Source: Squalus acanthias
Taxonomy: Eukaryota
Length of the DNA: 64,000 bases
Direction: 5' to 3'
Assembly (NCBI GenBank): GCA_030390025.1
Contig: JASTWF010000328.1
Coordinates: forward strand, 124,001 to 188,000
In this document: piece after piece, positions 1 through 64,000 of the stretch
Layout of the letters: every line of letters starts with the position of its first letter
How positions within the stretch are numbered: the stretch's first letter is position 1
Notes under the pieces: model-generated
Told to the model about the DNA's origin: nothing
The model's database searches: none
Seen by the model: the letters and a program-made list of their open reading frames with translations, nothing else
Position numbers and translations under genes: made by a program

Positions 1-366
1 AGGGTATTAGAAGGGCAGGATTTACTGATGGGAAACTCAAACCAAACATCATGTCAAGATCTGACAGAGTCACTCCATTCATCAGGATCTGAATATCATC
101 GGCCTTTGAATGTGGAAGGAGGAATGTTTGTCTGTTCTGTCTGTGGGAAAAGATTTCAAACATCAGTGTGACTGGAAAAGCACCGAGACACACACACCCG
201 AGTGAGAGTGTTCCAGTGCACTGACTGTCGAAAGAGCTTTAACCAGTTACACAGCCTGAAAAAACATCGCACCATTCACAGCGGGGAGAAACCGTACACG
301 TGTTGTGTGTGTGGACGAGGCTTTAACTGATCGTCCAACCTGGAGAGACAGAAGGACACCCGCACC

Positions 367-873
367 ACGGAGAAACCGTGGAAATGTGGGGACTGTGGGA
401 AGGGATTCAGTTATCCATCCCAACTGGAAACTCATCGATGCAGTTACACTGGGGAGAGGCCGTTCACCTGCTCCGAGTGTGGGAAGGGATTCATTCGGTC
501 ATCCCACCTGCTGACACACCAGCGAGTTCACACTGGGGAGAGACCGTTCAGTTGCTCTCACTGTGGGAAGAGGTTCAGGCAGTCATCTCACCTCATTGCA
601 CACCAGCGAAATCACACTGGGGAGAGGCCGTTCACCTGCTCCGTGTGTGGGAAGGGATTCATTCGGTCATCCAACCTGCTGACACACCAGCAAGTTCACA
701 CTGGGGAGATGCCATTCACCTGCTCCGTGTGTGGGAAGGGATTCACTCAGTCATCCAACCTGTTGGCACACCAGCGAGTTCACACTGGGGAGAGGCCGTT
801 CACCTGCTCCGTGTGTGGGAAGGGATTCAATCAGTCATCCAACCTGCTGAGACACCAGCGAGTTCACAAGTGA
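367..873 (+). CDS. C2H2 zinc-finger protein (locus A, class I). Six finger units from a candidate ACG start; upstream stop-interrupted fingers lie in the same exon (3-366)
   Basis: Frame 1 reads T(ACG)[13 protein letters not shown]...TGERP linkers...HQRVHK* with no stop from 331 to 873. In-frame TGAs at 169-171 and 328-330; acceptor AG at 1-2. The start codon is inferred. Confidence 0.7.
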
Positions 874-1010
874 CTGCAGAGGTTCGATTCTGCTGTTATT
901 GCTGCTGTTAATCACATCCAGGACTGAACCATGTTCATTCTGAAAGTTGGGGTTTGTTTCTGCTGATATTAATAACCCCTATAACTGGGCTGGAGTTTAA
1001 TATTCTGGAT
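874..1010 (+). other. Conserved ZNF-family 3' UTR block
   Basis: Near-identical block (CTGCAGGGGTTGGATTCTGCTGTT...GGACTGAACCATGTTCATTCTGACAGTTGGGG...) follows the stop in most paralogs: 17915, 21342(-), 28410(-), 29567(-), 49317, 62249(-). Confidence 0.85.
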
Positions 1011-1394
1011 ATATAGCTGAGTGACTTGTCGGGGCTGCAGTGTTCGTTTAAGAACCGCTGTCTGATCTTTCCCCTTAATTTCTGATGAGAGTCCCTGAAT
1101 TATTTTACAATAAAATTATGAACTTTTACTTCAATCCTAAATTGATCTTTGGTACAAAATCTGCAATTCAGTGTCTGAAAGGTTTCACTGATTAACATCT
1201 CCAATTAGAAAGTGCTGATTAATCCTCGCTGACAATTCTTACTGACTTGCACATTACACACAGTGGCACCTCCATTATCCACCAGAAAGAAGGGGAATGG
1301 GAATTGGTGGAGAATCGAGAGTCCCCAAATGTTGCCCCTCCCGTCTGGTACAGCAATCCCCTCGGCACGGGAATGGAGACAAGTCCAGTTATAG

Positions 1395-1590
1395 TAACGG
1401 GATGAGTTAAAGGTATTTACTCAGACGGGCGGAAGGTGGGAAGTGGTGTTCCACGGGGATCGGTGCTGGGACCACTGTTGTTCACCATTTATATCAATGA
1501 TTTGGACTTGGGAATCAGAGGTACAATTTCAAAATTTGCTGATGACACTAAATTGGGGGGTGTAGTTAATACTGAGGAAGACTGCGATAG
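1395..1590 (+). mobile_element. CR1-type LINE RT fragment
   Basis: SGVPRGSVLGPLLFTIYINDL...KFADDTKLGG motif; inverted duplicate at about 20625-20820. Confidence 0.85.
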
Positions 1591-2359
1591 CATCCTTGTA
1601 GAATTATTCAGTTGTGTTCAGTAAATAGCAGCATCTTTTAATTTGCTTTGACTGATCACATCACTATATAGTTATGTGAAAACAGAAATCATTAACAGCT
1701 CCCAATTTCAGAATTGTCAGATTCAAACTCAACTTCTTCCAAGTACAATCTAACATTTCAAAAATTGTAATGGATGTAGGCGAGATATTAGGACTGTTGT
1801 CTAACACAATCCAAACACAGTGACACACAGACCGATGGGCAGGTGCAGCTTCACAGCGAATCCTTTCAAGCCTCACTAAAAAGTGGCAGACTGGCAATCC
1901 ATTGTTCACTAATGGAGTTGTGATCTTTGTAAATTAAGAAAGGAAATGCATGGGAATGTGTCAAAAGAGTTGATTAACAGAGTGGGGCATCATCTCCCTT
2001 TGATTTCTATTTCTGACACCAGGCAACAGAAAAAGGTAATTACAACACGACATAAACAGACTCTTCAGGTGTGAGACATCAGACTTCAGAACAACACGTC
2101 TGCCAGCTCTGGCCACAAACCTCAGTACAGTCAACCTTTCAGCAGTGCAGCCCTGATTAAATAACTAGTAGTTTAACATGTCTAGTAGAGCTTTTGTATT
2201 TCTATTCAAAATAGAAAAAATCTATTTCTGACACACACACAAATGTCGCTACAAACTTCCCTTAACTCCAACCCACTGATTTCTGTTTTGTAGCCAGCTT
2301 TCCATCCATTCTGCTGCCTGGCCCTTCACTCCACACGGCCTGACCTTGGTCATCTTCTA

Positions 2360-3450
2360 GATCTTACAAACTGTTATGGATAGCAAGCTGGTCACAAAAC
2401 AGGAAACAGCGAGTAGGGGTTGGGAGTAGCTACTCAGACTGGCAAAAGGTGGGAAGTGGTGTTCCACAGGGGACCACTGTCGTTCACCATTTACAGAAAC
2501 GGTTTGGACTCGGGAATCGGAATTACAATTTCTAAATTTGTCGATGACAACAAATTGGGAGGTAAAGTTAATACTGAGGAAGACTGCGACAACATGCAAG
2601 AAGACATTAATAACTCGCAAATGAATTTCACTATAGATCAGTGTGAGGTGGTGTGTTTTGGTAGGAAGAATAAGGAGGCCACACACTACTGGAAAATAAG
2701 AGTCTAAATGAGGCAAAGGATCCAGTGGCACAGATACACAAATCACTAAAAGTAGCGACGCAGGTTAATGAGGCCGTAACAGGAGCAAACAATGGACTGG
2801 GGCTCATTTCCAGAGGGATAGAATTGAACAGCAGAGAAGTTATGTTAAACTTGTGTCGGACATTGGTTAGACCACACTTGGAGTACGGTGCACAGCTCTG
2901 GTCACCATATTATAAAAAGGATATAGAGGCACTGGAGAAGGTGGAAAAGAGATTTGCAAGGATGATCCTAGAACTGAGAGGATATATTTATCAGGAAAGG
3001 CTGAACAGGCTGGGGCTCTTTTCTCTAGAATAAAGAGAAGGCCGATGGGTGACCTGATCGAGGCCTTTAAGATTATGAAAAGGTTATAGAGGGTGGACCT
3101 GGAGAAAATGTTTCCACTTGTGGGGGAGTCCAAAACTACAGGTCATAAATATAACACAGTCTCTAATAAATCCAATGGGGAATTCAGGAGAAACTTCTTT
3201 ACCCAAAGAGAGGTAAGAATGTGGAACGTGCTACCACAAGGAGTAGTTGAGGCGAATAGCACAGCTGCATTCATGGGGAAGGTAGATAAGCACATGAGGG
3301 AGAAAGGAATAGAAGGATATGCTAATAGGGTTCGATGAAGAGTGGTGGGAGGAGACTCGTGTGGAGCAGAAACACCGGCATTGACCAGTTGGGCCGAATG
3401 GCCTGTTCCTGTGCTGTAGACTCTGTAATTCGATGTAACTCTGTGTAACT
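2360..3450 (+). mobile_element. CR1-type LINE, 5'-truncated and degenerate (RT C-terminus plus 3' UTR)
   Basis: KFVDDNKLGG, LVRPHLEY..Q.WSP, RRNFFTQR motifs; 3' end GGGCCGAATGGCCTGTTCCTGTGCTGTA with a short-repeat tail. Confidence 0.9.
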
Positions 3451-4559
3451 ATGTCTTCTGACTCCTGACACAGCTGGAAAAGCTTTTACTATTATTACCA
3501 CAATTGTGCAGCATCTTCCAAAAGATCTCTTAGCTTCTCTAATGGTTGCTTTTGACTCCCTCAATTGTGGGTGATATTTGTCCCTATTCTCCTGTAAACT
3601 GAACTCACCTTGATCTGAACTGGGTTCAATGTAAGACAGTTTGGGGAGTCAGGAATCATTCACCCCTAGACCTACGCTGGCCGGTAAATCCCACACGGTT
3701 CCTCAGTAAGGATTCCTCTGGTTCCTCACCATATATTTGTCAGGATACTGAAACCCAGCTTTCTTACAGTCCACTCCTGGAGGCCCCACTCCCTGAGCCT
3801 ACAACCTTCAGCAGGGTCAGTGGTGGAGTTCCACAGTGGGAGTGATTCCAGAGTAACTGTCGGGATCGCACCCCCGTGGATGTTCCGGGTCGTGTATTTT
3901 TAGTTATCCTGGTGTCTAACACACACACATCAATAAAACAGGGAATTCCTGGAAACACGCTGCAGGTCCTTCTTTATCTGGAGATCAAATGTCTGTTGTA
4001 TAATTGTATCAGCAGTTAACAGGCTCCTGTGAACTCCTCCCTCTGCTATTTTAATGCAGGCTTTAGCCAATTTATATTTTAACCTGCCTTAAAATGGTAG
4101 ACTCAGGACTGTCACATAAACACTTTAAATCTTCATAGAATAAATGCCAGTCATTTTTAAACTGGAAACTTAAACCTGCCGTTTCACTTTCAGTCAGGAA
4201 CAGATCGCAGTTTTACACCAATCTCTGATTTGACAGCACGTTTCCAGCATTCACTGTTGTTCTTCCTGACTCTAAACACAGTTGTAAAGGAGCCTTCTGT
4301 TCCGTGTCTAGGAGCTCTGAACCATGGAAGAGAGCGGCTGGGACACATTTCTTACAGGCCTCAAGATTAACCCACACGGCGACTTTGCTGTCGGTGAAGA
4401 CAGACGAGAAAGACCAAAGTGCCGTTTGCCCCTCTCAGTGTGGCCCTGAAGGATTGTGTCCAGGCTGAAGTTCTGTTCCCGCCGTACGATCCTCCCCCAG
4501 ATTGTCCTTTCTGAGCTCCAGCCAGGTGATGCTAAACACTCAGGTGAGAAAGACAAAAA

Positions 4560-4793
4560 TCTACAACAATGTGTGGAAAACAAAGCTGACACATATCAAG
4601 AATATTAAACTCCAGCCCAGTTACAGGAGTTAATAACATCAGCAGAAACAAACCCCAACTGTCAGAATGAACATGGTTCAGTCCTGGATGTGATTAACAG
4701 CAGCAATGACAGCAGAATCCAACCCCTGCAGTGACTTGTGAACTCGCTGGTGTGTCCGCAGGGTGGATGAATCAGTGAATCTCTTCCCACACA
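4560..4793 (-). pseudogene. ZNF 3'-end remnant (last finger plus 3' UTR) fused to a promoter cassette
   Basis: VCGKRFTDSSTLRTHQRVHK followed by the family 3' UTR; the usual TGA is TCA here. Confidence 0.8.
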
Positions 4794-4794
4794 C

Positions 4795-5190
4795 GTGACC
4801 CGGGCCCGCGGCCTGATTGACGGGAGCTCCCGACCAATAGGGAGCGAGCGGGGCGGGGCTGGAGGAGCGAGCCGGCGGCGGGACCTCCAACCAATCGGGG
4901 AGCCCGAGGGGCGGGACTAGCGCCGGCTGATTGTCTGATCCGCGGGGCAGCGAGTTTCTCCAGTCCCTTGTTCAGGGGCCAGGGGAGGCTGTGGGCCTTC
5001 TCCTGATAAATCGGTGAGAAGCGGCCGGCCGGAGCGGAGTAATAGTCCGAGGGTGAGCGGATAGGCTTCATAAACAACTGGCATAGGCCGGATGCCCCGA
5101 ATATTACCCTGAAGGTCCCGCGTTTGCAGCTTCGGGCTTCTCCCGGTCACAGGCCCAGACTAACGGCCGCCATCTTGATTCAACTCCCGG
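4795..5190. promoter_or_regulatory. CpG-island promoter cassette (E-box, CCAAT boxes, GC boxes, YY1-type GCCGCCATCTTG)
   Basis: CACGTGAC, two CCAAT, GGGGCGGGG and GGCCGCCATCTTG (about 5165); CCAAT cassette repeated at 14015-14225 and 21960-22070(-). Confidence 0.65.
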
Positions 5191-5194
5191 TGCA

Positions 5195-6042
5195 GGCGAG
5201 AGGCCCAGCTGCCAGTGCGGAGGGGCCGGGGCCATAGCGAGAGGCCCAGCTGCCAGTGCGGAGGGGCCGGGGCCATAGCGAGAGGCCCAGCTGCCAGTGC
5301 GGAGGGGCCGGTGCGATAGCGAGAGGCCCAACTGCCAGTGCGGAGGGGCCGGGGCGATAGCGAGAGGCCCAGCTGCCAGTGCAGATGGGCCGGGGCGCTG
5401 AGTTAGAGGCCCAGCTGCCAGTGCGGAGGGGCCGGGGCGATAGCGAGAGGCCCAGCTGCCAGTGCGGAGGGGCCGGGGCCATAGCGAGAGGCCCAGCTGC
5501 CAGTGCGGAGGGGCTGGTGCGATAGCGAGAGGCCCAACTGCCAGTGCGGAGGGGCCGGGGCGATAGCGAGAGGCCCAGCTGCCAGTGCAGATGGGCCGGG
5601 GCGCTGAGTTAGAGGCCCAGCTGCCAGTGCGGAGGGGCCGGGGCGATAGCGAGAGGCCCAGCTGCCAGTGCAGATGGACCGGGGCGCTGAGTTAGAGGCC
5701 CAGCTGCCAGTGCGGAGGGGCCGGGGCGATAGCGAGAGGCCCAGCTGCCAGTGCAGAGGGGCCGGGGCGATAGCGAGAGGCCCAGCTGCCAGTGAAAGCG
5801 AGAGGCCCAGCTGCCAGTGCGGAGGGGCCGGAGCGATAGCGAGAGGCCCAGCTGCCAGTGCGGAGGGGCCGGGGCGATAGCGAGAGGCCCGGCTGCCAGT
5901 GCGGAGGGGCCGGGGCGTTAGCGAGAGGCCCAGCTGCCAGTGCGGAGGGGCCGGGGCGATAGCAAGAGGCCCAGCTGCCAGTGCGGAGGGGCCGGGGCGA
6001 TAGCGAGAGGCCCAGCTGCCAGTGCAGAGGGGCCGGGGCGTA
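5195..6042. repeat. GC-rich 41-bp minisatellite, about 20 copies
   Basis: Unit GCGAGAGGCCCAGCTGCCAGTGCGGAGGGGCCGGGGCGATA. Confidence 0.95.
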
Positions 6043-6714
6043 GGGCCCAGTGTGGAAGATCCAGAGGAGAGTGGCCTGAGCGGGAGACCCAGCACGGAGA
6101 GCCCCAGGTGGGGGACTCAGGGTGGAGTGGCTGGTCGGCAGAGGTGGAGTCGGGAGATGCGGTTGGTGAGCATTGCTGCACTGGTTCTAAAAGTTGCAGA
6201 ATGGTCTCGGGCCTGAATGAGTTCCAGCGGCCCAGCATGTGCTCTGTCCGGCGGCAGCTGTGAGGCTTTTTCTTGGTCATGGGACCGGTTTATGCGACGC
6301 CATATTGGTGGAGGAAAGACAAACTGTTTCCATCTGTAATGTGGCGCGTGAGCAGTTACAAGATGGAAAATGTGAATGGTTAAAAGACGGAAAATAAAAG
6401 GAAAGTAAAAGACAGAGCAAAGTAATATCGGTGAGGAATGATGAGTATTCTTTGATGGTTGGGTCCTGTGAGCGATAACAGCAAGCAGAAGAAGATTTGA
6501 GTGTTCGGTCTTTTTACGGGATTTCAGGAAGTGGATGGCTTCTTTTTCCGTGGAAGGGCTGAAGACTGTGGACAAGGACTATGACTTTACATGGTTCGAC
6601 AACATCAAATGATATTCGTTAATGGATTGCCAATAGGACTGGCGTAGAACTGGTATTTAATTGTTTTGTTGGGAAGGTTTCAGGTTTTCTGTTTGAAAGC
6701 AGTTTACTTGAAGC

Positions 6715-7363
6715 AAACTGCGGATGCTGGAAAATTGAAACAACAACAGAAAACGATGGAAAAACTCAGCAGGCCAGGCAACATCCGTGGAGAGAGAAAC
6801 AGAGTTAACGTTTCAGGTCGAAACCCTTCGTCAGAACTGAGAAAAGAGCAGGAAATGAAACAGATAAAAATGCAAGGGGGAGGCTGGGGGATAACTATGG
6901 TAAGTAGAGACATTAAGAGATGCTCAAGGCAAGACGAGATGGTAATGGGACAGGTTTAAGAAACAAAAGGTGAAGTGTGAAATGCTGGCAGAATGAGAGA
7001 CAGCTGCCGTAGGGGGAGAGAGAGAAAAAAAAGGAAAAAGGCACGAACCAAAAGAGTGGATAAAATGTATATATATGTGGTGGGGGCCGAGGTTATGATC
7101 TGAAATTGTTGAACTCGATATTGAGTCCGGAAGGCTGTAAAGTGCCTAAACGAAAGATGAGGTGCTGTTCCTCGAGCTTACGCTGAGCTTCCGTGGAACA
7201 ATGCACGAGGCCGAGGACAGTGAGGTCTGAGTGGGCGTGGAGAGGTGAATTAAAATGACAGGCGACCGGAAGCTCGGGGTCACCCTTACGGACTGAACGG
7301 AGGTGTTCCGCAAAGCGGTCACCCAATCTGCGTTTGGTCTCCCCAATGTAGAGGAGATCACAC
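6715..7363 (-). mobile_element. Penelope-like element 3' fragment (GIY-YIG endonuclease C-terminus plus pLTR)
   Basis: GDRFAEHLRSV...HFNS...RKLEEQHLIFRLGTLQPSGLNIEF; 11-bp TSD TTACTTGAAGC at 6704-6714 and 7364-7374. Confidence 0.88.
6803..6838 (-). ncRNA. Minimal type I hammerhead ribozyme motif (Penelope-associated)
   Basis: Minus strand AGTT-CTGACGA-AGGGTTTCGACCT-GAAA-CGTT-AACT: catalytic core, stem II, palindromic stem III, stem I AGTT/AACT. Confidence 0.75.
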
Positions 7364-7509
7364 TTACTTGAAGCTCAATTGATTTTCTGATAAGGACTGT
7401 GGGAATTTGCACATGATGATGTATTGGTGGTTATGTAGGAATTTACTTTGAGGTTATTGTCTAGTGTTGGTGTGTTTGAAAAGATAAAGTAAATTAATAT
7501 TGGTAATTT

Positions 7510-7780
7510 ATTGAACGAATGGACGCTCGAGTGAACGAACGGACGAACGATTCGAACGAACGCATTCATGCATATTGGAACTTACACTCGATCGAACGAA
7601 TGATCACTTGTGCAGTGATAGAACGAACGATTCGAGCGAACGCACGCAGGCGCGCACTTAGACAAATGATACGCACGCACGCATTCAGACATACATATTG
7701 GAACTTACGCTCGATCGAACGAACGCTTGAATGAACGAACGAACAATTGAATGAATGATCGAATGATCGAACGAACAATG
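7510..7780. repeat. Low-complexity GAAC/GAAT/TCGA repeat with internal duplication
   Basis: Runs of GAACGAAC; block CATATTGGAACTTAC.CTCGATCGAACGAA occurs twice. Confidence 0.75.
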
Positions 7781-8664
7781 CCAGTAGGACTGGCGTAAAA
7801 CGGGTTTTTTCTTGGTTTATTGGAATAAGTGTTATCTGTAGCATTTAATTGGATTATGATGGTGCTATGTGTTTGTACACTGTGGTGTTGAAATGGTTTT
7901 TGTTTTATGTGGAGTTAACTTTGAGATTTATTATTTTAAATCTAAAAAGTTGTGTGGTATTGTTTAAGGGTATTTGTACTGTAAACATTATTGATTATTT
8001 GTAAAATTAATCATTGCATTTATATTAACTATAAGGCTGTTTTTAAGGCTTTATTTTTTACTGTGATGGATGAATGTAATGGATTTACTATGTAATGGAT
8101 TTACTATGTAATTGATGAGTTGTATAAGTATTATTGTATTTGAATAAAAAGATTTCTCCAGTCCCTTGTTCAGGGCCCGGGGCCAGGGGAGGCTGTGGGC
8201 CTTTATTCCCCTTATTGGACACAAGGCTCTTTGTCTCACAACACACTGGCTCAGGTTTTAATACAGACTTTTTAAATTCATGAATAAAAGCAGTTAAACC
8301 TCGTGGAACAAAATATTTAATATTTGGGAGTAAAAATACTGTTATTTTTCCTCTGTGGAATTTGTTAGTTTCAGACAATAACAATGATTTGTATTTATAT
8401 AACGTCTTTAACGTAGTAAAATGTCCCAACGCGCTTCACGGGAGCGTTATAAAACAAAATTTGACACCGGGTACAAACCAAGCATATTCCCATAAGGAGG
8501 AAAGATGGGGCGTCCAAAGCTCGAGCTCCCTGGATGACAAAGGATATAGAGGTTAGAATAAAACAGAAAAAGGAGGTTTACGACAAATGTCAGGTACAGA
8601 ATACAGTCAAAAACCAGGAGAATACAGAGAGTGCGGGGAAATTGAAAAAGGATATATGAAAGAA

Positions 8665-9125
8665 AGACTTGCATTTATATAGCGCCTTTCACAACCACCG
8701 GACATCTCAAAGCTCTTTACAGCCAATGAAGTACTTTTGGAGTGTAGTCACTGTTGTAATGTGGGAAACGCGGCAGCCAATTTGTGCTCAGCAAGCTCCC
8801 ACAAACAGCAATGTGATAATAACCAGATAATCTGTTTTTGTTATGTTGGTTGATGGATAAATATTGGCCAGGACACCGGGGATAACTCCCCTACTCTTCT
8901 TCAAAATAGTGCCATGGGATCTTTTACATCCACCTGAAAGAGCAGACGGGGCCTTGGTTTAACGTCTCATTAGAAAGACGGCACCTCCGACAGTGCAGCA
9001 CTCCCTCAGCACTGCACTGGAGTGTCAGCCTAGCTTTATGTGCTCAAGTTCCTGGAGTAGGACTAGAACCCACAACCTTCTGACTCAGAGGTGAGTGTGC
9101 TACCCACTGAGCCATAGCTGACACA
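8665..9125 (-). mobile_element. tRNA-derived SINE with Deu-like central domain
   Basis: Minus strand TGGCTCAGTGGGTAGCAC (A box), GGTTCTAGTCC (B box), GCACTGTCGGAGGTGCCGTCTTTC core. Confidence 0.82.
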
Positions 9126-10434
9126 AGGGAGAGAATACGAGAAAAGATTAGTGGGTAACGTAAAAGGGAACCCAAAAATCTGTTATAAACGTATCAAAAG
9201 TAAAAGGATAGTTAAAGGAATGGTGGGGCCGATTAGGGACCAAATAGGAGCTCATCATACAGAGACAGAGGACATGGCTGAGGTATGAATGAGTACTTAG
9301 CATCTGTCTTCACAAAAGAAGAGGATGAAGTTAATGTCGCAGTAGAGGACGGGGGAGTAGAGAAATTGGATAGGATAAAAATGGATAGAAAGGAGGTGCT
9401 AAATAGGTTGTCATCACTCAAAGTTAACAAGTCACCCGGTCCAGATGCGATGCATCCTAGATTGCTGAGGGAAGCTAGGGTGGAGACAGCAGAAGCTCTG
9501 ACCACAATCTTTCAATCTCCCTCAGATATATGGGAGTGGTGCCAGAGGACTGGAGGATTGCAAATGTTACACCCTGTTTAAAAAAGGGGAGAGGGATAAA
9601 CCTGGTAACTACAGGCCAATCAGTCTAATGTCAGTGGTGGGTGAACGACTAGAGACCATTGTCAAGGACAAAATTAATTCTCACTTGGAGAAGCATGGGT
9701 TAATAAGGGGCAGCCAGTATGGATTTGTTAAAGGTAAATCGTGTCTGACTAACCTGATTGAGTTCTTTGATGAAGTAACAGAGGGTTGATGAAGGTAGTG
9801 CAGCAGATGTTGTTTATATGGACTTTCAAAAGGCATTTGATAAAGTACCACATAAGAGACTTACTCGGGGAATAGAAGCACAGGGAATGAAAGGGCTGAT
9901 GGTAATTTGGGTATAATTGGCTAAGGGAGAGGAGACAGTGAGCAGTGCTGAGGGATGTTTTTCTGACTGGAGGGAAGTATGCAGTGGGTTCCCCCAGGGG
10001 TCGGGATTAGGACCATTGCTTTTCTTGTTATATATAACTGACCTGGACTTGGGTATAGGTGGACAAGTTTGAAGTTTACAGATGATACAAAACTTGGCAA
10101 CGTAGTAAATAGTGAGCATAGTAGTAGCAGACTTCAGAGGACAGAGACAGACTGTGAAATGAGCAGACACAAGGCAGATGAAATTAAATGAGGATAAGTG
10201 TGAAGTGATGCACTTTGGGAGGAACAACAGGGAGAGGCCGTATAATCTAAATGGGACTATTTTGAGGGGGTGCAAGAGCAGAGGGACCTGGGGGTCCATA
10301 TTCACAAATCTTTGAAAGTGCCACGGCAAGTTGGTGAGGCGGTTCAGAAAGCGTATGGGATACTTGGCTTTGTAAATAGGGCCATTGAATACAAAAACAA
10401 GGAAGTTACACTAAACCTTTACAAATCACTAGTG

Positions 10435-11010
10435 AGGAACATAGGACAGGAGGAGGCCATTCAGCCCCTCGAGCCTGTTCCGCCATTCAATGAGATCATG
10501 GCTGATCTGTGACCTAACTCCATACACCCGCCTTTGGCCCATATCCCTTAATACCTTTGGGTAACAAAAACCTATCAATCTCAGATTTAAAATTAACAAT
10601 TGATCTCGCATCAATTGCCGTTTGCGGAAGAGAGTTCCAAACTTCTACCACCCTTTGTGTGTAGAAGTGTTTCCTAATTTCACTCCTGAAAGGTCTGGCT
10701 CTAATTTTTAGACTATGCCCCGAGTCCTAGAATCCCCAACCAGCGGAAATAGTTTCTCTCTATCTACCCTATCTGTTCCCCTTAATATCCTGAAAACTTC
10801 GATCAGATCACACCTTAACCTTCTAAATTCCAGGGAACACAACCCTAATTTGTGTAATCTCTCCCCGTAACTTAACCCTTGAAGTCCGGGTATCATTCTG
10901 GTAAACCTGCGCTGCACTCCCTCCAAGGCCAATATATCCTTCCTAAGGTGTGGTGCCCAGAACTGCTCACAGTACTCCAGGTGTGGTCTAACCAGGGTTT
11001 TGTACAGCTG
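10435..11010 (-). mobile_element. CR1-type LINE 3' fragment nested in the opposite orientation
   Basis: LYKTLVRPHLEYCEQFWAPHLRKDI...; 3' hairpin/tail at about 10440-10490. Confidence 0.88.
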
Positions 11011-11559
11011 CAGGGTTTTGGCCTCAGCTGGAGTCTTGTGTACAGTTCTGGGCACCACACTTTAGGAAGGATGTCAAGGCCTTGGAGAGGGTGCAGAGGA
11101 GGTTGACCAGGATGGTACCAGGGATGAGGGACTTCAGTTATGTGGAGAGATTGGAGAAGCTGGGATTGTTCCCCTTAGAGCAGAGAAGGTTAAGAGGAGA
11201 CCTAATAGAGGGGTTCAAAATGATGAGGGGTTTTGATCGAGCAAGTAGGGAGAAACTGTTCACTCTGGCAAGTGGGTCGGTAACCAAAGGTCACAGATTT
11301 AAAATAGTTGCTAAAAGAACTAGAGGTGAACTGAGGAGAATTGTTTTCACACAGAGGGTTGTTAAGATCTGGAACGCACCATCTGAAAGGATGCTGGAAT
11401 CAGGTTCCACAGGAACTTTCAAACGGTGATTGGACGTGTACTTGAAGAGGACTAGTTTGCAGAGTTCTGGGGATAAAGCTGGGGTTTGGGACTAAATTGG
11501 ACAGTTCTTTCAAAGAGCCGGCACAGACACGATGGGCCGAATCACCTCCTTCTGTGCTG

Positions 11560-12693
11560 TTAGATTCTATGATCAGTGTGAAGACGCTGGTGTCTCTTAA
11601 GGTTCTTCGAGCTTTTAAAGCTCTTCCCACAGTCAGAACATTTAAAGGGTCTCTCCCCAGTGTGAACTCGCTGGTGTTCAGTGAGGTTGGATGACTGAGT
11701 GAATCCCTTCCCACACACAGAGCAGGTGAACGGTCTCTCCCCAGTGTGTAGGTGTTGGTGTCCCTTCAGATCCCGGGAGCTTTTAAAGATTCTCCCACAG
11801 TCAGAACATTTAAAGGGGTTCTCTCCAGTGTGAACTCGCTGATGTGCCAGCAGGTTGGAGGACCGAGCGAATCCCTTCCCACACTCGGAGCAGGTGAACA
11901 GTCTCTCCCCAGTGTGTAGGTGTTGGTGTCTCCTCAGCTCCCCGGAGCTTTTAAATCTCTTCCCACATTCAGAACATTTAAAGGGTCTCTCATCAGTGTG
12001 AACTCGCTGGTGTGTCTGCAGGGTGGAATACTGAGTGAATGCCTTCCCACATTCGGAGCAGATGAATATCCTCTCCCCAGTGTGGAGGCGCTGGTGTCTC
12101 TGCAGGTTGGATGACTGAGTGAATCCCTTCCCACACACGGAGCAGGTGAATGGCCTCTCCGCAGTGTGTAGGTGTTGGTGTCCCTTCAGATCCCCGGAAC
12201 TTTTAAAGCTCTTCCCACAGTCAGAACATGTAAATGGCCTCTCATCAGTGTGAGCACGCTGGTGTTGCTTCAGATCCCCGGAGCTTTTAAAGCTCTTCCC
12301 ACAGTCAGAACATATAAACGGTCGCTCATCGGTGTGAACAAGCTGGTGTCGCTTCAGATTCTGGGGGATTTTAAAGCTCTTCTCACAGTCAGAACACTGA
12401 AATGGTCTCTCGTCAGTGTGAACTCACTGGTGTGTTTGCAGGTGGGATGAACAAACAAATCCCTTTCCACACACGGAGCAGGTGAACGGACTGTCCCTGG
12501 TGTGACTGCGCCGTTGAACTTCTATTGCAGACGGGGAACTGAATCCCTTCCCACCGTCCCCACCTTTACCCGGTTTCTCCCCGGTGTGACGGTGCACGTG
12601 TCTCGCCAGGTCAGGCGATCGGCTGAATCCGCGTCCACACACCGAACACGTGTGCGGTTTGTCATCGCTGCGATCGCTGCTTTCTCCTTCCAT
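11560..12693 (-). pseudogene. C2H2 ZNF locus B (class II, about 13 finger units) with one in-frame TGA and a 3' end replaced by a CR1 tail
   Basis: ATG at 12693 (MEGESSDRSDDKPHTCSVC); TGA at 12424-12426 in HQ*VH; same frame then open to 11560; acceptor at 12803-12804. Confidence 0.8.
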
Positions 12694-12899
12694 GTGCAAA
12701 GGCCGATGATATTCAGGTCCTGATGAATCGAGCGACTCTGTCAGATCTTGACGTGATGTTTGGTCTGAGCTTCCCGCCTGTAACTGCTCCACTTCTATAA
12801 CCCTGTAAATCAAGTTCAGAAAAGGATCAGAGGCAAACTGTTGTTTAATTTTCCCCTTTCCGAACCTAGGGGCAGTGAAGCTGATTTTCAGGCTCCAGC

Positions 12900-13210
12900 T
12901 GCTGCACAGGTTGGTTGAAAGGATCAGCAGTAATGGCGGCTGCAATACCCACAAGCCCCGGCGCTCCAGAAAGCGCTCTGTTGACTCTGAGTCCCGCCCA
13001 TGTGCTCATGGCCCCCGCGCTCTCCCTCCTGCTCCACAATCGCCCGTCCCGATCGGTCCACAACGCGCATGCTCAGCGCACAAAACCCCGCGGTTGGAAC
13101 ATCGGGCGCGCATGCGGAGCCGCAACATCTGGTACGTGTGCGCGGCTCAGGTGGGGGCGAGTCGGTGTTTCGCCTCAGCCGCCAGGGAGGTGCGCATGCG
13201 CAGGACGACC
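12900..13210 (-). promoter_or_regulatory. CpG-island promoter/first-exon region of locus B
   Basis: NRF1-type GCGCATGCG(C) at about 13108 and 13192; GCCGCCATT; homologous to 15810-15865. Confidence 0.6.
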
Positions 13211-13254
13211 CAACATTCTTCCTGTCAGCAATCACTCCCTCGTTTCTTTAATAA

Positions 13255-13350
13255 AAACAGAAACTGCTGGAAATACTCAGCAGGTCAGGCAGCATCTGTG
13301 GAGAGAGAAACAGAGTTAACGTTTCAGGTCGATGACCTTTCGTCAGAACT
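13255..13350 (-). mobile_element. Penelope-like pLTR fragment
   Basis: Homologous to 6745-6840 and 55010-55100. Confidence 0.75.
13314..13350 (-). ncRNA. Minimal hammerhead ribozyme motif
   Basis: Minus strand AGTT-CTGACGA-AAGGTCATCGACCT-GAAA-CGTT-AACT; stem II AGGTC/GACCT. Confidence 0.8.
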
Positions 13351-13361
13351 GCTTGTCCTTT

Positions 13362-13660
13362 AGTGTCAGCCAGTGGCTCAGTGGGTAGCACTCTCGCCTC
13401 TGAGTCAGAAAGTTGTGGGTTCAAGTCCCACTCCAGAGACTTGAGCACAGGAATCCAGGCTGACACTCCAGTGCAGTGCTGAGGGAGTGCGGCACTGTCG
13501 GAGGTGCCGTCTTTCAGAGGAGATATTAAATGGAGGCCCGGTTTCTAAGAAGAGCAGGGGAGCTATCCCCGGTGTCCGGGCCAATGTTTATCCCTCAGTC
13601 TTGCTGGGCGCTGATTGGCTGCCGCCTTTCCCACATTACAACAGTGACGTCACTTCATTG
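13362..13660 (+). mobile_element. tRNA-derived Deu-domain SINE (internally deleted)
   Basis: TGGCTCAGTGGGTAGCAC...GGTTCAAGTCC head; GCACTGTCGGAGGTGCCGTCTTTC. Confidence 0.82.
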
Positions 13661-14330
13661 GCGGTTTGGGCCGAGTCCGGCACAGCGCCCCCTCCCGGTC
13701 ACCAAGGGTAATAACCGCGCATGCCCAGAGAACACCAACCCCCCTCCCCCACTCGGAGCAGCGCCTGCGCGGTCGGATCCTGCCGGACGGAGTCGGCGCG
13801 GGGCATTCCGGGGAAAGGCCTTGGTGTCGATTACAGAGCCGCGATCGGTGACGCAAAGTGAGTTTTCTCCGCTCCGATTGGGTGGTGAATCGCGCGGGGT
13901 GGGGGGGAGGGGTGGATCGGGAGAGAATAAAGAGAAATAGAAAAACCTCAGAGTCCGCGAGGCCCCGGACCGAGCGGCGTCAGTTGGACGGAGCACGTGA
14001 TCTCCTCGGGGACCCGTGACCCGGGCCCGCGGCCTGATTGACGGGAGCTTCCGACCAATAGGGAGCGAGCGGGGCGGGGCTGGAGGAGCGAGCCGGCGGC
14101 GGGTCCTCCAACCAATCGGGGAGCCCGAGGGGCGGGACTAGCGCCGGCTGATTGTCTGATCCGCGGGGCAGCGAGTTTCTCCAGTCCCTTGTTCAGGGCC
14201 CGGGGCCAGGGGAGGCTGTGGGCCTTTATTCCCCTTATTGGACACAAGGCTCTTTGTCTCACAACACACTGGCTCAGGTTTTAATACAGACTTTTTAAAT
14301 TCATGAATAAAAGCAGATAAACCCCGTGCT
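13660..14330. promoter_or_regulatory. CpG island with the CCAAT/GC-box cassette, between divergent loci B and C
   Basis: High CpG density; CACGTG, CCAAT, GGGGCGGGG; near-identical to 4795-4999 and 8153-8305. Confidence 0.6.
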
Positions 14331-14356
14331 TCTGTGGCACAAACTTTCTAATATTT

Positions 14357-15597
14357 TATAGAATCATAGAATGGTTACAGCACAGAAGGAGGCCATTCAG
14401 CCCGTCGAGCCCGTGCCGGCTCTCTGCAAGATCACTTCAGCTAGTCCCACTCCCCGCCCTTTCCCCGTAGCCCTGCAAATTTCTTTCCTTCAGGTACTTA
14501 TCCAATTCCCTTTTGAAAGCCGTGATTGAATCTGCCTCCACCACCCTTTCAGGCAGTGCATTCCAGATCCTAACCACTCGCTGCGTAAAAAAGTTTTTCC
14601 TCATGTCGCCTTTGGTTCTTCTGCCAATCACCTTAAATCTGTGTCCTCTGGTTCTCGACCCTTCCGCCAATGGAAACAGTTTCTCTCTATCTACTCTGTC
14701 CAGAACCCTCATGATTTTGAACTCCTCTATCAGATCTCCTCCCAACCTTCTCTACTCTGAGGAGAACCACCCCAGCTTCTCCAGTCTATCCACGTAACTG
14801 AAGTCCCTCATCCGTGGAACCATTCTTGTAAATCTTTTCTGCACCATCTCTAAGGCCTTCACATCCTTCCTAAAGTGCGGTGCCCAGAATTGGACACAAT
14901 ACTCCAGTTGAGGCTGAACCAGTGTTCTATTCAGGTTCATCATAACTTCCTTGCTTTTGTACTAATATGCCTCTATTTATAAAGCCCAGGATCCCTTATG
15001 CTTTTTTAACTGCTTTCTCAACCTGCCCTGCCACCTTCAATGATTTGTGCATACATACCCCCAGGTCTCTCTGTTCATGCACCCACTTTAGAATTGTACC
15101 CTTTAGTTTATATTGCCTCTCCTCGTTCTTCCTACCAAAATGTATGACTTCGCACTTTTCTGCGTTAAATTTCATCTGCCACGTGTCCACCCATTCCACC
15201 AGCCTGTCTGTCCTCTTGAGGTCTATCACTATTCTCCACACTGTTCACTATACTTCCAAGTTTTGTGTCATCTGCAAATTTTGAAACTGTGCCCTGTACA
15301 CCCAAGTCATTAATATATATCAAGTAAAGCAGTGGTCCTAGTACCGACCCCTGGGGAACACCACTGTATACCTTCCTCCAGTCCGAAAAACAACCGTTCA
15401 CCACTATTCTCTGTTTTCTGTCACTTAGCCAATTTCGTATCCATGCTGCCATTGTCCCTTTTATTCCATGGGCTTCATCTTTGCTGGCAAGCCTATTATG
15501 TGGCACTTGTCGAACGCCTTTTGGAAATCCATGTAGACCACGTTAACCGCATTGCCCTCATCAACCCTCTCTGTTACCTCATCAAAAAACTCAATCA
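14357..15597 (-). mobile_element. CR1-type LINE, 5'-truncated RT plus 3' end
   Basis: DFQKAFD, SGVPQGSVLGP, KFADDTKLG; (TTCTATGA)n-type tail at about 14360. Confidence 0.92.
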
Positions 15598-15599
15598 GA

Positions 15600-15930
15600 A
15601 TCAGAGCGGCCGGGCCCGGCGGACGTGCGGCCAGGGCCCCGGCACCAGGAAACCCAGGGTGCAGCGCCTCCCCCATCCGAGCCGCCGCTTCCCGGTTTCT
15701 TCAGCCGGTTCCACCGAGTCCGACTCGGGACAAAGGACAGGAGCCAGGCTCCCAGAATGGCCCGCGGCCCCGGGGAGCATGCGCACTCTCAGCGGGGAAA
15801 TCAGCACGTTGGATAGAGCGGTTTCTGGGGCGCGGGGAATTGTGGGTGCTGCGGCCGCCATTAGTCAGCGGCTGTCGGGAAGAGTTTTATTGCAGGCTGA
15901 CGGAAGTCGGTCCCTGGCCGCCTGTGTAGG
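15600..15930 (+). promoter_or_regulatory. CpG-island promoter/first exon of locus C
   Basis: GAGCATGCGCA (NRF1-like), GCGGCCGCCATT (YY1-like); homologous to the locus B promoter. Confidence 0.6.
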
Positions 15931-16169
15931 TCTTTATGTTGCATCAGTTTGAGCTGGAGTGGAGATGGAGGAGAAGCTGCTGGGTTTAACCCCCAGTACT
16001 TCTGAGCCCAGGAGGACCCAACAATTTCCAATGTGAGACTGTCAAGGCAGGTGGATTCTGGGGGAGATTAGGTTGTTAAACAGACACTGTTCGCACAATG
16101 TAAAAGAGTATTGTTTTAGGAACAAGTATTTCTGTAGAGGCTTTTAATCCAGTTTACATATACAGATTT

Positions 16170-16740
16170 GTTTTAATTCATTCTTGGGATGTGGGCGTCG
16201 CTCGCAAGGCCAGCATATGTTGCCAATCCCCAGTTTCCCGTTGAGAAGGGGGTGGTGAGTCGCCTTCTTGAACTGCTGCAGTCTGTGTGGTGAAGGTACT
16301 CCCACAGTGCTGTTGTGTAAGGAGTTCCAGGATTTTGACCCAGGACGATGAAGGATCGGCGATATATGTCTAAGTCAGGATGGTGTGTGACTTGGAGGGG
16401 AACTTGGAGATGATGGTGTTCCCATGCAACAGCTGCCCTTGTCCTTCTAGGTGGTGGAGGTTGCGGGTTTTGGAGGTTCTGTCAAAGTTCTGGTCGAGTT
16501 GCAGATGTATAAAGTTCCTCTCCTTCGACCCCTCCCCCTCCCATCTCTCTCTCTCTCCTCCCATAGAGGCTAGAGCCGTGTGTCGGCCCAGACCGGGTAG
16601 TGGATTCCCTTCCCTGAAGGACATTAGTGAACCAGTTGGGATTCTACGACATTCCGGCAGCTTTCATGGTCACTTTTTTCTGGTGCCGGCCCCACAAATG
16701 ACCAGATTCATTAAACTCAGTTTCACAACCTGCCTCTTTA
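16170..16740 (-). mobile_element. Degenerate LINE 3' end and SINE fragments in the intron of locus C
   Basis: GGGATGTGGGCGTCGCT...GTGGTGAGTCGCCTTCTTGAACTGCTGCAG and CCCTGAAGGACATTAGTGAACCAG blocks resemble shark interspersed repeats (recognition only). Confidence 0.5.
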
Positions 16741-16876
16741 GTGGGTTCTCTCTCACGCTCCCTGTTTTAAATTCATTTTACAGGGTATTAGAAGGGGAGG
16801 ATTTGCAGACGGTAAGCTCAAAGCACACATCAAATCACTCGATTCATCGGAACCTGAGTATCACCGGCCTCTGAAC

Positions 16877-17914
16877 ATGGAAGCAAAAAGCACCGTTCAG
16901 AGCGGGGAGAAACCGTACACGTGTTGTGTGTGTGGACGAGGCTTCAGCCGATCCTCTGGCCTATCGACACACAAGCGCAGTCACACCGGGGAGAGGCCGT
17001 TCATCTGCTCTGAGTGTGGGAAGGGATTCACTAATTCATCCATCCTACTGAGACACCAGCAAGTTCACACTGGGGAGAGGCCGTTCACCTGCTCCATGTG
17101 TGGGAATGGATTCACTCGTTCATCCCACCTACTGAGACACCAGCGAGTTCACACTGGGGAGAGGCCGTTCACCTGCTCTGTGTGTGGGAAGGGATTCACT
17201 CAGCCATCCAACCTGCTGACACACCAACGCATTCACACTGATGAGAGACCTTTTAAATGCCCGGACTGTGGGAAGTGCTATAAAAGTTCCGGGGAACTGA
17301 CATACCATCAACATGTTCACACTGGGGAGAGACCGTTCAGGTGCTCTCACTGCGGGACTGGGTTCAGGCGATCATCTGAACTCACTGTACACCAGCGCAC
17401 TCACACTGGAGAGAGGCCATTCACCTGCTCCGTGTGTTGGAAGGGATTCACTCAGTTATCCACCCTGCTGAAGCACGAGCGAGTTCACACTGGGGAGAGG
17501 CCGTTCACCTGCTCTGAATGTGGAAAGGGTTTCACGCAGTCATCAGACCTTCTAACACACCAGCGAGTTCACACCGGGGTGAGGCCATTCACCTGCTCTG
17601 AGTGTGGGAAGGGATTCACTCGTTCATCCCACCTGCTGACACATCAGTTAGTTCACACTGGGGAGAGGCCGTTCACCTGCTCCGTGTGTGGGAAGGGATT
17701 TACTCAGTCATCCACCCTGCTGACACACCAGCGAGTTCACACTGGGGAGAGGCCGTTCACCTGCTCTGAGTGTGGGAAGGGATTCACTCAGTCATTCACC
17801 CTGCTGACACACCAGCGAGTTCACACTGGGGAGAGGCCGTTCACCTGCTCTGAGTGTGGGAAGGGATTCACTCGTTCATCCCACCTGCTGACACATCAGC
17901 GAGTTCACAAGTGA
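16877..17914 (+). CDS. C2H2 zinc-finger protein, 345 aa, 12 tandem fingers, no KRAB (locus C, class II)
   Basis: AACATGG start, uninterrupted ORF, 12 C-x2-C-x12-H-x3-H units with TGERP linkers; acceptor at 16782-16783; AATAAA at 18060. Confidence 0.92.
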
Positions 17915-18324
17915 CTGCAGGGGTTGGATTCTGCTGTTATTGCTGCTGTTAATCACATCCAGGACTGAACCATGTTCATTCTGACAGTTGGGGTTTGTTT
18001 CTGCTGATGTTAATAACCCCGATAACTGGGCTGGTGTTTAATATTCTGGATATATGTCGAATAAATCAGCTTTGCGTTAAACACATTGTTGTAGATTTTT
18101 GTCTTTCCCACCTGAGTGTTTAGCATCACCTGGCTGGAGGTCAGAAAGGACAATCTGGGGGAGGATCGTACGGCGGGAACAGAACTTCAGCCTGGACACA
18201 GTCCTTCAGGGCCACACTGAGAGGGGCAAACGACACTTTGGCCTTTCTTGAGGTGTGTAAGCAATGTGTCCCAGCCGCTCTCTGCCATGGTTCTGAGCTC
18301 CCGGGCACGGAGCAGACGGCTCCT

Positions 18325-18910
18325 CTAGAAATGAGCCCCAGTCCATTGTTTGCTCCTTTTATGGCCTGATTAACCTGCGTCGCTACTTTTAGTGATTTGT
18401 GTATCTGGACCCCGAGATCACTTTGCTCCTCTACCCCATTTAAACTCTTATTTTCCCAAGTAGTGAGTGGCCTCCTTATTCTTCCCACCAAAACACACCA
18501 CCTCACACTGATCGAAAGTGAAATATATCCTAATTACAGGCCCATTCTGCAAATTTATTAATATCTTCTTGCATTATGTCACAGTCTTCCTCAGTATTAA
18601 CTCTGCCTCACAATTTGGTGTAATCGACAAAGTTTGAAATTGTACTTTCAATTCATGATCCAAACCATTTATGTAAACAGTGATCCCAGCACCGATCCCT
18701 GTGGAACACCACTTCCCACCTTTTGCTAGTCTGAGTAGCCACTCCTAACCCCTGCTCTCTGTTTTGTGAACAGCTTTCTATCCATAAACAGTTTGTAAGA
18801 TCAACAATGTGACCAAGGTCAGGCCGTGTGGAGTGAAGGGCCAGGCAGCAGAATGGATGGAAAGCTGGCTACAAAATAGAAATCAGAGGGTTGGAGTTAA
18901 GGGAAGTTTG
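18325..18910 (-). mobile_element. CR1 RT fragment (inverted paralog of about 2250-2815)
   Basis: QIHKSLKVATQVN.AI.GANNGLGLISRG shared with ORF 2725-3033. Confidence 0.8.
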
Positions 18911-19389
18911 TTGCGATCTTTCCATCCATTCTGCTGCCTGGCCCTTGACTCCACACGGCCTGACCGTGGTCATCTTGTAGACCGTACATACTGCAGACAC
19001 AGTGCACCAGTCGTGGAGGGGGTGGATATTGAGTCCTGTGGCAGGGGCGCTGATGAAGTGGATTTCTCTGCCCCGTGAGTTTTGAGGCATCGCTAGTGGT
19101 GTTTTTCACCTCTTTCCACCTATTAAAAAACCTTGCTGCCAGTTTATTAAAGCCATTAACAGCCGCTCGGGTGGGACACACCAATAAATGAGGCCTTGTA
19201 AGTTTCCCTCAGAATGACAGGCCTGAACCCGAGTTAGAAAACATTTAGTAATTAAACCAGACTGGGCGGGGCCTGAGGTGTGAGTTAGTAACGGAAAATT
19301 GGTGGCCAGCGTACTTCACACCAGGGCTGAGGACCCGGGGACTCGGGTTTCTGTATCATTTATTGATTAATTTAGTTTATTGCCCAATC

Positions 19390-19972
19390 TCAATCAGACT
19401 GGCGGGTCATCTTGCTGTCTGGCGGAGGCGAGGTTCCCCAATGGAGGGCTCTCTACGCGGGGGTCCTTCCCTGCACCATTGGGGATCTGGGGTGGAGACT
19501 GTTGCAAGGAGCTGTCGTGTGCAACAGTTTAAGCTCCTTTCCGGACTCCAAGGCCAGATGTGTTTTTTGCGGCCTAGAGGAGTCCACGGGCCGTGTATAT
19601 ATTCAGTGTGAGAGGTTGCAGCCCCTGTATAGTTACCTGAAGGGGCTGCTCCTCAACTCTTGGTTACACTTTAGCCCCACGCTCCTAATCTTTGGCCGCC
19701 CGGTGCGGAGGGGGGTGGGTAAGTCGGAGGATCTTCTCCTGGACCTGCTCTTGGGCCTGGCGAAAACAGCAATTTGTAGGTCCAGGATGGGCGGGGCCCA
19801 TGGGGGGGTCACTCTGGCTGCCTGCCTCTCTCCCGTGGTCTTGTCCCTGCCCGGGTGGCCCTGGAGAGGGAGCAGGCGGTGTCCACCGGTTCACTTGATA
19901 CCTTCCGTGTCGACCGGTCACGGAAGGTATCAAGAGGCGATAATCGATCCTCACAATCACATTGTGATTTAA
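19390..19972 (+). mobile_element. Tx1/L1-clade LINE ORF2 C-terminal (zf-RVT-like) remnant
   Basis: QWRALYAGVLP..IGDLGWRLLQGAV..N...CVFCGLEES....IQCERLQPL...LHFSPTLLIFG. Confidence 0.8.
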
Positions 19973-19979
19973 TTATTAA

Positions 19980-21345
19980 TTGTGTGTGTGTCACAAATAC
20001 ATTTCTTCTATTTTGATACAAAAGCTCTACTAGACATGTTAAACTACTAGTTATTTAATCAGGGCTGCAGCTGCTGAAAGGTTGACTGTACTGAGGTTTG
20101 TGGCCAGAGCTGGCAGACGTGTTGTTCTGAAGTCTGATGTCTCACACCTGAAGAGTCTGTTTATGTCGTGTTGTAATGACCTTTTTCTGTTGCCTGGTGT
20201 CAGAAATAGAAATCAAAGGGAGATGATGCCCCACTCTGTTAATCAACTCTTTGACACATTCCCATGCATTTCCTTTCTTAATTTACAAAGATCACAACTC
20301 CATTAGTGAACAATGGATTGCCAGTCTGCCACTTTTTAGTGAGGCTTGAAAGGATTCGCTGTGAAGCTACACCTGCCCATCTGTCTGTGTGTCACTGTGT
20401 TTGGATTGTGTTAGACAACAGTCCTAATATCTCGCCTACATCCATTACAATTTTTGAAGTGTTAGATTGTACTTGGAAGAAGTTGAGTTTGAATCTGACA
20501 ATTCTGAAATTGGGAGCTGTTAATGATTTCTGTTTTTCACATAACTATATAGTGATGTGATCAGTCAAAGCAAATTAAAAGATGCTGCTATTTACTGAAC
20601 ACAACTGAATAATTCTACAAGGATGCTATCGCAGTCTTCCTCAGTATTAACTACACCCCCCAATTTAGTGTCATCAGCAAATTTTGAAATTGTACTTCTG
20701 ATTCCCAAGTCCAAATCATTCATGTAAATGGTGAACAACAGTGGTCCCAGCACCGATCCCCGTGGAACACCACTTCCCACCTTCCGCCCGTCTGAGTAAA
20801 TACCTTTAACTCATCCCGTTACTATAACTGGACTTGTCTCCATTCCCGTGCCGAGGGGATTGCTGTACCAGACGGGAGGGGCAACATTTGGGGACTCTCG
20901 ATTCTCCACCAATTCCCATTCCCCTTCTTTCTGGTGGATAATGGAGGTGCCACTGTGTGTAATGTGCAAGTCAGTAAGAATTGTCAGCGAGGATTAATCA
21001 GCACTTTCTAATTGGAGATGTTAATCAGCGGAACCTTTCAGACACTGAATTGTAGATTTTGAACCAAAGATCAATTTAGGATTGAAGTAAAAGTTCATAA
21101 TTTTATTGTAAAATAATTCAGGGACTCTCATCAGAAATTAAGGGGAAAGATCAGACAGCGGTTCTTAAACAAACACTGCAGCCCCGACAAGTCAATCAGC
21201 TACATATCCAGAATATTCAACTCCAGCCCAGTTATAGGGGTTATTAACATCAGCAGAAACAAACCCCAACTGTCAGAATGAACATGGTTCAGTCCTGGAT
21301 GTGATTAACAGCAGCAATAACAGCAAAATCCAACCCCTGGAGTCA
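19980..21345 (-). repeat. Inverted segmental duplication of 871-2241 (ZNF 3' flank)
   Basis: Near-identical reverse complement; ORF pairs 1664-1909/20306-20560 and 1436-1624/20592-20780. Confidence 0.92.
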
Positions 21346-21681
21346 CTTATGAACTCGCTGAGGTTTCAGCAGGTTGCATGATAGACTGAATCCCTTCTCA
21401 CACACGGAGCAGGTGAACGGCCTCTCCCCAGTGTGAACTCGCCAGTGCAGAATGAGGTTGGATGACTGCTTGAATCTCTTCCCACAGTGAGTGCAGCTGA
21501 ATGGTCTCTCATCAGTGTGAACTCGCTGATGTGTTTGGAGAATGGACGAGCGAGTGAATCCCTTCCTACAGACGGAGCAAGTGAATGGCCTTTCCCCGGT
21601 ATGACTGCGTTGATGAATTTCCAGTTGGGACGGGTAATTGAATCGCTTCCCACAGTCCCCACATTTCCACGGTTTCTCCAT
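21343..21681 (-). CDS. C2H2 zinc-finger protein (locus D, class I), four finger units from ATG (MEKPWKC...)
   Basis: ACCATGG at 21681; frame open upstream to the invariant TGA at 21877-21879; last finger has H>P; the family acceptor is absent. Confidence 0.65.
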   Translation of the reverse strand: MEKPWKCGDCGKRFNYPSQLEIHQRSHTGERPFTCSVCRKGFTRSSILQTHQRVHTDERPFSCTHCGKRFKQSSNLILHWRVHTGERPFTCSVCEKGFSLSCNLLKPQRVHK

Positions 21682-21959
21682 GGTGCGGGTGTCCTTGTGT
21701 CTCTCCAGGTTGGACGATCGGTTGAAGCCTCGTCCACACACAGAACACGTGTACGGTTTCTCCCCGCTGTGGATGGTGCGATGTTTTTTCAGGCTGTGCA
21801 ACTGATTAAAGCTCTTTCCACAGTCAGTGCACTGGAACACTCTCACTCGGGTGTGTGTGTCTCGGTGCTTTTCCAGTCACACTGATGTTTGAAATCTTTT
21901 CCCACAGACAGAACAGACAAACAATTCTCAGCTCACCTTCTGTTGTTCAGCTTTAAAGG

Positions 21960-22610
21960 TCAAGCCCCGCCCCTCACCCACTCCGATTGGTTGGAGGACC
22001 CGCCGCCCGCTCGGTCCTCCAGCCCCGCCCCGCTCTTCCTATTGGTCCGAGCTCCCGTCAATCACCCGGGCAGTGTGAGCAATCATGCGCGGACCTTGGC
22101 AGCAGCCGCTGACACATCAGGTGAGAGAGCTCAGGGAGCGGGTTAATAAACCCGGGGGGGGGCGCGGGCTGCACACATCCCGAGTGCGCGAACGCTTGAA
22201 TGATCGGACGAACAATTTGAGTGGATGGTCGGGTGGGCGGTGCCAGTGGGACTGGCGTGGAACAGGTTTCTTGGGTTATTGGAGTGGATGTTATCTGTGG
22301 CATTTAGTTGGATTGTGATGGTGCTATGTGTTTGTACACTGTGGTGTTGAAATGGGTTGTTTTATGTGGAGTTAAGTGAGATGTATTATTTTAAATCTAA
22401 AAAAAAAAAATTGTGTGGTATTGTTTGGGGTATTTGTACTGTATTTACTGTGATGGATGAATGTAATTGGTTTGAATAAAAGATTCATTCCGAGTGCGGC
22501 CCCAGGCCCCATTATTAAAACACTCAACATTATCCGCCCGTCGCTTCCCGGTTTCTCCCGATTCGCTCAGCAAAGGGGCACCGCGCCAAACTCCGGGACA
22601 GACAGGAAGT
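21960..22610. promoter_or_regulatory. CpG-island promoter between divergent loci D and E, interrupted by an insertion
   Basis: Reverse CCAAT/GC cassette at 21960-22070; CpG-rich 22490-22610. Confidence 0.55.
22189..22485 (+). mobile_element. 5'-truncated retro-insertion (same family as 7720-8152)
   Basis: Ends GAATAAAAGATT; 13-bp TSD CAT(C/T)CCGAGTGCG at 22176-22188 and 22486-22498. Confidence 0.75.
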
Positions 22611-23007
22611 CAGGGAGCGTCTGTAAATGGAGGAGAAATGGAGACCTGTCAGGGAGCGTCTGTAAATGGAGGAGAAATGGAGAACGGTCAGGGAGCGTCT
22701 GTAAATGGAGGAGAAATGGAGAACGGTCAGGGAGCGTCTGTAAATGGAGGAGAAATGGAGAACGGTCAGGGAGCGTCTGTAAATGGAGGAGAAATGGAGA
22801 CTGGTCAGGGAGCGTCTGTAAATGGAGGAGAAATGGAGAACGGTCAGGGAGCGTCTGTAAATGGAGGAGAAATGGAGACAGATCGGGGAGCGTCTGTAAA
22901 TGGAGGAGAAATGGTGACTGGTCAGGGACTGTTTGTAAATGAAGGAGAAATGGTGACCAGTCAGGGAGCGTCTGTAAATGAAGGTGAAATGGAGACTGGT
23001 CAAGGAG
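22609..23007. repeat. 39-bp minisatellite, about 10 copies
   Basis: Unit GTCAGGGAGCGTCTGTAAATGGAGGAGAAATGGAGAACG. Confidence 0.95.
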
Positions 23008-23074
23008 TGCCCCTCACCAAAATTGTGAGATATTACAGAAGAAAAGCTTATAAGGAAGTGTATTGGAAAAAGGG

Positions 23075-23860
23075 TTAGAGCCAGAATCAGCACCTTCTGG
23101 GAAGGAAAACGAGGAGAAACAGTGAGTGTAGAACTGAACCCAGCCAGAGTCAGCACCTTCAGGGGAGGAGAGGGAGGGGAACCAGTGAGTGTAGAACTGA
23201 ACCCAGCCAGTGTCAGCACCTTCAGGGGAGGAGAGGGAGGGGAACCAGTGAGTGTAGAACTGAACCCAGCCAGAGTCAGCATCTTCAGGGGAGGAGAGAG
23301 AGGGGAACCAGTGAGTGTAGAACTGAACCCAGCCAGAGTCAGCACCTTCAGGGGAGGAGAGGGAGGAACCAGTGAGTGTAGAACTGAACCCAGCCAGAGT
23401 CAACACCTTCAGGGGGGGGAGAGAGAGGAACCAGTGAGTGTAGAACTGAACCCAGCCAGAGTCAGCACCTTCTGGGAAGGAGAACAAGGGGAACCAGTGA
23501 GTGTAGAACTGAACCCAGCCAGAGTCAGCACCTTCAGGGGAGGAGAGGGAGGGGAACCAGTGAGTGTAGAACTGAACCCAGCCAGAGTCAGCACCTTCAG
23601 GGGAGGAGAGGGAGGGGAAGCAGTGAGTGTAGAACTGAACCCAGCCAGAGTCAGCACCTTCAGGGGAGGAGAGGGAGGGGAACCAGTGAGTGTAGAACTG
23701 AACCCAGCCAGAGTCAGCACCTTCAGGGGAGGAGAGGGAGGGGAACCGGTGAGTGTAAACTGAACCCAGCCAGAGTCAGCACCTTCAGGGGAGGAGAGGG
23801 AGGGGAACCGGTGAGTGTAGAACTGAACCCAGCCAGAGTCGGCACCTTCAGAAGAGGGGG
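23075..23860 (+). repeat. 63-bp minisatellite (about 12 copies) upstream of the locus E exon
   Basis: Unit AGTGAGTGTAGAACTGAACCCAGCCAGAGTCAGCACCTTCAGGGGAGGAGAGGGAGGGGAACC. Confidence 0.95.
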
Positions 23861-24062
23861 AGAAGTTGACCGAAAGGAAAAATGTTGGAGATGGTGCGAT
23901 GGGTTTGGATTTCAGCACAGGGAGGAGGGAGAGTGTGTGGGACGGGGATTTACAGCTTTAGGAGAACGAGAGAGGAAAGAATGTTCCATAGAAACTAGAA
24001 TTGTCTGTTCTGAATTTCTATAAAGTAGTTACAGTGATGTCTTTTGTAAACTCCTTTTACAG

Positions 24063-25106
24063 GGTATTAGAAGGGGAGGATTTACAGACGGGAAACTCAA
24101 ACCAAACATCACGTCAAGATCTGACAGAGTCACTCCATTCATCAGGACCTGAATATCATCGGCCTTTGAATGTGGAAGGAGAAATGTTTGTCTGTTCTGT
24201 CTGTGGGGAAAGATTTCAAACAATAGTGTGACTGGAAAAGCACCGAGACACACACACCCGAGTGAGAGTGTTCCAGTGCACTGACTGTGGAAAGAGCTTT
24301 AACCAGTTACACAGCCTGAAAAAACATCGCACCATTCACAGCGGGGAGAAACCGTACACGTGTTCTGTGTGTGGACGAGGCTTCAACTGATCGTCCAACC
24401 TGGAGAGACACAAGGACACCCGCACCACGGAGAAATCGTGGAAATGTGGGGACTGTGGGAAGGGATTCAATTCCCCATCGAGCTGGAAATTCATCAACGC
24501 AGTCACACCGGGGAGAGGCCGTTCACCTGCTCCGTGTGTGGGAAAGGATTCAGTCTATTGTGCAACATGCTCAGACACCAAGGTGTTCACACTGTTGCCA
24601 CACAGTTTAATAGCTCCGTGTGTGGAAATGAATTCAGTCAATCGCCTAACCTGCTGAAACACCAGCGAGTTCACACTGACGAGAGTCTGTTTAAATGTTC
24701 TGACTGTGGGAACTGCTTTAAAAGCTCTGAGGAACTGATTAAACACCAGGGTGTTAACACTGGGGAGAGGCCGTTCACCTGCTCCGTGTGTGGGAAGGGA
24801 TTCACTCAGTCATCCAGCCTCACTGCACACCAAATTATTCACTCTAATAAGAGACCGTTTAAATGTTCTGACTGTGAGAAGAGCTTTAAATCAACAAAGG
24901 ATCTGATGCAACACCAACGCACTCACACCGGGGAGAGGCCGTTCACCTGCTCCGTGTGTGGGAAGGGATTCACTCAGTCATCCCACCTCACTGCACATCA
25001 ACTTGTTCACACTGGTAAGAGACCATTTAAATGTTCTGAGTGTGAGCAGAGCTTTAAAAGCACAGCTGATCTCCTGAGACACCAGCGAGGTCACACCCAG
25101 GACTGA
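24063..25106 (+). pseudogene. C2H2 ZNF locus E (class I) with a frameshift
   Basis: TGA at 24229 and 24388, ACG at 24427, 1-nt deletion near 24475-24480; seven further finger units (one degenerate) ending HTQD*. Confidence 0.78.
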
Positions 25107-25329
25107 ACTATGTTCATTCTGACATTTGAGGTTTGTTTCTGCTGATCTTAATAACCCCAATAACTGGGTTGGAGTTTAATATTCTGATTATCTGCCGAAT
25201 AAATCAGCTTTGCTTCAAATACACAATGTGTCGAGTGTTTGATTTCTCCAAGATAAGAGGAGACTAATTGATGTCCTGTTACCGACTGCTCCATTTTTGG
25301 GCCTTTTCTGCTTTCTAACTCTAGATTAT

Positions 25330-25457
25330 TTCATGATGTGGAGATGCCGGCGTTGGACTGAGGTGGACAAAAATGAGAAGTCGCACAACACCAGGTTATA
25401 GTCCAACAGATTTATTTAATTTTACAAGCTTTCGGAACAGTTCGCTCCTTCGTCAGG
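25330..25457 (-). mobile_element. Penelope-like pLTR fragment with hammerhead core (25422-25457)
   Basis: Minus strand CTGACGA-AGGAGCGAACTGTTCC-GAAA-GCTT; downstream sequence homologous to 44205-44265; stem I truncated by the adjacent CR1. Confidence 0.72.
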
Positions 25458-25967
25458 GCACCGCACTTTAGGAAGGATGTGAAGGCCTTAGAGAGGGTGC
25501 AGAAAAGATTTACAAGAATGATTCCAGGGATGAGGGACTTCAGTTATGTGGATAGACTGGGGAAGCTGGGGTTGTTCTCTTTGGAGCAGAGAAGGTTGAG
25601 AGGAGATTTGATAGAGGTGTTCAAAATCACGAGGGGTTGGGACAGAGTAGATAGAGAGAAACTGTTCCCATTGGCGGAAGGGTCGAGAACCAGAGGACAC
25701 AGATTTAAGGTGATTGGCAGAAGAACCAAAGGCGACATGAGGAAAAACTTTTTTACGCAGCGAGTGGTTAGGATCTGGAATGCACTGCCTGAAAGGGTGG
25801 TGGAGGCAGATTCAATCACGGCTTTCAAAAAAGGGAATTGGAACATTTGCAGGGCTACGGGGAAAGGGCGGGGAGTGGGACTAGCTGAAGTGCTCTTGCA
25901 GAGAGCCGGCACGGGCTCGACGGACTGAATGGCCTCCTTCTGTGCTGTAACCATTCTATGATTCTAA
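25456..25967 (+). mobile_element. CR1-type LINE 3' end
   Basis: ALERVQKRFTRMIPG...RKNFFTQRVV; ATTCTATGATTCT tail. Confidence 0.9.
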
Positions 25968-26199
25968 GTTTATATTGTGGTTAATAACAGACACACCCTG
26001 TTCTTTCCCCTGATCTGATTACAGATTCCAACCAGTCGATTCAGTGAATGGAATGTCTTATCACTGTTGCCATGGCGACCTGTCTGCAGTGAAACGCCTG
26101 TTTGAGTTTCTAACTCAGACTAAACTTCTCTTTCCCAAAATACACATTATATCAGACATTTGATCTCAATGTATTTCAGCCATGTTATGTTAATATCTC

Positions 26200-26830
26200 T
26201 AAAATCTACAGGGAGATCAGATACACAAATCTTTAAAAGTTGGGGGACAAGTTTATAAAGTGGTTTAAAAATGTTACCTGAGGTTTTTATAAATGGGGCG
26301 TAGAAAACAAAACCATCGGTTCGGCTGCAGTTAGAATAAGTTTTGGGCATCTTACACTAGGAAGGATGTCGGGGCCACAGAGAGGCTGCAGAATAAATTC
26401 ACTGAGGTTATACCACGGATGAGAGGCTTTAGTTATCAGAGAATCAGAGAATGATACAGCACAAAAGGTGGCCATTCGGCCCATCATGCTTGTGCCAGCT
26501 CTTTGGGAGAGCTATCCAATTAGTCCCACTCCCTTGCTCTTTCCCCATATCCCAGTAAATGTTTTCCCTTCAAATATTTATCCAATTCCCTTTGGAAAGT
26601 TGCTCTTGAATCTGCTTCCACCGCCCTTTCAGGCAGTGCATTTCAGATCATCATAACTCGCTGGGTAAAGAAATGTTTCCTCATGATGACCTGTCTGCAG
26701 TGAAGCGCCTGTTTGAGTTTCTAACTGAGGCGAACTTCTCTTTCCCAGGAGGAGAGACGAGAGAAACTGGGGCACTTCTCATTAGAACAAAGCAGGGTAA
26801 AAAGAGATGTGAGCGAGGTGTTTAAACTTG
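26200..26830. mobile_element. Degenerate CR1 fragments on both strands
   Basis: GCCATTCGGCCCATC 3'-end motif(-) and eroded RT-like segments(+). Confidence 0.55.
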
Positions 26831-27184
26831 TTCAAAGACACCGACCAAAATATCAGAGACACTCCCTGTCCTTCAGGACCTGTGTCCAGGGGAGAAGCTG
26901 ATGGGTTTATCAGATCATCTTTGGGTTAAATGTTGTGCTCGTGGAGCTGAGCCCCTAGTGTCAGCATCAAACACTCTCCAGTCGGGTACAGCACGGGTTA
27001 GTTACAGAGTAAACCCATCAGCCGCTCCCCGACACAGATACCGAGGGACAGGGTGTGTCCGGGACAATGACATTTCTCACTCAATAAGGTATAAATTGAT
27101 CCTGTACCTCTCCCCATTAATCCTGGGCTCCACACGGGGCGAATCCTGCTCCTGTTTCCCTTCCTGTAACAGCACTGACCAAAC

Positions 27185-27740
27185 CCAGCCCATAATGAGC
27201 AGGGCTCAGGGAGGTTGGTTGCTCGGAGCTGCAGTGATGTCATAAAGCAGGGCCATTCAGCCCAGCTGGTCGTCTCCTTGTCCCTTTAAAGGTGGAGAGC
27301 GGGGACACCCTGTCTCCAAACACATCCCACCTGTTCATACTGAGAATCCCCGGGGAAGGCCCAAGGCCCAGAGTGTGGAACACAACCAAGGGGGAAAGAG
27401 GAGGAGAGAAGGGGAGGTAAATCAAGGACTCAGGACTGAGGGACACCAAGCTTCAGTTTTAGAGCCTGTAGACTTCAGGAGGGGAAGAGTGAGTTCAGTA
27501 GTTTTAGGATCCAGGGAGAGAACAAGGAGCAGATGGGGAGACTGGTGTGGATTCCAGCACAGTCAGGATGTAGGGGGAGGGAGATTGTGTCGGGCCGTGT
27601 ATTAGGGGTGTAGGAGGGACAAGAGAGGAAAGGTCAGAGGAGTAATTACTGCAGCAGTGCCCATAAATAGTGAGAGAGAGAAGCTGGGGGTTCGAGTGGA
27701 CCAGGGACAGTCTGTTAAACTCTCTGTTTGCTGTGACCAG
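27185..27740 (+). repeat. Direct duplication shared with 59795-60340
   Basis: Near-identical block of about 550 bp (ORF pair 27240-27449 / 59849-60049). Confidence 0.9.
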
Positions 27741-28410
27741 TTTTCCTTCGGTTAAAAATGTCCTCCTGTAGCCCAGTGACACAAACAGCCCATTAAACTC
27801 CACCAATGGCCTTTGGTCTGGTGAGGTCTCCCTTTGTGAAACATCGGCTGTTGTTAAAGCTTTTTATTCTGACACACTCACACTGAGAAATGAGCTGCAG
27901 AACTGCCGACACCGTCAGCTTTAAGGAGATGTTTCCCTTTGGAGATCGGATTGCCCATTGAGTTTGATTAAACTGATGTTAAAGTAACAAGGCTGCTTTG
28001 CCCTGTGACAATAACAGATTATCAGAATATTTCCCATAGGTTAAAATCCAATGTTACAGGGGCTCACTGCCCTGGATGGTTGAAGTGGACCCTGTGATAT
28101 AATAGAATTTTCTGTCCTGTCAGACTTGGACATCTTGTAGATCCATCTTTTAAAAAGTTGTGGGATCTCAGTTCTCAGATGGATTCCACTCAGTTTGTAA
28201 CAAGTCCTCAATCAGCTCGTCTTATTGTCGAGATATCAAGGACCCGACACACTGCGTGTGGGAAACAAATCTCATTTATTTGACATTGATACAGATTAAA
28301 CTCCAGCCCAGTTATAGGGGTTACTAACATCAGCTGAAACAAACCCCAATTGTCAGAATGAACATGGTTCAGTCTTGGATGTGATTAACAGCAGAATCCA
28401 ACCCCTGCAG

Positions 28411-28855
28411 TCACTTGTGAACTCGCTGGTGTGTAAACAGGTTGGATGAACCATTGAATCCCTTCCCACACACGGAGCAGGTGAACGGCTTCTCCCCAGT
28501 GTGACTGCGTCGATGAATTTCCAGCTCAGACGGGTAATTGAATCCCTTCCCACAGTCCCCACATTTCCACGGTTTCTCCGTGGTGCTGGTGTCCTTGTGA
28601 CTCTCCAGGTTGGACGATCGGTTGAAGCCTCGTCCACACACAGAACACGTGTACAGTTTCTCCCCGCTGTGAATGGTGCGATGATTTTTCAGGCTGTGTA
28701 ACTGGTTAAAGCTCTTTCCACAGTCAGTGCACTGGAACACTCTCACTCGGGTATGTGTGTCTCGATGCTTTTCCAGTCACACTGATGTTTGAAATATTTT
28801 TCCATTCAGAACAGACAAACATTGCTCCTTCCACATTCAGAGGCTGATGATACTC
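28411..28855 (-). pseudogene. Short C2H2 ZNF locus F (class I), 5'-truncated, two fingers after the ACG
   Basis: TGA at 28777-28779, CGA at site 2, ACG at 28581; ends HQRVHK*; acceptor region missing. Confidence 0.72.
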
Positions 28856-29030
28856 AGCCCGTTACTTGGATTGGACTTGTCTACATTCCCGTGCCGAGGG
28901 GATTGCTGTACCAGACAGAAGGGGCAACATTTGGGGACTCTCGATTCTCCACCAATTCCCATTCCCCTTCTTTCTGGTGGATAATGGAGGTGCCACTGTG
29001 TGTAATGTGGAAGTCAGTAAGAATTGTCAG

Positions 29031-29213
29031 TGTATTTGTACTGTAAACATTATTATTTGTAAAAAAAAAAGACAAAATTGAAATCCATAAAGCTGTTTTT
29101 TAAGGCTTTATTGTTTATTGTGATCAAGGAATGAAAAGGTTTACTTTGTAATTGATGAGTTGTATAAGTACTATTGTACTTGAATAAAAAGATTAATGAG
29201 GGAAAAAAAACAG
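29031..29213 (+). mobile_element. Short A-tailed retro-insertion (same 3' end family)
   Basis: GAATAAAAAGATT then an A-run; TTGTCAG duplicated at 29024-29030 and 29214-29220; empty site at about 20970-21000. Confidence 0.7.
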
Positions 29214-29567
29214 TTGTCAGCAAGGATTAATCAGCACTTTCTAATTGGAGATGTTAATCAGTGGAACTTTTCAGACACTGAATTGCACCAAAGATTAATA
29301 TAGGATTGAAGTAAAATGTTTAATTTTTTTGTGAACTAATTTCTGATGAGAGTCCCTGAATTAAGGGGAAAGATCACAGACAGCGGTTCTTAAAGGGACA
29401 CTGCAGCCTCGAGAACACAATCAGCTATATATCCAGAATATTAAACTCCAGCCCAGTTATAGGAGTTATTAACATCAGCAGAAACAAACCCCAACTGTCA
29501 GAATAAACATGGTTCAGTCCTGGATGTGATTAACAGCAGCAATAACAGCAGAATCCAACCCCTGCAG

Positions 29568-30278
29568 TCACTTGTGAACTCGCTGGTGTCTCAGCAGGTG
29601 GGATGAACGAGCGAATCCCTTCCCACACACGGAGCAGGTGAACGGCCTCTCCCCAGTGTGAACTCGCTGGTGTATCAGCAGCGTGGATGACTGAGTGAAT
29701 CCCTTCCCACACACGGAGCAGGTGAACGGCCTCTCCCCAGTGTGAACTCGCTGGTGTGTCAGCAGGTTGGATGATTTAGTGAATCCCTTCCCACACACTG
29801 AGCAGGTGAATGGCTTCTCTCCAGTGTGAAATCGCTGGTGTGCCAGCAGGTTGGATGATTTAGCGAAACCCTTCCCACACATGGAGCAGGTGAACGGCCT
29901 TTCCCCAGTGTGAGTGTGTTGGTGTACAATGAGATTGGATGACTGCCTGAACCTCTTCCCACAGTGAGAGCAACTGAATGGTTTATCGTCAGTGTGAACT
30001 CGCTGGTGTTGAATCAGTTCCTCAGAGCTTTTAAAGCAGTGTACACAGTCGGAGCATTTAAAAGGTCTCTCGTCAGTGTGAACTCGCTGGTGTCTCAGCA
30101 GGTGGGATGAATTAGTGAATCCCTTCCCACACACTGAGCAGGTGAACGGCCTCTCCCCGGTGTGCCGGTAGCGATGAGTTTTCAGCTCAGACGGGCAATT
30201 GAATCCCTTCCCACAGTCCCCACATTTCCACGGTTTCTCTGTGGTACGGGTGTCCTTGTGACTCTCCAGGTTGGACGA
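29568..30278 (-). CDS. C2H2 ZNF locus G (class I), eight intact fingers, start unresolved (exon extends to 30604)
   Basis: Frame open from TGA 30279-30281 to 29568; TGA also at 30438-30440; ACA at the Kozak-site codon. Confidence 0.65.
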
Positions 30279-30879
30279 TCAGTTGAAGCCTCGTCCACAC
30301 ACAGAACACGTGTACAGTTTCTCCCCGCTGTGAACGGTGTGATGTTTTTTCAGGCTGTGTAACTGGTTAAAGCTCTTTCCACAGTCAGTGCACTGGAACA
30401 CTCTCACTCGGGTGTGTGTGTCTCGGTGTTTTTCCAGTCACACTGATGTTTGAAATCTTTTCCCACAGACAGACCAGACAAATGTTTCTCCTTCCATATT
30501 CAAAGGCCGATGATATTCAGGTCCTGATGAATTGAATAACTCTGTCAGATCTTGTTGTGATGTTTGGTTTGAGTTTCCTGACTGCAATTCCTGCCTTCAA
30601 ATACCTGTAAAAGGAGTTTAGAAAAGTCATCACTGTAAGCACAGGCTAGAAATTCAGAAAAGACAATTCTAGTTTCTATGGAACATTCTTTCCACTCTTG
30701 TTCCCCCAAAGCTGTAAATCCCCGTCCCACACACTCTCCCTCCTCCCTGTGCTGAAATCCAAACCCATCGCACTATCTCCAACATTTCTTTCCTCCACTC
30801 CCAGTTTTCTCCTCCCTCTACTCTGGTTGGGTTCAGTTCCACACCCGCTGTGTGCAGAGTGAGAATAAAATCAATGAGT

Positions 30880-31250
30880 CAATGATTGTCTCTCCTGGTC
30901 ACTGGGACCCTGAAGCCCCGCCCACTCTGTGTTCCTGCAGAAGTTAGCCGCGCATGCGCAGTAACCAGGCCCTGTCCAAGATGGCGGCCAGTGACCCCGC
31001 TGACCCGGGCGGCCGGGCCTGTCACCGCGGGGCAAACACTCGGCCTGTGGGCTTTTATTCGAGGCCTGAGGCCTACACCAGGGGTTTATGATGTTTCCCA
31101 GCCCACCCGCGGGTCCAATTGCTCCCCGAGCCCACAATCTCCTACCGCCTCCCGGAACCTTCTCTTCCGCTTCAGAACAGCGGCACCACTGGTACTGCGC
31201 ATGCTCAGCACTGCCGGTCCCGCGCCTGCGCAGTAGGCTCCTGTGGTCAT
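30880..31250 (-). promoter_or_regulatory. CpG-island promoter of locus G
   Basis: GCCCCGCCC, CGCGCATGCGCA, CAAGATGGCGGCC, TGCGCATGCTCA. Confidence 0.65.
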
Positions 31251-31251
31251 T

Positions 31252-31432
31252 TTTTTTGAGAAATATATTTATTCAAATACAATAATATTTATACAACTCA
31301 TCAATGACAGAGTAAATCCACTACATAGTAAATCCATTGCATTCATCCATCACAGTAAAAAATAAAGCCTTAAAAACAGCCTTATAGTTAATATAAATGC
31401 AATGATTAATTTTACAAATAATCAATAATGTT
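31252..31432 (-). mobile_element. Short poly(A)-tailed retro-insertion with a 14-bp TSD
   Basis: TSD CTCCTGTGGTCATT at 31238-31251 and 31433-31446; empty site at 35681-35694. Confidence 0.85.
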
Positions 31433-32074
31433 CTCCTGTGGTCATTGATGGGGCACATTCTGCCGCGCGGGGGATTCTGGGTAACAACCCCGTCATTGAA
31501 AACCTCAATTGGTGAACAGAGCTTTTTAAAAATCATTCCATCGAGATTGGGGCCGGAGAGGCAATAAACAAAATCAATTAATAAATTTTACAGAAACCCA
31601 CATGCCCGGGCCCTCCGCCATCGTGTGAAGTACGCTGGCCGCCACTTTTCAGTTATTAACTCGTACCTCAGGCCCCGCCCAGTCTGGTTTAATTACTAAA
31701 TATTTACGAACTGTGTTTTCTAACTTCACTGCAGACCTGTTATTTAGTGGGAAACTTTCGAGGCACCATTTTTTGTGTCCTAACTAAGAAGCTTTAATGG
31801 CTTTAATGAGCTGGCAGCAATTATTTTCAAGGTGGAAAGAGGTGAAAAACGCCACGAGCGATCCATCAAAACACACGGGACAGAGAAATCCACTTCATCA
31901 GCGCACCTGCCACAATATCGATCCCCTCCAGCATTGATGCAACATGTCTGCAGTATGTACGGTCTACAAGATGACCAAGGTCAGACTGTGTGTGGTCAAG
32001 GGTCAGGTAACAGAATGGATGGAAAGACGGCAACAAAACAGAATTCAGAGGGTAGGATTTAAGGGTGTGGATTA

Positions 32075-32292
32075 ATGCTTGGGCCTACGGGGCCTTCCCC
32101 CAGGGATGGATTAATGCTCAGGTCGACAGGATCTTTACCCAGGAAGTGGATTAATGATCGGGCCGAGGGAGCCTTTCCCTGGGGGCGGTGGATTAATGCT
32201 CGGGCCTCCGAGACACTTATCCAGGGGTGGATTAATGCTCGGACCTAGGGAGCCTTTACCCAGTGGGTGGATTAATGCTCGAGCCTACGAGG
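32075..32292. repeat. Degenerate tandem repeat, unit about 40 bp, about 6 copies
   Basis: Recurrent GGATTAATGCTCGGGCC...CCTTTACCCAGG. Confidence 0.75.
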
Positions 32293-32319
32293 CCCCCGCC
32301 ACTCTCTCCATTCCCGAGC

Positions 32320-33075
32320 GACCACCTCCATCCCTTTCCTGCTGACTGTCTGAGGCTGAACCAGACTGTTCACAACCTCGACATCCCATTTGACCCTGTG
32401 CTGAGCTTCCGACCACATATCCTCTCTGTTACCGATATCTCCTCCTTCCACCTCCGTAACATTGCCTCCTTCCGCCTCCGCCCATCTGCTGCTAAAACCC
32501 TCATCCATGCCTTTGTTGCCTCCAGACTCGACTATACCAATGCTCTCCTAGTCAGCCTCCCATCTTTCGCCCTCCATAAGCTTCAGCTCCTCCAAAACTC
32601 TGCTGCCCATATCCTGACTCACACCAAGTCTCGTTTACCCATCACCCCTGTGCTCACCGACCTACATTGGCTCCCTATCCGGCAACACCTCAAATTTAAA
32701 ACATTCATCCTTGTTTTCAATTCCCTCCATGGCCTTGCTCCTCCCCATCTCTGAAACCTCCTCCAGCCCTACAACCCTCCAAAATATCTCTGCTCCTCTA
32801 ATTCTGGCCTCTTGTCCATCCCCGATTTTAATTGCTCCACTATTGGCGGCCGTGCCTTCAGCTGCCGAGGCCTGCAGGTCTGGAATTCAGAAAACCTACC
32901 TGCCTCTCTCCTTCTTTAAGATGATCCTTAAAAACTATCTCTTTGACCAAGATTTTTGCCTGTCCTAATATCTCCTTATGTGGTTTGGTGTCACATTTTG
33001 TCTGATAACGTTCTTGTGAAGAGCCTGGGAACATTTTACTGCAGTAAAGGTGCTATATAAATGCAAGTTGTTATT
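32320..33075 (+). mobile_element. L2-type LINE 3' fragment
   Basis: AKTLIHAFVASRLDYTNALL...LQLLQNSAA...ITPVLTDLHWLPI; ends GCTATATAAATGCAAGTTGTT. Confidence 0.88.
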
Positions 33076-33129
33076 GTTGACTCAGGAGCAGGTGGAGAAG
33101 GATCATCCACTCGACACTTCTAGCTGAAG

Positions 33130-33490
33130 ATAGTTACAAATGATTCGGCCTTGTCATTTGCAGTTATATGATGGGCTCCGCCATCATTGAGGATGGGGGT
33201 GTTCATGGAGCCTCCTCCTCCTGTTGCTTACTTGTCCACTACCATTCATAACTAGATGTGGCAGGACTGCAGAGCTTTGATCTGATGCTTTGGCTCTGTC
33301 TATAGCATGCTGCTTCCTCTGTTTAGCATGCATGTAGTCCTGTGTTTTATCTTCACCAAGTTGGCACCTCATTTTCAGGTACACCTGGTGCTGTTCCCAG
33401 CATGCACTTCTGCACTCCTCTTTGAATCAGGGTTAGTCCTCTGGTTTGATGATGATAGAGGAGTGAGGGGTATGCTGGGCCATGAGGTTA
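33130..33490 (-). mobile_element. Degenerate non-LTR LINE ORF2 fragment
   Basis: QDYMHAKQRKQHAIDRAK-like linker region (recognition only). Confidence 0.55.
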
Positions 33491-33494
33491 TAAA

Positions 33495-34745
33495 AATGTA
33501 AGAATTAGGAACAGGAGTAGGCCATATAGCCCTTCGAGCCTGTTCCCCCATTCAATAAGATCATGGTTAATCTTCGACTTCAACTCCACTTTCTCGCCCG
33601 AACCCCATATCCCATGATTCCCCTGGAGTCCAAAAATCTATCTATCTCAGCCTTGAATATACTCAATGACTCAACATCCACAGCCCTATGGGATAGAGAA
33701 TTACAGAGATTTACAACCCTTTGAGTAAAGTAATTCCTCCTCATCTCAGTCTTAAATGGCCAACCCCTTATCCTGAGACTATGCCCCCTAGTTCTAGACT
33801 CTCCAGCCAGGGGAAACAATCTATCAGCATCTACCCTGTCAATCTCCTTCAGAATATTATATATTTCAATCAGATCAGCTCTCATTCTTCTAAACTCCAG
33901 AGAGTATAGGCCCAATCTACTCAATCTCTCCTCATAGGACAGCCCTCTCATCCCAGGGATCAATCTAGTGAACCTTCGTTGCACCAGCTCTAAGGCACAT
34001 ATGTCCTTTCTCAGATAAGGAGACCAAAACTGTGCACAGTACTCCAGGTGTGGTCTCACCAGAACCCTGTACAATTGTAGTAAAACTTCCTTACTCTTGT
34101 ACTCCAACCCCCTTGCAATAAAGGCCAACATGCCATTTGCCTTCCTAATTGTTTGCTGTACCTGCATGCTAACTTTCATAGAACCATAGAATCATAGAAT
34201 GGTTACAGCACAGAAGGAGGACATTCGGCCCATCGAGCCCGTGCCGGCTCTCTGCAAGATCACTTCAGCTAGTCCCACTCCCCCGCCCTTTTCCCGTAGC
34301 CCTGCAGAAAATTTTCTTTCAGGTACTCATCCAATTCCCGATTGAAAGCTGTGATTGAATCTGCCTCCACCACCCTTTCAGGCAGTGAATTCCAGATCCT
34401 AATCACTCGGTGTGTAAAAAAGTTTTTCCTCATGTCGCCTTTGGTTCTTCTGCCAATCACCATAAATCTGTGTCCTCTGGTTCTCAACCCTTCCGCCAAT
34501 GGGAACAGTTTCTCTCTCTCTACTCTGTCCAGACCCCTCATGACTTTCTGTGTTTCCTGGACGAGGACACCTAAATCTCTCTGAACACCAACATTTAATA
34601 GTTTCTCACCATTTAAAAAAATATTCTATTTCTCTATTCTTCCTACCAAAGTGAATAACCTCACATTTCCTCACATAATACTCCATCTGCCACCTTATTG
34701 CCCACTCACCTGTTTATATTCCTTTGCAGGCTCTTTGTTTCCTCC
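33495..34745 (-). mobile_element. CR1-type LINE fragment with a nested second CR1 3' end (about 34178-34545)
   Basis: ORFs 33580-34179 and 34269-34541 with typical CR1 C-terminal motifs and two 3' tails. Confidence 0.9.
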
Positions 34746-35039
34746 TCGCAGCTTACTTTCCCAGTTGCAGTTTGTGGTGGAATACATTCTACAACTGCTG
34801 ATTGCCCACAGCGCCTCGTGGCTGCCCAGTTTTGAACTGTTAGGTCTGTTCTTAGTCTATGTCACTTAGCACAGTGGTAGTGCCGCACAATACAATGGAG
34901 GGTGTCCTCAGTGTGAAGACTTGGTCTCCGCAAGGACCAACTTGGTATCATCTGCAACATGCCTCCAATTTTTGAGTCCATATAATGGTGAACAACATGG
35001 GTCCCAGCACAGATCTTCTCACTTTCTGCCAGTCTGAGA

Positions 35040-35965
35040 AACTTCCCTTGCTCTTACTCTCTGATTTCTGTTTTGTAGCCATCTTTTCACCAAAACATGC
35101 TACTTGGCCCTTGACTCCACACGGCCTGACCTTTGACTCCACACAATCTGACCTTTGGTTATCTTGTAGATCGTATACACTGCAGACAAAGTGCACCAGT
35201 GGTGGAGGGGATCGATATTGAGTCCTGTGGCAAGTGTGCTGCTGAAGTGGACTTCTCTGTCCCGTGTGTTTTGATGGGTCGCTAGTGGCGTTTTTCACCT
35301 ATTTCCACCTTGGGAAAAAAAATTGCTGCCAGCTTCTCCGGTAAGACATACAAAAATATGGTGCCTCGTAAGTTTCCCTCTGAATAACAGGACTGCACTG
35401 AAGTTAGAAAACACAGTTAGTAAACATTTAGCAATTAAACCGGACTGGGCGGGGCCTGAGGTACGAGTTGGTAACTGAAAAGTGGCGGCCAGCGTACTTC
35501 ACACGATGGCAGAGGGACCGGGCATGTGGGTTTCTATATAATTAATTAATTAATTTTGTTGATTGCCTCTCCGGGCTCAATCTCGATGGAATAATTTTTT
35601 TAATGTTCTGTTCCCCAATTGGGGCTTTCAATGGCGGGGTGTTTACCCAGAATCCCCCGCGAGGCAGAATGTGCCCTATCAATGACCACAGGAGCCCAGT
35701 GCGCAGGCGCGGGACCGGGCAGTGCTCTGAGCATGCGCAGTGCGAGTGTTGGCGATGGTCTAAAGCAGAAGAGACGGTTCCGGGAGGCGGCAGGAGATTG
35801 TGGGCTCGGGGAGGAATTGGACCCGCGGGTGGGCTGGGAAACTTCATAAACACCCGGTGTAGGCCTCAGGCCCCGAATAAGAGCCCTCAGGCCCCGTGTT
35901 TGCCCCGCGGTGACAGGCCCGGCCGCCCGGGTCAGCGGGGTCACTGGCCGCCATCTTGGACAGGG
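35040..35965 (+). promoter_or_regulatory. Upstream block plus CpG-island promoter of locus H; inverted duplicate of about 30970-32070
   Basis: Reverse-complement homology; NRF1-like GAGCATGCGCA; GGCCGCCATCTTGG at about 35946. Confidence 0.7.
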
Positions 35966-36009
35966 CGGATGATTCTCTGAAAACTAACAGAACCAAAGAA
36001 AGAAATGAT

Positions 36010-36670
36010 CAGAAACAACAGCAAAATACTGCGGCTGCTGGAAATCTGAAATAACAACAGGAAATGCTGGAAACAGATTTTAAGCAGGTGCAGAGGCTGG
36101 GAAAGGGGAGGAAGGAACAGTCTGTGCTCGGGTAGGAGGCAGGAGGGATAAAATGTTGCAAATGGGGATGGCAAAACCATAAACAGCCTGAAAAATGGGG
36201 GCAGGGGTTATAGTCTGAAATTGTTGAACTCAATGTTGAGTCCTGAAGGCTGTAAAGTGCCTAATCGAAAGATGAGGTGCTGTTCCTCGAGCTTACGTTG
36301 AGCTTCATTGGAACAGTGTAAGAGGCCGAGGACAGAGAGATCAGAGTGGGAGTGAAGCGGAGAATTAAAGTGACAGGCGACCAGAAGCTCGGGGTCACCC
36401 TTATGGACTGAATGGAGGAGTTCCGCAAAGCGGTCGCCCAATCTGCATTTAGTCTCCCCAATGTAGAGGAGACCGCGTCGTGAGCAGCGAATACAGTATA
36501 CTAAATTGCAAGAAGTACAAGTAAATCGCTGTTTCACCTGGAAGGGTGTTTGGGGCCCTGGACAGTGGGAAGGGAGGATGTAAAAGGGCATGTGTAGCAT
36601 CCCCTGCACTTGCACGGGAAGGTGCTGGGCGAAGGGGAAGGGCTGTTGGGGGTGATTGAGGAGTGGACCA
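36010..36670 (-). mobile_element. Penelope-like element GIY-YIG fragment plus pLTR remnant
   Basis: FTCTSCNLVYCIRCSRRGLLYIGETKCRLGDRFAE...LGTLQPSGLNIEF. Confidence 0.9.
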
Positions 36671-37408
36671 TCACATAGTCCATCTCTGACTCTTCCCTTC
36701 CCTTCCTTGACTTCTCTGTCTCCATTTCTGGTAATAGACTATCGACAAACATCCACTACAAGCCCACTGACTCCCACAGCTACCTGGACTACACTTCCTC
36801 CCACCCCGCTTCCTGTAAGGACTCTATTCCATTCTCCCAGTTTCTCCATCTCCACCGCATCTGTTATGATGATGCCACCTTCCATACCAGTGCTTCCGAC
36901 ATGTCTTCCTTTTTCCTCAACCGAGGATTCCCCTCTACTGTGGTTGACTCAGCCCTTGACCGTGTCCATTCCATTTCCCGCACTTCTGCTCTCATCCCTT
37001 CCCCTCCCTCTCAGAACCACGATAGGGTTCCCCTTGTCCTCACCTTTCACCCCACCAGCCTCCACATTCAACGGATCATCCTCCGCCATTTCCGCCACCT
37101 CCAGCGTGATCCCACCACCAAACACATCTTCCTCTCCACCCCCTTTCAGCATTCCGCAGGGACCGTTCCCTCTGCGACACCCTGGTCCACTCCTCAATCA
37201 CACCCAACAGCCCTTCCCCCGGCACCTTCCCGTGCAAGTGCAGGAGATGCAACACCTGCCCTTTTACCTCCTCCCTTCCCACTGTCCAGGGCCCCAAACA
37301 CCCTTCCAGGTGAAACAGCAATTTACTTGTACTTCTTGCAATTTAGAACACTGTATTCGCTGCTCACGATGCGGTCTCCTCCACATTGGGGAGACCAAAC
37401 GCAGATTC
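36670..37408 (+). mobile_element. Penelope-like element RT thumb/linker and GIY-YIG start, inverted relative to its neighbour
   Basis: DMSSFFLNRGFP, DRVPLVLTFHP, CIRCSRCGLLHIGETKR. Confidence 0.88.
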
Positions 37409-37619
37409 CTTCACAACTGTAACAATTTTATTGCGGTTGCTGTGAAGGCTGCGCTCACTCTGCTCGTACACCTGGTCTCCAAAGGAGGCAAAACAGGACT
37501 AATGCTGCCGAGCTCAGCTCTTTTTGATCAGAAAATATCAACTGTTTCGCCTCACCAGGAAATGCACAGAAGAGGCAGCAGTGCTCATTGGCTGCCCAGG
37601 AAAGTCCTATTTAGATTAA

Positions 37620-37865
37620 ACTCCTTCACCCAGAGAATGCTGAGAATGTGGAACTTGCTGCCACAGTGAGTAGTTGAGGCGAAGAGCAGGGATGCATTTA
37701 AGGGGAAGCTGGATAAACACATGGGAGAAAGGAATAGAAGGAGATGCTGATAGGGTGAGATGAAGAGAGATGGGAGGAGGCTCGTGTGGAGCATAAACAC
37801 CGCATGGACCAGTTGGGCCGATTGGCCTGTTTCTGTGCTGTACAATCTATGTAATTCTATGTAAT
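37620..37865 (+). mobile_element. CR1 3' end
   Basis: FTQRMLRMWNLLP; GGGCCGATTGGCCTGTTTCTGTGCTGTA tail. Confidence 0.8.
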
Positions 37866-38237
37866 AAGAGAGGAAAGAATGTTCCATAGAAACTGGAATT
37901 ATCTGTTCTGAATTTTAATCCTCAACTTACAGTGATGTCTTTTGTAAACTGCTTTTACAGGGAATATCATAGGCCTTTGAATGTGGAAGGAGAAATGTTT
38001 GCCTGTTCTGTCTGTGGGAAAAGGTTTCAAACGTCACTGTGACTGGAAAAGCACCGAGACACACACACCCGAGTGAGAGTGTCCCAGTGCACTGACTGTG
38101 GAAAGAGCTTTAACCAGTTACACAGCCTGAAAAAACATCGCACCGTTCACAGCGGGGAGAAACCGTACACGTGTTCTGTGTGTGGACGAGGCTTCAACTG
38201 ATCGTCCAACCTGGAGAGCCACAAGGACACCCGCACC

Positions 38238-38996
38238 ACGGAGAAACCTTGGAAATGTGGGGACTGTGGGAAGGGATACAATTACCCCTCCCGGCTGGAA
38301 ATTCATCGACGCAGTCACATTGGGGAGAGGCCGTTCATCTGCCCCGTGTGTGGGAAGGGATTCACTTGGGCATCCGTCCTCCGAACACACCAGCGAGTTC
38401 ACAGTGATGAGAGACCGTTCAGTTGCTCTCAGTGTGGGAAGAAGTTCAGGCAGTCAGCCACCCTCATTGGGCACAAACGTATTCACACTGGAGAGAGACC
38501 GTTCACCTGCACGGTATGTGGGAAGGGATTCATTTCTTTTTCCCACCTCACTCTTCACAAGCGAGCTCACACTGGAGAGAGACCGTTCATCTGCTCTGTG
38601 TGTGGGAAAGGATTCAGTTCCTCATCCAACCATTTGAGACACCAGACTGATCACACTGAGGAGAGGCCGTTCACCTGCACAGTGTGTGGGAAGGGATTCA
38701 CCCGTTCATCCCACCTTCTGACTCATCAGCGCACTCACACTGGGGAGAGGCCATTTTCCTGCTCGGTATGTGGAAAGCGATACATTTGTTCATCCCACCT
38801 CACTACACACCAACTTGCTCACTCTGATAAGAGACCTTTTAAATGTTCTGATTGTGAGAAGAGCTTTAAAAGCACAAATGAGCTGGCGAAACACCAGCGA
38901 GTTCACACTGGGGAGCTGCCGTTCGCCTGCTCCATGTGTGGGAAGCGATTCACTCGTTCATCCCATCTGCTGGCACACCAGCGAGTTCACAAGTGA
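38238..38996 (+). CDS. C2H2 zinc-finger protein (locus H, class I), nine intact fingers from a candidate ACG start (exon from 37961)
   Basis: Open 38202-38996 with all Cys/His ligands intact; TGAs at 38040 and 38199; the only in-frame ATG is in the last finger. Confidence 0.75.
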   Translation, partial: TEKPWKCGDCGKGYNYPSRLEIHRRSHIGERPFICPVCGKGFTWASVLRTHQRVHSDERPFSCSQCGKKFRQSATLIGHKRIHTGERPFTCTVCGKGFISFSHLTLHKRAHTGERPFICSVCGKGFSSSSNHLRHQTDHTEERPFTCTVCGKGFTRSSHLLTHQRTHTGERPFSCSVCGKRYICSSHLTTHQLAHSDKRPFKCSDCEKSFKSTNELAKHQRVHTGELPFACSMCGKRFTRSSHLLAHQRVHK

Positions 38997-39054
38997 CTGC
39001 AGGGGTTGGATTCTGCTGTTAATCTCATCCAACAGCTTGCATTTACATAGCACC

Positions 39055-39470
39055 TTTTACTCTGCTGCCTGTATCCTAACTCTCACCGAGTCCCGTTCAC
39101 CCATCTCCCCTGTGCTCGCTGACCTACATTGGCTCCCGGTTGAGTAACGCCTCGATTTTAAAATTCTCATGCTTGTTTTCAAATCCCTCCACGGTCCCTC
39201 GCCCCTCCCTATCTCTAACCTCCTCCAGCCCAACAACCCTCCGAGATCTCTGGCCTCCTCCAATTCTGGCCTCTTGAGCATCGTCCATTTTAATCGCTCC
39301 ACCATAGGCAGCCGTGCCTTCAGCTGCCTCGGCCCTAAGCTCTGGAATTCCCTCCCTAAACCTCTTCGCCTCTCTTTCCTCCTTAAAGACGCTCTTTAAA
39401 ACCTACCTCTTTAACCAAGCTTTTGATCACCTGCCTTAACCTCTCCCTGCCTGGCTCGGTGTCGAGCTTT
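39055..39470 (+). mobile_element. L2-type LINE 3' fragment in the 3' UTR of locus H
   Basis: ISPVLADLHWLPV...GSRAFSCLGPKLWNSLP. Confidence 0.85.
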
Positions 39471-39659
39471 CGTGAAGTGTTTCGGGCACTTTATTAAAGA
39501 CACATACAGCAGAAGCACATTAATCTGATGGGAGATCACTGACACACCAAGCCACGAATAGAGATATTAGGACAGGTGACCAAAAGCTTGGTCAAAGAGA
39601 GAGGTTTAAAAGAGCGTCTTAAAGTATAAGGGAGAGGTAGCGAGGCGGAGAGATCTGGG

Positions 39660-40860
39660 GAACATCAGAACTAGGAGCACTCACTTAGTGCCCCAAAATC
39701 TATCGATCTCAGCCTTGAATATACTCAATGACTGAGCCTCCACAGCCCTCTGGGGTAGAGAATTCCACAGATTCACCACCCTCTGAGTGAAGAAATTTCT
39801 CCTCATCTCAGTCCCAAATGGCCGCCCCCTTATCCTGAGAATATGCCCCCTGGTTCTAGACTCCCCAGCCAGGGGAAACATCCTCCAACATCTACCCTGT
39901 CAAGCCCTGTGAGAGTTTTGTATGTTTCAATGAGGTCACCTCTCATTCTTCTAAACTCTGGAGAATATAGGCCTAGTCTACTCAATCTGTCCTCATAGGA
40001 CAGCCCTCTCATCCCAGGAATCAATCTCGTGAACCTTCGTTACACCCCAGCTAAGGCCTTAGGTACGGAGACCAAAACTGTGCACAATACTCCAGGTGTG
40101 GTCTCACCAAAGCCCAAAATAATTGCAGCAAGACTTCCTCACTCTTATACTCCAACCCTGCCACCCCATTAGCGGAGGCATAGAATATAAGAGCAGGGAG
40201 GTTATGATGGAGCTGTACACAACGTTAGTTAGGCCACAGCTAGAATACTGTGTGCAGTTCTGGTCGCCACACTATAGGAAGGATGTGATTGCATTGGAGA
40301 GCGTGCAGAGGAGATTCACCAGGATGTTACCTGGGCTGGAGCGCTTCAGCTATGAAGAGAGACTGGACAGGGGTTGTTTTCCTTAGAGCAGAGAAGGCTG
40401 AGGGGGGACCTGATTGAGGTGTAAAAAACTATGAGGGGCATAGATAGGGCAGATAGAAAGGAACTTTTCCCCTTAGTCGAGGGGTCAATAACCAGGGGGC
40501 ATAGTTTCAAGGTAAGGGGCAGGAGGTTTAGAGGGGATTTGAGGAAAAACTTTTTCACCCAGAGGGTGATTGGAATGTGGAACTCACTGCCTGAAAGGGT
40601 GGTAGAGGCAGGAACCCTCACAACATTCAAGAAGCATTTAGATGAGCACTTGAAATGCCATAGCATACAAGGCTACGGACCAAGTGCTGGAAAATGGGAT
40701 TAGAATAGACAGGGCTTGATGGCCGGTGCGGACACGATGGGCCGAAGGGCCTCTTTCTGTGCTGGATAACTCGATGACTCTATGACCCCATTGCAATAAA
40801 GGCTAACATACCGTTTGCCTTCCTAATTGCTTGCTGCACCTGCATGTTAACTTTCTTGCT
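39660..40860 (-). mobile_element. CR1 fragment with a nested opposite-strand CR1 (40171-40784)
   Basis: CR1 C-terminal ORFs on both strands; ACCCCATT duplicated at 40163-40170 and 40785-40792. Confidence 0.85.
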
Positions 40861-40923
40861 GTACCTGCATGTTAACGTTCTTGCTGTACCTGCATGTTAA
40901 CTTTCTTGCTGTACCTGCATGTT
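40831..40923. repeat. 25-bp tandem repeat, about 4 copies, CR1-derived
   Basis: TTGCTGTACCTGCATGTTAACTTTC. Confidence 0.85.
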
Positions 40924-41296
40924 CTGGGAGGGAAATCCAGAGCTTGGGGCCTTGGCAGCTGAAGGCACAGCCGCCAATGGTGGGGCGATAAAAATCAGGG
41001 ATGTGAAAGAGGGCAGAATTGGGGGCTACATAGATAGGGACTGAATCTCTTCATTCTGGCAGTTGGGGGTTTGTTTCTGATGTCAATAATCCCCTCTTTC
41101 ACCTTTGATGTGTGAATAGACCATCACGCCTGCAAACCTCGTTTTACATATAAATCCATTCAGCAAATTTATTGTTCAAATGATGAACAAGTAATCAGAT
41201 CATGGCCCAATCCTCCAGCTCTATATTGACAGGAGAAAGTCTGTTCTATAACTCGAGGACAAGCTCTGAATGGTGGTAATCACAAGTAGACTTTTA

Positions 41297-41432
41297 GGGG
41301 TACGGTAGCATATTGGTTATGTTACCGGACCAGTAATCCGGAGACCCGAGTTCAAATCCCACCACAGCAGCTGGGGGATTTAAATTCAGTTAATTGAATA
41401 AATCTGGAATTAAAAAGCTAGTGTCAGTACCA
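41297..41432 (+). mobile_element. tRNA-derived SINE head (second family)
   Basis: GGTAGCATATTGG (A-box-like), GAGTTCAAATCCC (B box), TTTAAATTCAGTTAAT. Confidence 0.6.
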
Positions 41433-42319
41433 TGGGAAACACCTGGTGCTGTTTGGTAACACCAGCCTGTGTAACCAAGGGAAAGAGAGAATGGAAAATG
41501 ACAGCAAGAATGGTCCAAGAGACAGTCCGTGAGCCCGGCCAGGGCTCAGCATGAGTCAGACCAGAAAAACGTGATGCAGGAAGTCGGTGGATTATTAACC
41601 TCTTACCACGCAGGATGTTGGCAGAGAATTAACCTTTCAGTGTTCACGAAGCAGAAGAATCGGCCATTCGGAGTTTTGAATTGCATTACTGATTTAAAGG
41701 TTGTATGCATCGCTCTCTGTAAACCTGTACTGTTTTAATGTTAATAAAACTATTAGAAAAGTTTAAAGTCTCGTTTGATGTCATCTCTGATTACCCTAAA
41801 GAGCTCAGAGAGTAAAAACAAACACCTTACAGAGGAGAGACCGGGATTGGTGGAAGGGCGGCTGAAGGCTTCCTGGGGGAACATTCCTGCTCCTCCTGGC
41901 CCACAAGGAGTGCCAAAAAAATGCTGTTAGCTTCTGGAGCCTGCATTTTGCTGCCGGGTTTCCCGAGCCCTGGGAAAGCAGGCCGGCAACTATTAAATTT
42001 AAATCAGGCTCCCAATTGCACGGTGGGAGTCAGACTTAAATATGATACTGAAGTGTCCCGCCTCTCACATGGCTCGAAACACGCCGGCGTAAATTGGCAG
42101 CAGGTGTGTCTCTTTAAAAATCTACCTCACTCCTGCAGGCAGCAGCACCTTGCCTTTAACTACCAAAAAAACAACAACACACAGAAAGGTGAAGCTGTGT
42201 GGGTCCCTTTAACTGCCAACTCCACAGAGACAGAGCCCCTACTGTCCCTTTAAGAATGAGTGAGGTGTTCAGATGCAGATTGCTGGGGGTGTGAGACAGC
42301 CCAGTCTCCTTGATTCTGA

Positions 42320-42960
42320 TCATTAATGGCCGCGGCCTCTTGTGTTTCTGTCCATTTGATTCATTCCCGCTCCGCCTCCATCTCACTGCGATCAGTGAAA
42401 TCTCCAATTAATGACCTTCAATGGCAGAGATTATTGCCCAGCATGCGCAGGCGCAGGAGAATCCGACCTGTCACAGGAGCCCAGCGCGCATGCGCGGGGG
42501 AATCCGCCCAGTCACTGGAGCCCAGTGCGCAGGCGCGGGGGGAATCCGTCCAGTCACAGGAGCCCAGTGCGCAGGCGCGGAAGAAATCGCCCTGTTACAG
42601 GAGCCCTGTGCGCAGGCGCGGGACAGGCTCTGCGCGGTCGCCGGGCGGAGCTGCTGGTCGGTGGGAGCGGACTCAGGAGATTAATAAACTGCGGGTAGGC
42701 CGCGCCGCAGGGTTTATAAAGCTGGAGAACGGCCTCAGGCCCGAGTAAGATCCCGAGGCCCGGTCTGTGTTCCGCCGGACGGCAGCGGTGAGGCTTTTTC
42801 TCGGTGACAGGCCCGGGTTGATTTGGGGGGAGGGGAGAGAGATACCGGTCGCCATCTTGGTAGGGGAAGGAGGGACAACACGGTTTCCTGTGTATCACGG
42901 CGCATGCGCGGCCATCTTGGTACAGGACCAGAGTGGGCGGGGCTTCAGGGTCCCAGTGAC
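42320..42960 (+). promoter_or_regulatory. CpG-island promoter of locus I with tandem NRF1-like modules
   Basis: Four to five copies of (TGCGCAGGCGC/GCGCATGCGC) at 42440-42620; GCCATCTTGG twice; GGGCGGGGC. Confidence 0.7.
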
Positions 42961-43104
42961 CAGGAGAGACAATCATTGACTCATTGATTTTATTCTCACT
43001 CTGCACACAGCGGGTGTGGAACTGAACCCAACCAGAGTAGAGGGAGGGGAAAACTGGGAGTGGTGGAAAGAAATGTTGGAGATGGTGCGATGGGTTTGGA
43101 TTTC

Positions 43105-44267
43105 TGAAAAACGCCCTCGTAAGAACGGGATATGACGCTCGACTCATCGATCGACAGTTCCGACGGGCCACAGCGAAAAATCGCATAGACCTCCTCAGAA
43201 GACAAACACGGGACACAACCAACAGGGTACCCTACGTCGTCCAGTACTTCCCCGGAGCGGAGAAACTACGCCATGTTCTTCGCAGCCTTCAACATGTCAT
43301 CGATGACGACAAACACCTCGCTAAGGCCATCCCCACGCCTCCACTACTTGCCTTCAAACAGCCGCCTAACCTCAGAAGTACCATCGTTCGCAGCAAATTA
43401 CCCAGCTTTCAGGATAACAGCGACCACGACACCACACAACCCTGCCATGGCAAACTCTGCAAGACATGCCAGATCATCAACACAGATACCACCATCACAC
43501 GTGAGGACACTACCCACCAGGTACATGGTACATACTCATGTGACTCGGCCAACGTTGTCTACCTCATACGTTGCAGGAAAGAATGCACCGCGGCATGGTA
43601 CATCGGCGAGACCATGCAGACACTGAGACAACGTATGAACGAGCACCGCGCAACAATCGCCAGGCAGGATTGTTACCTCCCAGTCGGGGAACACTTCAGC
43701 AGTCAAGGACATTCAGCCTCGGATCTGCGGGTAAGCGTTCTCCAAGGCAACCTTAGAAACACACGACAACGCAAAATCATCGAGCAGAAACTGATAGCCA
43801 AGTTCCGCACTCATGAAGACGGTCTCAATTGGGATCTTGGGTTTATGTCACGATACATGACGTGATCCGGACTCGAGTCGTCGTTAGCTTGTTCACAGAT
43901 GTGATTCCCAGTAAAAAAGTAAAAAAATGTTAAAGCTTTTCGTTTTACATACAGACGGCAGCTTTTGACACGTTAGAACCCCTGCGACTACACCTCATTG
44001 TCTCAGTTGTATCTTGCTATGTCTTTGATGTGGTACCTTCCTGGCTGACTTAATTAACTTTATCACACCTCGGCAGATAGTCAGGATGATTTAATTTATT
44101 GGTCTGCAATTGTAAAGTACACATGCTTTGTTTTCCATCTATATATGCTTTGGAGATTCTGTATCTAATTTACTTCACCTGAGGAAGGAGCAAATCGATA
44201 GCTCCGAAAGCTTGTGATTTCAAATAAAACTGTTGGACTATAACCTGGTGTTGTGCGACCTCTCAAT
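43105..44267 (+). mobile_element. Penelope-like element (second family), 5'-truncated, intronic, 10-bp TSD
   Basis: NRVPYVVQYFPG, NVVYLIRC...WYIGET, HFSSQGH...EQKLIAKF.THEDGLN; TSD TTTGGATTTC at 43095-43104 and 44268-44277. Confidence 0.9.
44175..44217 (+). ncRNA. Minimal hammerhead ribozyme motif
   Basis: TCAC-CTGAGGA-AGGAGC(AAATCGATA)GCTCC-GAAA-GCTT-GTGA; stem I TCAC/GTGA, stem II GGAGC/GCTCC. Confidence 0.8.
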
Positions 44268-44426
44268 TTTGGATTTCAGCACAGGGAGGAGGGAGAGAGT
44301 GTGGGACGGGGATTTACAGCTTTGGGGAAACAAGAGAGGAAAGATTGTTCCATAGAAACTAGAATTGTCTGTTCTGAATTTCTATCCTGTACTTACAGTG
44401 ATGACTTTTGTAAACTCCTTTTACAG

Positions 44427-45459
44427 GGTATTAGAAGAGGAAGATTTAGAGACAGGAAACTCAAACCAAACATCACAACAAGATCTGACAGAGTCACTCG
44501 ATTCATCAGGACTTGAATATCGACTTTTGAATCTGGAAGGAGAAATGTTTGTCTGTTGTGTCTGTGGGGAAAGATTTCAAACATAAGTGTGACTGGAAAA
44601 GCACCGAGACAGACACACCCGAGTGAGAGTGTTCCAGAGAACTGACTGTGGAAAGAGCTTTAACCTGTTACACAGCCTGAAAAAACATCGCACCTTTCAC
44701 AGCGGGGAGAAACCGTACACGTGTTCTGTGTGTGGACGAGGCTTCAACTGATCGTCCAACCTGGAGAGTCACAATGACACCCGCACCACGGAGAAACCCT
44801 GGAAATGTGGGGACTGTGGGAAGGGATTCAATTACCCGTCGCTACTTGAAACTCATCGATGCACTCACACCGGGGAGAGGCCATTCACCTGCTCCGTGTG
44901 TGGGAAGGGATTTGCTCAGTCATCCCAACTGCCGACACACCAGCGGGTTCACACTGGGGAGAGGCCATTCACCTGTTCTATGTGTGGAAAGAGATTTACT
45001 TCCTCATCCCAGCTCATCAAACACCAGCGAGTTCACACTGGGGAGAGGCCGTTTACCTGCTCCGTCTGTGGGCAGGGATTCACTCAATCATCCCATCTGT
45101 TGACACATCAGCGAGTGCACACCAGGGAGAGGCCGTTCACCTGTTCCTTGTGTGGGAAGGGATTCACTCATTCATCTACCCTGCTGACACACCAGCATGC
45201 TCACACTGGAGAGAGGCCGTTCACCTGCTCCGTGTGTGGGAAGGGATTCAATTCTTCATCGCACCTTCTGACACACCGGCGAGTTCACACTGGGGAGAGG
45301 CCGTTTATCTGCACCATGTGTGAAAAAGGATTCAATCGTTAATCCGATTTGCTGAGACACCAGCGTGTGCACATTTAGGAGAGGCCATTCACCTGCTCCA
45401 TTTGTGGGAAGGGATTCTCTCAGTCATCCCACCTGCTGACAAACCAGCAAGCTCACAAG
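44427..45459 (+). pseudogene. C2H2 ZNF locus I (class I) with extra stops and a CR1 inserted at its stop codon
   Basis: TAA 44584, TGA 44590, TGA 44749, ACG 44788, six intact fingers, then TAA 45340 and TAG 45376. Confidence 0.78.
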
Positions 45460-45977
45460 AGCAGAGGCTGCGGACCTGAGCTGGACCCGAGCTGGGAGCG
45501 AGAGAGAGATAAAGAGCGCGGCAGAGGAGAGCAGGGGCTGCGGACCCGAGTTGGGAGCGAGAGAGAGATAAAGAGCGCGGCAGAGGAGAGCCGAGAGCAG
45601 AGGCTGCGGACCCGAGCAGGACCCGGGCTGGGAGCCGAGCTGGAGCAGGGGCTGCGGACCCGAGCTGGGAGCGTGGCAGAGGCTGCGGGGTTGAGCAGGA
45701 CCCGAGCTGGGAGCTGGAGCAGGGGCTGCGGACCCGAGCTGGAGCCGATACAACCGACCGGTGAGTGTAAAGAACTAAAAAGTAATTGATGTGTGATGTC
45801 ACCAGAAAGCAGGTAAGTGATTGGTTTGTGAGTATTTCTATATTTCTTGCTTTTTTCCAAACTTGGGCGTCTAAATTTAAGTGCCTTGGTGTAGATTAAA
45901 AGATACACGTGTTCCAAATTTTAAAACTAATGAATTAATTAATTGAGATGGGAGACCAGACAATGTGATGTTGTTGC

Positions 45978-46885
45978 ATGTGGGAGCTGGTGGACACCAT
46001 TGAGGTCCACGGTGACCACATCTGCAGGAAATGTTGGCGGCTCGAGGAACTTCGGCTCAGAGTTGATGAGCTGGAGTCCGAGCTTCGGACACAGCGACAC
46101 ATTAGGGAGGGGAAGCGTTACCTGGACACGAAGTTCCAGGAGGCAGTCACACCCACTAGAGTAATTACTTCCAATTTGGCCCATGGTCAGGGACAGGAGG
46201 GTGTGACTATAAGCGAGGCAGGTATTGGGATCCAGGAGGTAGTGATGGAGGAGCCTCTGCCCTTGGCCTTGTCCAACAGGTACGAGATTCTTGCTCCCTG
46301 TGTGGACGAAGGCAGGGACTGCAGGGAGGATGAGCAATCTGACCACAGCACCATGGTACAGGGAGCCATTCAAGTGGGGGGAGTAAAAAGAAATGTTGTA
46401 GTGATAGGGGACAGTATAGTTAGGGGGATAGCCGAGAGCATGAGTCCCGAAGGCTGTGTTGCCTGCCCGGTGCCAGGGTTAAGGACATCTCCTCTGGGCT
46501 GGGGAGGAACTTGGAGTGGGAGGGGGAAGATCCAGTTGTCGTGGCTCACGTAGGTACCAATGACATAGGTCGGAGAAAGAAAGAGGTTCTGCTGAGAGAG
46601 TATGAGCAGCTAGGGTCTAAATTAAAAAGCAGAACCACAAAGGTAATAATCTCTGGATTACTACCTGAGCCACGAGCGAATTTGCATAGGGTAAATAAGA
46701 TCAGAGAAATGAACGAGTGCCTCAAAGACTGGTGTGGGAGAAATGGGTTTCGATGTGTGGGGCACTGGCACCAGTACTGGGATAAAAGGGAGCTGTTCCG
46801 TTTGGACGGGCTTCACTTGAACCATGCTGGGGCTAGAGTCCTGGCAAATCGAATAACTAGGGCTGTCGAGAGGGCTTTAAACTAA
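45978..46885 (+). pseudogene. CR1 ORF1p (zinc/leucine-zipper plus SGNH/GDSL esterase), frameshifted
   Basis: HICRKC..LEELRLRVDELE; VVIGDSIVRG; HVGTNDI; DGLHLN. Confidence 0.88.
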
Positions 46886-47049
46886 ATAGTGGGGGGGAGG
46901 GTCCAGGTGAGCGGGAAAATAAAAAGTCAATGAGAAACGAGAAAACAATAGAGATGGGGGAAATAATAACCAGAGTGTGACAGGAAGGGACAGAATGTTT
47001 AAAAATAAGAGTGCAACAGAAAATGGGGCCAAAATGAGGAGAAAAAGCA

Positions 47050-49177
47050 AAGTTAAAAGCTCTGTATCTGAATGCACGCAGCATTCGTAACAAGATAGAT
47101 GAGTTGACAGCACAAATAGATACAAATGGGTATGATCTGATCGCCATTACAGAGACGTGGTTGCAAGGTGACGAGGGCTGGGAACTGAATATTCCAGGGT
47201 ATTTGAAAATTCGGACGGATAGAAAGAAAGGAAAGGGAGGTGGGGTGGCTTTGTTGGTAAAGGATGGGATCAGTGCAGTGGTGAGAAGTGATATTGGCTC
47301 AGAAGATCAAGATGTAGAATCGGTTTGGGTGGAGATAAAAAATAATAAAGGAAAAAAGTCTCTGGTGGGCGTAGTCTACAGGCCCCCGGACAGTAGCAAT
47401 ACTGTTGGACAGAGTATAAATCAACAAATAATGGAGGCCTGTAAAAAAGGTACGGTAATAATCATGGGTGATTTTAATCTCCATGGTAGCCTTGAGGAGG
47501 AGTTCATAGAGTGCATCCGGGATAGTTTCCTAGAACAGTATGTAATGGAACCAACCAGGGAGCAGGCTATCTTGGATCTGGTACTGTGTAATGAGACAGA
47601 ATTAATAAATGATCTCATAGTAGAGGATCCTCAAGGAAAGAGTGATCATAGCATGGTTGAATTTCAAATTCAGTTGGAGGGTGAGAAAGTTGTATCTCAA
47701 ACCAGTGTCCTGATCTTAAACAAGGGCAATTACAATGGCATGAGGGCAGAACTGGCTAAAGTGGTCTGGAAAAATAAATTAAAGGGTAAGACAGTTGAAA
47801 TGCAGTGGCGGACATTTAAGGAGATATTTCATAACTCTCAACAAAAATATATTCCAGTGAGAAAGAAAGATTTTAAGAGAAGGGAGCACCATCCGTGGCT
47901 AACCAGCAAAGGATGACAAAAAAATAATAAAAAGAGAGAAGATGAATTATGAGAGTAAACTAGCAAGAAATATTAAAACAGATAGTAAGAGCTTCTACAG
48001 GTATATAAAAAGGAAGAGGGTAGCTAAAGTAAACGTTGGTCCCTTAGAGGATGAGACTGGGGAATTAATAATGGGGAATGGGGAAATGGCAGAGACTCTG
48101 AACAAAGGTGAGCCAATGGATGAGGTGTATTTGGATTTCCAGAAGGCATTCGATAAGGTGCCACATAAAAGGTTACTGCATAAGATAAGAGCTCACGGAG
48201 TTGGGGGTAATATATTAGCATGGATAGAGAATAGGCTAACTAACAAACAGAGAGTCGGGATAAATGGGTCATTTTCCGGTTGGCAAACGGTAACTAGTGG
48301 GGTGCCACAGGGATCGGTGCTGGGGCCTCAACTATTTACAATCTACATTAATGACTTGGATGAAGGGACCGAGTGTAATGTAGCCAAGTTTGCGGATGAT
48401 ACAAAGATGGGTGAGAAAGCAAGTTGTGCAGAGGACTCAAAGAATATGCAAAAGGATATAGACAGGCTAAGTGAGTGGGTAAATATTTGGCAGATGTATA
48501 ATGTGGGAAAGTGTGAGGTTATCCACTTTGGCAGGAAAAATAAAAAAGCAAATTATTATTTAAATGGAGAGAGATTACAAAATGCTACAGTTCAGAGGGA
48601 CCTGGGGGTCCTTGTGCATGAAACACAAAAAGTTAGCATGCAGGTACAGCAAGTAATCAAAAAGGCAAATGAAATGTTGGCCTTTATTTCAAGGGGGTTG
48701 GAGTATAAAAGCAGGGAAGTCCTGCTACAACTGTACAGGGTATTGGTGAGACCATACCTTGAGTGCTGCGTACAGTTTTGGTCTCCTTATTTAAGGAAGG
48801 ATATACTTGCATTGGAGGCAGTTCAGAGACGATTCACGAGGTTAATTCCAGAGATGAGGGGGTTGACTTATGAGGAAAGGTTGAGCAGGCTGGGCCTATA
48901 CTCATTGGAATTTAGAAGAATGAGAGGTGATCTTATTGAAACATATAAGATACTGAGGGGACTCGACAAGGTAGATGCACAGAGGATGTTTCCCCTCGTG
49001 GGGAAATCTAGAACGCGGGGGCACAGTCTCAGAATAAAGGGTCGCCCTTTTAGAACTGAGGTGAGGAGGAATTTCTTCTCTCAGAGGGTCGTAAATCTGT
49101 GGAATTCTCTGCCCCAGAGAGCTGTGGAGGCTGGGTCATTAAATACATTTAAGGTGGAGTTAGAGAGATTTTTGTAA
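47050..49177 (+). pseudogene. CR1 ORF2p (APE endonuclease plus RT), disrupted
   Basis: LYLNARS, AITETWL, MGDFN, SDH; DFQKAFDKVPH, QGSVLGP, FADD. Confidence 0.9.
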
Positions 49178-49704
49178 GATAAGGGAGTGAAGGGTTATGG
49201 GGAGAGGGCGGGGAAGTGGCTTTGAGCCCAAGATCAGCCATGGTCTTATTGAATGGCGGAGCAGGCTCGAGGGGCCGAGTGGCCTATTCCTGCTCCTATT
49301 TCTTATGTTCTTATGACTGCAGGGGTTGGATTCTGCTGTTATTGCTGCTGTTAATCACATCCAGGACTGAACCATGTTCATTCTGACAGTTGGGGTTTGT
49401 TTCTTATGTAAATAACTCCTATAACTGGGCTGGCGATTAATATTCTGAACAAATGTCAATAAATCAGCTTTGTTTCAAACACTCAGTGGATCGAGTGCTT
49501 GATGTCTCTGAGATAAGAGGAGACCGATTGATGTCCTGTTACCGACTGCTCCATTCTTGGGCCTTTTCTCCTTTCTAACTCGAGATTATCTCAGTTCTAA
49601 CACCTTCGGTTATTCTCAAGTCCCAGCTCCCCACACCTTCCAGAGAGCCTGTAATAGAAAATGACTGAAGATTTATCCCAGTGTAACTATTGCTGTTATC
49701 CAAG

Positions 49705-49885
49705 GAAAAAGGCTTGTATTTCTATCGCACCTTTCACAACCTCAGGACGTCCCAAAGTGCTTTACAGACAAGGAAGTACTTTTGAAGTGTAGTCACTGTT
49801 CTAATGTAGGAAAACCAGCAGCCAATTTGCACACAGCAAGCTCCCACAAACAGCAATGTGACATTGACCAGATAATCTATTTTTC
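49705..49885 (-). mobile_element. Deu-domain SINE 3' fragment
   Basis: Homologous to 8670-8860. Confidence 0.75.
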
Positions 49886-50319
49886 AATGACGTTGATTGA
49901 GGATGGCAGGGGATGTGTAAAGAGATGGTCTGTGTCTGCAGATGTGAAAGAAGGAAACGGTGTGTGTGTGTGATAGTGACACAGCCTTGTGGTCCCAGTC
50001 AGAACAATGCACAGATATCCTTGTGGTTATGGTTTGGGCAGGGCCAGGTCAATAATGTAGTAAACAAGTTAAATATAAATATCGCCAGTGTCGTCGCAGC
50101 TTGTTAGAACAGACCTGGGGAGAAGAGAGCTCTGAATCCACTGTATTATCTCTGTTCCCCAGATCGGGTAACTATACTCTGTCTGTATCTTTGCAGTGCT
50201 GTTAATAAAGTCAGTAAAAGACAATCTGTTGATTATCTGGTGTCTGAAACCACAAGACTCCAATTCAGAGTCAACAAGATGAACAAGTGAAGACATCACG
50301 GCCCAATCCTCCAGCTCTG

Positions 50320-50740
50320 GTGTCACTGTGGCTCAGTGGGCAGCTCCCTCGTCTCTGAGTCAGAATGTTGTGGGTTCAAGTCCCACTCCAGAGGCTTGAG
50401 CAGAAAAAGGGAGTGCTGCACTGTCAGAGGTGCCGTCTTTCGAATGAGATGTTAAACCGAGGCCCAGTCTGCTCTCGCAGGTGGATGTAAAAGATCCTAT
50501 CGCACTATTTTGAAGAAGAGTAGGGGAGTTCTCCCTGGTGTCCTGGTCAATATTTATCCCTCAACCAACATCACAAAAACAAATTATCTGGTCATTATCA
50601 CATTGCTGTTTGTGGGAGCTTGCTGTGCGCAACGTTTCCCACATTACAACAGTGACTACACTCCAAAAAGTACTTCATTGGCTGTAAAGCGCTTTGGGAA
50701 GTCCGGTAGTCGTGAAAGGCGCGATATAAATGCAAGGTTT
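50320..50740 (+). mobile_element. tRNA-derived Deu-domain SINE
   Basis: TGGCTCAGTGGG / GGTTCAAGTCC; GCACTGTCAGAGGTGCCGTCTTTC; ends ATATAAATGCAAG. Confidence 0.85.
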
Positions 50741-50754
50741 TTTTTTTCTTTTTA

Positions 50755-51180
50755 ATAGTTTCTTTGGTCAATATTGCCACCTCCTTTTTTCCTTCCCTAT
50801 CTTTCCTGAATACCTTGTAGCCAGGAATATCGAGTTCCCAATCCTCCCCTTGTTTGAGCCAGCTCTCTGTTATTGCCACTGTATCATAGTCCCATGTGGC
50901 TACTTGTGCCTGCATTTCACCAATGTTATGTACCACGCTCCGTGCATTTACACACATGCACTCCAACTCCATCTTAGAATGCCTCAAACCTGGCCCCTGT
51001 CTGATCCCTCCTATGTCTGAACGGTTCTTTACTCTGCTGCTATTTGTCTCTCCCAGTCTTCTGTGCACCTTGTTCCGAGCAAGGATCCCTGCAGGAAACC
51101 ACTGCTCACTTTCTGCCGCTCCAAGAAACTTCCCGTAACTCCTACCCACTGATTTATTTGTAGCAGAATTTCCATCCATT
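50755..51180 (-). mobile_element. CR1 endonuclease N-terminal fragment, head-to-head with the next element
   Basis: CMCVNARSV...VAITESWL...PGYKVFRKDR. Confidence 0.8.
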
Positions 51181-51189
51181 CTTGTGAGT

Positions 51190-54127
51190 GAGTGTGTTGT
51201 GTAGTACTAGAGAAGAAAGTAGTATCATATTAGATAGGAGCAGACTAAGAAAGACTACGAAAAATTCAAAAATGGGTTTAGAATGCATGTACGTAAACGC
51301 ACAAAGTGTGGTGAATAAGGTTGGTGAGCTACAAGCACAATTAGCCATGTGGCAATATGATGTTGTGGCAATAACAGAAACATGGCTTAAAAACGGAGGA
51401 CTGGGCGCTTAATATTCAAGGGTACAAGGTGTTCAGAAAAGATAGGGAAGGAAGAAAGGGAGGTGGGGTGGCAGTGCTGATTAAGGAAGACATTGTAGTG
51501 TTGGAAGGGGAGGATGTTCTTGAGGGGACAAGGACAGAATCCATTTGGTTAGAGTTGAGGAGCAAAAAGGGTATGATCACGCTATTGGGGGTATTCTATA
51601 GGCCTCCAAATAGTGAGAGGGAGGTAGAGGAGCAAATCTACAGGGAAATCGCAGAGATATGCAAGAGCTATACAGTGGCGATATTGGGGGACTTTAATTA
51701 CCCAAATATCGATTGGAATAATGCTAGGGTAAAGGGAAAGGATGGGGAGGAATTTCTGAAATGTGTTCAGGAGAATTTCCTTGACCAATATGTTCTTGGC
51801 CCAACTAGGAAGGAGGCATTGCTGGATCTGGTGCTGGGGAATGAGGTGGGCCAGGTCGACCGAGTGTCTGTGGGAGAACACTTGGGTACGAGTGATCATC
51901 GTATCAAAAGATTTAGATTAGCAATGGAGAGGAGCAAGGAACAATCTAGAGTGGAACTTCTAAACTGGAATAGGGGTAACTTCAATGGGATGCGAAAGGA
52001 TCTAGCCAGGGTAAAATGGAACCAAAGACTGACAGGAAAAACTGTAATGGAACAATGGGTGATCTTTAAGGAGGAGATGTACCAAGTACAGGCTAGATAC
52101 ATTCCAATAAGAGGGAAGGGTAAGGGAACCAAAGCAAGGGCTCCTTGGATGACGAGGGAGATAGAGAAGGTGATGAAACAAACAAAGAGGGTGTATGATG
52201 CATGTCAGGTGAATTCTTCAAGGGAGAACCAGACCAAATACAATAAGTTGAGAGGGGAAGTGAAGATGAAAATCAGATTGGCAAAGAGAGAATGAGAGTG
52301 GAATGGCGGTTAATATAAAAGGGAACCCAAAAATCTTCTACCGGCATGTAAGCAGTAAGCAGGTAGTAAGAGGCGGGGTAGTGCCTATTAGAGACAAAGA
52401 AGGTGATATATGCTTAGAGGCACAGGGCAAGGCTAGAATACTCAATGAGTACTTTGTATCGGTGTTTACTAAGGAGGTGGATGCTGACAAAATATCAGTA
52501 GCAGTGGAAAAGGTAGAAACAATGGAAGGGGTGAAAATTGATGGACAGGATGTACTAGAAAGGCTGGGTATGCTTACAGTGGACAAGTCGCTTGCATCCC
52601 AGGTTGCTAAGGGAATTGGGGGAGGAGATAGCGGAAGGGCTTGCCATAATTTTCCAATCTTCCCTAGATGCGGGGGAGGTGCCTGAGGATTGGAAAGTTT
52701 CAAATGTGACACCATTGTTCAAGAAAGGGTGTAAGGACAATCCTAGTAACTACAGGCCGGTCAGTTTAACATTAGTGGTGGGTAAAGTTTTGGAAACAAT
52801 AATCAAGGAAAAAATTAATGGGCATTTGGAGAGATTTAAGCTAATTAAGGAAAGCCAACACGGGTTTGTAAAGGATGATTGTGTTTGACTAATCTAATTG
52901 AATTTTTTGATGAAGTAACAGAGTGGATTGATGAAGGGAATGTAATGGATGTTGTCTGCATGGATTTTCGGAAGGCGTTTGACAAAGTACCACATAGAAG
53001 GCTGGTTAACAAAATTGAGGTTCATGGAATAGGTGGGTCAGTGGCAGCTTGGATAAGGAATTGGCTTAAGGACAAAAAACAGCGAGTTGTGGTGAATGGC
53101 TGTTTTTCAGCCTGGAGGATGGTAGACAGTGGTGTTCCCCAAGGGTCAGTGCTGGGGCCACTGCTTTTTTTGATATATATAAATGACCTGGATATTGGAA
53201 TACAGAGTAGAATTTCTAAATTTGCCGATGACACCAAACTTGGGGGTGTGGCAAACAGTGATGATGAAATCAATCGACTGCAACAGGACATAGAAAGGCT
53301 AGCAGAATGGGCAGACAAGTGGCAGATAGAATTTAATACAGAGAAGTGTGAGGTGATGCATTTTGGCAGAAGGAACAGGGAGAGGCAATATACACTTAAT
53401 GGCACAGTTTTAAAGAGTGTGCAGGGACAGAGGGACCTGGAGTTAATGTGCATAGGTCCCTGAAGGTGGCAGGACATATTGAGAGAGTGGTTAACAAAGC
53501 ATATGGGATCTTGGGCTTCATAAATAGAGGTATTGAGTACAAAAGTAGAGAAGTTATGCTGAACCTTTATAAAGCGCTGGTTAGGCCACAACTGGAGTAT
53601 TGCGTCCAGTTCTGGTCACCACACTTTCGGAAGGATGTGAAGGCCCTTGAGAGGGTGCAGAGGAGATTTACCAGAATGGTTCTGGGGATGGGGGATCTTA
53701 GTTACAAGGACAGGTTGGAGAAGCTGGATTTGTTTTCATTAGAGCAAAGGAGGTTGAGGGGTGATTTGATAGAGGTGTACAAGATTATGACGTGTTTGGA
53801 TAGGCTAGACGGGGAAAGGCTGTTCCCACTAGTTGATGGTACAAGGACTAGGGGACACAGATTTAAGGTTTTGGGCAAGAGATACAGGGGGTATGTGAGG
53901 AAAAACTTTTTACGCAGCGAGTGGTGAGGACCTGGAACTCGCTGTCAACAGAAGTGGTGGAAACGGAGACACTTAATGTTTTCAAGGGGAGACTGGATAG
54001 GCACTTGAGGGAAATAAACTTGCAGGGCTACAGGGATAGAACGGGGGAATGGGACTGACTGGATTGCTCTACAGAGAGCCGGCACGGACTCGATGGGCTG
54101 AATGGCCTCCTCTGTGCCGTCATGACT
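51190..54127 (+). mobile_element. CR1 LINE, near-complete ORF2 (EN plus RT) with frameshifts
   Basis: YVNAQS, AITETWL, LGDFNYP, SDH, NYRPVSLT, DFRKAFDKVPH, FADD, 3' end. Confidence 0.93.
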
Positions 54128-54131
54128 GTAT

Positions 54132-54970
54132 AAAGGTGCTGACTCTGGATGGGTTCAGTTCTACACTCACTGGTTCCTCTCCCTCTCCTCCCCTGAAGGT
54201 GCTGACTCTGGCTGGGTTCAGTTCTACACTCACTGGTTCCCCTCCCTCTCCTCCCCTGAAGGTGCTGACTCTGGCTGGGTTCAGTTCACTCACTGGTTCC
54301 CCTCCCTCTCCTCCCCTGAAGGTGCTGACTCTGGCTGGGTTCAGTTCACTCACTGGTTCCCCTCCCTCTCCTCCCCTGAAGGTGCTGACTCTGGCTGGGT
54401 TCAGTTCTACACTCACTGGTTCCCCTCCCTCTCCTCTACTGAAGGTGCTGACTCTGGCTGGGTTCAGTTCTACACTCACTGATTCCCCTCCCTCTCCTCC
54501 CCTGAAGGTGCTGACTCTGGCTGGGTTCAGTTCTACACTCACTGGTTCCCCTCCCTCTCCTCCCCTGAAGGTGCGGACTCTGGCTGGGTTCAGTTCACTC
54601 ACTGGTTCCCCTCCCTCTCCTCCCCTGAAGGTGCTGACTCTGGCTGGGTTCAGTTCTACACTCACTGGTTCCCCTCCCTCTCCTCCCCTGAAGGTGCTGA
54701 CTCTGGCTGGGTTCAGTTCACTCACTGGTTCCCCTCCCTCTCCTCCCCTGAAGGTGCTGACTCTGGCTGGGTTCAGTTCACTCACTGGTTCCCCTCCCTC
54801 TCCTCTCCTGAAGGTGCTGACTCTGGCTGGGTTCAGTTCACTCACTGGTTCCCCTCCCTCTCCTCCCCTGAAGGTGCTGACTCTGGCTGGGTTCAGTTCT
54901 ACACTCACTGGCTCCCCTCCCTCTCCTCCCCTGAAGATGCTGACTCTGGCTGGGTTCAGTTCACTCACTG
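54132..54970 (-). repeat. 63/60-bp minisatellite, about 13 copies, same family as 23075-23860
   Basis: Mix of 63-bp units and 60-bp units with a 3-nt deletion. Confidence 0.95.
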
Positions 54971-55009
54971 GGATCCTGAAGCCCCGCCCACTCGTGGTTC
55001 CTTTTTTCC

Positions 55010-55100
55010 AGTTCTGACGAAAGGTCATCGACCTGGAACGTTAACTCTGTTTCTCTCTTCACAGATGCTGCCTGACCTGCTGAGTATCTCCAGCATTTTG
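55010..55100 (+). mobile_element. Penelope-like pLTR fragment with a mutated hammerhead (55010-55046)
   Basis: AGTT-CTGACGA-AAGGTCATCGACCT-GGAA-CGTT-AACT (GAAA>GGAA). Confidence 0.75.
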
Positions 55101-55109
55101 TTTATATTC

Positions 55110-55480
55110 CTTTACAAAGATGGCCACGCATGCGCAGTATCACGCAAGATGGCGATGCACAAACCTTCAGCTGTCCTTTACAAAGATGGCGGCCGTTAAC
55201 CTGGGCCTTTTCCTGGGAAAAAGCCTCCGAGCTGGAAACGCGGAACCTGTAGGTTCTCATTTAGGGCTTGCGGCCTACACCAGATGCTTATGAAATCCAC
55301 CCGCCGGGTTCTTTACCTTCCTGCGCCCCGCTGATTCGTAATCGGCGTAAATCGCGCTGCAGTTTTTCTTCTGTTGTCGCCCTCGCCGGCCCGGATCACA
55401 ATGACACTGCGCATGCTCCAAATACAGGCGGGCGCTGCGCCTGCGCACTGGGCTCCTCCTGTGTGAATAGGGCACATTCC
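55110..55480 (-). promoter_or_regulatory. ZNF-family CpG-island promoter with no visible downstream ZNF exon
   Basis: AAGATGGC three times, CGCATGCGCA, TGCGCCTGCGCA; homologous to 30940-31250. Confidence 0.6.
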
Positions 55481-55554
55481 ACAGACAGAGCAGTGAATGG
55501 ATTCTCCCCCTTACCAATATGGTAGGGTGGGAATCGATGAGATGAGTGAGTGAC

Positions 55555-55895
55555 TCTCTATCCACACTCAGCTGGTGAACAGCCTCTCCCCGGTGTGACT
55601 GTATCCATGAGTTTGCACCTCAGACGGGCAACTGAACCCGTTCCCACATTCCCCACATTTACACTGTTGATTCAGGTGGGTGCACGAGTCTCACAGACAA
55701 GACGATTTGTTAAAAGTGGATCCAGGCACAGAACACGTGTCCTGTTTCTCCCCGCTGTGATTGGTGCTTTTTCCTCCTATAGCCAAAGACCGATGATATT
55801 CAGGTCCTGATAAACCGGGTGAATCTGTCAGATCTTGACGCAATGTTTGGAGTGTGTTTCCAACTGCAGATCCTCCCCTTCTAATACCCTCAACT
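55555..55895 (-). pseudogene. Heavily degenerate class II ZNF exon (locus J)
   Basis: GGTATTAGAAGGGGAGGATCTGCAG leader, [22 protein letters not shown]...HTGER. Confidence 0.72.
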
Positions 55896-56109
55896 GGTGT
55901 TTACAACAGGTTAGAACTTCAGAACAGACAAATCTAGTTTCTTTACAACATCCTTTTCCCTCATGTCCCTCCTAAGCTGTAAATTCCCCATTCTACACAC
56001 TCTCCCTCCATCCTTACTGTCTAAAAACAACATTCATTACATCATCTGGGATTTTGTGTCTCCCCTTCTCTCCAGAAGGAACTGAATCTGGCTGGGTGCA
56101 TTTGGTTAA

Positions 56110-56860
56110 CCTCTACATTTTGGTAGGAAGAACGAGGAGAGGCAATATATACTAAAGGGTACAATTCTATAGGGGGTGCCTGAACAGAGAGACCTGGGGG
56201 TATATGTGCACAAATCGTTGAAGGTGGCAGGGCAGGTTGAGAAAGCGGTTAAAAAAGCATACGGGACCCTGGGCTTCATAAATAGAGGCATAGAGTACAA
56301 AAGCAAGGAAGTTATGATGAAATTTTATAAAACACTGGTCCGACCTCTCTGGAGTTTAGAAGAATGAGAGGTGATCTCATTGAAACATACAAGATTCTGA
56401 AGGGGATTGACAGGGTAGATGCTGAGAGGTTATTTCCCCTGGCTGGAGTGTCCATAACTAGGGGGCATAGTCTCAGGATAGGGGTAGGTAATTTAAGACC
56501 GAGAGGAGGAGGAATTTCTTCATTCAGAGGGTTGTGAATCTTTGGAATTCTCTGCCCCAGAGGGCTGTGAATGCTGAGTCTTTGAGTATATTCAAGGCTG
56601 AGATAGATAGATTTTTGGACCCTAGGGAAATCAATTGCTTGTTGTACCAGCATGCTAACTCTCTGTGATTTGTGTTCGAGGAAACCCAAATCACTCTGAA
56701 CAACAACATTTCATAATTTCTCACCATTTAAAAAATATTCTGTTTTTCTATTCTTCCTACCAAAGTGAATAATTTCACATTTCACCACATTATACTCCAT
56801 CTGCCACCTTCTTGCCCACTCACTTAACCTGTCTATATCCCTTTGCAGACTCTTTGTGTC
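56110..56860. mobile_element. Mosaic of CR1 fragments (+ strand then - strand)
   Basis: QRDLGVYVHKSLKVAGQV, RMRGDLIE; antisense RT piece at 56635-56860. Confidence 0.8.
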
Positions 56861-57675
56861 CTGCTGTTGGGTGGCTGCTCATTATCCTCGGTGTGATTTA
56901 ATCCCCTTTCCCACTGAATACTGCGGACAGACAGGCTCACCTTGGGAACAGAATGGTCAGTGTGACATCACTTTCTAAACAAGAGCCCACAAGACAATGG
57001 GTTCTCAATAAATGTTAAAGGGATTCAACGCTCTGAAGTTACACTGTGAATAAAGGAAATAAAATGCTGATCAATAATGGCTGAAGATAATGATTTCTCT
57101 CTGTGGAATGTGCTTGCACACATTAAGAATGATGAGCTTTGTACACACACACACAGCAAACACTTTGTGAGGCTCTTTTCAGTTGTTGCTCTGAACCCGC
57201 TGAGCGCTGGTGCACCCGGTGGGCATTAGGACCCTGCGGCCGCCCATCCGGCAGTGCTGTGAGGTCACGGTTCCAGGCTCTGTCTCACCCAATCAGTGGG
57301 TCCCGCCAAAGCTCAATAGAAAATACTGCAGCAAAAACAATCCTGAACATTCACAAACTGGGAGCAATCGGCACAGCACAACACAAGTGTGAATTAGTAA
57401 ACTTTAACACACAGAGTCTGTCACTAATTAGTACAAAGTACAGGGCACTATTGCTCACCTTCAGTCCTGTCCCTCAATCCCAGCTCATCTCTGGGGGATT
57501 GTTACAAGGTTCACCCCGTCCTTTCAACACAAATATTACCCACATAATCCCACATCAATTAGACATTGCACACAGCTTCTGACAGTTATTAACAAGACTA
57601 GACCGATGCTTCAAACCAATAAATAAATAAATAAATCATCCCATCCCATCTCATCCCGCTGGATAAAACCTCAGA

Positions 57676-58005
57676 CGGTTCCTCAGTAAGGATTGCACTG
57701 GTTCCTCACCGTATATGTGTCAGGATACTGAAACCCAGCTTTCTCACAGTCCACTCCTGGAGGCCCCACTCCCTGAGCCTACAACCTTCAGCAGGGTCAG
57801 TGGTGGAGTTCCACAGCGGGAGTGATCCCAGAGTAACTGTTGGGATCGCACCCCGTGGATGTTCTGGGTCGTGTATTTTTAGTTATCCTGGTGTCTAACA
57901 TGCACACATCAATAAAACAGGGAATTCCTGGAAACACGCTGCAGGTCCTTCTTTATCTGGAGATCAAATGTCTGTTGTATAATTGTACCAGTAGTTAACA
58001 GGCTC
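57676..58005 (+). repeat. Direct duplicate of 3696-4026
   Basis: Near-identical block of about 330 bp. Confidence 0.9.
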
Positions 58006-58199
58006 AATCTCAGACATCGGCGATGAATCCCACACACACACACGGTGGGTAACTGACTACATCATCCAGTCCTCAATAAGAGGGAAGAAACTTTCATCTC
58101 TTCTGTCTGGGCTGAAATGTGATCCAGGACAGAGAGATGTTTAGAGTGTGTCTCCAACCATTGTGTTTCCAAGAATTACATCCAATAGTGATCCGCTTC

Positions 58200-58820
58200 C
58201 GCCGAATGGCCTACTCCTGCTCCTATCTTTTATGTTTCATGGCTGATCATCCAAATTCAGAACCCTGTCCCTGCTTTCTCCCCATATCCCTTGATCCCTT
58301 TAGCCTTAAGAAATATATCTAACTCCTTCTTGAATATATTTAATGAATTGACCTCAACTGCCTTCTGTGGTAGAGAATTCCACAGGTTCACCACTCTCTG
58401 GGTGAAGAAATTCCTCCCCATCTCAGTCCTAAATGGCTTACCCCTTATCCTTAGACTGTGACCCCTGGTTCTGGACTCCCCCGCCATCGGGAACATCCTT
58501 CCTGCATCTAGTCTGTCTAGTCCTGTTAGAATTTTATAAGTTTCAATGAGATCCCCTCTCATTCTTCTAAACTCTAGCGAATACAAGCCTAATCGACCCA
58601 ATCTCTCCTCATACGTCATTCCTGCCATCCCAGGTATCAGTCTGGTGAATCTTCGCTGCACTCCCTCCATGGCAAGAACATCCTTCCTCAGATAAGGCGA
58701 CCAAAACTGCACACAATACTCAAGGTGTGGTCTCAACAAGGCCCTGTGCAACTGCAGCAAGACATCCTTGTTCCTGTACTCGAATCCTCTCGCTATGAAG
58801 GCCAATGTACCATTTGCCTT
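58200..58820 (-). mobile_element. CR1 3' fragment
   Basis: KANGTLAFIARG...RPHLEYCVQFWSP...FFTQRVVNLWNSLP. Confidence 0.9.
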
Positions 58821-59119
58821 TGAATCCCTTGAACATTTATTGATATCCCATTGTCTTGTGGGCTCTTGTTTAGAAAGTGATGTCACACTGACCATTCCGT
58901 TCCCAAGGTGAGCCTGTCTGTCCGCAGTATTCAGTGGGAAAGGGGATTAAATCACACCGAGGATAATGAGCAGCCACCCAGCAGCCTTTGCACTTTATTG
59001 TCCAGTGATCACCTCACCATCACACAGAAGCTCCTGATATAAACCTCCAGTGGGTGATGATTGGTGCAAGTGATGGTAAAAATCAAACTGGACCTGGACC
59101 TGACATCCCTCTCCACAGT

Positions 59120-59795
59120 CCCAGGACAGGTACAGCACAGGTTAGATACAGAGTAAAGCTCCCTCTGCACAGGACCATCAAACACTCCCAGGGCAGGTAC
59201 AGCACGGGTTAGATACAGAGTAAAGCTCCCTCTACACTGTCCCATCAAACACTCCCAGGGCAGGTACAGCACGGGTTAGATACAGAGTAAAGCTCCCTCT
59301 ACACTGTCCCCATCAAACACTCCCAGGGCAGGTACAGCACGGGTTAGATACAGAGTAAAGCTCCCTCTACACTGTCCCATCAAACACTCCCAGGGCAGGT
59401 ACAGCATAGGTTAGATACAGAGTAAAGCTCGCTCTACACTGTTCCCATCAAACACTCCCAGGGCAGGTACAGCACGGGTTAGATACAGAGTAAAGCTCCC
59501 TCTACACTGTCCCATCAAACACTGCCAGGACAGGTACAGCACGGGTTAGATACAGAGTAAAGCTCCCTCTACACTGTCCCCATGAAACACTCCCAGGGCA
59601 GGTACAGCACGGGTTAGATACCAAGTAAAGCTCCCTCTACACTGTCCCATCAAACACTCCCAGGGCAGGTACAGCACGGGTTAGATACCGAGTAAAGCTC
59701 CCTCTACACTGTCCCACCAAACACTCCCAGGGCAGGTACAGCACAGGTTAGATACAAAGTAAAGCTCCCTCTACACATGCCCATCAAACACTGCC
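59120..59795. repeat. 67/68-bp satellite, about 10 copies
   Basis: Unit GGGCAGGTACAGCACGGGTTAGATACAGAGTAAAGCTCCCTCTACACTGTCCCATCAAACACTCCCA. Confidence 0.95.
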
Positions 59796-60339
59796 AGCCC
59801 ATAATGAGCAGGGCTCAGGGAGGTTGGTTGCTAGGCACTGCAGTGATGTCATAAAGCAGGGCCATTCAGCCCAGCTGGTCGTCTCCTTGTCCCTTTAAAG
59901 GTGGAGAGCCGGGACACCCTGTCTCCAAACACATCCCACCTGTTCATACTGAGAATCCCCGGGGAAGGTCCAAGGCCCAGAGTGTGGAACACAACCAAGG
60001 GGGAAAAGAGGAGGAGAGAAGGGGAGGAGTAGGGACTGAGGGACACCAAGCTTCAGTTTTAGAGCCTGTAGACTTCAGGAGGGAAGACTGAGTTCAGTAG
60101 TTTTAGGATCCAGGGAGAGAACAAGGAGCAGATGGGGAGACTGGTGTGGATTCCAACACAGTGAGGATGTAGGGGGAGGGAGATTGTGTCGGGCCGTGTA
60201 TTAGGGGTGTAGGAGGGACAAGAGAGGAAAGGTCAGAGGAGCAATTACTGCAGCAGTGTCCATGAATAGTGAGAGAGAGAGAAGGTGGGGGTTAGAGTGG
60301 ACCATGGGCAGTCTGTTAAACTGTCTGTTTGCTGTGACT

Positions 60340-60955
60340 ACACAGGATTACACAGGATATACGGCACAGAAACAGGCCATTCGGCCCAACCAGTCCATGC
60401 CGGCGTTTATGCTCCACTCGAGCCTCCTCCCGTCTTTCCCCATCTAACTATCAGCATAACCCTCTATTCCCTTCCCCCTCATAAGCTTGTCTAGCCTCCC
60501 CTTAAATGCATCTATACTATTCGCTTCAACCACTCCCTGTGGTAGCGAGTTCCACATTCTCCCCACTCTCTGGGTAAAGAAGTTTCTCCTGAATTCCCTA
60601 TTGGATTTCTTGGTGACTATCTTATATTGAAGGCCTCTAGTTATGCTCTTCCCCACAAGTGGAAACATTCTCTCTGTATCTACTCTATCAAAACCTTTCA
60701 TAATTTTAAAGACCTCTATTAGGTCACCCCTCAGCCTTCTTTTTTCAAGAGAAAAGAGACCCAGCCTGTCCATCCTTTCCTGACAGGTACACCCTCTCAT
60801 TTCTGGTATCATCCTTGTAAATCTTCTCTGCACCCTCTCCAGTGCCTCTATATCCTTTTTATAATATGGCAACCAGAATTGTACACAGTGCTCCAAGTGT
60901 GGTCTAACCAAGGTTCGATACAAGTTTAGCAGAACTTCACTACTTTTCCATTCTA
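60340..60955 (-). mobile_element. CR1 3' fragment
   Basis: YRTLVRPHLEHCVQFW...RRNFFTQRV. Confidence 0.9.
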
Positions 60956-62249
60956 TAACAATTCAATTCTATAACAATCGATCCCAATAATTGAACCCAA
61001 CAGGTTAAAGTCTTAAGTCCAATTTTGTCAGCACGCTGCAACATTCGATGTCTGCAGATAACGGGAGATAAATTCTTAAAACTGCTGGATCTCTTGCTCT
61101 GCCATCAACCTCTTGTCAAACTGGAGCTGGCATTGCCTAATATGGTCGTCTCTGGCTACTGCACAGTCCAGAGACACAAGTCTGCATTTTCTTCAACACA
61201 CATCAACAACGTCAGAAGCAGGTAAAAACACTGTGGCCTTCCTGGGGCAGCACAAACCACTAGTCTCCAGACTTTTCTTATCCCAACATCATATTTCTGA
61301 TCAAAACATTCTATGATGAAAATATCCAAGGCCAGTTGGTTGCAAACACCAGCTGTTGCTCAGTGAAATCTCTCTCTCTCTCTAATGATACCAACCACAT
61401 TTTCCCCGATATCGAATGAACTAAACATGAACACCTTTCAGAAGCTGAATTAACCGAGGTCCATATGCCAACACCCCTCTCATCTTCCATTCACTTCAAT
61501 TGAAAGGAAACCGACAGATTGGACCAGTCAGGATTTGAAAGATATTTACAACAGATTCTAGATGTTCTTAGAGTTGGGATCTTTCTCTATTCTGTGCACT
61601 CGAGGAGTTAGATGACAGACTTTCTCCTGTGAATATAGAGCTGGGGTATTGGGCCGTGATGTGTTCATCTTGTTGACTCTAAACCTTTGCCAATTATTTA
61701 ATCTGATCTGTTTACTTGTACGTATTTTTTTAAATACACTTGCTGAGTGGATTCAAATTGAAATTGAAAGCAGGTTTGCAGGCGTGATGCTGTATTCACA
61801 CATCGAAGGTGAGAGAGATGCTGTGGGACACACGCTAAGTCCAGTAGCTGAAAGTGATTAACAGACTGGGTTTTGTGTTTAGTGATCCGGGCGTGTTACC
61901 GAGACCTTCCCTGGATACCAAGGCTAGGAGAGGCACTCTGGAAGGGATGGGGAGCTGGGACTTGTCCATGAGAGTAACCAAAGGTACGAGAACTGAAATA
62001 ATCTCGAGTTAGAAAGGAGAAAAGGCCCAAAAATGGAGCAGTCGGTAACAGGACATCAATTCGTCTCCTCTTAACTTGGAGACATCAAATATCGACACAC
62101 TGTTATTTCAAATATCAAAATATTAAACTCCAGCCCAGTTATAGGGGTTATTAACATCAGCAGGAAGAAACTCCACCTGTCAGAATGAAGACGATTCAGT
62201 CTGGGATGTAATTAACAGCAGCAATAACAGCAGAATCCAACCCCTGCAG

Positions 62250-62925
62250 TCACTTGTGAACTCGTTGAAGTCTCAGCAGGTTGGATGACTGAGTGAATCC
62301 CTTCCCACACTCAGGAGCAGGTGAACGGTCTCTTCCCAGTGTGAACTCGCTGGTGTCTCAGCAGGGTGGATGATCGAGTGAATCCCTTCCCACACTCAGA
62401 CCAGGTGAACGGCCTCTCCCCGGTGTGAACTCGCTGGTGTGTCAGCAGGTGGGATGACTCAGTAAATCCCTTCCCACACACAGAGCAGGTGAACGATCTC
62501 TCCCCAGTGTGAACTCGCTGGTGTATCAGCAGGCTGGATGATGAAGGGAATCCCTTCCCACACAAGGAGCAGGTGAACGGTCTCTCCCCGGTGTGAACTC
62601 GCTGGTGTTTCAGCAGCCTGGACGATGAAGGGAATTCCTTCCCACACAGGGAGCAGGTGAACTCCCTCTCCCCAGTGTGAACTCGCTGGTGTATCAGCAA
62701 GTCAGATGATCGAGTGAATCCCTTCCCACACTGAGAGCAGGTGAATGGCCTCTCCCCAGTGTGAACTTGCTGGTGTATCAGCAGGTCGGATGACTGAGTG
62801 AATCCCTTCCCACACATGGAGCAGGTGAACGGCCTCTCCCCAGTGTGAGTGGGATGATGAATTTCCAGCTCAGATGAGTAATTGAATCCCTTCCCACAGT
62901 CCCCACATTTCCCCGGATTCTCCGT
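62250..62925 (-). CDS. C2H2 ZNF locus K (class I), about eight finger units from a candidate ACG; 1-nt insertion in the last finger (exon extends to 63287)
   Basis: TGAs at 63121-63123 and 62962-62964; ACG at 62925; open to 62311 where a frameshift creates TGA; ancestral stop at 62250-62252. Confidence 0.62.
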
Positions 62926-63489
62926 GGTGCGGGTGTCATTGTATCTTTCCAGGTTGGACGATCAGTTGAAGCCTTGTCCAGACACAGAACACGTGTACGG
63001 TTTCTCCCTGCTGTGAATGGTGCGATGTTTTTTCAGGCTGTGTAACTGGTTAAAGCTCTTTCCACAGTCAGTGCACTGGAACACTCTCACACGGGTGTGT
63101 GTGTCTCGGTGCTTTTCCAGTCATACTGTTCTTTGAAATCTTTTCCCACAGACAGAACAGACAAACATTTCTCCTTCCACATTCAAAGGCCGATGATATT
63201 CAGGTCCTGAGTAAACGAGTGACTGTCAGATTTTGACATGATGTTTGGTTTGAGTTTCCCATCTGCAAATCCTCCCGTTCTAATACCCTGTAAAAGGAGT
63301 TTACAAAATTCATCACTGTAAGTACAGGACAGAAATTCAGAACAGACAATTTTAGTTTCTATCGAACATTCTTTCCTCTCTTCTTCCTCCAAAGCTGTAA
63401 ATCCCCGTCCCACATATTGTCCCTCCTCCCTGTGCTAAAATCCAAAGACGTCTCAAGATAGTTTGTCCTCCGCTCCCAGTTTTCAGTAT

Positions 63490-63978
63490 GATCAGTTCTA
63501 CACTCACTGGTTCTCCTCCCCCGAAGGTGCTGACTCTGGCTGGGTTCAGTTCACTCACTGGTTCCCCTCCCTCTCCTCCCCTGAAGGTGCTGACTCTGGC
63601 TGGGTTCAGTTCACTCACTGGTTCCCCTCCCTCTCCTCCCCTGAAGGTGCTGACTCTGGCTGGGTGCAGTTCACTCACTGGTTCCCCTCCCTCTCCTCCC
63701 CTGAAGGTGCTGACTCTGGCTGGGTTCAGTTCTACACTCACTGTTCCCCTCCCTCTCCTCCCCTGATGGTGCTGACACTGGCTGGGTTCAGTTCTACACT
63801 CACTGGTTCCCCTCCCTCTCCTCCCCTGAAGGTGCTGACACTGGCTGGGTTCAGTTCTACACTCACTGGTTCCTCTCCCTCTCCTCCCCTGAAGGTGCTG
63901 ATTCTGGCTGGGTTCAGTTCTACACTCACTGGTTCCCCTCCCTCTGCTCCCCTGAAGGTGCTGACTCTGGCTGGGTCA
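63490..63978 (-). repeat. 63/60-bp minisatellite, about 8 copies, upstream of locus K
   Basis: Same unit as 23075-23860 and 54132-54970. Confidence 0.95.
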
Positions 63979-64000
63979 CTACCACACTTAAGGGGACCCT

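Follow-up and report, generated by a model that had tools for sequence, protein, structure and literature searches.

Can a zinc-finger array be translated when no AUG stands in front of it, and if so from which codon? This is the question raised by a locus of Squalus acanthias, here called H, whose nine-finger C2H2 array occupies positions 38238-38996 (+) of the window (the whole stretch of 64,000 nucleotides that was analysed). The array comprises 252 codons and a TGA; as had been noted, its helices include TWASVL, QSATL and ISFSHL and it contains no in-frame ATG until 38934, its codon 233. The codon at its head, which is the candidate start, is an ACG (38238-38240, +) at the Gly position of a former TGEKP linker. 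The original prediction took this codon, lying in a strong Kozak context, for a start used across the family, and proposed that ACG, ATG and ACA alleles act as low, high and off expression settings. Our preferred reading, to which we would give a probability of about 45%, is that translation would begin weakly at the near-cognate ACG, possibly with help from an in-frame CUG at 38211.

The codon before the array, in the window and in the genome

A six-frame scan together with a search for the junction identified eight copies of one zinc-finger gene type in the window, and the codon preceding EKPWKC is ACG in six of them, ATG in one and ACA in one, all as originally listed. Besides H, ACG is found in A (367-369, +), whose array runs to its natural end; in E (24427-24429, +), where finger 1 is frameshifted; in F (28579-28581, -), which has only two fingers and a CGA at the second stop position; and in I (44788-44790, +) and K (62923-62925, -), the frames of which end early, after six fingers each. 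Among these six, the natural array end is reached by A, F and H. ATG stands in D (21679-21681, -), which retains three fingers and a degenerate last finger, and ACA in G (30240-30242, -), with eight intact fingers. The reported A at -3 and G at +4 are present in all eight copies, although the wider context differs in G, which has CGTACC rather than GCACC; similarly, the EKPWKC motif holds at most loci, but E reads EKSWKC and K reads ENPGKC. The window also contains a decayed remnant of the family at 55583-56009 (-).

The ACG majority extends beyond the window. Exact 27-nt patterns searched across the 3.7-Gb assembly, with no match to the reversed-pattern control, gave 1,823 matches, of which 1,252 have ACG, 502 ATG (27.5%), 54 ACA and 15 another codon; each count is a minimum for the family, and uncollapsed haplotypes may be among the matches. 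The ACG at this junction is a real, family-wide feature and apparently one that is so far undescribed, as a literature search that covered few subscription journals and no supplements found no paper on the family or its start codon.

Lineage-specific tandem poly-C2H2 families are represented by the KRAB-ZNFs of tetrapods and the FiNZ-ZNFs of cyprinids, described by Wells et al. 2023 (PMC10547256), in the main text of which the strings shark, chondrichth, start codon and pseudogen do not occur. As far as the available text of that source describes them, those families share with the present one their hundreds to thousands of clustered paralogues, conserved framework, variable helices and many broken copies. 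The family here has TGEKP-linked fingers and many clustered paralogues, a large share of them broken, and a conserved framework with free or diversifying helices, as judged from the dN/dS contrast (0.26-0.42 at framework positions vs 0.53-0.92 at variable, i.e. helix, positions). It differs from them in that H lacks the N-terminal effector domain, in that 5' fingers became UTR, and in that most copies have no AUG at the array start. The 20 Pfam matches of H are to zinc-finger-type families only, including PF00096 and PF13465, and KRAB, SCAN and BTB are absent among them. The family is thus of the tandem C2H2 type, evolving by birth, death and conversion, without an effector domain.

The leader of H and its relatives

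Upstream of H, a GC-rich block at 35690-35828 (+), homologous to a block upstream of G, would contain the promoter and the first exon, with predicted exon borders. It carries a motif at 35701 that we take to be NRF1-like, a donor-like CCGCGG/GT after 35828, and two ATGs, one at 35733, within what is presumably a second NRF1-like motif, and one at 35755 (ATG GTC TAA). The last exon begins after an acceptor (CTTTTACAG, 37945-37960, +) that is common to most family copies, and H lacks 84 nt directly after it. What follows is a leader of 277 nt (37961-38237, +) made of three degenerate zinc fingers, in which two uAUGs precede the site: that of uORF1 (37981-38076, +; 31 codons, out of frame, weak context) and that of uORF2 (37995-38042, +; 15 codons, in the array frame), which ends at a first TGA (TGA#1, 38040-38042). 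A second (TGA#2, 38199-38201, +) is the upstream limit of the open frame of the array, leaving at most 12 open codons before the ACG. Within these lies an in-frame CTG (AAC CTG G, 38211-38213, +), 27 nt upstream of the ACG and a second candidate near-cognate start. TGA#1 is kept in 65 of the 66 copies that cover its position, and the TGA#2 position has TGA in 58 of 73 copies, CGA in a minority of 10 and other codons in 5.

The leader evolves as a non-coding 5' UTR, since its changes show no bias by codon position (0.026/0.022/0.023), its dN/dS is 0.78-0.80, and frameshifts are many (1.3-3.1 per kb); on the codon-position and dN/dS tests we rejected the possibility that it is translated by read-through. 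Because these dead upstream fingers behave as a non-coding leader, the frame of the array opens only after TGA#2, and the near-cognate codon stands in frame with no usable in-frame AUG upstream. No Rfam family matched within 35500-41000, and a metagenome scan also gave no matches.

Several paralogues in the window deserve description in their own right. In D, a CCAAT/GC-box promoter adjoins the leader (21930-22280, -), and the intron, the acceptor and both uAUG positions are lost. The promoter of I (42436-42622, +) has five repeats of ~41 nt, each with GCGCA(G/T)GCGC, which we assume to be an NRF1-like motif, and its intron holds an insertion of ~1.2 kb (43107-44270, +) flanked by repeated TTTGGATTTC, whose reading resembles, in our view, the end of a Penelope-type GIY-YIG endonuclease. 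One tandem repeat of ~60-63 nt forms three arrays (23079-23857, 54133-54971 and 63492-63988), two of which are intronic, in E and K, and closely precede the leader. About 25 nt past the acceptor, and still before TGA#1, the old main frame contains a second ACG/ATG polymorphism (the 24090 region in E), with ACG in E and ATG in A and K.

The window also includes sister genes. One, of a type beginning MEGKS (16784-17911, +; 12 fingers), is AUG-started: its ATG at 16877 is at the GTG position of the family, and since the exon part before this ATG is out of frame, the gene starts inside the last exon. The MEGKS type (16877, and Cetorhinus P0041) shares its last exon, acceptor and downstream fingers with the ACG family, but keeps AAC ATG G where the latter has AAT GTG G; neither the two extra dead fingers nor the two TGAs are present in it, and its linker before KPWKC is of the ordinary kind. 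At 11578-12824 (-) lies one more type of sister gene, whose frame is open from an acceptor of the same sort.

The closest named proteins to the family come from sharks. At the junction, Thr is found in Heptranchias (P0002) and Heterodontus (P0052, P0135, P0136, P0147 and P0161), Met in Pristiophorus (P0008), Chiloscyllium (P0121) and Heterodontus (P0123, P0131 and P0134), and Val in P0088 and P0122 (Heterodontus and Scyliorhinus); shark sequences among the protein matches are few, so that counts across species are anecdotal and subject to gene-model bias, and the models cannot separate ACG from ACA. The genera with Thr or Met junctions span both main shark lineages. The junction sequence of P0136 is identical to that found here, and P0134 gives the leader as LQLIIQ in another frame, which implies the same TGA#2 in Heterodontus; this, and the Thr in both Heptranchias and Heterodontus, indicates that the junction state is old. 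In P0161 and P0135 a Met stands at the Leu (CTG) position nine codons before the site, and this, like the Val at the site itself, would be compatible with start-capable codons. The public models P0002, P0052, P0088, P0123, P0135 and P0136, made for copies that lack ATG, are joined to unrelated exons or neighbour genes, probably as an annotation artefact.

Upkeep of the arrays and of the codon

A serious contender, although we would put it somewhat below an even chance, is that only ATG copies are usefully translated, whereas ACG copies are transcribed passengers that look well kept owing to their youth and to steady conversion of fingers and leader patches between copies, any of which a CpG deamination or a conversion event could turn on. 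One may ask whether the arrays behave accordingly. We examined 103 copies: the eight of the window, 40 ACG and 30 ATG copies taken by spacing among the first 100 listed per class, 23 ACA copies from 20 regions around the first entries among the list of 54, and two incidental ones; four copies cut at the end of the fetched sequence, each with at least 8 fingers, were scored as intact. Intact arrays number 56 of 103 overall, being 23/47 for ACG, 17/32 for ATG and 16/24 for ACA, with no pair significantly different (ACG vs ATG, Fisher p=0.82); ACA copies had been drawn at a higher density and their private branches are shorter, so part of their intactness reflects youth. Irrespective of the codon, about half of all copies are dead. 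Inside seven mixed subfamilies the codon class is likewise without effect: one hints at decay of ACA copies (2/7 intact vs 4/4), two others show the opposite, and the pooled p is 0.53. A model in which ATG marks an essential subset, with an assumed ~80% of ATG arrays intact, was rejected (17/32, p=6e-4). Faster decay of ACG copies, suggested by a count of damaged residues per finger (0.196 vs 0.068 for ATG and 0.079 for ACA), was also rejected, because that count used mis-registered windows and the corrected one shows no class difference.

Private changes tell a similar story, the framework dN/dS being 0.34 for ACG (87 N/63 S), 0.26 for ATG and 0.42 for ACA, the last no different from the ACG value, against 0.79 in the leader, and frameshifts are rarer in ACG arrays than in their own leaders (0.39 vs 1.57 per kb, p=2e-4). 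The expectation that ACG copies hold intact arrays as often as ATG copies was therefore borne out in this sample, and decay of ACG copies after the manner of pseudogenes, which would have told against an ACG start, was not seen. In close pairs the framework counts show a small trend towards ATG (4 N/8 S in three ATG-ATG pairs, below 25 N/31 S in five ACG-ACG pairs). The frame downstream of the ACG shows the signature of purifying selection, with conversion from AUG copies as a confounder: synonymous change is higher in the arrays than leader divergence, a pattern expected where translated genes donate finger tracts by conversion, so that finger conversion may contribute to the array signal in every class, and conversion, which scrambles alleles, could mimic selection. 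That the array signature is the same in all three classes is what inheritance or conversion predicts and counts in favour of silent ACG copies, whereas the failure of ATG copies to be more intact than ACG copies counts against them. Three ACA copies (L002:5010, L014:4983 and L015:4979) have an unrelated shared sequence in place of the leader upstream of ~-90; their arrays are nonetheless intact, with 8-12 fingers.

The subfamily of H itself provides suggestive evidence, and the best we have, for upkeep of an ACG-led array. The distinctive fingers 2-4 of H match 26 places among 40 scored candidates, which gives at least 26 genome copies, with ACG in 22, ATG in 4 and ACA in none. The full 252-codon frame is present in 21 of the 22 ACG and 3 of the 4 ATG copies, and in most copies the open frame after TGA#2 comprises 264 codons; other ACG copies are intact in 21/45 cases (p=1e-4). 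The remaining ACG copy aligns over just 472 of 759 nt. The only copy of this type found with an internal stop is an ATG copy, which also has a 29-nt insertion and 11 nonsynonymous to 1 synonymous private change. That the array expanded to at least 26 copies, most of them ACG and 21/22 of those intact, and that the lone copy with a stop carries ATG, both count against ACG copies being passengers. Twenty ACG copies lie 9-24 nt from H; their amino-acid/nucleotide ratio is 0.56, where neutrality would give 0.72-0.75, and it involves branches shared among copies and rounded identities. How surprising the scarcity of lesions is depends on the true tree length (p ~0.15-0.65 at 60 substitutions, at most 0.015 at 190), and the subfamily may be young or may include uncollapsed haplotypes.

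The original prediction had argued from the strong Kozak context, and this argument fails: a purine at -3 and G at +4 are found in 550 of 617 ordinary linkers of the sampled arrays, so the context is inherited from the TGEKP linker, comes free with it, and was rejected as evidence. The G at +4 is lost in 20 of 1,272 copies behind ACG and in 9 of 511 behind ATG (p=0.84). An ACG located 69 nt upstream served as control, and among its 1,211 matches the first 100 have 96 ACG, 1 ATG and 3 ACA; ACA at the start site (54/1,808, 3.0%) is thus at the control rate (3/100, p=1.0), whereas ATG, at 27.8%, is ~28-fold more frequent than at the control (1/100), which is itself possibly constrained, as each of its decay products makes a uAUG. 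The ACA-depletion and +4G tests could miss a two-fold effect, half of the copies being dead. The class-weighted derived shares of other leader CpGs lie between 0 and 0.15 except for two, at 0.57 and 0.82, so that the ATG share of 0.278 is the third highest, high and not unique, and the 9:1 ratio of ATG to ACA was rejected as proof of ACA purging, since it is ATG that is in excess and the skew at other leader CpGs is as strong. At ten other leader sites CpG is kept as CG in 79-96% of copies, and CpG retention is a property of the whole leader, not specific to the ACG.

Conservation of the start codon and its context beyond background was accordingly not found, ACA being at the control rate and +4G unprotected. 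Folding downstream of the ACG gave no hairpin beyond shuffles in five of five stretches (z +1.4, -0.3 and +0.8), the match to the NAT1 motif is partial (ACCCGCACC fits 3 of 6 GCCGCC positions), and G-to-T changes (1 at +4, 0 at -81) are too few to power a stop-codon test. The low/high/off settings are not supported, because such a dial needs purging or decay of ACA copies and neither is seen: ACA stands at 3.0% against 3/100 in the control, 16/24 ACA arrays are intact, and +4G loss is equal.

The same prediction held ATG and ACA to be deamination products of ACG. Recurrent CpG deamination at the site is plausible, but the scatter of ATG on a tree of 91 copies, where it needs 19 changes for 30 copies, was rejected as proof of it, since non-CpG sites are equally scattered, e.g. 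a leader transversion that needs 11 changes for 13 copies. With r2 between leader sites at 0.02-0.03 at all distances and such homoplasy at non-CpG sites, it is well supported that alleles are shuffled among copies, most simply by gene conversion.

Weighing these observations, the idea of silent ACG copies gains from the frequency of ATG at the site (27.8% vs 1/100 at the control) with ACA at background, from the lack of protection of the context, the +4G and the ACG itself, from the low r2 and heavy homoplasy in the leader, and from the two uAUGs upstream; it loses from an ATG share that is unexceptional beside the leader CpGs at 0.57 and 0.82. Initiation at the ACG is favoured because array intactness, framework dN/dS and H-type upkeep are similar to or better than those of ATG copies, and disfavoured because the context is free, ACA undepleted, +4G unprotected, two uAUGs precede the site and no hairpin follows it. 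Re-initiation at a near-cognate codon after uORFs is inefficient, which also counts against an ACG start. Between weak near-cognate initiation and a silent reservoir of ACG copies the odds are about even.

The history behind a possible weak initiation at the ACG begins with events that the sequences show. In an old shark subfamily of effector-less poly-C2H2 genes, the three leading fingers have died and now form 5' UTR in the last exon, and the Gly of the next TGEKP linker after TGA#2 has turned into ACG or ATG. The ACG, ATG and ACA alleles have been shuffled among at least ~1,800 copies by gene conversion, which is supported, and by CpG decay, which we infer. On our reading, ribosomes would scan past the two short uORFs, or re-initiate after them, and use a weak near-cognate start in the 39-nt window before finger 1, namely the ACG, perhaps aided by the CUG 27 nt upstream. 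A low output would suffice for purifying selection on the fingers of some copies, including the subfamily of H; ATG copies would be stronger-start variants, and a selected three-step dial would be unneeded.

Other starts, and what the family may mean

Initiation might instead occur mainly at the in-frame CUG (AAC CUG G) 27 nt upstream, adding an M-E-R-H-K-D-T-R-T extension. This would explain why all three classes are alike, since ACG and ACA would then be a silent Thr codon, and ACA arrays are indeed as intact as others. Between TGA#2 and the codon the sample has neither a frameshift nor a stop (no frameshift within 39 nt before the codon in 91 copies, where the rate further upstream is 2.2 per kb, and not one stop among 1,236 codons). 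This would fit a start at the ACG as well, but it is weak evidence, the stretch being less slippage-prone. The Met at the Leu position of two Heterodontus models (P0161 and P0135) points the same way, as does the rank of CUG as the commonest verified non-AUG start (10/17) in the available text of PMC3105428. However, in nine genome copies, among 33 variants at that base, a TAG directly follows the CUG; the purine at -3, CTG and G at +4 are kept in 92/103 copies, which is roughly the leader background; and AAC CTG G is ordinary coding for an S-N-L-E helix. A CUG start on its own is improbable.

A little less probable still is that an upstream AUG reaches the array by readthrough of the TGAs or by splicing past TGA#2. 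Runs from other organisms were aligned on G, three of them presumed to be RNA and one DNA-like. The RNA-like contigs span the leader as exon and depart from the G reference at the shared acceptor, across which the summed RNA-like depth changes from 15,000-38,000 to 190-1,330 while the DNA-like run continues; at the loose ends of 8 contigs in X5 and 7 in X9, non-intron letters stand before the exon start. In run X9 the cover increases across 31078-31175 of G, the counterpart of the promoter and exon-1 block of H. Since the RNA-like runs come from other organisms, the pattern hints at splicing at the shared acceptor and does not prove expression here. A lower share of ACA in the RNA-like runs (0.07%, 0.09% and 1.0%) than in the DNA-like one (3.7%) was dropped, because other minor alleles behave alike and the organisms differ. 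Splicing from an AUG-containing exon to a site past TGA#2 had been named in the original prediction as a result that would undo it; the shared acceptor is used in the joints seen, 15 of 85, a fraction that leaves some room for an acceptor further downstream, and no in-frame AUG crosses both TGAs. That the leader keeps its old frame in most copies, with a C after TGA#1, would suit an upstream AUG; the neutral dN/dS and many frameshifts of the leader, the contigs that span all of it, a putative exon 1 which, read by hand, has no AUG reaching the array frame, and the absence of a pyrimidine tract plus AG between TGA#2 and the codon all speak against one.

C-to-U editing of the ACG to AUG in the mRNA is very unlikely: one change would yield a codon that is genomic in 27.5% of copies, and editing of start codons is known from plant organelles, but a literature search found no vertebrate precedent and there is no structure around the site.

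Non-AUG starts have been described elsewhere, and both ACG and CUG are usable as mammalian starts (PMC3105428, PMC13754004). In the available text of these sources, WDR26 and DDX17 (PMC3105428), and CLK2 and sites with the NAT1 motif (PMC13754004), share with the present site a near-cognate codon with a purine at -3 and G at +4 and a selected frame; known cases are there mostly N-terminal extensions of single genes in which the AUG is retained and the start codon is conserved. In the shark family, by contrast, ACG would be the sole start in >1,000 paralogues and would interchange with ATG and ACA. Judged by sequence, the family cannot be classed among non-AUG genes, since only two of the defining features were found and two were not. 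In viruses, ACG starts are used by Sendai virus C' and AAV VP2, where a leaky ACG sets protein ratios from one mRNA, and in plant organelles ACG-to-AUG editing needs organellar PPR factors. These resemble the shark site in that ACG is used as a start or edited into one, for which the ACG here would be a candidate only.

The most far-reaching version of our reading, that >1,200 shark zinc-finger genes use ACG as their sole start across both main shark lineages, and that CpG decay and conversion flip copies between a weak ACG and a strong ATG as a heritable dosage switch, is doubtful. Were an ACG-only start true, its scale would be far larger than that of the single-gene cases in the available text of PMC3105428 and PMC13754004. 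According to the parts of PMC11620358 available, zebrafish mRNAs are sent to decay when ribosomes collide on tandem fingers, and one may speculate that a weak start could limit such collisions. Should the ACG copies prove to be translated, AUG-based annotation would miss about two thirds of this very large family of shark transcription factors, and the family would be a natural experiment on non-AUG initiation with >1,000 replicates. If they are silent, they would form an unusual reservoir, in which one CpG change could switch a ready-made DNA-binding array on.
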